From Eledone cirrhosa (taxonomy: Eukaryota): a DNA stretch of 64,000 nt. The translations under genes and the position numbers were made by a program. The stretch lies in assembly GCA_964016885.1 (NCBI GenBank), contig OZ024743.1, positions 92,132,001 through 92,196,000 on the forward strand, given 5' to 3'. How positions within the stretch are numbered: the stretch's first letter is position 1; each line of letters starts with the position of its first letter. This document shows positions 1 to 64,000 of the stretch, piece after piece. The notes beneath the pieces were generated by a model. The model did not search any database, had not been told where the DNA came from, and saw nothing but the letters and a program-made list of their open reading frames with translations.

Positions 1-342
1 GTAAGGATGAAAGGCAAAGTCAACCTCGAGTGTAAAAATAATAACACAAGATAGTTACCATGGAAGTGATTTAATTGTCCCTATATTTCGGATTTCGCAT
101 CCATCAACTGGGGGTTTTCCGAAGGGGAAAGTTTTGGTCTTCCAAGGTAACTCTATCTCGTGTTATTTTTACATTCTTTCCTACGTTCCTCTACACCCTA
201 TACGTCTCATTCTTCATTTCCTCTTACTTCTCTCTCATTACCACCTGATTCTCTTACCCAGAGATTTACCCATCTGCATTGTTGAGGCTTCCAAAACGAC
301 CAATTTTATTATTCCACAATGCTTCAAGCAAACTTCAACACT

Positions 343-390
<48 letters not shown>

Positions 391-561
391 TGTGTGTGTC
401 TGTCTGTCTGTCTGTCTGTCTGTAGGATATCGTATTTTTGTCCGAGTGCCTGATAAGGGCCAGTTTCGAAGAGTCTCCTCCAATATACAGTGATGGCCAT
501 AACTGGACCCCCGAAATCAATGGTTCCGCATACATTTTAAGTGTATGAAACTTTATTTAAA

Positions 562-659
<98 letters not shown>

Positions 660-779
660 GACCTCAGTCGGATCCGACGATGAGTGTTCCAGTTGTTCGA
701 AGTATACGAAATTAACGTCTGAGCATTTCACAGACACGTGTACTTTTACAGTATTGAAGGATTTTCAGGAGGTCTATTA

Positions 780-1990
780 TTGGGAGTATCGGTAGAGAGT
801 CGGACACCATGCTTCGTGGCGTAGAGTTATGGCCCTTTACGGTCTGAGTTCAAATCCCACCGAGGTTAACTTTGCCTTTCATCCTTACGGGGTCGATAAA
901 ATAAAGCACCAGTAACGTACTGGGGCCTTGTGCCTATACTAGAAAATTATTATTATTAGGACAATGGCTTGGCATTTACGGTCCTTTACGTTCTATGTTT
1001 ACTTCTTATTAAGCTCGTTAGCTTTGCTTTTCATCTTTACTGCACTCGGGTCGATTTAATCGACTTTCCCCTCCCCTTCAAATTGCTGGTCTTTTGCCAA
1101 AAATAAAAACAATTATTATTATTATTAGGGCGGTATTTTCATCCTTACGGCGTCGATAAAATAAAGTACCAGTAATGCACTGGGTCGATTTAATCGACTT
1201 TCCCCTCCCCAAAAATTGCTGGCCTTGTGCCTATATAAGAAACCATTATTAGGGCGGTAGATTGGCCGTATCGGTAGACCGTCGAACAACAGGTTCTGTG
1301 GCATAGAATTACGGCTCTTTACGTTCTGAGTTCAAATCCCGCCAACGTTAGCTTTGCCTTTCATCCTTACGGGGTTGATAAAATAAAGTACCAGTCACAC
1401 ACTGAGGTCGATTTCATCGACTTTCCTCTACCCCGCAATTGTTGGCCTTATGCCTAAAACAGAAACTATTATTAGGCCGATGGATTGGTAGTATCGGGTC
1501 AGCATCAAACATGCTTTGCGGGATATAGTTACATCCCTTTACGTTCTGAGTCCATCCTGCCAATGTTAACTTTGCCTTTCATCCTAACGGCCTATAAGTA
1601 CCAGTAACGCACTGGGACCTAGTCCCCAATTTAATCGAGTTTCTCTTTCCCTTCAAATTGCTGACCTTGTGATTGGCAGTATCGGTAGAGGGTCGGACGC
1701 CATGCTTTGCAGCAAAGAGTTACGGCCCTTTATGGCCTGAGTTCAAATCCCGCCGAGGTTAACTTTGCCTATCATTCTTACGGGGTCGATAAAATAAAGT
1801 ACCAGTAATACACTGGGATAATTACTGGCCTTGTGCCAAAAGTAGAAACAATTATTATTAAGGCGGTACTTTCATCCTTACTGGATCGATAAAATAAAGT
1901 ACCAGTAATGCACTGGGGCCTAGTACCCAATTTAATCAACTTTCTCTTTCCCTCAAATTGCTGGCCTTGTACCAATGCTAGACTTATTAC
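780..1990 (+). mobile_element. Cluster of ~6-7 head-to-tail full/partial tRNA-derived SINE copies
   Basis: Repeated B-box-like GAGTTCAAATCCC followed by the core TTTGCCTTTCATCCTTACGGGGTCGATAAAATAAAGTACCAGT and (ATT)n tails. The same family occurs at 1-30 (-), 46375-46495 (+) and 46660-46835 (-). Confidence 0.8.
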
Positions 1991-2099
1991 TCTCGCCATT
2001 ATTTATCACCACACTTCATTGTATATTCAGACACTTCTCTTTTGTCTCTTTATTGTTTGTTAGTTTCATTCATTTTTTATAATCGTCCATTGTTTCTCT

Positions 2100-2432
2100 G
2101 TTAACCACCATCATCTTTATCATCATCATCATCATCATCATCTTATCACCTTTATCATCATCGTCATCTTTATCACCATCATCACCATCATCAACATCAT
2201 CACATTCATCGTCATCTTTATCACCACCACTACCAGTACCACCACCACCACTATCACCATTATTATCATTACCACCTTCACCACCACCACCACCACCATC
2301 ACCATCACCACTATCACCATCATCATCATTGCCACCTTCATTATCATGACCGTCATCACCACCCTCACCATCCCTATTACCATCACCACCATCATCACCA
2401 TTAACACCATCATCATCATCATCATCACCATT
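2100..2432. repeat. (CAT/CAC)n trinucleotide low-complexity tract
   Basis: Direct reading; explains the poly-D/G/M/V ORFs. Confidence 0.95.
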
Positions 2433-2504
2433 ACTGGTTGTTCTCACCCATTAACCTCAGAGTCTGGGGCAACCATGTTTTCTGTTTCTTTTAATGATTT
2501 ACTA

Positions 2505-2641
2505 ATATATGCATGTGTGTGTATATATATATATGTATGTATGTGTGTGTGTATATATATGTTTGTGTATGCGTGTGTGTATATATATGTGTGTGTGTAT
2601 ATATATATATATGTGTGTATGCGTGTGTGTGTATATATATA

Positions 2642-2676
<35 letters not shown>

Positions 2677-2846
2677 GTGTGTGTGTGTATATATGTTTGT
2701 GTATGCGTGTGTGTGTATATATATGTATATGTGTGTGTGTGTGTGTATATGTATATGTGTGTGTGTGTATATATATATATATATGTGTATGTGTGTGTGT
2801 GTGTATATGTATGTGTGTGTGTGTGTATATATATATATGTGTATGC

Positions 2847-2880
<34 letters not shown>

Positions 2881-2892
2881 TTGTGTGTATGC

Positions 2893-2926
<34 letters not shown>

Positions 2927-2935
2927 TTGTGTGTA

Positions 2936-2976
<41 letters not shown>

Positions 2977-3011
2977 GTGTATGTACGCATGTGTATATAT
3001 ATATATGTATG

Positions 3012-3054
<43 letters not shown>

Positions 3055-3118
3055 GTGTATGTACGCATGTATATATATATATATATATTTATATACATGT
3101 GTATGTACGTATGTACGC

Positions 3119-3158
<40 letters not shown>

Positions 3159-3223
3159 GTGTATGTACGTATGTACGCATGTATATATATATATATATAT
3201 ATATACATGTGTATGTACGCATG

Positions 3224-3268
<45 letters not shown>

Positions 3269-3283
3269 GTGTATGTACGCATG

Positions 3284-3332
<49 letters not shown>

Positions 3333-3430
3333 GTATGTACGCATGTATGTATGTATATAGATATATATATATATATACATATGTATGTACGCATGTATGT
3401 ATGTATATATATGTATATATACATGTGTGG
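2505..3430. repeat. Compound (TG)n/(TA)n microsatellite with recurring ATACATGTGTATGTACGCATGT unit
   Basis: Direct reading. Confidence 0.95.
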
Positions 3431-4269
3431 ATGTATGCGTATATGCTTTTCCTAATTCTGTTTCGATTAGTTTATTTCTTTGTTTGTTTCTTTGTTTCAA
3501 TTGTTTTTATTTTGTTTGAGATGTGTGTGGGATGGAGGAGAGGGGGTGTCATGGAGTTTCTAGTAATTATTTATTTGTGTGTAGTCAAGTGTGACTGTAT
3601 GGCGACAGTCGATATAACTGATATGATATGTAAGTCTAGGTTAAACTGATCTAGGAAACTTCTGACAGATTCAACTTACATCTGATATCCTTGCCATCTA
3701 ATATATATATCTAGATCACCTTTGTTGGGCGAAGCCGTATGGTTTAGTGGCTAAAGTAGTGTCTCCTAGTGTACATGTAGTCGTATCTTACGACACGCAT
3801 GACCACAGTGTGCCTACTCCCGAAGGAGTCTTTACCTACTCTCAGGTCTTTTGTTCAACCCCACTCTTATATTCCACACCACACCTTTCAATTATTAAAT
3901 TTTACGAAATTTTATTATACTAAAGTGATTCATATTGATACAGAAGCTGGAGAATCTAATAATTATTTTATTTTACATTATAAAAAACATATATGACAAA
4001 TAAAAAAGAACATTACAAGATATCCCATATTTACGAACGTACACTATACAATTACCAATCACCCACCCCCACCACCTACATTGTTTATTCCAACTCCGTC
4101 TTATAAGAATTTAAGCAAATGTCCACCACCACCCTCTTATTTGGGACCCGAGAATATATCTAAAGCAGATATACACAACATCACAGCATGTAATACATGA
4201 TCACACAGAACATGTCATTACAATAGAACAGAAGTGATCAAACATAGCAAAGCAAATACAGAGTATCAG

Positions 4270-4425
4270 TTAGTTCTCGGCTGGAATTCGTTTGGCTTCA
4301 ATGACCGCTTGAATGTGTCGGGACATAGAGTAAACCAACCTGTGACTTGGTTCAGAAGTGATGGAAGCTCAGATGGTCTCCATAGCAACCTTCAGCTCTG
4401 ATTGATTGAGGAGACACACGTTGGC
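4270..4425 (-). pseudogene. Tc1-family transposase C-terminal remnant
   Basis: Manual minus-strand translation gives NQSELKVAMETI*ASITSEPSHRLVYSMSRHIQAVIEAKRIPAEN*. This matches the Tc1 C-terminal pattern 'ELK..I..TW.SI....C.RL..SMPRRI.AVI.AKG..TKY'. Confidence 0.7.
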
Positions 4426-4544
4426 CATATTGTGTTGTTTTTAATAGCCAATAGATTCTTTAAGTGTAGCGAATTAGAAGAATTGTTAGAACATTGGATA
4501 GAATGTATTACGGGTCCATTTTAACATATCTAAAAAAAAAAAAA

Positions 4545-4830
4545 ATGTCTAAAGTTTGTCTCGAGCTCGGAGGCTCATCAGGCAGGTGCATATTCCGGTT
4601 TCGGGGGTGTGAAGTGGCTGGGTGTACAACACCCCCTCCGCTGGACTAGACGCAGGTCCATCGCAGTGTTATACCGCAACCGTTATTGTTGGTACTCATG
4701 TTCAGCTGAGTATACTGGACCAACGTGAAATGAAGTGTTTTGCTCAAGAACACAACACACAGACCAGGAATCGAACCCACGACATTATGTACTTAAGTCT
4801 AACACCTGTACCACCATGCCACGCGCCACG
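4545..4830 (-). mobile_element. tRNA-derived SINE (second family)
   Basis: Minus strand reads A-box-like GTGGCATGGTGG, B-box GGTTCGATTCC, CTTGAGCAAAACACTT core, GCGATGGAC...GTCCAG central domain and a T-rich end. Confidence 0.75.
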
Positions 4831-4854
4831 ACTATATCACGTTTACATTATTGT

Positions 4855-7274
<2,420 letters not shown>

Positions 7275-7845
7275 TTGTTATATTTGGGGAGGGTCATATT
7301 TGCGTAATATTGCCAGAATTAATAACAGAACACACTCACTGTTTGGTTGGTTTTCGCTTCTCGCTGTCTTTTATATATATATATCTGCGATCTAACTTAC
7401 TCGGTCCTCAATGTTGCCATTGACTGACCGGCGGTCAAAAATAATACAGATACAATATAGACAAACACATATATATATAGTTTACATAATTTACATAAAT
7501 CTTTCGTTGCACATCTGCAACATCGTCAGTGGTGTTATATTCATTGTTCCTCCTGTTGTGTTGTATGTCTACGCCATTTTTTTTTTGTTCAGTCTGTCTA
7601 TATATTTATTTATTTATTTGCTTGTTTGTTTATCTTATTTTATTTTGTCTTCTTTGCGCATGCGTTTGCGTGTGTGTATAGTGTTATGTGTGATGTGTGA
7701 CTAGTGTGTATAGTGTTGTGTCTGCTGGGTGACTAGTGTGTGTTTATGTGCTTGTGTATGTATTTATTTATCTTATTTTATTTATTTTATTTAATTTACT
7801 TATTTATTTATACTTCTCTTAGGTCAGTGTTGTTTGTTTGGGTGT
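7275..7845 (-). mobile_element. Solo 3' terminal (pLTR-like) fragment of a Penelope-like element with a degenerate hammerhead
   Basis: Terminus TATATTGTTATATTTGGGGAGGGTCAT resembles the end of the PLE at 57503. Minus strand 7493-7533 reads CTGACGA-T-GTTGCA-GATG-TGCAAC-GAAA-GATT-TA. Confidence 0.6.
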
Positions 7846-7850
7846 TGTTG

Positions 7851-8857
7851 TACAGTAGCATGCACATATATATATATATATACATATATACATACATATG
7901 CATACAGGTACACATACATATATGCACGTATCAGTTTAGCGGCGCTTATTATAACGTCGCTTTGTTCGTTTGTAAACAAACTGAACAGCCTGAATTTATG
8001 CCATACGGTGTTAAGGCAACCACGTCACCTTTTTGTTCAACACTGACACAGGAACGATGTACTAGTTTCAAGCTTGTTAGCTATCATCAGCACCGTTTAC
8101 CCATCTGCCAGATAGTTGAACGTTCGAAAGTATATACTTTCCTTATGAAAATTAACGGCTGAGCAGCCTAATTTGCATATTGAGTGAGTTAAATCGGTCA
8201 GGCATACCGAAAACGATAAATTGAAACAAAATGAAAACGAAATTTCATTTCTCACTCTTAGTATGGCACTTACTTAAATGTAAGTATGCATGTATACGTA
8301 CATACATATATGTATACAGACGTACAGTAGCATGCACATACTAAGAGTGAGAAATGAAATTTCGTTTTCATTTTGTTTCAATTTATCGTTTTCGGTATGC
8401 CTGACCGATTTAACTCACTCAATATGCAAATTAGGCTGCTCAGCCGTTAATTTTCATAAGGAAAGTATATACTTTCGAACGTTCAACTATCTGGCAGATG
8501 GGTAAACGGTGCTGATGATAGCTAACAAGCTTGAAACTAGTACATCGTTCCTGTGTCAGTGTTGAACAAAAAGGTGACGTGGTTGCCTTAACACCGTATG
8601 GCATAAATTCAGGCTGTTCAGTTTGTTTACAAACGAACAAAGCGACGTTATAATAAGCGCCGCTAAACTGATACGTGCATATATGTATGTGTACCTGTAT
8701 GCATATGTATGTATATATGTATATATATATATATATGTGCATGCTACTGTACGTCTGTATACATATATGTATGTACGTATACATGCATACTTACATTTAA
8801 GTAAGTGCCATACTAAGAGTGAGAAATGAAATTTCGTTTTCATTTTGTTTCAATTTA
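7851..8857. mobile_element. Non-autonomous hammerhead-bearing retroelement (retrozyme-like), 472-bp unit, inverted copy + forward copy
   Basis: TACAGTAGCATGCACATA recurs at 7851 and 8323, and CATACTAAGAGT recurs at 8337 and 8809 (both period 472). 8337-8857 is the reverse complement of a circular permutation of 7851-8340. Confidence 0.8.
8505..8549 (+). ncRNA. Minimal type I hammerhead ribozyme (mirror copy on - strand at 8053-8097)
   Basis: AACGGTG-CTGATGA-T-AGCT-AACA-AGCT-T-GAAA-CTAG-TA-CATCGTT: 7-bp helix I, intact core, palindromic CTAG helix III, GUA triplet. Confidence 0.8.
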
Positions 8858-15016
<6,159 letters not shown>

Positions 15017-15216
15017 NNNNNNNNNNNNNNNNNNNNNNNNNNNNNNNNNNNNNNNNNNNNNNNNNNNNNNNNNNNNNNNNNNNNNNNNNNNNNNNNNNNN
15101 NNNNNNNNNNNNNNNNNNNNNNNNNNNNNNNNNNNNNNNNNNNNNNNNNNNNNNNNNNNNNNNNNNNNNNNNNNNNNNNNNNNNNNNNNNNNNNNNNNNN
15201 NNNNNNNNNNNNNNNN
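15017..15216. other. Assembly gap (200 N)
   Basis: Run of N. Confidence 1.
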
Positions 15217-15697
15217 AGGAGTTCCCATGGGCATCCGGTCTTAAACTCCTCCGTTATTGCCTGCAGGACTATGATGAACAGGAGAGGGCTAAGAACAGAG
15301 CCCTGGTGGACCCCAACCTGTACGCTAAATTCCTCGCTATACTCATTGCCAATCCTAACTTTGCTGACTGCTCCCCTATACATGGCTTGTACCGCTTTCA
15401 CAAGCCATTCATCTACTCCTAGTTTTCTAAGAGCCCACCAGATTACTGCACGTGGAACTCTGTCAAAGGCTTTCTCAAGGTCGACAAATGCCAAGTAGAG
15501 TGGCTTACTTTTAGCTAGGTACTTTTCCTGTAATTGCCTCACAAGGAAGAGCGCATCAGTGGTGCCTTTCCCTGGTACAAACCCAAATTGCATCTCGTCT
15601 ATATTCACCCGGTCCCTAATCAGCTGTGCTATAACTCTTTCTGTTACTTTCATGACCTGGTCCATCAACTTTATACCTCTATAGTTTCCTCTATCTA
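15217..15697 (-). mobile_element. RTE-clade LINE reverse transcriptase fragment
   Basis: [26 protein letters not shown] and [13 protein letters not shown]; closely similar to the ORF at 54252-55697. Confidence 0.92.
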
Positions 15698-15716
15698 GTG
15701 CATCGCCTTTACCTTT

Positions 15717-15717
15717 G

Positions 15718-15786
<69 letters not shown>

Positions 15787-15791
15787 CTATA

Positions 15792-15854
<63 letters not shown>

Positions 15855-15879
15855 GTATATATATATGTATATATATATC

Positions 15880-15910
<31 letters not shown>

Positions 15911-15983
15911 CTATATATATGTATATATATATAAATATATATATATATGTATATATATATATATGTATATATATATTTATATG

Positions 15984-16020
<37 letters not shown>

Positions 16021-16039
16021 GTATATATATATTTATATG

Positions 16040-16135
<96 letters not shown>

Positions 16136-16140
16136 TATAT
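15717..16140. repeat. (TA)n microsatellite
   Basis: Direct reading. Confidence 0.95.
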
Positions 16141-17368
16141 TTCAGAGCATTTATTCCAATTTCTAATTTCTGCCGGACCGGCAACCGCTCTTTCAAACCA
16201 GTTCCTGTACACAGCTAAGTATTCTATAAGTCTCTAGCTGTGTCATTCTCGATAAAAGCACTGGATATGTAGTCCTGATGATTTCTAACGAGAATGAAAC
16301 GCGTAGATTACTTCCCTTGCTTTTATCGAGAATCTAATTGTAATACGTGACGTATTCTATTCTATAGCGATTAGGTCTTCAAAATGTTTATTATAAACAT
16401 ACAGAATATTTTCGAATATTCTATGTCTATATTCACATATATATCGCTATTTCAGAGCATTTATTCCAATTTCTAATTTCTGCCGGACCGGCAACCGCTC
16501 TTTCAAACCAGTTCCTGTACACAGCTAAGTATTCTATAAGTCTCTAGCTGTGTCATTCTCGATAAAAGCACTGGATATGTAGTCCTGATGATTTCTAACG
16601 AGAATGAAACGCGTAGATTACTTCCCTTGCTTTTATCGAGAATCTAATTGTAATACGTGACGTATTCTATTCTATAGCGATTAGGTCTTCAAAATGTTTA
16701 TTATAAACATACAGAATATTTTCGAATATTCTATGTCTATATTCACATATATATCGCTATTTCAGAGCATTTATTCCAATTTCTAATTTCTGCCGGACCG
16801 GCAACCGCTCTTTCAAACCAGTTCCTGTACACAGCTAAGTATTCTATAAGTCTCTAGCTGTGTCATTCTCGATAAAAGCACTGGATATGTAGTCCTGATG
16901 ATTTCTAACGAGAATGAAACGCGTAGATTACTTCCCTTGCTTTTATCGAGAATCTAATTGTAATACGTGACGTATTCTATTCTATAGCGATTAGGTCTTC
17001 AAAATGTTTATTATAAACATACAGAATATTTTCGAATATTCTATGTCTATATTCACATATATATCGCTATTTCAGAGCATTTATTCCAATTTCTAATTTC
17101 TGCCGGACCGGCAACCGCTCTTTCAAACCAGTTCCTGTACACAGCTAAGTATTCTATAAGTCTCTAGCTGTGTCATTCTCGATAAAAGCACTGGATATGT
17201 AGTCCTGATGATTTCTAACGAGAATGAAACGCGTAGATTACTTCCCTTGCTTTTATCGAGAATCTAATTGTAATACGTGACGTATTCTATTCTATAGCGA
17301 TTAGGTCTTCAAAATGTTTATTATAAACATACAGAATATTTTCGAATATTCTATGTCTATATTCACAT
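16141..17368 (+). mobile_element. Four tandem identical 310-bp hammerhead-containing units (non-LTR retrozyme-like array)
   Basis: Unit start TTCAGAGCAT at 16141, 16451, 16761 and 17071. Each unit has one HHR and no ORF, and the array is flanked by (TA)n. Confidence 0.88.
16269..16311 (+). ncRNA. Minimal type I hammerhead ribozyme (copies at 16579, 16889, 17199)
   Basis: GTAGTC-CTGATGA-T-TTCT-AACG-AGAA-T-GAAA-CGCG-TA-GATTAC. It is enclosed by a perfect 16-bp inverted repeat, ATTCTCGATAAAAGCA (16245-16260) / TGCTTTTATCGAGAAT (16318-16333). Confidence 0.85.
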
Positions 17369-19175
<1,807 letters not shown>

Positions 19176-20342
19176 TGTAGATAAATCTATCAAGAGTTTA
19201 CGGTAGTGTCCAATCCGTATGAAGAACTCAATGTATTCCGGATATCATGGAAAGAAGAGATGTAATGAAAATCCACTTTCGGTGAAAGATAAACGGTATA
19301 CAGAGTCAAGATAAAATATTAAACAAATAATGAACAAACAATTCCTTATATTAAACAAAAAAAGTTCACTATTTAACGATCGTTTCTAGGGTATATATGT
19401 GTTATAATTGGTATGCATATTCAACAGATCTATGTACAAAATTATACAAAATTATACAAATTATCAAGATTAAATATACATACCTAACACATATATACGC
19501 CGTCTTCAGAAATAATGAAGTATATTTATTGATAATAACAACAATTCAAAATATCAGTTCAAAATTGACCAATGAAAACACAAAGGGTTAAAAGCAGTTT
19601 GGTGTGTGTATATACATGTAAAATCCTTACACATATTTTACAATAATGTGTGTATAATTTGTATGTGCATACTAAAAAGATGGATGCAAACACAAAATTT
19701 CAAGGTTAATATCTCTGTAAGCTTAATGCGCTGATAAGATGCGCAATGATACTTATGGAGTCAAGCATATAAATATATTTTTTTCATACTCACACATATC
19801 AGTATAATCACACATACATGCGCGTATATGCATAAATATACACATAACCACGAACATACAAACACACACACTCCCACACTCACATTTATATATGTGGATA
19901 TAAAATCATAAACAAATAGAAATTAAGTCACTCACATAAAACACTGGCACACACATTTCAAGATCAAGATACAGAAATAAGGTGGGAGGGGGGGGGAGGG
20001 GTCAGTATTAGATTGTCAGAGCAGACTGCCTAATATAAATGTATCTATAAATTAAGAAAAATAAAAAAATAAAAACAATAAAATATAATAAATATAATAT
20101 AATGTACATACACATACAGATATACATACACATACATACATGTACGCGCACATAGAGATATTTACGCATACACACATACACACATACGTATACAGTCATA
20201 CACACACATACACTTACACGAACATACACATACACATATAAAAGGATATATATACACACACACACACACGCGCAACACATACACACATACACATATATAT
20301 AAAAAATAGATAATAAAGATATATATCCATATATATATATAT

Positions 20343-20397
<55 letters not shown>

Positions 20398-20486
20398 CAT
20401 ACACATACATACCCATACATCTAAATATACATACACATACATACACACATACATGTATATACATGTACATACATATACGCACATCG

Positions 20487-20538
<52 letters not shown>

Positions 20539-20878
20539 TCACATAGACATAAAGATACATACACACACAACTTACATACACACGCATACACATATATATA
20601 TATATATATAGATGTACCTTCATACATAGAATTAGATATATAATCATACATACATATGCACCTACTTATACTCATATAAATAAATACATACGCTTCCATA
20701 TATGTGTATACACATAAAAAACAATACCACCTCACCAAACTCAGACATACAAATGAAATTAATAATAAAAAAACGCATATGTATATACATACACACACGC
20801 ATTAATAGAGAGATATATATATACACACATACATACACACACATATATATACATACACACACATATACATACACATAC

Positions 20879-20939
<61 letters not shown>

Positions 20940-20946
20940 TAGACTC

Positions 20947-20977
<31 letters not shown>

Positions 20978-21260
20978 AACATATATATCCACACACTCAT
21001 ACCACCATAAATACACATACAAACACCCACATGTATATATATATATATATCCACATACACACACGTATACATATATATATATATACACATATACACATAC
21101 ATTATATATATATATACACACACATAAAAAACAGACATGCACATATATATATATATATATATATTTCATTACTCTTATATATACACATAGTATATATACA
21201 TACACAACCTCACTTATACACATATACACATAAGTTATATTACAATAATAATAAAGAATA

Positions 21261-21299
<39 letters not shown>

Positions 21300-21439
21300 C
21301 ATATATATATATATATACATACATACATACACATACATACATACACATAAATATATACATACATAAATACACACATACGAATAAAGACATATATTCACAC
21401 ATAGACACCTATATACATATATATATATATATATATATC

Positions 21440-21489
<50 letters not shown>

Positions 21490-23273
21490 CCCACACACAC
21501 ACACACACAGACACACATACACACTCACATATATATATATATATATGTGTATGTGAGTGTGCGCACATACACAAATATACACACACACATACAAACACAC
21601 ACAAACACATACATATGCATACGTGCACACACACACACATATATCACATAGATACGAAGATAAACATATAAATAGAGAGACATACAAATATATACACAAC
21701 ACATATACACATACATACATACACGCTTATACATATACATACATATATACACATATATATATATTCCTATATACAAGCATACACATACATACACACATAT
21801 ACATATACATACATATATACATACCACACATTCACATACACATACATATATAATACATATATATACATATATATACATACATATGTATGTACAATCATAT
21901 ATACACACTCAATCTTACATTCATATTTACATGCTCATATATGTATTTTTATATTTAGAAATAAATACCAAAACCTATATAGACACCTACCTACATATAT
22001 ATTCATACATATACGCTTACAAATACAGATGATAATAGTATGGGGGAAAGGGGGGGTTTGGAGAAGGGGATCAAAGTAAATATGTTTCAAGAAACATATA
22101 ATATTTTCCGTATCTTAATTCAATGTATGTTCTTACATATTTTCAGTGCTAGGAAATACGAAATCTATGCATCTCAAAATAAATAAGTATACCATTAATC
22201 ATATGTTAACTAAACCAAAGATAGTCAACATATTGATTTCTAAGGTGTAAATTAGTTAGGTTTATAATATTTGAAGCAGAATTATGAAGTCAAACAGTAG
22301 TAGATTATTAATTACATTATAACTAAATTAAAGTTAATAACGTTATGGTATCAATATTAGGAGATGAATTTAGTAATAGGGAAAAGAAACCCAAATAAAA
22401 ATAAAATAAAGTATTACATCGGTAGTAGCATATAAATTATATGTTAACTAAATTAAAAATTATATATTTATTTCAATAGTATACGTATATATTATGGTAA
22501 AATAGTATACGTTAATTAGTATATGTTAATTAGGTATACAATACATAAAGCAGATATTGTATTTCATCAAAATTATATATTTATTTCAATAGTATACGTT
22601 AATTTCCTAGCACTGAAAATATGTAAGAACATACATTGAATTAAGATACGGAAAATATTATATGTTTCTTGAAACATATATTTACTTTGATCCCCTTCTC
22701 CAAACCCCCCCTTTCCCCCATACTATTATCATCTGTATTTGTAAGCGTATATGTATGAATATATATGTAGGTAGGTGTCTATATAGGTTTTGGTATTTAT
22801 TTCTAAATATAAAAATACATATATGAGCATGTAAATATGAATGTAAGATTGAGTGTGTATATATGATTGTACATACATATGTATGTATATATATGTATAT
22901 ATATGTATTATATATGTATGTGTATGTGAATGTGTGGTATGTATATATGTATGTATATGTATATGTGTGTATGTATGTGTATGCTTGTATATAGGAATAT
23001 ATATATATGTGTATATATGTATGTATATGTATAAGCGTGTATGTATGTATGTGTATATGTGTTGTGTATATATTTGTATGTCTCTCTATTTATATGTTTA
23101 TCTTCGTATCTATGTGATATATGTGTGTGTGTGTGCACGTATGCATATGTATGTGTTTGTGTGTGTTTGTATGTGTGTGTGTATATTTGTGTATGTGCGC
23201 ACACTCACATACACATATATATATATATATATATGTGAGTGTGTATGTGTGTCTGTGTGTGTGTGTGTGTGGG

Positions 23274-23323
<50 letters not shown>

Positions 23324-23463
23324 GATATATATATATATATATATATGTATATAGGTGTCTATGTGTGAATATATGTCTTTATTCGTATGTGTGTATTTAT
23401 GTATGTATATATTTATGTGTATGTATGTATGTGTATGTATGTATGTATATATATATATATATG

Positions 23464-23502
<39 letters not shown>

Positions 23503-23786
23503 TATTCTTTATTATTATTGTAATATAACTTATGTGTATATGTGTATAAGTGAGGTTGTGTATGTATATATACTATGTGTATATATAAGAGTAATGAAAT
23601 ATATATATATATATATATATATGTGCATGTCTGTTTTTTATGTGTGTGTATATATATATATATGTATGTGTATATGTGTATATATATATATATGTATACG
23701 TGTGTGTATGTGGATATATATATATATATACATGTGGGTGTTTGTATGTGTATTTATGGTGGTATGAGTGTGTGGATATATATGTT

Positions 23787-23817
<31 letters not shown>

Positions 23818-23824
23818 GAGTCTA

Positions 23825-23871
<47 letters not shown>

Positions 23872-24212
23872 GTATGTGTATGTATATGTGTGTGTATGTA
23901 TATATATGTGTGTGTATGTATGTGTGTATATATATATATCTCTATTAATGCGTGTGTGTATGTATATACATATGCGTTTTTTTTATTATTATTTTCATTT
24001 GTATGTCTGAGTTTGGTGAGGTGGTATTGTTTTTTATGTGTATACACATATATGGAAGCGTATGTATTTATTTATATGAGTATAAGTAGGTGCATATGTA
24101 TGTATGATTATATATCTAATTCTATGTATGAAGGTACATCTATATATATATATATATATGTGTATGCGTGTGTATGTAAGTTGTGTGTGTATGTATCTTT
24201 ATGTCTATGTGA

Positions 24213-24280
<68 letters not shown>

Positions 24281-24369
24281 CGATGTGCGTATATGTATGT
24301 ACATGTATATACATGTATGTGTGTATGTATGTGTATGTATATTTAGATGTATGGGTATGTATGTGTATG

Positions 24370-24420
<51 letters not shown>

Positions 24421-25242
24421 ATATATATATATATGGATATATATCTTTATTATCTATTTTTTATATATATGTGTATGTGTGTATGTGTTGCGCGTGTGTG
24501 TGTGTGTGTATATATATCCTTTTATATGTGTATGTGTATGTTCGTGTAAGTGTATGTGTGTGTATGACTGTATACGTATGTGTGTATGTGTGTATGCGTA
24601 AATATCTCTATGTGCGCGTACATGTATGTATGTGTATGTATATCTGTATGTGTATGTACATTATATTATATTTATTATATTTTATTGTTTTTATTTTTTT
24701 ATTTTTCTTAATTTATAGATACATTTATATTAGGCAGTCTGCTCTGACAATCTAATACTGACCCCTCCCCCCCCCCCCACCTTATTTCTGTATCTTGATC
24801 TTGAAATGTGTGTGCCAGTGTTTTATGTGAGTGACTTAATTTCTATTTGCTTATGATTTTATATCCACATATATAAATGTGAGTGTGGGAGTGTGTGTGT
24901 TTGTATGTTCGTGGTTATGTGTATATTTATGCATATACGCGCATGTATGTGTGATTATACTGATATGTGTGAGTATGAAAAAAATATATTTATATGCTTG
25001 ACTCCATAAGTATCATTGCGCATCTTATCAGCGCATTAAGCTTACAGAGATATTAACCTTGAAATTTTGTGTTTGCATCCATCTTTTTAGTATGCACATA
25101 CAAATTATACACACATTATTGTAAAATATGTGTAAGGATTTTACATGTATATACACACACCAAACTGCTTTTAACCCTTTGTGTTTTCATTGGTCAATTT
25201 TGAACTGATATTTTGAATTGTTGTTATTATCAATAAATATAC

Positions 25243-25397
25243 TTCATTATTTCTGAAGACGGCGTATATATGTGTTAGGTATGTATATTTAATCTTGATA
25301 ATTTGTATAATTTTGTATAATTTTGTACATAGATCTGTTGAATATGCATACCAATTATAACACATATATACCCTAGAAACGATCGTTAAATAGTGAA
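25243..25397 (+). ncRNA. Hammerhead-like motif with greatly extended helix II in the pLTR (copies 32014-32168 on +, ~19365-19519 on -)
   Basis: TTCATTATTT-CTGAAGA-[116 nt containing TATATATGTGTTA/TAACACATATATA and GGTATGTATATTTAA/TTGAATATGCATACC arms]-GAAA-CGATCG-TT-AAATAGTGAA. 10-bp helix I and palindromic helix III. Confidence 0.7.
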
Positions 25398-25740
25398 CTT
25401 TTTTTGTTTAATATAAGGAATTGTTTGTTCATTATTTGTTTAATATTTTATCTTGACTCTGTATACCGTTTATCTTTCACCGAAAGTGGATTTTCATTAC
25501 ATCTCTTCTTTCCATGATATCCGGAATACATTGAGTTCTTCATACGGATTGGACACTACCGTAAACTCTTGGTAGATTTATCTACATAATTTTGCTCCTA
25601 TTTTCACGGAAATATTCTTATTTTTGTACTGTATGTGTGTATTAATTTTATATTTATGTATAAACATATATATATGTATGATTTTGTAAACCCATATACA
25701 TTTAGTTGAGCTCTTTCAATTGTCCATCATCCATATCACA

Positions 25741-28182
25741 ATGGAAAAACAATATTTAGGAACCTCCTTAAAAAACATACCAATACCTTCTAAGGACGAC
25801 TTCTTACTCCTTATGATTCAGAAAACTAATAATTTTATCAGAAGGGTTAGATGGAGAGCCTACCACTTCGATAGAAAATCTAAACAAGCAGATCGGAAAT
25901 ATATGTATGATTTCAATACTTACAAGAATCCACCACACAACATTTTACTTGAAGACTTCGAGAAAGACCTTTTTAATTTAATTAAACACCTCAAATTTAA
26001 AAAGTATAAATCCGTCTTTCAAAAGGACCTTGATTCTACCCTATTGGACCTAAAAAAGTCTAAAAAAATCCATGTCCACTCGGACAAAACTGGTAACTTG
26101 TATCATATGGATATTGAACATTATAATGAGTTCATATATAAAGAACTCAGAAAAAATTATAAAAAATCTAATAATGTGTCACTCACCAACATCAACAACA
26201 AAACACACAACATAGTAAAAAAACTAAATATTGAAGATAGAACTGAACCTTTGGCATTGAAAAGACCACACTTCAACCTGAAAGATCACAAATCTAACTT
26301 TAACTCTAATCCTTCTATTAGACTTATATGTCCCTCCAAATCAGATATTGGAATAATTAGCAAAAAAATTTTAGATAGAGTCATCCCACAAATAAGAAAA
26401 TACGTTATTTTACCACTCTGGGAAAACACCTCCCAGGTAATTAATTGGTTTAAAAATATTAGGTGTAAATCTTCTGCTTCTTTCCTACAATTTGATATAG
26501 ATAATTACTATTCTTCTATATCACCCATACTCCTGAACAAAGCATTAATATTTGCTAAAAATAGATCTAATTTAACTTCGGATGACATTAACATTATTAC
26601 ACATGCTAGACAAACACTTATTGAATTTCAGAATGAATACTGGACCAGAAACACATACAGTAATCTTTTTGATATTACTATGGGTTCAAGCGATTCCGCC
26701 CAAATTACTGATCTTGTGGGCCTCTTTCTCCTTTTCAACATAAATGCCTCTTTTCCCCACCTCAAAGGTGGTTTATATCGTGATGACTGTCTTCTTCTTT
26801 CTAACAACCTTAGCCTTTCAGAAATCGAAAAAAACAAAAAGCATATTAGAACTTTCCTTAAAGACTATTATAATCTTAATATTACTTTTGAAAAAACAAG
26901 TAAAGTAGTAAATTTCCTAGATATAACTTTAGATTTAGCTACGGGTATATACCAACCTTACCATAAACCTAACCAAAACTTACATTACATACACTCACAA
27001 TCTAATCACCCTAAATCTATCCTTAAAAACCTTGCATATAATATATCACTTAGAATTTCTAACCTTTCTTCTAACCAAGATGTATTTGATAAAAATGCGA
27101 CCTTTTATAATGAAGCTCTAGATAGAAGTGGCCACAAAAATAGATTAGAGTATATACCTTCTACTAAAAATACTGAAAGCATACAGCATAATATTACCAA
27201 CAAACACCAAATGAAAAGTACACACCTAAATGCCACCCACAATATACCCCAAAATACTAAATCTTCTAATATAAAGTATAGTAACCCTCAAAAAACTACT
27301 CATCATACAACTATAATAAATATTAATAATAAAACTCCTAATAAAAAAGATAAAACACCTAAATCTACAAATATAACTAAAAATAGTTGTGGTGAGATCA
27401 TTAACATTAATCCTCCTAGTAAAAATCATGATACAACATATAAAAATAATAAAAATAATAAACAACATAGAAACCGTAATAGACGAGTTACTTGGTATAA
27501 TGCTCCTTTTAATTTACAAGTTAAGGATAATATTGCTAAAAAATTTTTTTATATCCTTGAGAAAAACTTCCCGCCAAACCACAAATACCATCAAATCTTA
27601 AATAGGTCTACAGTTAAATTCTCATACTCTACAACAAATAACATAAAACAAAATATAAGTGCATATAATGCATATAAATGTAAGAAAACCATAAGTATAC
27701 CACCAGTACATCAAATTAACAATAATATCTCCTCAAATACAGAATTAACGAAAGGATGTAACTGTAGAAACAAAACAAACTGCCCATTAAAAGGGAATTG
27801 TCTTGTTAACAACATAGTCTATAAATGTAATGTTAAAACTAAAGATTCTATTTGCTCATATATAGGAGCTACCTCTAACAATTTTAAGACAAGGTATAAT
27901 ACCCACAAACATAGCTTTAAAAATGCCGCACTGGCTAATACAACATCTCTAGCAGAAAAAATCAATAGTTATAAAAATAAAAATATAAAATATGATTTGA
28001 CCTGGAGTGTGCTCAAAAGAGCCACCCCTTATCAAAATAATAGAAAGGAATGTAGATTATGTTCCCAAGAACTATTTGAAATAATGAAGTCTAAGGATAT
28101 CTTATTAAATAAACGACAGGAATTAATTATATCGTGTAATCATAAACTAAAAAAAACATTTAAATATTATAAACCTAATTAA
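25741..28182 (+). CDS. Penelope-like element polyprotein: reverse transcriptase + Cys-rich linker + GIY-YIG endonuclease (intact, ~813 aa from the first ATG)
   Basis: N-terminal SLKNIPIP...FIRRVRWRAYHF. RT motifs LQFDIDNYYSSI, ITMGSSDSAQITDLVGLFLL, GLYRDD, VNFLDITLDL, PYHKP and SNHP. Linker CNCRNKTNCPLKGNC. Endonuclease IVY...YIGATSNNFKTRYNTH, then CRLCSQE...LLNKRQE...CNH. No internal stops. Confidence 0.95.
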   Translation: MEKQYLGTSLKNIPIPSKDDFLLLMIQKTNNFIRRVRWRAYHFDRKSKQADRKYMYDFNTYKNPPHNILLEDFEKDLFNLIKHLKFKKYKSVFQKDLDSTLLDLKKSKKIHVHSDKTGNLYHMDIEHYNEFIYKELRKNYKKSNNVSLTNINNKTHNIVKKLNIEDRTEPLALKRPHFNLKDHKSNFNSNPSIRLICPSKSDIGIISKKILDRVIPQIRKYVILPLWENTSQVINWFKNIRCKSSASFLQFDIDNYYSSISPILLNKALIFAKNRSNLTSDDINIITHARQTLIEFQNEYWTRNTYSNLFDITMGSSDSAQITDLVGLFLLFNINASFPHLKGGLYRDDCLLLSNNLSLSEIEKNKKHIRTFLKDYYNLNITFEKTSKVVNFLDITLDLATGIYQPYHKPNQNLHYIHSQSNHPKSILKNLAYNISLRISNLSSNQDVFDKNATFYNEALDRSGHKNRLEYIPSTKNTESIQHNITNKHQMKSTHLNATHNIPQNTKSSNIKYSNPQKTTHHTTIININNKTPNKKDKTPKSTNITKNSCGEIININPPSKNHDTTYKNNKNNKQHRNRNRRVTWYNAPFNLQVKDNIAKKFFYILEKNFPPNHKYHQILNRSTVKFSYSTTNNIKQNISAYNAYKCKKTISIPPVHQINNNISSNTELTKGCNCRNKTNCPLKGNCLVNNIVYKCNVKTKDSICSYIGATSNNFKTRYNTHKHSFKNAALANTTSLAEKINSYKNKNIKYDLTWSVLKRATPYQNNRKECRLCSQELFEIMKSKDILLNKRQELIISCNHKLKKTFKYYKPN

Positions 28183-30043
28183 TAACATTATTCTAGAAAT
28201 TAATTTAATTTAAATGTTAGTTAACCTATAAATTTAATTTAATTAATATTTTATTACAGATGAGAAAATATTATGTAATCATAAATTTTGAAAAACCTTT
28301 AAATATTACTAATATATACTCAGTAATTTAATTTATAGATTAATTTTAATTTATTTAAACCTTTTTATTATAATTTTTTTTTTTTTTTTTTTTATTATAA
28401 TTCTTTTACAGATAAAATATAACAAAATAATATCATGTATCCAATGACGGAGAAAGAATTTTTAGTATTATAGACCTAATTAATATACATTTTGGAAATA
28501 TATTTATTATTTGGTTTTAGTTTTAATCAACCTAAAACTTTAATTTTAATTTGCTTAAAATTAGTATCCTTGTACAGACGAATTGCAGAATGTCATGTAA
28601 TCATAGAATGGGATGTGTTTTGGATATATACCGAGTTAATATATTCTGTGCAATTTTTTGGAAAAGATATGTATATGTATATGTATATGTATATGTGTGT
28701 GTTGTGTATGTGTACCTGTATGTATGTTTGTGTGTGTATATATGTATATATGTGTATATATATGTATATATATATATATATGTGTGTATATGTATGTATA
28801 TGTGTATGTGTATGTATATGTATATGTATGCGTATTAATTTTGATTTTTATTTGCATATAATTATATTATGCTATTGATGAAATACAATATCTGCTTTAT
28901 GTATTGTATACCTAATTGACATATACTAATTAACGTATACTATTGAAATAAATATATAATTTTGATGAAATACAATATCTGCTTTATGTATTGTATACCT
29001 AATTAACATATACTAATTAACGTATACTATTTTACCATAATATATACGTATACTATTGAAATAAATATATAATTTTTAATTTAGTTAACATATAATTTAT
29101 ATGCTACTACCGATGTAATACTTTATTTTATTTTTATTTGGGTTTCTTTTCCCTATTACTAAATTCATCTCCTAATATTGATACCATAACGTTATTAACT
29201 TTAATTTAGTTATAATGTAATTAATAATCTACTACTGTTTGACTTCATAATTCTGCTTCAAATATTATAAACCTAACTAATTTACACCTTAGAAATCAAT
29301 ATGTTGACTATCTTTGGTTTAGTTAACATATGATTAATGGTATACTTATTTATTTTGAGATGCATAGATTTCGTATTTCCTAGCACTGAAAATATGTAAG
29401 AACATACATTGAATTAAGATACGGAAAATATTATATGTTTCTTGAAACATATATTTACTTTGATCCCCTTCTCCAAACCCCCCCTTTCCCCCATACTATT
29501 ATCATCTGTATTTGTAAGCGTATATGTATGAATATATATGTAGGTAGGTGTCTATATAGGTTTTGGTATTTATTTCTAAATATAAAAATACATATATGAG
29601 CATGTAAATATGAATGTAAGATTGAGTGTGTATATATGATTGTACATACATATGTATGTATATATATGTATATATATGTATTATATATGTATGTGTATGT
29701 GAATGTGTGGTATGTATATATGTATGTATATGTATATGTGTGTATGTATGTGTATGCTTGTATATAGGAATATATATATATGTGTATATATGTATGTATA
29801 TGTATAAGCGTGTATGTATGTATGTGTATATGTGTTGTGTATATATTTGTATGTCTCTCTATTTATATGTTTATCTTCGTATCTATGTGATATATGTGTG
29901 TGTGTGTGCACGTATGCATATGTATGTGTTTGTGTGTGTTTGTATGTGTGTGTGTATATTTGTGTATGTGCGCACACTCACATACACATATATATATATA
30001 TATATGTGAGTGTGTATGTGTGTCTGTGTGTGTGTGTGTGTGG

Positions 30044-30096
<53 letters not shown>

Positions 30097-30216
30097 GATA
30101 TATATATATATATATATATGTATATAGGTGTCTATGTGTGAATATATGTCTTTATTCGTATGTGTGTATTTATGTATGTATATATTTATGTGTATGTATG
30201 TATGTGTATGTATGTA

Positions 30217-30277
<61 letters not shown>

Positions 30278-30561
30278 TATTCTTTATTATTATTGTAATA
30301 TAACTTATGTGTATATGTGTATAAGTGAGGTTGTGTATGTATATATACTATGTGTATATATAAGAGTAATGAAATATATATATATATATATATATGTGCA
30401 TGTCTGTTTTTTATGTGTGTGTATATATATATATATGTATGTGTATATGTGTATATATATATATATATGTATACGTGTGTGTATGTGGATATATATATAT
30501 ATATACATGTGGGTGTTTGTATGTGTATTTATGGTGGTATGAGTGTGTGGATATATATGTT

Positions 30562-30592
<31 letters not shown>

Positions 30593-30599
30593 GAGTCTA

Positions 30600-30645
<46 letters not shown>

Positions 30646-30993
30646 ATGTATATGTATGTGTATGTATATGTGTGTGTATGTATATATATGTGTGTGTATG
30701 TATGTGTGTATATATATATATCTCTATTAATGCGTGTGTGTATGTATATACATATGCGTTTTTTTATTATTATTTTCATTTGTATGTCTGAGTTTGGTGA
30801 GGTGGTATTGTTTTTTATGTGTATACACATATATGGAAGCGTATGTATTTATTTATATGAGTATAAGTAGGTGCATATGTATGTATGATTATATATCTAA
30901 TTCTATGTATGAAGGTACATCTATATATATATATATATATGTGTATGCGTGTGTATGTAAGTTGTGTGTGTATGTATCTTTATGTCTATGTGA

Positions 30994-31045
<52 letters not shown>

Positions 31046-31134
31046 CGATGTGCGTATATGTATGTACATGTATATACATGTATGTGTGTATGTATGTGTA
31101 TGTATATTTAGATGTATGGGTATGTATGTGTATG

Positions 31135-31191
<57 letters not shown>

Positions 31192-32221
31192 ATATATATA
31201 TATATGGATATATATCTTTATTATCTATTTTTTATATATATGTGTATGTGTGTATGTGTTGCGCGTGTGTGTGTGTGTGTATATATATCCTTTTATATGT
31301 GTATGTGTATGTTCGTGTAAGTGTATGTGTGTGTATGACTGTATACGTATGTGTGTATGTGTGTATGCGTAAATATCTCTATGTGCGCGTACATGTATGT
31401 ATGTGTATGTATATCTGTATGTGTATGTACATTATATTATATTTATTATATTTTATTGTTTTTATTTTTTTATTTTTCTTAATTTATAGATACATTTATA
31501 TTAGGCAGTCTGCTCTGACAATCTAATACTGACCCCTCCCCCCCCTCCCACCTTATTTCTGTATCTTGATCTTGAAATGTGTGTGCCAGTGTTTTATGTG
31601 AGTGACTTAATTTCTATTTGCTTATGATTTTATATCCACATATATAAATGTGAGTGTGGGAGTGTGTGTGTTTGTATGTTCGTGGTTATGTGTATATTTA
31701 TGCATATACGCGCATGTATGTGTGATTATACTGATATGTGTGAGTATGAAAAAAATATATTTATATGCTTGACTCCATAAGTATCATTGCGCATCTTATC
31801 AGCGCATTAAGCTTACAGAGATATTAACCTTGAAATTTTGTGTTTGCATCCATCTTTTTAGTATGCACATACAAATTATACACACATTATTGTAAAATAT
31901 GTGTAAGGATTTTACATGTATATACACACACCAAACTGCTTTTAACCCTTTGTGTTTTCATTGGTCAATTTTGAACTGATATTTTGAATTGTTGTTATTA
32001 TCAATAAATATACTTCATTATTTCTGAAGACGGCGTATATATGTGTTAGGTATGTATATTTAATCTTGATAATTTGTATAATTTTGTATAATTTTGTACA
32101 TAGATCTGTTGAATATGCATACCAATTATAACACATATATACCCTAGAAACGATCGTTAAATAGTGAACTTTTTTGTTTAATATAAGGAATTGTTTGTTC
32201 ATTATTTGTTTAATATTTTAT

Positions 32222-33800
<1,579 letters not shown>

Positions 33801-33959
33801 TGTCCGCCGAGCTGCCGCGCGTCACCTACCAATAAATGCAAAAAGGAGTAACCAATCTTCCTTGTTATCCTTTTAATATATATATGTGTATGTATAACCC
33901 ATGCTAGCGTGGAAAGTGGACCTTAAACGATAATGATGTATGTATATGTATGTATATGT

Positions 33960-34185
33960 GCATTGTAAAAAATGCAAATCGAGATGGTACGGGCACGCTG
34001 ACAAGATCTTGAGGGCTTGCCAAGACTGCAGAGATCAGTACAAGGACGGAGGAAGAGAGGGGAGGGCAAAATCCTGGAATCGAGAGGTATTAGGCTGGGT
34101 GCAACCATGACGAAGGTGGAGAGGAATGGAACAAGCTGGTTGTCGCGCCCCAACTGTCCACCAAAATACGGGACAGATAAGATAT
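33960..34185 (+). mobile_element. Decayed RTE LINE 3' fragment
   Basis: Translates in pieces as KSRWYGHA...GLAKT...VQGRRKRG, typical of the RTE C-terminus. Confidence 0.55.
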
Positions 34186-34728
34186 ATATGTAGGTATATA
34201 TATATGTATTTATGTGTATATCTATCTATATATGTATATATGAAAAAATTCAGGACCCCAATGACTGAGCTCCGGCTGTTTCAACAGCTAGATCCGAACT
34301 AAAGCGCCAGTATTCGAATGCCGGGAATCTAGATTCTCACTGTTGAAATGGCCGGAGCTCAGCCATCGAGGTCTTGAATTTTTTCATATTACCTACTCTA
34401 CTACCCCAAGTATCAAGTACTCTGGTGAGTAATGGTCTAACTGGTTTTTACCACCTCCAGTTCGATATATATATATATATAAGACAGTATATAGAGAAAT
34501 GTGGTAAGACAGTATATAAGAGGTATGTGTTCAATTATAGGAGATAGAAAACCACCAGAGTGAAAAACATGTTTTTCACTCTGGTGGATTTCTATAACTG
34601 AACATATACCTCTTTGTCTATTTTTCTCTATATCCTGTCTTATAAAGAACCCAGATTCTATTCCTTGAGTTCATTAAATTATAGGGGATTTACGCAAGCC
34701 TTTAACTCCATTTTTTGATTTGATATAA

Positions 34729-35558
34729 TCTATATATCTAAAACAGATAATGTCTGTCTGTCCACCTAAAACTCGAGAACCACCCAACCGATTTTTTTCA
34801 AACTTTAGCACATGTAATACTTATGGTCGTGTGAGTGTTTTGAGAATAAAATATTTCAAATTTTCAATGCCCTAGGGACCGCATTAGGCGAAAAACTGCA
34901 TATTTTAACAATAATCCAGGCGATTTCTTCAAAATTTGCATTACTTATGTCGTTTAAAGTGTTTTGAACAAAAAAGATTTTCTCATTTTTTGCCCCAGGG
35001 ACCGCATTAGGCAAAAAAAAACGATTTTTTAAAGCATTTTGGTTGCGTTAGGGCCTGTAACTCGAGAAGTAGCCAACCGATTTTTTTTTAACTTTGCATA
35101 TGCATTACTTATGTTTCACAAATCTTCTTGACTGTAAAAGATTTCAAATTTTTGCCTGGAGACCGCATTGTTTAGCATTTTTGTTGCGTTAGGGCCTGTA
35201 ACCTTAAAAGTATCCAACTAAATTCCTTCATGCTCTCCACCACTGCAGTCCCACATGCTTACTGCTCTGTAACTATTGCTTTCATTGTACCATAGCACAA
35301 CAAATACATGTTCGGTTTATCAAATGCCTTTTTACTTAACCCTATCGTCTTGGCTTTCGTGGGTTGAGCATTTTACTCTCAGGCACCCAATTAAATTAAA
35401 CCCCTGGTAATCTACGACAAATTTTTTTTATAAGCACAAAATGTAGACACCATCCCCAGGCCGAGGTATTCCGTACTTCTCTGAACTGTTTCAGAAAGGA
35501 GGAATAAACATGCCAATTTATGTTGAGAATCCCGAGCAATGCCGGGCCATTCTGCTAG
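34729..35558 (+). mobile_element. Non-autonomous Helitron-like element
   Basis: 5' A|TC-TATATATCTAAAA followed by (GTCT)n. 3' hairpin CCCGAGCAATGCCGGG then CTAG|T. Internal subrepeats; no TSD seen. Confidence 0.75.
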
Positions 35559-35629
35559 TATATATATATAATATACATCATCATCATCATCTTGTTTAAC
35601 GTCCATTTTCCACGATATAATATATATAT

Positions 35630-36099
35630 AATATTGAATCTATGGCTGAACTAGAGAAGAAATTCCAAACATGAAAGTATGGCCTAGAATCAAAAGACCT
35701 TAAAATTAACTTGTCTAAGACTAAAGTTCTAGTATGTAGAAAGGAAAATAGAGCACAGGTGCCCTCTGGGAAATGGCCATGCTCAGTGTGTAGGAAAGGA
35801 GTAGATAGAAATTCCATTCTATACCCCAAATGTAAACTATGGATCCATAAAAGATGTAGTGGGATCACAGACAGGCAAGCTATCTAACAATGTAGATTTT
35901 AAATGTGGCCGATGCTCAGGTGCAGTAAGTAGCAAGTGCCCACTGGATACTAGCTCCTTCAGCTGCGCAGATGGTTCTATAGAAATAGTAGACACTTTCC
36001 GTTACCTGGGTGTCAAATTCAGCAGTGGAGGAGGGTGCTCTGAAAGTACAGTAGCCAGAGTTAGAATGGGATGGAAAAAATTCAGAGAGCTTATACCGC

Positions 36100-36137
<38 letters not shown>

Positions 36138-37638
36138 ATATAGGCATAAGAGGAATCAAATGCCATGTGCAGGAGAGGAGATTACATTGGTATGGACATG
36201 CCATGCGTATGAAGGATGGCAGCTGCATAAAAAAGTGCAGATCGCTCAAAGTCGATGGAAGCCTGGGAGTGGGGAGAGCCAGGAAGACTTGGGATGAGGT
36301 GATAAAAGTCAACCCTGCCCAACTGCACCTCTCAAAGGTGATGACACACGACCGGGATCTCTGGCGATACGCAGTAATACAGAAGATCTGACTTAGCACG
36401 AGCTGAGCATATGTACAGTATGCCCCACCCCAACACACCCTCCCACACACACCCCCAGTAGGACAGGCCAAAATAAATGCATCCTATAAAGCCCCCCCCC
36501 CCAGGCCACATTGTAAAGTGGCCGCGATGGTGACATGGCAAAAAGTGCCCAGCCCACTATGTAAGGTGGTCGTGTAGGTGTCACGACAAAAAGCACCCAG
36601 GCCTCACTGTAAAGTGGTTATGTAGGTGAGACAATAAAAAGCGCCCAGCCCACACTGTAAAGTGGTTGTGTAGGTAAGACAATAAAAAGCACCCAGCCCA
36701 CACTGTAAAGTGGTTGTGTAGGTAAGACAATAAAAAGCACCCAGCCCACACTGTAAAGTGGTCATGTAGGTGTCACAACAAAAAGCACCCAGGCCACACT
36801 GTAAAGTGGTCGTGTAGGTGTCACGACAAAAAGCACCCAGCCCACACTGTAAAGTGGTCGTGTAGGTGTCACAACAAAAAGCACCCAGCCCACACTGTAA
36901 AGTGGTCGTGTAGGTGTCACGACAAAAAGCACCCAGCCCACACTGTAAAGTGGTTGTGTAGGTAAGACAATAAAAAGCGCCCAGCCCACACTGTAAAGTG
37001 GTTGTGTAGGTAAGACAATAAAAAGCACCCAGCCCACACTGTAAAGTGGTTGTGTAGGTGAGACAATAAAAAGCACCCAGCCCACACTGTAAAGTGGTCG
37101 TGTAGGTGTCACAACAAAAAGCACCCAGGCCACACTGTAAAGTGGTCGTGTAGGTGAGACAACAAAAAGCACCCAGCCCACACTGTAAAGTGGTTGTGTA
37201 GGTGAGACAATAAAAAGCACCCAGCCCACACTGTAAAGTGGTCGTGTAGGTGTCACAACAAAAAGCGCCCAGGCCACACTGTAAAGTGGTCGTGTAGGTG
37301 AGACAACAAAAAGCACCCAGCCCACACTGTAAAGTGGTCGTGTAGGTGAGACAACAAAAAGCGCCCAGGCCACACTGTAAAGTGGTTGTGTAGGTGTCAC
37401 AACAAAAAGCGCCAAGCCACACTGTAAATTGGTCATGTAGGTGAGACCATAAAAAGCACCCAGTACTCACTATAAATTGAGGTTGACGTTGGGAAGGCAT
37501 CCAGCTACAGAAACTAAGCCAGAACCAGACCAGTAGGGACAAGACATGGTCACCTGACCTAGGATTGCCCACAACAGGACAATCCCGCCTAACCCATGCT
37601 AGCGTGGAAAATGGATGTAAGATGGAGGTGATGATGAT
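35630..37638 (+). mobile_element. 5'-truncated, decayed RTE LINE with a minisatellite-expanded 3' UTR
   Basis: Homologous to 62381-63703 (GKWPCSVCRKGV, RRLHWYGHAMRM, GRARKTWDEVI). Ends CATGCTAGCGTGGAAAATGGATGT...(GAT)n. Confidence 0.85.
36500..37470 (+). repeat. 48-bp minisatellite (~20 copies)
   Basis: Unit CCACACTGTAAAGTGGTCGTGTAGGTGTCACAACAAAAAGCACCCAGC; period seen at 36794/36842. Confidence 0.95.
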
Positions 37639-38185
37639 ATGTGTGTATATACACAAATATGTATATATAGACCATGTGTATATAGACCATATGTATATAA
37701 CTCCAGCCCACACTGTAAAGTGGACGTGTAAAAGACATGGCAAAAAGCACCCAGCACACACTGTCAATGTGGTTGGCGTTAGGGGGGGGGGGACATCCGG
37801 CCGTAGAAAACCAGTATGCAAATGTAGTTAATCAGCCCATTTACACAGATCAAAAGTTAAGGGGTTTTCTTTAATACCACTTGGTTTTAGGCTCAGACCC
37901 ACTGCAATTTGGGCAAGTGGCTTCTGCTATAGCCTTGGGTTGACTAATATCTTGTGTGTATATTTAAATGTGTATGTATTAGGTATGTATACTTCTTCTT
38001 CACTCACTTATTCCTGAGAGGGTCGTAAGTGCAGAGTCCTCAAACACTCCTTCCAGTGGATCCTGTCAGAAGCATCCCTCTCCAAATGATCCAGCTGGAT
38101 CCCTAAGTGTGATCAGCCAAGCTCATGGATGTCATCCAACCATCTTGATCGGGGCTTACTACCTGTTTATTTTGCCCATAAAATC

Positions 38186-41155
38186 TGTCCAGCAATTCTT
38201 TCCTGAGGCATTCTAACCACATGCCTATAGTATCATAGCTGTGATCTCTCAGTTCGGAGAAGTAGTGGCTCTATTTGGAGTGACACTCCAGTAATTCTTT
38301 CCTGAGACATTCTAACCACATGCCTATAGTATCATAGCTGTGATCTCTCAGTTCGGAGAAGTAGTGGCTCTATTTGGAGTGACACTCCAGTAATTCTTTC
38401 CTAAGACATTCTAACCTCATGCCTATAGTATCATAGCTGTGATCTCTCAGTTCGGAGAAGTAGTGGCTCTATCTCGAGTGACACTCCAGTAATTCTTTCC
38501 TAAGACATTCTAACCACATGCCTATAGTATCATAGCTGTGATCTCTCAGTTCGGAGAAGTAGTGGCTCTATCTCGAGTGACACTCCAGTAATTCTTTCCT
38601 GAGACATTCTAACCACATGCCTATAGTATCATAGCTGTGATCTCTCAGTTCGGAGAAGTAGTGGCTCTATTTGGAGTGACACTCCAGTAATTCTTTCCTA
38701 AGACATTCTAACCACATGCCTACAGTATCATAGCTGTGATCTCTCAGTTCGGAGAAGTAGTGGCTCTATCTCGAGTGACACTCCAGTAATTCTTTCCTAA
38801 GACATTCTAACCACATGCCTATAGTATCATAGCTGTGATCTCTCAGTTCGGAGAAGTAGTGGCTCTATCTGGAGTGACACTCCAGTAATTCTTTCCTGAG
38901 ACATTCTAACCACATGCCTATAGTATCATAGCTGTGATCTCTCAGTTCGGAGAAGTAGTGGCTCTATTTGGAGTGACACTCCAGTAATTCTTTCCTAAGA
39001 CATTCTAACCACATGCCTACAGTATCATAGCTGTGATCTCTCAGTTCGGAGAAGTAGTGGCTCTATCTCGAGTGACACTCCAGTAATTCTTTCCTAAGAC
39101 ATTCTAACCACATGCCTATAGTATCATAGCTGTGATCTCTCAGTTCGGAGAAGTAGTGGCTCTATCTCGAGTGACACTCCAGTAATTCTTTCCTAAGACA
39201 TTCTAACCACATGCCTATAGTATCATAGCTGTGATCTCTCAGTTCGGAGAAGTAGTGGCTCTATCTTGAGTGACACTCCAGTAATTCTTTCCTGAGACAT
39301 TCTAACCACATGCCTATAGTATCATAGCTGTGATCTCTCAGTTCGGAGAAGTAGTGGCTCTATCTGGAGTGACACTCCAGTAATTCTTTCCTGAGACATT
39401 CTAACCACATGCCTATAGTATCATAGCTGTGATCTCTCAGTTCGGAGAAGTAGTGGCTCTATTTGGAGTGACACTCCAGTAATTCTTTCCTAAGACATTC
39501 TAACCACATGCCTACAGTATCATAGCTGTGATCTCTCAGTTCGGAGAAGTAGTGGCTCTATCTGGAGTGACACTCCAGTAATTCTTTCCTGAGACATTCT
39601 AACCACATGCCTATAGTATCATAGCTGTGATCTCTCAGTTCGGAGAAGTAGTGGCTCTATTTGGAGTGACACTCCAGTAATTCTTTCCTAAGACATTCTA
39701 ACCACATGCCTACAGTATCATAGCTGTGATCTCTCAGTTCGGAGAAGTAGTGGCTCTATCTCGAGTGACACTCCAGTAATTCTTTCCTAAGACATTCTAA
39801 CCACATGCCTATAGTATCATAGCTGTGATCTCTCAGTTCGGAGAAGTAGTGGCTCTATCTGGAGTGACACTCCAGTAATTCTTTCCTGAGACATTCTAAC
39901 CACATGCCTATAGTATCATAGCTGTGATCTCTCAGTTCGGAGAAGTAGTGGCTCTATTTGGAGTGACACTCCAGTAATTCTTTCCTAAGACATTCTAACC
40001 ACATGCCTACAGTATCATAGCTGTGATCTCTCAGTTCGGAGAAGTAGTGGCTCTATCTCGAGTGACACTCCAGTAATTCTTTCCTAAGACATTCTAACCA
40101 CATGCCTATAGTATCATAGCTGTGATCTCTCAGTTCGGAGAAGTAGTGGCTCTATCTCGAGTGACACTCCAGTAATTCTTTCCTAAGACATTCTAACCAC
40201 ATGCCTATAGTATCATAGCTGTGATCTCTCAGTTCGGAGAAGTAGTGGCTCTATCTTGAGTGACACTCCAGTAATTCTTTCCTGAGACATTCTAACCACA
40301 TGCCTATAGTATCATAGCTGTGATCTCTCAGTTCGGAGAAGTAGTGGCTCTATCTGGAGTGACACTCCAGTAATTCTTTCCTGAGACATTCTAACCACAT
40401 GCCTATAGTATCATAGCTGTGATCTCTCAGTTCGGAGAAGTAGTGGCTCTATTTGGAGTGACACTCCAGTAATTCTTTCCTAAGACATTCTAACCACATG
40501 CCTACAGTATCATAGCTGTGATCTCTCAGTTCGGAGAAGTAGTGGCTCTATCTCGAGTGACACTCCAGTAATTCTTTCCTAAGACATTCTAACCACATGC
40601 CTATAGTATCATAGCTGTGATCTCTCAGTTCGGAGAAGTAGTGGCTCTATCTGGAGTGACACTCCAGTAATTCTTTCCTGAGACATTCTAACCACATGCC
40701 TATAGTATCATAGCTGTGATCTCTCAGTTCGGAGAAGTAGTGGCTCTATTTGGAGTGACACTCCAGTAATTCTTTCCTAAGACATTCTAACCACATGCCT
40801 ACAGTATCATAGCTGTGATCTCTCAGTTCGGAGAAGTAGTGGCTCTATCTCGAGTGACACTCCAGTAATTCTTTCCTAAGACATTCTAACCACATGCCTA
40901 TAGTATCATAGCTGTGATCTCTCAGTTCGGAGAAGTAGTGGCTCTATCTCGAGTGACACTCCAGTAATTCTTTCCTAAGACATTCTAACCACATGCCTAT
41001 AGTATCATAGCTGTGATCTCTCAGTTCGGAGAAGTAGTGGCTCTATCTTGAGTGACACTCCAGTAATTCTTTCCTGAGACATTCTAACCACATGCCTATA
41101 GTATCATAGCTGTGATCTCTCAGTTCGGAGAAGTAGTGGCTCTATCTGGAGTGAC
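38186..41155. repeat. 99-bp tandem satellite (~30 copies) amplified from RTE coding sequence on the - strand
   Basis: TGACACTCCA at 38281, 38380, 38479 ... 41053. The minus strand of the unit reads EPLLLRTERSQL*YYRHVVRM, and the flank 41156-41255 continues as RIRSQIPPAETGFLLRVFGVILLDRVVSLEMRESL. Confidence 0.93.
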
Positions 41156-41369
41156 TCTCTCATCTCCAAGCTAACCACTCTATCGAGTAATATTACTCCA
41201 AAGACCCTTAGGAGAAACCCAGTTTCGGCCGGCGGTATTTGTGATCGTATTCTTTGTGTGTGTATGATATATATATATCTAAATGTATATATTAGATGGG
41301 TATAAATTATGTGTGTATATATTTAAATGTGTATATATTTAAATGTGTTGATATATTAGGTGTGTATAT

Positions 41370-41545
41370 CATCATCATCGTTTAACGTCCATCTTCCACG
41401 CTAGCATGGGTTTGGACGGGGGGAATTTTCCCACGTGAGGCAAGATTGGTTGTCTTGCTCGCATAGGACTGTCTGGCGGGTTTTCTACGGCTGGATGCCC
41501 TTCCTAGCACCAACCACGTTTACAGTGTGGACTGGGAGGTTTTTG
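41370..41545 (-). mobile_element. RTE-type 3' tail fragment (similar pieces at 47535-47700 -, 59040-59293 +, 61020-61250 -)
   Basis: Reverse complement of GAAGGGCATCCAGC...CATGCTAGCGTGGAA...GGACGTTAAAC(GAT)n, as seen at the end of the RTE at 63560-63703. Confidence 0.75.
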
Positions 41546-41546
41546 A

Positions 41547-41900
41547 TCACCATCACCATCACCACCATCACCATCACCATCATCACCACCACCACCATCA
41601 CCATCATCACCATCATCACCATCACCATCACCATCACCATCTTTGTCATCACCTTTACGATTTTGAGAGGAGAAAAAATAATTTTGATTTATTCTTCTAT
41701 AACATGTGAAGTTATTGAATATTTTTAAAAGCTAAACACAGCTTGTGTTGTTGTTGTTGTGGTGGTGGTGAGGATGTTTGTGATGTTGTTGTGGTGGTGG
41801 TGGTGATGGTGGTGGTGGTAGTGGTGGTGGTAGTGGTGGTGGTGATGGTAGTGGTGGTGGTGGTAGTGGTGGTGGTGATGGTGGTGGTGGTGGTGGTGGG
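41547..41900. repeat. (CAC/CAT)n and (GTG/GTA)n trinucleotide tracts
   Basis: Direct reading; source of the poly-H and poly-V ORFs. Confidence 0.9.
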
Positions 41901-42960
41901 GTGTATATACAGGGGTATATATTTGAATATGTTTATATTAGGTGGGTGTATATACAGGGGTATATATTTGAATGTGTTTATATTAGGTGGGTGTATATAC
42001 AGGGGTATATATTTGAATATGTTTATATTAGGTGGGTGTATATACAGGGGTATATACTTGAATGTGCTTATATTAGGTGGGTGTATATACAGGGGTATAT
42101 ATTTGAATGTGTTTATATTAGGTGGGTGTATATACAGGGGTATATATTTGAATATGTTTATATTAGGTGGGTGTATATACAGGGGTATATATTTGAATGT
42201 TTATTTAGGTGGGTGTATATACAGGGGTATATATTTGAATGTGTTTATATTAGGTGGGTGTATATACAGGGGTATATATTTGAATATGTTTATATTAGGT
42301 GGGTGTATATACAGGGGTATATATTTGAATGTGTTTATATTAGGTGGGTGTATATACAGGGGTATATATTTGAATGTGTTTATATTAGGTGGGTGTATAT
42401 ACAGGGGTATATATTTGAATGTTTATTTAGGTGGGTGTATATACAGGGGTATATATTTGAATGTGTTTATATTAGGTGGGTGTATATACAGGGGTATATA
42501 TTTGAATATGTTTATATTAGGTGGGTGTATATACAGGGGTATATATTTGAATGTGTTTATATTAGGTGGGTGTATATACAGGGGTATATATTTGAATGTG
42601 TTTATATTAGGTGGGTGTATATACAGGGGTATATATTTGAATGTTTATTTAGGTGGGTGTATATACAGGGGTATATATTTGAATGTGTTTATTTAGGTGG
42701 GTGTATATACAGGGGTATATATTTGAATGTGTTTATATTAGGTGGGTGTATATACAGGGGTATATATTTGAATGTGTTTATATTAGGTGGGTGTATATAC
42801 AGGGGTATATATTTGAATGTTTATTTAGGTGGGTGTATATACAGGGGTATATATTTGAATGTGTTTATTTAGGTGGGTGTATATACAGGGGTATATATTT
42901 GAATGTGTTTATATTAGGTGGGTGTATATACAGGGGTATATATTTGAATGTGTTTATAGG
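41899..42960 (+). repeat. 45-bp minisatellite (~24 copies, some with 2-4 bp deletions)
   Basis: Unit GTGTATATACAGGGGTATATATTTGAATGTGTTTATATTAGGTGG; period seen at 41901/41946. Confidence 0.95.
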
Positions 42961-43487
42961 TGGGTATCTATTTGTGTATATATTAAGGGGTGTATATTTA
43001 AATGTGTATATATATTAGCTGGGTATATATTTATGTATCTATTAGATGGATGTATATACAGGAGATATCTATTTGAATGTGTACATATTAGTTGTGTATA
43101 TAGTTAAGTGGGTATACATTAGATGTGTATATATTAGGTGTGTACATATTGGGTGTGTATATATTAAGTATGTATATATTGGGTAGTGTATATATTGAGT
43201 GGGTATATATTGAGTGAGTATATATTGAGTGGGTATATATTACGTGGGTATATATTATGTGTGTATATATACTGGGAGGGTGTATATTGTGTGTGTATAT
43301 ATTAGGTGTGTATATATTAGGTGTGTACATATTGGGTGTGTACATATTGGGTGTGTATATATACTGGGTATATGTGTAATTGTATATATTCAAGTGTATA
43401 TATTAGGTGGGTATATATTAAATGTGTAAATATGATGATGATATTAGATGTGTATATATTAGGTATGTATATTTAAATGTATACATA

Positions 43488-43508
43488 TCTATACATATAA
43501 AAGCAAGG

Positions 43509-43561
<53 letters not shown>

Positions 43562-44272
43562 TGAGGACAATTTTGGACAGCTAAGGCTTTTACAATTCCC
43601 AACCGAATTTGACCAAATTTTCTGTGCACGTTGCACCTGTCGCTAAGATGATCACATCACAAAACATTTTTCAAATCGACCCACGTTGAGCAATAAAAAA
43701 TTGATAGCAAAATTATTTTTTCTAAAGTGCATGATGTAAGGGAGATAAGAATGAAGACAAAATCCTTATGGGATTTTCCATGCAAATTAAAAGTTGCAAT
43801 TACTTTTACATTTATCGAGCTCTTTTTACCAAATGTGAGGCAGGCATTGCCTATGCCGTCGAGGTAATACAAGAAGATTATTTTTTCTAAAGTGTATGCT
43901 GTAAGGGAGAAATCAATCTAAAAACAATCTTTATGGGACTTTCCATTCAAACAGTTGGGACCTACACCTTTTACACTTTTTAAAGTAATTTCGTCCACAT
44001 TTGAGGCAGGCATTATCTATGCTTCCAGGATATTGTGAATTTATAAAAAATAAAACTATTATTACAATGAAGAAATCAGAAACAAAATTTTCCTTCATTA
44101 TCAGCATAGTTTTATGTGTCCAAAGATTGCACTAAATATTCGTTTGCATTAATTATTGAAGACTTCTGTTTATTTTGACAGGTTGGGGACAAATAATTTT
44201 CTTCTTTTACTTCCTAGCTGTATATTCTTATCATAATTTCAAACCCCTGGCAACGCCGGGTAAATCTGCTAG
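43488..44272 (+). mobile_element. Non-autonomous Helitron-like element
   Basis: 5' A|TC-TATACATATAAAAGC + (GT)n. 3' CCCTGGCAACGCCGGG hairpin then CTAG|T. Internal ~165-bp duplication. Confidence 0.75.
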
Positions 44273-44543
44273 TTAAGTATATATTAGATATGTATATATA
44301 TTTGTGTATATATATATTGAGTATATATTTAAGTGTATATACATTAAGTTTGTATATAATAGGTGCATATATTAAATATGTATATATTACATGTGGTGAT
44401 CGTGGTGGTAGCGGTGGCATACCTATATATATCTGTCTGTCTGTTTGTCTCTGTCTGTCTTCCCGTCTGTCTGTCCATCTATCCATCTGTCTATCTATCT
44501 ATCCATCTGTCTATCTATCTATCCACCTGTCTATCTATCTATC

Positions 44544-46260
44544 TGCCCTCTCTCCTCCCTTCTGTACGTACTGACTCTCGAGCCACTACTGCGGAAGTGG
44601 AGCTATTGCAAGAAATCCCTCTGGAACCGGGACGCCGACGACGTGACAGTAATGGTGTCGAGCACCTCGCAAATCGAGGAAAGTCGGCACCTTACTGAAG
44701 GAATACGAAAGGTTCACAGGAGCGAAGCTGAACCAGGACAAGTCCATCGGTTTGCAACTCGGATCGTGGAGAGGCAAACCGATGCCTTCCGATGGCGTCG
44801 TCGGACGCTGGACGGAAGGACCGGTAAAGCTGCTCGGGGTCTGGTTTGGTTCGGACCTCCAGGTGGAGAAGAACTGGAACGAGATGACGGCCAAGGTCTT
44901 TACACTCACCGAGAAGTGGGCCGAGTGCAAACTATCCTTGAAAGGTCGAGCGGAGGTGGCGAACACTTTTATAGCGTCCGCCATCTACTACCGCTTGACC
45001 GTCGTGCCTTGTCCAGCCAAAACGCTCACCAAAATGGAGCGCGCGCTCTTCCAATTCCTTTGGAAGAAGCGGGCTCCTTTGGTGAGAAGATCCATCTGCT
45101 GCCAACACCCTTCAAACGGAGGGTTGGGGCTGCCGTGGCTGACGATGCGCAAACACGCGCTCAGGCTGCGGCACCTCCACGTATTCCACACCGGACAACC
45201 GGTGTGGGCTCCGTTCGTGAGGCGAGCATTCCCACGACTCGTCTCGCTGACCGAGCTGCAGTCCTGGGTCAAGCAAAGACCGAGGAAAATGGGCGACTGG
45301 CACATCGAATGTGCTCAGGTACTCACAGTCCTCTGGCAAATGGGCCCGACGATCACTGGAGACTCCACTTCGTCATTCTATAGAGGGTTGGTCCGCAGCA
45401 AGTGCGACGACGCACTCGGAGAAATTCTGAGCGTAGAGGAAGACAAACTGGCCAGTCTGTTCGGTAGAACCTTCCGCCCGGGACCGATGGACAACTTCCA
45501 AAAGTCCCTGGCCTGGCAGTGCTACCGAGGAGCTCTACCAGTTCGAGACAAGCTCTACAGACATGGGCGCCCGGGCAGGGACCCTTTGAAAAAGATCTGT
45601 CCGAGATGCGTGCGCGACGAGGAAACCGTCGGGCACGCATTTGTACACTGCCCGGGCGTTACCGACCTGTGGGGCTATGTAGAATGACTATTGTCGTGGG
45701 TGGGACCAATCCAGTTGACCACCGAGTCCATTGTCATGATCAAACCGCCACCCTCCTTCAAAAACGAAGGAGGGGCAGTTTTCCTCTGTGTGATAGCTAT
45801 GGCGAAAGAGGTTGTATGGTGGACAAGGTTGAAAGGGCTGAGGTCAGACACCTTTCTCTCCGGCCAAAAACTGGTTCTTTTTTTCAAATACCACTTTGGA
45901 AGAAGAATCAGGATGGAGAGAGAGGTGCTGTACCCCAGCAAGTTTTATGAAACGTGGGTGAAAGTGGCGAGAATGGCCCCAGTGAATGGGCCTTCTCTCT
46001 ATATCAGCCTGTAGGTTGAGGAAAAGGAGGAGGAGAGGAAAGGAGTGCAAACTCTTCGCACTCCTGGAGTAGAGGGTTGCACTTTTTTTTTTGGGGGGGG
46101 GGGTATGTGTTACCCATATGTAATGTCTCCCCCTATTGGGGAAAATCGACTAACTTTTTAAATTGCATTTGTGATAATATTTTACACGTTTTTATTGTAT
46201 GTAAACTTCCCCCTTTGTATTTGTCCCCTTCTTTTGTGCCCCTGTGGCTAATAAAGAAAC
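44544..46260 (+). mobile_element. 5'-truncated L1/Tx1-type LINE (RT C-terminus + zf-RVT), pseudogenised
   Basis: CPLSSLLYVLTLEPLLRK, ADDVTV, VKLLGVWFG, LSLKGRAEVAN, GGLGLP, GALPV and CPRC..EETVGHAFVHC. Frameshifts and a stop at 45685. AATAAA at the 3' end; both flanks are (CTAT/CTGT)n. Confidence 0.9.
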
Positions 46261-47699
46261 ATATCTATCTATCTATCCATCTATCTGTCTGTTTGTCTGT
46301 CTGTCCCTCCGTCCATCTATCTATCTGTCTGACTATCTGTCTGTCTCATCATCATTATCATCTTGTGGATTGGCAGCATCGAGTTCAAATCCCGCCGAGG
46401 TTAACTTTGCCTTTCATCCTTACGGGATCGATAAAATAAAGTACCAGTAATGTACTGGGTAATTGCTGGCCTTGTGCCTAAAGTAGAAACAATTATCATC
46501 ATTCCGTGCTGATATGGGTTGGATGGGTTATTACAATCCAACCAGTCTCTTCCTCAGTGTTATTACCCTCTTAGTTCATTGGACCACATCTTGCTTGAAA
46601 ACCTTCTAGCCCATGTCACAATGAAGCCTCACCCCACTTAAACATTAAATAATTGTTTCTACCTTAGGCACAAGGCCAGCAATTACCCAGTGCATTACTG
46701 GTACTTTATTTTATCGACCCCGTAAGGATGAAAGGCAAACCTCGGCGGGATTTGAACTCAGATCGTAAAGGGACGTAACTATGCTGGAAAGCATGGCGTC
46801 CGACCCTCCACCGATACTGCCAATCCACCGCCTAAACATTAAATAATGATGATGATGATGGTGGTGGTGGTAGTTCATATATTGTTTGTTTACATTTTGT
46901 CATACAAACATGCAAATGTAATCAATACTTTTCTATGTACATGTCTGTGTGTCTTAGCTTTTCGGTGTATATATATATATGTGTGTGTATATATGTATGT
47001 GTATGTATATATATATTTATGTATGTATGTGTGTTTAAGTTTTTATATGTGAAATATATATGTATGTTTGTATGTATGAGTATGTATATGTGTATGTGTG
47101 TGTATCCGTTATGTATACAAGCAGGGACAAGCAGACGTAAAATGATGATGATGATATGTATGTGTGTATGTATGTATGTGTGTGTCCGTTTATGTATACA
47201 TATATGTACATAGAGCTATATAGGCACTCTCTCTCACACACACACACACACACATACACATAATTACTCACACATATATACATAGTTATGTAAGCACTTA
47301 TATATTTAACACACATATCCATGCATACTTACATTCATACTCACATAAACACATACGTTTTTCTTACACCCACTCATTTCTCTCTTACACAAACACACAC
47401 ACGTTTCTCTAATACACACACATACACATGCATACACGTCTACATTGAACACGTCCTGCTGATACACACATGATGATATTTGGTTAATGGTTAAGTCTGC
47501 AGTGATCCCAGATCTCCTGTGTGAAATCAATAGATATCATCATCATTAACATTTAACATCCATTTTTCCATGCTAGCATTGGATAAACAAGTTGTCCCTT
47601 TGAGAGGCAAGCCAGGTCAGATGACCATGTCTTACTCTTACAGAACTGATTTGGACTTGGTTTCTACTGTTGGGTGCCCTCCCTAATTTCAATCACCTT

Positions 47700-50020
47700 T
47701 ACAGTGTGAACTGGGTGCTTTTTGTTGTGACACCTACATGACTACTTTTACAGTGTGAACTGGGTGCTTTTTGTTGTGACACCTACATGACTACTTTTAC
47801 AGTGTGAACTGGGTGCTTTTTGTTGTGACACCTACAAGACTACTTTTACAGTGTAGACTGGGTGCTTTTTGTTGTGACACCTACATGACTACTTTTACAG
47901 TGTAGACTGGGTGCTTTTTGTTGTGACACCTACATGACTACTTTTACAGTGTAGACTGGGTACTTTTTGTTGTGACACCTACATGACTACTTTTACAGTG
48001 TAGACTGGGTACTTTTTGTAGTGACACCTACAAGACTACTTTTACAGTGTAGACTGGGTGCTTTTTGTTGTGACACCTACAAGACTACTTTTACAGTGTA
48101 GACTGGGTGCTTTTTGTTGTGACACCTACATGACTACTTTTACAGTGTAGACTGGGTGCTTTTTGTTGTGACACCTACATGACTACTTTTACAGTGTAGA
48201 CTGGGTGCTTTTTGTTGTGACACCTACATGACTACTTTTACAGTGTAGACTGGGTGCTTTTTGTTGTGACACCTACATGACTACTTTTACAGTGTAGACT
48301 GGGTGCTTTTTGTTGTGATACCTACAAGACTACTTTTACAGTGTAGACTGGGTGCTTTTTGTTGTGACACCTACATGACTACTTTTACAGTGTAGACTGG
48401 GTGCTTTTTGTTGTGATACCTACAAGACTACTTTTACAGTGTAGACTGGGTGCTTTTTGTTGTGACACCTACATGACTACTTTTACAGTGTAGATTGGGT
48501 GCTTTTTGTTGTGACACCTACATGACTACTTTTACAGTGTAGACTGGGTGCTTTTTGTTGTGACACCTACATGACTACTTTTACAGTGTAGACTGGGTGC
48601 TTTTTGTTGTGACACCTACAAGACTACTTTTACAGTGTAGACTGGGTGCTTTTTGTTGTGACACCTAAATGACTACTTTTACAGTGTGAACTGGGTGCTT
48701 TTTGTTGTGACACCTACATGACTACTTTTACAGTGTAGACTGGGTGCTTTTTGTTGTGACACCTACATGACTACTTTTACAGTGTGAATTGGGTGCTTTT
48801 TGTTGTGACACCTACATGACTACTTTTACAGTGTAGACTGGGTGCTTTTTGTTGTGACACCTACATGACTACTTTTACAGTGTAGACTGGGTGCTTTTTG
48901 TTGTGACACCTACATGACTACTTTTACAGTGTAGACCGGGTGCTTTTTGTTGTGATACCTACAAGACTACTTTTACAGTGTAGACTGGGTGCTTTTTGTT
49001 GTGACACCTACATGACTACTTTTACAGTGTAGACTGGATGCTTTTTGTTGTGACACCTACATGACTACTTTTACAGTGTAGACTGGGTGCTTTTTGTTGT
49101 GATACCTACACGACTACTTTTTCAGTGTAGACTGGGTGCTTTTTGTTGTGACACCTACATGACTACTTTTACAGTGTGAACTGGATGCTTTTTGATGTGA
49201 CACCTACATGACCACTTTACAGTGTGAACTGGGTGCTTTTTGTTGTGACACCTACATGACTACTTTTACAGTGTGAACTGGGTGCTTTTTGTTGTGACAC
49301 CTACATGACCACTTTACAGTGTGAACTGGGTGCTTTTTGTTGTGACACCTACATGACTACTTTTACAGTGTGAACTGGGTGCTTTTTGTTGTGACACCTA
49401 CATGACTACTTTTACAGTGTAGACTGGGTGCTTTTTGTTGTGACACCTACATGACTACTTTTACAGTGTGAACTGGGTGCTTTTTGTTGTGACACCTACA
49501 TGACTACTTTTACAGTGTAGACTGGGTGCTTTTTGTTGTGACACCTACATGACTACTTTTACAGTGTGAACTGGGTGCTTTTTGTTGTGACACCTACATG
49601 ACTACTTTACAGTGTGAACTGGGTGCTTTTTGTTGTGACACCTACATGACTACTTTTACAGTGTAGACTGGGTACTTTTTGTTGTGACACCTACATGACT
49701 ACTTTTACAGTGTGAACTGGGTGCTTTTTGTTGTGACACCTACATGACTACTTTTACAGTGTGAACTGGGTGCTTTTTGTTGTGACACCTACATGACTAC
49801 TTTTACAGTGTAGACTGGGTGCTTTTTGTTGTGACACCTACATAACTACTTTTACAGTGTGGACTGGTGCTTTTTGTTGTGACACCTACATGACTACTTT
49901 TACAGTGTGGACTGGGTGCTTTTTGTCATGACACTTACAGAACCACTTTATAATGTGGGTTGGGTGTTTATTGTTGTGACACCTATACAACCACTTCACA
50001 GTGTGGACTAGGTGCTTTTA
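47700..50020 (-). repeat. 49-bp minisatellite (~47 copies), reverse-complement relative of the 48-bp array at 36500
   Basis: Unit ACAGTGTAGACTGGGTGCTTTTTGTTGTGACACCTACATGACTACTTTT; period seen at 47701/47750; abuts an RTE tail at 47535-47700. Confidence 0.95.
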
Positions 50021-51338
50021 CGTTCCAAACACTAACATAATAACGAGAAAGCTATTTATATTATTAAATCCTTGCAGATTCTTTTCTGTTTTCAAAATGA
50101 TTTTTAAAAAGTGTTTTCCTTAGACGTATGGTAACAAAAAGATGGGGGAGATTTGTTAGTTTACAAACTGGCCGATATAAATAGCAGAAGCTATCAGCTA
50201 CTTCTAGCAATCTTTCTAGGCATTTTATATACAGAATTTCCTGGTAGCTCTTTGTAAGACACTCCCTTGATGTTTTATGTAAGAATTTGTTTAATAGTGA
50301 CTGAATTTCTGTCAGTATCAAGTTATAGCTTGTTCAACAAGAGTTATCTCCCTTCAACCAATTGTCGCTATACATTGTTTTTTCTTAGTATTTATATTAA
50401 GTATTCCAGTCATCTAGGGTGGAGGAACTCTACGTGTTCAATTGTTCTGCTAGAAATAGCAGCCAAATTTCTTTTGCATCACACTCTATCGTTTTATAAA
50501 ATGTAGTTGCAGCTTCCCTGCTCACAGTAAATAGGTAGGATAGCTATCATTGGAATGCCTTTCATCATGTCTACCCGATCAAGGCTGAACAGGGTTAAAA
50601 ACATCGTTGCCAACAGCTACAAGGGAACCTCCACATGGTTGCTTGACCTGCTAGAAATAGCAGCCAAATTCCTCCAAAACATTCCACTTCCCACAATCTT
50701 AGAAAAAGATGTGTTCGACAATGTAGCTCCCCCATAGATAGGGAAAAGTCGGAATGGTCACTGTAACAACAAAACAGAAGAGTCCCTTATGCTGTAAGTA
50801 CTTAGAACAGGTATCTGTTTTGAAGACCCCTCCCGCCCTCATATCTATTTCAGAGACCCTGAAAAGAGTCATGACCTTCCAACCCTACCTCTCTCTCACC
50901 AGTCTCACAGACCTTGAAAAGGGTGATAGGCAAAGGCGTTCCTTCTCACTCTTCCTCTCACCCTCTTATCTGTTTCAAAGACCCCGAAAAGAGTCATATG
51001 TGCTGGCATCCCCTCCCTCCCTCTCACAAGTCTCAGAGACATTGAAAATGTTCATAGACCATGATCATGCCTCTAGGACTAAAACATTAAAACAACGACA
51101 ATACTATTGCTAAAAAGTAAAGATTTGTTAGGCCAAGACGTAGCTTGAAGCTAGTAAAATATAAAACACAAACAATGTTTTCGTGAAGGGCGTTGGCAGA
51201 CGAGTGTTTGTTATTTTGACAACCTGTCCAGTATTGCTTATTTTACTTTTTTACTGCTGCTATTGTTGTTATTTCCACATTATATGGTGTACGTGTGTGT
51301 TTGTACACACACACACACTCACATATATATAAGCGTAG

Positions 51339-51456
<118 letters not shown>

Positions 51457-51743
51457 ATTTTGGTCTCTCTGTTTGTATATACTTGTGTGTGTGTGTGTGT
51501 GTGTATGTGTGTATGTGTGTATATAAGCCTCTGTGTATGTATGTATGTATGTATGTGAATATAGGTGTGGGTATATGCTTGTGCAAGTAAGTGTGTAAAT
51601 GTATGTGTGTATATATATGCAAGCATAGAAAAAAAATGGACGTAGAAACGACGATGAGTTAAACGGTGTGAGAGTGGGTAACCACAGTGAATAAGGTACT
51701 CGATACATTGGAAACGTGAAAACAAACAATATATTATAGAAAT

Positions 51744-51840
51744 GGCTTCTACAGGACTAGAATTGTTTCATTCGTATGAAATCATCAGGAATATCCTGAT
51801 GATTTCATACGAATGAAACAGTTCTGGTCCTGTAGAAGCC
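51744..51840. repeat. 97-bp near-perfect palindrome made of two head-to-head hammerhead cores
   Basis: Right arm CTGATGA-T-TTC-ATAC-GAA-T-GAAA-C (51796-51819); the left arm is its reverse complement. Confidence 0.75.
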
Positions 51841-51887
51841 CCCCCCCCTCTCTCTCTCTCTCTCTCCCTCCCTCTCTCTCTCTCTCT

Positions 51888-53470
<1,583 letters not shown>

Positions 53471-53647
53471 TATATATATATATATATATATTAGGTTATG
53501 CAAGAAATGCTTAGGATTATCCTGAATGCAGTAATGGTTAATTACTACACTAGATAGAGTTGACGTATGGTGAGGGGTTACTCAACGAGTTATGGAAGAA
53601 TAGTTGAAGAAACTCAGTTTCTGATCCTTCTGTATTCCGGAGTGTAG

Positions 53648-53869
53648 ATAAAGAATGAATAATAATAACAGGTAGACATCATAAAAAGGTAATTTATTCT
53701 GAGTGCTTACAAATGTTTCAACAGTAGTTATACAGCCTAGTCACGCTATGTGCAAATTGGTAATTATTTGCACATAGCATGACTAGGCTGTATAACTACT
53801 GTTGAAACATTTGTAAGCATTCGGAATAAATTACCTTTTTATGATGTCTTCCTGTTATTATTATTAATT

Positions 53870-53875
<6 letters not shown>
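53648..53875. repeat. ~230-bp near-perfect foldback palindrome
   Basis: Arms of ~105-110 bp around a few-nt spacer at ~53757-53764; the right arm contains GAAA-CATTTG-TA. Confidence 0.85.
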
Positions 53876-53910
<35 letters not shown>

Positions 53911-53912
<2 letters not shown>

Positions 53913-56313
53913 CTGGGGAAGAATGTACCCCACAGCATAGGTTAGTCGTTAGTGATATCTCAGTAAGCAAGAGACGAATGAGACATACAGGAAGGTGTGG
54001 AGAAGAAAGGTCTGGAAGCTAGAAGACCTTTCACTAAAATACAAATTTAGGAAAGCCCTTCAAGATGTGTATGACGAAAATGAAGATGATTTAGAGTCGT
54101 ATGACATAGATGATAACTGGAATTTCTTACGTGACAACTTACTGCAGGCTTCTGATGAAACTTGTCGCTGGAGCAGAGCTCCAACCAGACATAGGGTGAC
54201 TTGGTGGTGGAACAGCACGGTAGATAGGGCCATTAGAGACAAAAGACTAGCATGGAAGGCTTGGAAAAAGGGTGGGAAGGTAGGGAAGGATATACAGCCG
54301 CTACGAGAGCTAGACGTCAGGTGTATTTAGCACGCAGCGAGGTTGAGAGTAGGAGGTTTGCCAATGTTCTGCGACGGGAAGATCAGAGATGTGCGGTGTT
54401 CCACATTGCAAGGCAGTGTGTCAATGCAAATCAGGATGTTGTTGGAGATAAATGTGTCTGGAATGATGCCGGTGTACTTAGTGTCACGAATGATCAGAAA
54501 AAGGAGGCCTGGAAATGTCATTATGAGAGACTGATGAATGTAGAGAATGAATGGGAGAGAGAGAAATTATCCTCAGTAGATCCGACAAAGGGACCAGCTA
54601 TTGAGATTGACGAATATAGGGTCCAAGAGGCGATTAAGGAAATGAAAAATGGTAAGGCTGCTGGACCATCGGGGATAGTTGCTGAGATGCTGAAGGCTTC
54701 AGGGGACGAAGGCACTAGACTGGTTGCACGCATCATCAATCAGGCTCTATATGGTGGTGTCATACCCAAAGACTGGTGCAGCAGTATTCTCATAAATTGC
54801 TACAAAGGTAAAGAGGATGTTCTGGAGAGGAGCAATTATAGATGTATAAAACTGATGGATCAGGTTATGAAAGTGGCAGAAAGGATATTATCACAACTAA
54901 TTAGAGAAAGGGTGAAACTAGATGAGATGCAGTTTGGTTTTGTGCCTGGGAAAAGTACGACAGATGCCCTCTTCTTGGTGAGACAATTACAAGAGAGGTT
55001 CTTAGAAAAGAATAAACCATTATACTTAGCCTTTGTTGACCTAGAGAAGGCCTTTGATAGGGTACCCCAATCTATCATCTGGTGGTCCCTAAAGAAACTA
55101 GGTGTTGAGGAATGGCTTGTGAGGACAGTGCAAACTTTGTACAGAGGTGCTGTCAGTAAAGTGAGGGTAGGAATGGAGTTTAGTGAGGAATTCCAGATAC
55201 AAGTAGGGGTACATCAGGGTTCGGTCCTCAGCCCGCTCTTGTTCATTATAGTCCTCCAAGCCATAACAGAGGAGTTTAAGACTGGCTGTCCATGGGAACT
55301 TCTCTATGCTGACGATCTGGTTCTTATAGCAGAATCAGTAGAGGAGCTAGAGAATAAATTCTGGCTATGGAAACATCAGTTGGAAGCAAGAGGACTGAGA
55401 GTGAACCTAGCTAAGACGAAAGTGTTGATGAGTAGAAAAGAGGACAAAACTCTGATTCCGTCAGGGAAATGCCCATGTTCGATATGCAGAAATGGAACTC
55501 GCATAAATTCTATAAAATGCACACAATGCAGATCTTGGGTACACAAGAGATGTAGTGGGATAGCAGGCACACTAACAAGTAGGGAGAAATACGTATGCAA
55601 TAGATGTACAGGCAAATTAAACAGTAGAAGTCACATAGATAGACACATTTTTCAAATGCAGGAGGGTGCTATAAAAGTGGTTGATAGCTTCCGGTAACTA
55701 GGAGATCAGATTAGCATGGGCGGTGGGTGGGTGGCGGGATGTTCCAAGGCCATAGTATCTAGAATAAGGACGGGTTGGAAGAAGTTTAGGGAGCTGCTTC
55801 CTCTGCTGACGAAGAAGGGTTTCTCCCTGCATACGAAAGGCCGATTATATGATGCCTGTGTGAGGAGCGCGATGCTCCATGGTAGTGAGACATGGACAGC
55901 AACTGCAGAGGATATGTGACGGCTGGAGAGAAATGAGGCAAACATGCTCTGTTGGATGTGCAATGTCAATGTGTGTGAACGATCGAGCATGGATGTGTTG
56001 AGAGAGAAACTGTCTGAGAGGGATAAGTTGTAGTGTGCGAGAGAGGAGACTGAGGTGGTATGGACATGTGATGCGCATGAAGGATGACCGATGGGTGAAG
56101 AAGTGCCAGGAAATGCCAGTTGAAGGAAGACGTGGTAGAGGTAGACCACGAAAAACATGGGTGGAGGTGGTGAGAGAAGACTTCAGATCATTGAAGTTCA
56201 CAGTGGAGATGACGACGGACCGTGACAAATGGAGAGATGCTGTGCTGAATAGGACCCATCCCACCCTTGCAAGCAGGGAAAAGCGGACATAAAATGATGA
56301 TGATGATGATGAT
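53911..56313 (+). mobile_element. 5'-truncated RTE-clade LINE (end of APE domain, RT, PHD-like finger), pseudogenised, (GAT)n tail
   Basis: [58 protein letters not shown] and RRLRWYGHV; frameshifts and stops. Confidence 0.95.
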
Positions 56314-56408
56314 ACATAAAAATTTAAGGTATCAAAATATATCAATTATGTCTGATACTTGTGCTTCTTAATAGAAAAGCTCCATAGATATTTCTCTCTC
56401 TGTATATC

Positions 56409-56458
<50 letters not shown>

Positions 56459-56845
56459 TATACAATTGTCTTTGCTTGCAATTGTTCTACACGCTCCACA
56501 TATGACGAATTATCTTTGTTTTTTCCGTTCATTGCCAGAGAACGTCTCTATGAACCACCTAAGAGAACGTTAGTCCACGACTTCTTTTATACCATAAACG
56601 TGGTTCTGTTTTTGCGCGTAATTGTTTTTCACCGCTCCTATTAATGACGTATTATATTCGTTTTTTCCCGTTCTTTGCCAGGGAACGTTTCCACGAACTA
56701 AAGTATCGTCTTCCTGTCTTCCTCCGGTTGCAACGTTTTTTGAAATATCCACTTCTGCGTTTACAGATTGACTTTGTTAGTTTCAGAAGATCCCGTTAAG
56801 GGTGAAAGCAGCGATTCTTTGCTTACACTTTAATCTGTTATTTTA

Positions 56846-56883
<38 letters not shown>

Positions 56884-56891
<8 letters not shown>

Positions 56892-57500
56892 TTAGAATTG
56901 GAGCTCTGAAATAGCAATATATATATGGATGTATATATAATGTATTTTGCAATACACTTTATGCTTAATTAAAAGCATTTTGAAGACCGTAAGCTATTGT
57001 TTTAAAGTAGTGACAAATTCACTTACTTTGATCTCAGCAAACAGGGGAGATAAGCCGACAATGCCTTGTTTCGCTATTGTTGAAGCTTATCAAGGCTAAC
57101 TACTCCTTCCTGTCTACCGAGATCACCGATGTTATATTCTTATAGAATTCTAGTAAATAATCAGGAGCTGATTATGCAGAGCGGTTGTTGGTCAGGCAGA
57201 AATTAAAAATTAGAATTGGAGCTCTGACCAACAACCACTCTGCATAATCAGCTCCTGATTATTTACTAGAATTCTATAAGAATATAACATCGGTGATCTC
57301 GGTAGACAGGAAGGAGTAGTTAGCCTTGATAAGCTTCAACAAAAGCGAAACAAGGCATTGTCGGCTTATCTCCCCTGTTTGCTGAGATCAAAGTAAGTGA
57401 ATTTGTCACTTTAAAACAATAGCTTACGGTCTTCAAAATGCTTTTAATTAAGCATAAAGTGTATTGCAAAATACATTATATATACATCCATATATATATA
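56884..57500. mobile_element. Non-autonomous hammerhead-bearing element, 318-bp unit, inverted copy + forward copy; homologous to the 310-bp unit at 16141
   Basis: ATTAAAAATTAGAATTGGAGCTCTGA at 56884 and 57202. 57224-57500 is the reverse complement. Shares TCAGAGC..CCAATT..TCTGCC.GACC..CAACCGCTCT, ATTCTATAAG and GGTCTTCAAAATG with the 310-bp unit. Confidence 0.82.
57322..57366 (+). ncRNA. Type I hammerhead ribozyme, U3-A8 core variant (mirror copy on - strand ~57053-57097)
   Basis: AGCC-TTGATAA-GCTT-CAACAA-AAGC-GAAA-CAA-GGCA-TTG-TC-GGCT. Helix I is extended by GATCTCGGTAGACAGG/CCTGTTTGCTGAGATC. Confidence 0.82.
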
Positions 57501-57502
57501 TA

Positions 57503-58990
57503 TATTGTTATACTTTGGGAGGGTCATGTTGCCAATAAGAAACACACGTACCAGTTGCTTTCACTTCAATTTATTATAATAAATTTAGGAATTTATAAAT
57601 TTCCGGTTGGTTGGTTGATTCCACAACCAGATGGTTGTTTATATATTGTCAAAGTTCTTTCGTCACACATTCTGTGACCTCTTCAGTGACTGGGGATTAT
57701 TTTCTTTGTTTTTTGTGCCTCTCCTTTGTTCTGTCCTATGCCATCTTGTTTTTGTGTGTGTTGTGTGCTTAGTTTGCGCATGTGTTACATCCGGGTGTCT
57801 GTGTGTGTTTATATTCGTTTATTTACATGTTACTGGTTGGTTGTTCTATGTGTGTGTGTGTTTTCATTTTGTCCTTAATTGTAAGTTGTGATGTTGCTGT
57901 TCCACTCATGTTTTCTATTTAATTTTGGTTGTAATTCATTCATGTTTATTGCCTCTGTGATTTGTCTAAACATTGCGTCTTTTCTGTATGTAGATTCTAT
58001 TTTTATTTCTATGTTCTCTAATTTACCCTTATGTTCTATTTTAGCATGTTGGTAGAGTACAGATGATTTTTTACTATCTTGAAGGTCTCGCCAGTGTTCA
58101 TTTATCTGTTCCCCTATACTACGAGCTGTCTCACCTATGTACACTATATTTTTATCTCTACATTGTCCTTCAGTACATCTTATGCTATATACTACATTTC
58201 TAGTTTTACAGTTAATATGGGGGCTTAATTTACAGATTATACATTTCTTATCTATACAGAGAGGTCTTTGAAAAGGGTATGTCTTGCTAATAAGTGTTTT
58301 TATGGAGGTACCTGGTCTTTCTACTATCTTAATATTGAGTTTATGTTTATCTAGGGCCCTTCTAAATTTGTAAGCTAATTCACCTCTAGAGGTTGTATCG
58401 ATGAACATTATACTCTGGTATTTATTGCTATCATACCATGAGTTTATTCTATTAGCCTTATTCCTAGTTCTTTCTATTCTATTCCAAAATTTGCTCCTAT
58501 ACAAGGGGCAGGTCCCATTTGTGTCATTATTTACCATTTTTTCCCATTTGGTTCTGGCTCCTCTATACACTCTGATTTTATCTCTCTGATTGTAACCAGA
58601 GAACTGCATACGGTGGATGAAGTGTTGTATGTGTCTCTCTAGTTCTTCGGGGTTGCACATGCGGGACACGTTTCTCATCACCTGTACCAAATCCGCAATC
58701 AGTATGTTGATTTTGGTATGGTCCGAAACAGCTGAGTTTCGGTGGATCAGATATTTGGAAGTCATGGGTTTGGCATAATGGGAATGGAGGATTTGTTTTT
58801 TGTTGTTAATGGTATCTAACCAGAGCTCTGTGTCTAGTACAGGTAATCGATGGTTGGGGTGTTTGCTTGGGTAGTCTATAGTAACTCTAATACTCTGGTG
58901 GATGGAGTTAGCTATTTACTGGATGCTTTCCATTGTGTTTTTCTCTAATTCCTGACTGTTCTCTAGTGGGGGTGTTTTAACTAAAGAATG
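57503..58990 (-). mobile_element. 5'-truncated Penelope-like element (second family): RT thumb + GIY-YIG, 3' terminal region with hammerhead
   Basis: VTIDYPSKHPNHRLPVLD, HYAKPMTS, CKTRNVVYSIRC...YIGETARS...EH and RQITEA...LNRKHEW. In-frame stop at 58916-58918. HHR on - strand at 57647-57690: GTCA-CTGAAGA-G-GTCACA-GAATG-TGTGAC-GAAA-GAAC-TT-TGAC. Confidence 0.88.
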
Positions 58991-59294
58991 TTGCTAAACA
59001 AATTCAGAAACGAAATATATATATATATATATATATATAGGAAGGGCATCCAGCTGTAGAAAACCCGCCAGACAGTCCACGCTGTAATGTGGCCGTGTAG
59101 GCAACACGGTAAAAACCTCCCAGCCCCACACTGTAAATGTGGTTGGTGTTAGGAAGGGCATCCAGCTGTAGAAAACCCGCCAGACAGTCCTATGCGAGCA
59201 AGACAACCACTCTTGCCTCAAGTGGGAAAACCCCTGTCCAAACCCATGCAAGCGTGGAACACGGACGCTAAACCTGATGATGATGATGATGATA

Positions 59295-60607
59295 CGGGTG
59301 TGGATCAAAAAGTTCGCGGAATTTTATCGTAGCAAGAAAAAAATGAGGTTAAAACAATATTAAACATGTCAAAACATTGTCACTGGGTGTTTACCTTGCT
59401 ATTAGTCACTTGCAGTCAGTCATGCGCGGACTATTGTACAGTACTGACACGCTTTAAAAAACCTCATTTTGGAACAATGGAAAATAGTTATTTTGAGATA
59501 AGATCGAATATCAAGTTTCTGGTGAAACTCAAATGGAAAGGGACACAGATTATGGAGGCTTTAGTTAAAGTTTACGGTACTACTGCTCCAAAGAAAACTG
59601 CTGTCTACAAGTGGATTCAGCGATTCAAACAAGGGAGAGACGACCTTGAAGACGACCATCGCAGTGGAAGACCAGGAACATCAAAAAATGACCAAAATGT
59701 TGAGGCTGCTCAGACTTTAATTGAAGAAGATCGAAGAATAACAGTTAATCAGTTAGCTAAGTCCCTAGACATTTCATATGGTTCGGCAAATTCAATTCTG
59801 CACGATAATTTGGGACTAAACAAGCTTTCAGCACGATGGGTCCCAAAAGCGTTGCGCCCTGATCAGCTGATTCTTCGAAGTGATCTGTCTTTGGCAATAT
59901 TAAACAAAATTGAAGTCAATGAAGAGCATTTCCTGACCAGAATCATCACCGGAGATGAAACCTGGATCAACCAGTATGATCCTGAATCCAAACAGCAGTC
60001 AAAACAGTGGCTACCACGTGGATCATCGGGGCCAATCAAGTTCAAATCTCAAAAGTCGGATCAACAAGTGATGGCCACCATTTTCTGGGATTCAGATGGG
60101 GTGATACTAATAGATTATCTTGAAGGTCAAAGAACTGTGACAGGAGCTTACTATGCAAATGTTTTAAGGAAGCTGAAAGAGGCATTAGTCAAGAAACGAA
60201 AAGGGAAACTTCATGGTGGGATCTAGTTTCACCATGACAATGCACCAGCGCATTCTGCGTGGGTTGCAAAAGAAGTTCTTCGAGAATTTCGATGGGAAGT
60301 GCTTCTTCATCTGCCTTATAGTTAAGATTTAGCCCCATCAGACTTTTTCCTCTTTCCAAAACTCAAAGAAATGCTAAAAGGAACGCACTTTAGTGGTGTT
60401 GAAGAAGCTAAAAACACTGCCAACACATTGGCTTCGAACAAGGCCTTCAACTTTCTTTAGAGACGGCTTACAAAGCTGAAGCATCACCTTGTGAAGTGTA
60501 TTGACCTGGATGGCAACTATGTAGAAAAATAAATTGAAGGTAAATCATATTTTTTGAAAAATAGATTATGTTCTGAATAATTCCGCGAAATTTTTGATCC
60601 CCCCTTG
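59295..60607 (+). mobile_element. Full-length mariner (DD34D) DNA transposon, transposase inactivated
   Basis: ~29-bp TIRs (CGGGTGTGGATCAAAAAGTTCGCGGAATT / reverse complement CAAGGGGGGATCAAAAATTTCGCGGAATT) with TA on both sides. WVPKAL, TGDETW, HHDNAPAH and YS*DLAPSD motifs. ORF 59477-60532 has stops and a frameshift. Confidence 0.95.
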
Positions 60608-60989
60608 TATATATATATATATAAAGTGTGTATGTATGTTTAGGTTTTTATGTTTATCTAGCTATGTGAATGGTTATAGTTAAGTGTTAACATACTTTAA
60701 TTGGAGACAGCAGGTAATTAAAATTAATTATTTGGTGAGGACAAAAAGAAACCAAAATCAAAAATAATATTAATCAATGACTATATTGTTTTGATTCTAG
60801 TAAGGGAGACCACTCTAAACATGTTTTGGTATTATAGTACCTCTGCAGCAAAGTGTAGACTTCACTATACTTAATGAAATAGGGGTTGACAGGAATATAC
60901 ATTGGTTGGTGTATGAAGATAGAAATACTTCAAAGAAAGATTAACTTAGACCTCCATCATCATCATTTTTACATCCGTTTTTCCATGCT

Positions 60990-61023
<34 letters not shown>

Positions 61024-61739
61024 TATTCATTATCGTTTTTTCCACACTCGCATGGGCTGGATGGGTCCGTTTCAGCACACCATCTCTCCACTCACCACCT
61101 CCCTCTCCACTCACCACATTCCTTCATCATCTTCTCTGTGACTTTCAACAATTTGCGATCAGCTCTCGATCTTTCTCGGTCTACCGTTTTTGTGGTTTCC
61201 TTCCAATGGCATTTCCTGGCATTTCTTCACTCATCGATCATCATGCTTGGAAAAACAATAGTTAAGTTATCTGTGTTAACAGATTAAAAATAATTATGTA
61301 GTGTGTGTGGTGGTGGTTGGGGGACAAAACTATTAGTGGTTGACTAATATTGCTTTGAATTAAACAGAGACACCACTGAGTAACCTAGTGGTGTGTGTGT
61401 GTGTGTTAAACTGACAAGCATAAGGTCATGAGTTTGATTCCTAGACTAGATGGTACATTGTGTTGTTGGGTACGATGATTTATTTCATATTACTTTTTAT
61501 GATAGGACTGGGGCTGGCGTCCCTATCATTAAAACGCCTGAGAAACTTCCTATGTGATGCAACCTACATAGGTTGGAACTGTAACATGATAGAACTCTGA
61601 TCCCTATCACTAAAATACCCAAGAAAAGTCCTATGAGATATAACCTTGTCAGGTGGCCACCTACGCTTACATAGGTGGGAGCTGTAGTAACAAATATACG
61701 TGCTGAAATCAAAGAAATAATCTTCACTTATATCATGAT

Positions 61740-62120
61740 TATAGGGGACAGCAAATATTTATAGGCAGACACCTTATAAACATAGAGGACTCCTTCTATT
61801 TATAGGCAGACATCTCATTATTATTGGGAATGCCTCATGTTAATAAGAGACACTCCATGGTTATTGAGGCCACTCCATTTTTATAGGGAACTCAAAGTTT
61901 ATAGGGGGAGTTCTATATTATAGGGAGCTCTTTATGAAATACAGAGACACCTCATGTTTACAGAGGGACACCTTATATTTATAATGGGCCACTGCATGTT
62001 TATAGGGCAGACAACTCATGTTTATAGGGGGACACTCCACACTTATAGGATGACATCTCACATTTATAGGAGGATACTTCATGTTTATTGTGGGTCACAT
62101 CATGTTTATAGGGAAACACT
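61740..62120 (+). repeat. Degenerate ~20-bp minisatellite (TTTATAGG core)
   Basis: Recurring (ATG)TTTATAGGG..AC..CTC words. Confidence 0.55.
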
Positions 62121-62380
62121 ATATTCTCCTGTACTCATAAGTATGATGTATAGTGTAATAAAACCTTATAGTTACCTCCCTTTTAACTTACGTTATTCAA
62201 GGGATTTGTCTATTATAGATATATTTGGGATTACCTACTCTTAGAACTCTCCTATACTTTCAAAAATCTTGGTGGGAAGCCATTTTTAGTTATATGACAG
62301 GCTGAATGAGTTGGGGTTGAATAACACAACGGAACTTATGTACTTGTACATGTCACTGTTGTAACTAATTATATATATAT

Positions 62381-63703
62381 TGGAAGCACGGCCTAGAATC
62401 ATAGAGAAGAAATTCCAAACATGGAAGCACGGCCTAGAATCAAAAGGCCTTAAAATTAACCTGGCTAAGACTAAAGTTCTAGTTTGTAGGAAAGAAAATA
62501 AGGCGGCGGTCCCTTCCGGGAAATGGCCATGCTCAGTGTGTAGGAAAGGCGTAGGTAGAAACTCCATTTTATGTCCCAAATGCAAAGTATGGGTGCATAA
62601 AAGATGTAGTGGGATCACAGGTAAGCTAACTAAGAACTTAGATTTTACATGTGGGCGGTGCTCTGGTGCAATAAGTAGCAGCGAGTGCCCACAAAATACT
62701 TACTCTTTCAATTGCGCAGAGGGCTCTATAGAAATAGTGGACAGCTTCCGTTACCTGGGTGACAAAATCAGCAGTGGGGGAGGGTGCTCTGAAAGTACAG
62801 TAGCTAGAGTCAGAACTGGATGGAAAAAGTTCAGAGAGCTTATACCACTATTAGCCGTTAAGGGGTTCTCCCTAAAAATGAAAGGCAGGTTGTATGATGC
62901 CTGCATACGAACAGCAATGTTGCATGGCAGTGAGACCTGGGCATTGTGTGCAGAGGATATACGCAGACTAGAGAGGAACGAAGCTTGCATGCTCCGCTGG
63001 ATGTGTAATAGTAATATACGTGAACGGCAAAGCATAAACGAACTAAGGAAAAAATTAGAAATAAGAGGGATCAGATGTTGTTTATTCGAGAGAAGGCTAC
63101 GTTGGTACGGACACGTGATGCGCATGAAAGTCGATAGCTGTATAACAAAGTGCAGGGCAATAAAGATAGACGGTAGCCACGGAATAGGCAGACCTAGAAA
63201 ATCCTGGGACGAGCTGATAAACTCCGACCTCACACACTTACACCTCTCCAAGACAATGTCACTGGACCGAGACCTTTGGCGGTACTCAGTAATAGAGAAG
63301 ACCCGCCTTACCTAAATACATAGTAAAACCTACTACAGCCAGTCGGCATCTCTAACAAAATACACCCCCGTCCCACCACCCACACCCCATCCACACCACC
63401 CCCTCCTATGTAAAGTTATGTTGGTGCCACAACATCCAGGCCGAAACAAATGAGATCGTGTAGGTGCCACGACAAAAAAACACACAGTCCACGCTGTAAT
63501 GTGACCGTGTAGGCAACACGGTAAAAACCTCCCAGTCCCACACTGTAAATGTGGTTGGTGTTAGGAAGGGCATCCAACTGTAGAAAACCCGCCAGACAGT
63601 CCTATGCGAGCAAGACAATCACTCTTGCCTCAAGTGGGAATACCCCCGTCCAAACCCATGCAAGCGTGGAACACGGACGTTAAACGTTGATGATGATGAT
63701 GAT
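62381..63703 (+). mobile_element. 5'-truncated RTE LINE, open 311-aa C-terminal part with PHD-like finger, 3' UTR and (GAT)n tail
   Basis: GLKINLAKTKVL, CSVC..CPKC..WVHKRC..CGRC, FRYLG, HGSETW, RRLRWYGHV and GRPRKSW. Confidence 0.93.
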
Positions 63704-63764
63704 ATAAATATGTTTATGTATTTGTTTTGCAAGAATCTTGATGTGAAATTGTATGTTGAAACTG

Positions 63765-63960
63765 ATATTGTTATATTTGAGGATTGTCATGCTGCCAGTA
63801 TTGCCAATAAAACTACTCACACACCATATGTTTATCACTTTAGCTTTATTATTAGTTATTTGTTTTGTTTGTCAAAGTTCTTTCATCTCACATTCTGTGA
63901 CCTCCTCAATGACCATTTATTCTCTTTTGTGTCTGCTCCTACCTCTGGTCTTAATCTGTT
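63765..63960 (-). mobile_element. Decayed solo 3' end of the 57503-type Penelope-like element
   Basis: GTCAAAGTTCTTTCATCTCACATTCTGTGACCTCCTCAATGAC is a mutated copy of the HHR at 57647-57690, with a similar terminus ATATTGTTATATTTGAGG. Confidence 0.6.
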
Positions 63961-64000
63961 ATTTAAAAAAAACAAAAAGACAAGATGGACCATGTTCAGT

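Follow-up and report, generated by a model that had tools for sequence, protein, structure and literature searches.

How did a short array of hammerhead-bearing repeats come to stand in the middle of a TA microsatellite, and which enzyme put it there? The array lies in a 64,000-nucleotide stretch of the Eledone cirrhosa genome that is called the window below. On the plus strand, 16138–17374 repeats exactly every 310 bp (1237 bp, 3.99 units, 0 mismatches) and is set between a left part (15718–16137) and a right part (17375–19190) of the (TA)n target tract. A preliminary description counted four identical units; the three full units, starting at 16141, 16451 and 16761, are indeed identical, and the fourth matches them until it meets (TA)n, a few bases short of completion. 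When the unit is numbered from the base immediately 3′ of the predicted ribozyme cut, the array has its 5′ end at unit position 143 and its 3′ end at a position that we call site A. The 3′ junction there, leading into (TA)n at 17365–17374 on the plus strand, is ambiguous through microhomology. No partner arm was found in the window or in the 10 kb to each side, and the array is a one-arm, site-A insertion.

The 310-nt unit has a G+C content of 34.5%. When the unit is doubled, all three of its plus-strand frames are interrupted by stops, and neither a polymerase III box A or B motif nor a minus-strand hammerhead core was found in the unit. Arrays adjoin (TA)n directly, with no LTR structure seen, and the open reading frame of an autonomous Penelope-like element (PLE), with reverse transcriptase (RT) and GIY-YIG, is absent from the retrozyme loci. 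Short tandem hammerhead units that carry no coding frame and are dispersed at many loci bear out the retrozyme reading put forward in the preliminary description, and by its sequence the element appears to join a class already known, the animal non-LTR retrozymes. A plain satellite was considered and rejected because the family occupies many dispersed loci with fixed ends.

The hammerhead and its predicted folds

Each unit contains CTGATGA, a 14-nt helix II region, GAAA, CGCG and TA, with CTGATGA at 16275 and every 310 bp thereafter and GAAA at 16296. The four type I hammerhead copies span 16269–16311, 16579–16621, 16889–16931 and 17199–17241 on the plus strand, with predicted cuts after 16305, 16615, 16925 and 17235; the intact core and the predicted cut after 16305, both named at the outset, recur in every repeat. 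Helix I comprises 6 bp including one G-U (16269–16274 with 16306–16311) and is extended by the perfect 16-bp inverted repeat already described (16245–16260 with 16318–16333, plus strand, repeated every 310 bp). The two extra stems reported with it likewise have arms that are exact reverse complements, one being a 9-bp hairpin stem formed by 16209–16217 and 16235–16243 (span 16209–16243, plus strand) and the other pairing 16364 with 16443. Helix II has four positions, the first pair being U-U, or A-U in 15 loci. The hammerhead also has an internal loop 1, and its loop 2 measures 6 nt.

One term has to be replaced. The hammerhead had been called minimal, and its 6-bp helix I, four-position helix II and palindromic helix III have the dimensions given for the canonical metazoan type I ribozyme, in which helix III is short (PMC4209133). 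The same source describes the PLE min-HHR with a helix II of 7–8 bp, a helix I of 4–5 bp, a bulged base before helix II and a helix III that is mostly absent. Judged by these published dimensions, the window ribozyme would be a canonical metazoan type I hammerhead of the dimer type and not a PLE min-HHR.

Helix III is unable to close in a single copy because its loop is 2 nt long. For an unconstrained two-copy transcript the best predicted fold is a double hammerhead, in which the palindrome of one copy pairs with that of the other. It reaches –109.9 kcal/mol where two single folds give –94.6 kcal/mol, and scores z = –6.1 in a comparison with 100 shuffles. This agrees with the dimer-type ribozyme suggested earlier, and self-cleavage is predicted to proceed as a double hammerhead. 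Folding of the circular monomer, a check that the preliminary description had recommended, gave a predicted –67.8 kcal/mol compared to –49.5 ± 4.6 kcal/mol for 100 shuffles, suggesting that the 310-nt monomer is stably self-paired.

Rfam returned no hammerhead match to the window sequence at E values up to 10, and otherwise only microsatellite-driven microRNA noise; the ribozyme call therefore rests on motif, fold and relatives. A sister family scores 19 bits with RF02275 (E = 0.067), for which the gathering score is 52, with the core kept, a different helix II and a weak alignment along Rfam HH9. Across 87 loci, clonal changes in the ribozyme affect N7, loop II, the first helix II pair (U-U to A-U) and helix I, where they keep the pairing. 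The 12 core positions show no clonal change where about one is expected, a difference that alone is not significant.

A young, high-copy family with locus-specific haplotypes

The exact 43-nt motif has 4,033 copies in the genome and its reversed control none, so that the hammerhead motif is not there by chance. A degenerate family core has 17,796 copies in 3.0 Gb, again with none for the reversed control, which by simple arithmetic amounts to about 5.5 Mb of genome if every core represents one unit. The retrozyme family is young and present in high copy number, and the 4,033 identical motifs among 17,796 family cores uphold the recent amplification proposed for the window array.

Among 68 loci with at least two full units we distinguished 28 haplotypes, 21 of which were found once. 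The majority haplotype is common to both arms in 43 of 45 loci, compared to a match in 12% of random locus pairs. Arms reach 48 units, and in 54 of 69 loci each of the two inverted arms contains more than one unit. Where units meet across the cut site, 725 of 727 junctions are clean, and most arrays contain only 0–3 single-unit changes, a uniformity that assembly polishing may exaggerate. One unit copied many times is the simplest explanation for private haplotypes, matching arms and clean junctions of this kind, and a circular template would provide such scar-free repeat copying. Of the rolling-circle-like reverse transcription raised in the preliminary description, the repeated copying of one template gains support from the same counts. 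Some arrays are mosaic: the haplotype changes within one arm at L061, the arms differ at L166, and variant patterns repeat within the arrays at L073, L052 and L050. The mosaics at L061, L166 and L073 suggest that some templates were multimers, that the enzyme sometimes switched templates or that some arrays were duplicated afterwards.

A two-ended insertion footprint at other loci

The main feature of the family is a PLE-type two-ended footprint at other loci, which lay beyond the view of the first reading of the window. The locus set consists of all loci in the first 134 Mb of contig C1 that were listed by two end patterns and ten loci listed by the 43-nt motif. L073 and L074 were merged, the duplicate at L059 was counted once, and internal pieces of L041 and fragments below 45 bp were excluded. 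In this census, in which most loci were chosen by one end and the limits of classes A and B were fixed after viewing the data, 69 of 86 loci are two-armed, the minus array coming first, the plus array second and the two being joined at their 5′ ends, and in 69 of these 69 one arm has an A end and the other a B end. Site A falls at unit positions 118–139, with 130 and 139 the most frequent. Some 35 nt beyond it lies site B, at 157–172 and mostly at 165. Projected onto the window, the "tail" between site A (unit 126–139) and site B (unit 163–172), where the arms of the family end, occupies 16435–16470 on the plus strand. A further 16 loci are one-armed (11 A and 5 B, two of the 16 adjoining N gaps) and one is ambiguous. 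In a second sample, made up of the first 17 loci listed by the ribozyme core alone, the 12 clear two-arm cases are all A plus B, four are one-armed and one is ambiguous; the last, L230, has a B arm and a short inverted piece that ends away from A.

TA repeats adjoin 153 of 158 A or B ends, and target duplications are long in irregular tracts (34 bp at L047 and 26 bp at L068). The inner ends are spread around the unit (n = 156, chi-square p = 0.18), with mild non-uniformity by the Rayleigh test (p = 0.02), and 3 of 156 lie no more than 5 nt from the cut. As the ends do not coincide with the cut site, we rejected insertion from linear monomers released by cleavage. Descent from fragments of an autonomous PLE was rejected as well, since no one-arm locus runs on into shared or coding sequence. 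Two loci deviate in their arms: at L152 the inverted B arm is reduced to about 11 nt, and at L053 the arms are separated by 272 bp of unrelated DNA.

Penelope-like elements as the probable mobilising enzyme class

A PLE protein is described that nicks AT-rich DNA on both strands and extends each of them, and whose synthesis starts at two sites inside the RNA, which delimit a tail of 30–40 bp (PMC11167929). PLE insertions are reported to include an inverted 5′-truncated copy, with the tail often at only one end (PMC8557442). We regard the mobilisation of the retrozyme as very probably PLE-type.

GIY-YIG sequences are abundant in the genome (10,597 candidates, 150 of them scored), and three of the five frames tested for RVT_1 and GIY-YIG contain both. 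One very young autonomous PLE family (L190–L199) has intact 900-aa frames, which differ by 3–15 of 2,703 bases, as well as tandem and inverted copies, and a relative of it at L121 bears RVT_1 and GIY-YIG. Eight loci of this young family were examined, six of them chosen for minus/plus pairs; at 6 of 6 two-arm loci the arms of the intact PLE stand back to back with the same A/B pairing of ends, one end being 40 nt longer. Both ends are joined to (TA)n, and tandem copies lie inside the arms. The retrozyme module described below is absent from the terminal repeats of seven sampled PLE families by profile and BLAST (no Naiad-type copy, with an N-terminal endonuclease, being in the sample), and this comparison brought up only further non-coding relatives. 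The link to PLEs is therefore drawn by geometry and not by homology.

Hammerheads also occur in the PLEs themselves. The L190–L199 family has a hammerhead-like core whose fourth base is changed in most copies, and the PLE families at L111:3240–8500, L082 and L105 have hammerheads in which helix III is palindromic and the core is of the U3-A8 variant.

A putative terminal RNA module

Several non-coding relatives share a conserved stretch of about 110 nt that leads up to sites A and B. In the window, a four-helix RNA module common to the sister families surrounds site A at 16364–16450 on the plus strand and is probably the recognition and start region of the RT, with site A at the loop of its last hairpin. 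Over ten aligned sequences 96.5% of the pairs are kept and four pairs are changed on both sides. None of 500 shuffles matches the pairing or covariation score, and 35 match the count of double-changed pairs; as the structure was drawn from the same ten sequences, which come from few lineages, the support is moderate. The module presumably recruits the PLE enzyme.

Elements with this module include a sister non-coding family at 56885–57500 of the window, a two-arm insertion in (TA)n with a B-type end on its minus arm and an A-type end on its plus arm. More distant non-coding relatives with the module were seen at L217:740–2915, L037:40–510 and L086:507–615, of which L217 is tandem, with a different hammerhead and A/B-type ends.

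Proposed mechanism and the nature of the template

Taking these results together, we consider it probable that the window array is a young retrozyme insertion into (TA)n, derived from a double-hammerhead RNA and likely made by a PLE enzyme; cleavage, the circle, the enzyme and the order of events are what we infer from the arrays. In the scheme that we propose, a tandem transcript would be cut every 310 nt in a dimer-dependent manner and the monomer would be ligated into a circle. PLE protein would bind the structured module, nick both strands of the (TA)n tract and prime twice inside the RNA, at site A and, about 35 nt downstream of it, at site B. Both primers would then be extended many times around the template, and the joining of the far ends of both products would give back-to-back arrays. 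The window would represent a minority outcome of this reaction, with the site-A arm alone. That the usual template is a circular monomer is the part of the scheme that we hold with moderate confidence.

A different template could be combined with the same PLE enzyme and priming sites: an uncut linear read-through transcript, with a ribozyme that is slow or irrelevant and no circle. We think this unlikely, while granting it some weight. The block-wise haplotype switches at L061 speak for it, and weak cleavage is predicted from the basal U-U of helix II together with the 2-nt loop III. Unprocessed RNA is reported to be the main PLE substrate in vitro, with cleavage dispensable for insertion (PMC11167929), and a slow ribozyme would agree with the eight of nine Xenopus dimers reported without cleavage (10.64898/2026.07.22.740005). 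However, 21 of the 28 haplotypes belong to single loci and are yet fixed array-wide, for which a one-unit bottleneck is required, and arms as long as 48 units as well as the double hammerhead as the predicted ground state of the dimer also argue against such a template. Expansion in place, by which unequal exchange or slippage would lengthen short PLE-type insertions and the tandem form would be unrelated to reverse transcription, is improbable as a general explanation. Local amplification has been proposed in a preprint (10.64898/2026.07.22.740005), and the repeating variant patterns at L073, L052 and L050 suggest that some local duplication does occur, but this process would have to account for loci in which both inverted arms are multi-unit and share one haplotype, and for the few single-unit changes in most arrays. 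The autonomous PLE likewise has tandem copies in its arms.

It is very improbable that a LINE or another non-PLE enzyme mobilises the RNA, with the inversion arising by ordinary twin priming. LINE sequence is present in the window, and no PLE with matching ends was found in the seven families sampled; the unit, however, has no poly(A) or simple-repeat 3′ end, and both outer ends are fixed, internal and 35 nt apart, which is the pattern of a PLE tail. In LINE twin priming, the second primer is not known to be bound to one site. Finally, N gaps near some loci and the duplication of the L059 locus beside a gap could suggest that arrays and inversions are assembly artefacts in microsatellite-rich DNA. 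We find this hardly credible in view of the locus-specific haplotypes, the distinct inner junctions, the two fixed end sites and the long target duplications at L047 and L068. Contigs of run X3 also have TA-joined ends at both sites, although X3 may be the assembly's own source.

On the ribozyme strand, A-to-G makes up 9 of 26 clonal substitution types compared to 6 of 77 single-unit changes (Fisher p = 0.002, in a post hoc test that assumes the majority base to be ancestral). Seven of the nine types lie in predicted stems, and positions 20 and 276 have each changed on four backgrounds. A-to-I RNA editing and selection for G-U pairs fit this excess equally well, and under either reading it points to plus-strand RNA as an intermediate. 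Runs X1 and X2, which have other-organism labels and are of unrecorded kind, each gave one 340-nt contig that corresponds to one period plus overlap. These contigs are identical to the window haplotype, and a circle, tandem DNA or contamination would fit them equally. Among the sequencing runs listed as holding the sequence, none is recorded as an RNA run.

More tentatively, and with somewhat less than even confidence in the whole, we suggest that one PLE complex primes both strands on one circle and rolls in both products, which would produce the tail and the inverted arm. The module shared by the circles would recruit the PLE enzyme without recognisable shared terminal sequence, and RNA-level changes, possibly A-to-I, would become fixed array-wide. 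If this is true, the arrays would preserve, in the genome, the reaction of a PLE with a circle the size of a viroid, and the PLE tail and inverted arm would arise from one obligate asymmetric event.

Relation to known systems

Animal non-LTR retrozymes and their circles have been published for coral, mussel and axolotl (PMC7229834). Like the present family, they form dispersed tandem units, of 170–400 nt with a G+C content below 50%, with a single type I hammerhead in each unit, no coding frame and a self-paired monomer, and helix II of axolotl HHR_Amex2 also begins with a U-U. Both cleavage and circular RNA were demonstrated there; here cleavage is predicted and the circle proposed. The words "inverted", "tail" and "microsatellite" do not appear in the main text of that paper, whereas here it is the insertion geometry that names the enzyme class.

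In their insertions, the EN+ PLEs (Poseidon PAc, PMC11167929; Neptune and Naiad, PMC8557442) resemble the retrozyme in AT-rich or (TA)n targets, back-to-back inverted arms, end sites 30–40 nt apart downstream of a hammerhead, and tandem copies within the arms. The retrozyme differs from them in having no RT or endonuclease, a unit of 310 nt and no homology to the terminal repeats of the seven PLE families sampled. PLE-derived retrozymes of Xenopus, described in a preprint (10.64898/2026.07.22.740005), are also non-autonomous hammerhead tandem repeats alongside PLEs. The link in the available text of that preprint is made by homology and co-occurrence, with no analysis of ends, whereas in our case the link is made by the ends and PLE homology is missing. 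Chlamys MRC1-type non-autonomous elements similarly have PLE partners and multicopy head-to-tail insertions (PMC8557442). Their 3′ end resembles that of their autonomous families and, as described in that source, their clade has no canonical hammerheads, unlike the retrozyme.

According to a 2020 review, retrozyme repeats contain no motif that reveals their driver (PMC7761336), and PLEs were proposed as drivers in the 2026 Xenopus preprint. The origin of the PLE tail and inverted arms is presented as unresolved in the text of PMC8557442. In the mostly open literature that we searched, where retrozyme papers were covered by their text and not by figures or supplements, we found no report of a strict A/B two-arm footprint for retrozymes. 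The footprint bears on the question of which enzyme mobilises animal retrozymes, and this family offers it in countable form, with one A and one B end per insertion. The defined module of about 110 nt and the 310-nt substrate could be used in the existing in vitro PLE assay.

Other elements in the window

A back-to-back insertion at 7843–8857 belongs to another hammerhead family, with cores at 8090 (minus) and 8512 (plus) and a period of about 470–510 bp; this family is tandem in L121 too. The short fold-back element at 51757–51838 has hammerhead-like cores at 51788 (minus) and 51796 (plus), and its relative in L129 and L119 is 74% like positions 226–305 of the retrozyme unit. An inverted-repeat element at 52020–53460 is rearranged and contains, at minus-strand position 52488, a core-like CTGATGA...GAAAC. 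Judged by eye, 53930–56290 appears to be a decayed frame for a LINE reverse transcriptase that ends in (GAT)n, and minisatellites with periods of 48, 99, 45 and 49 bp occupy 36500–50019.
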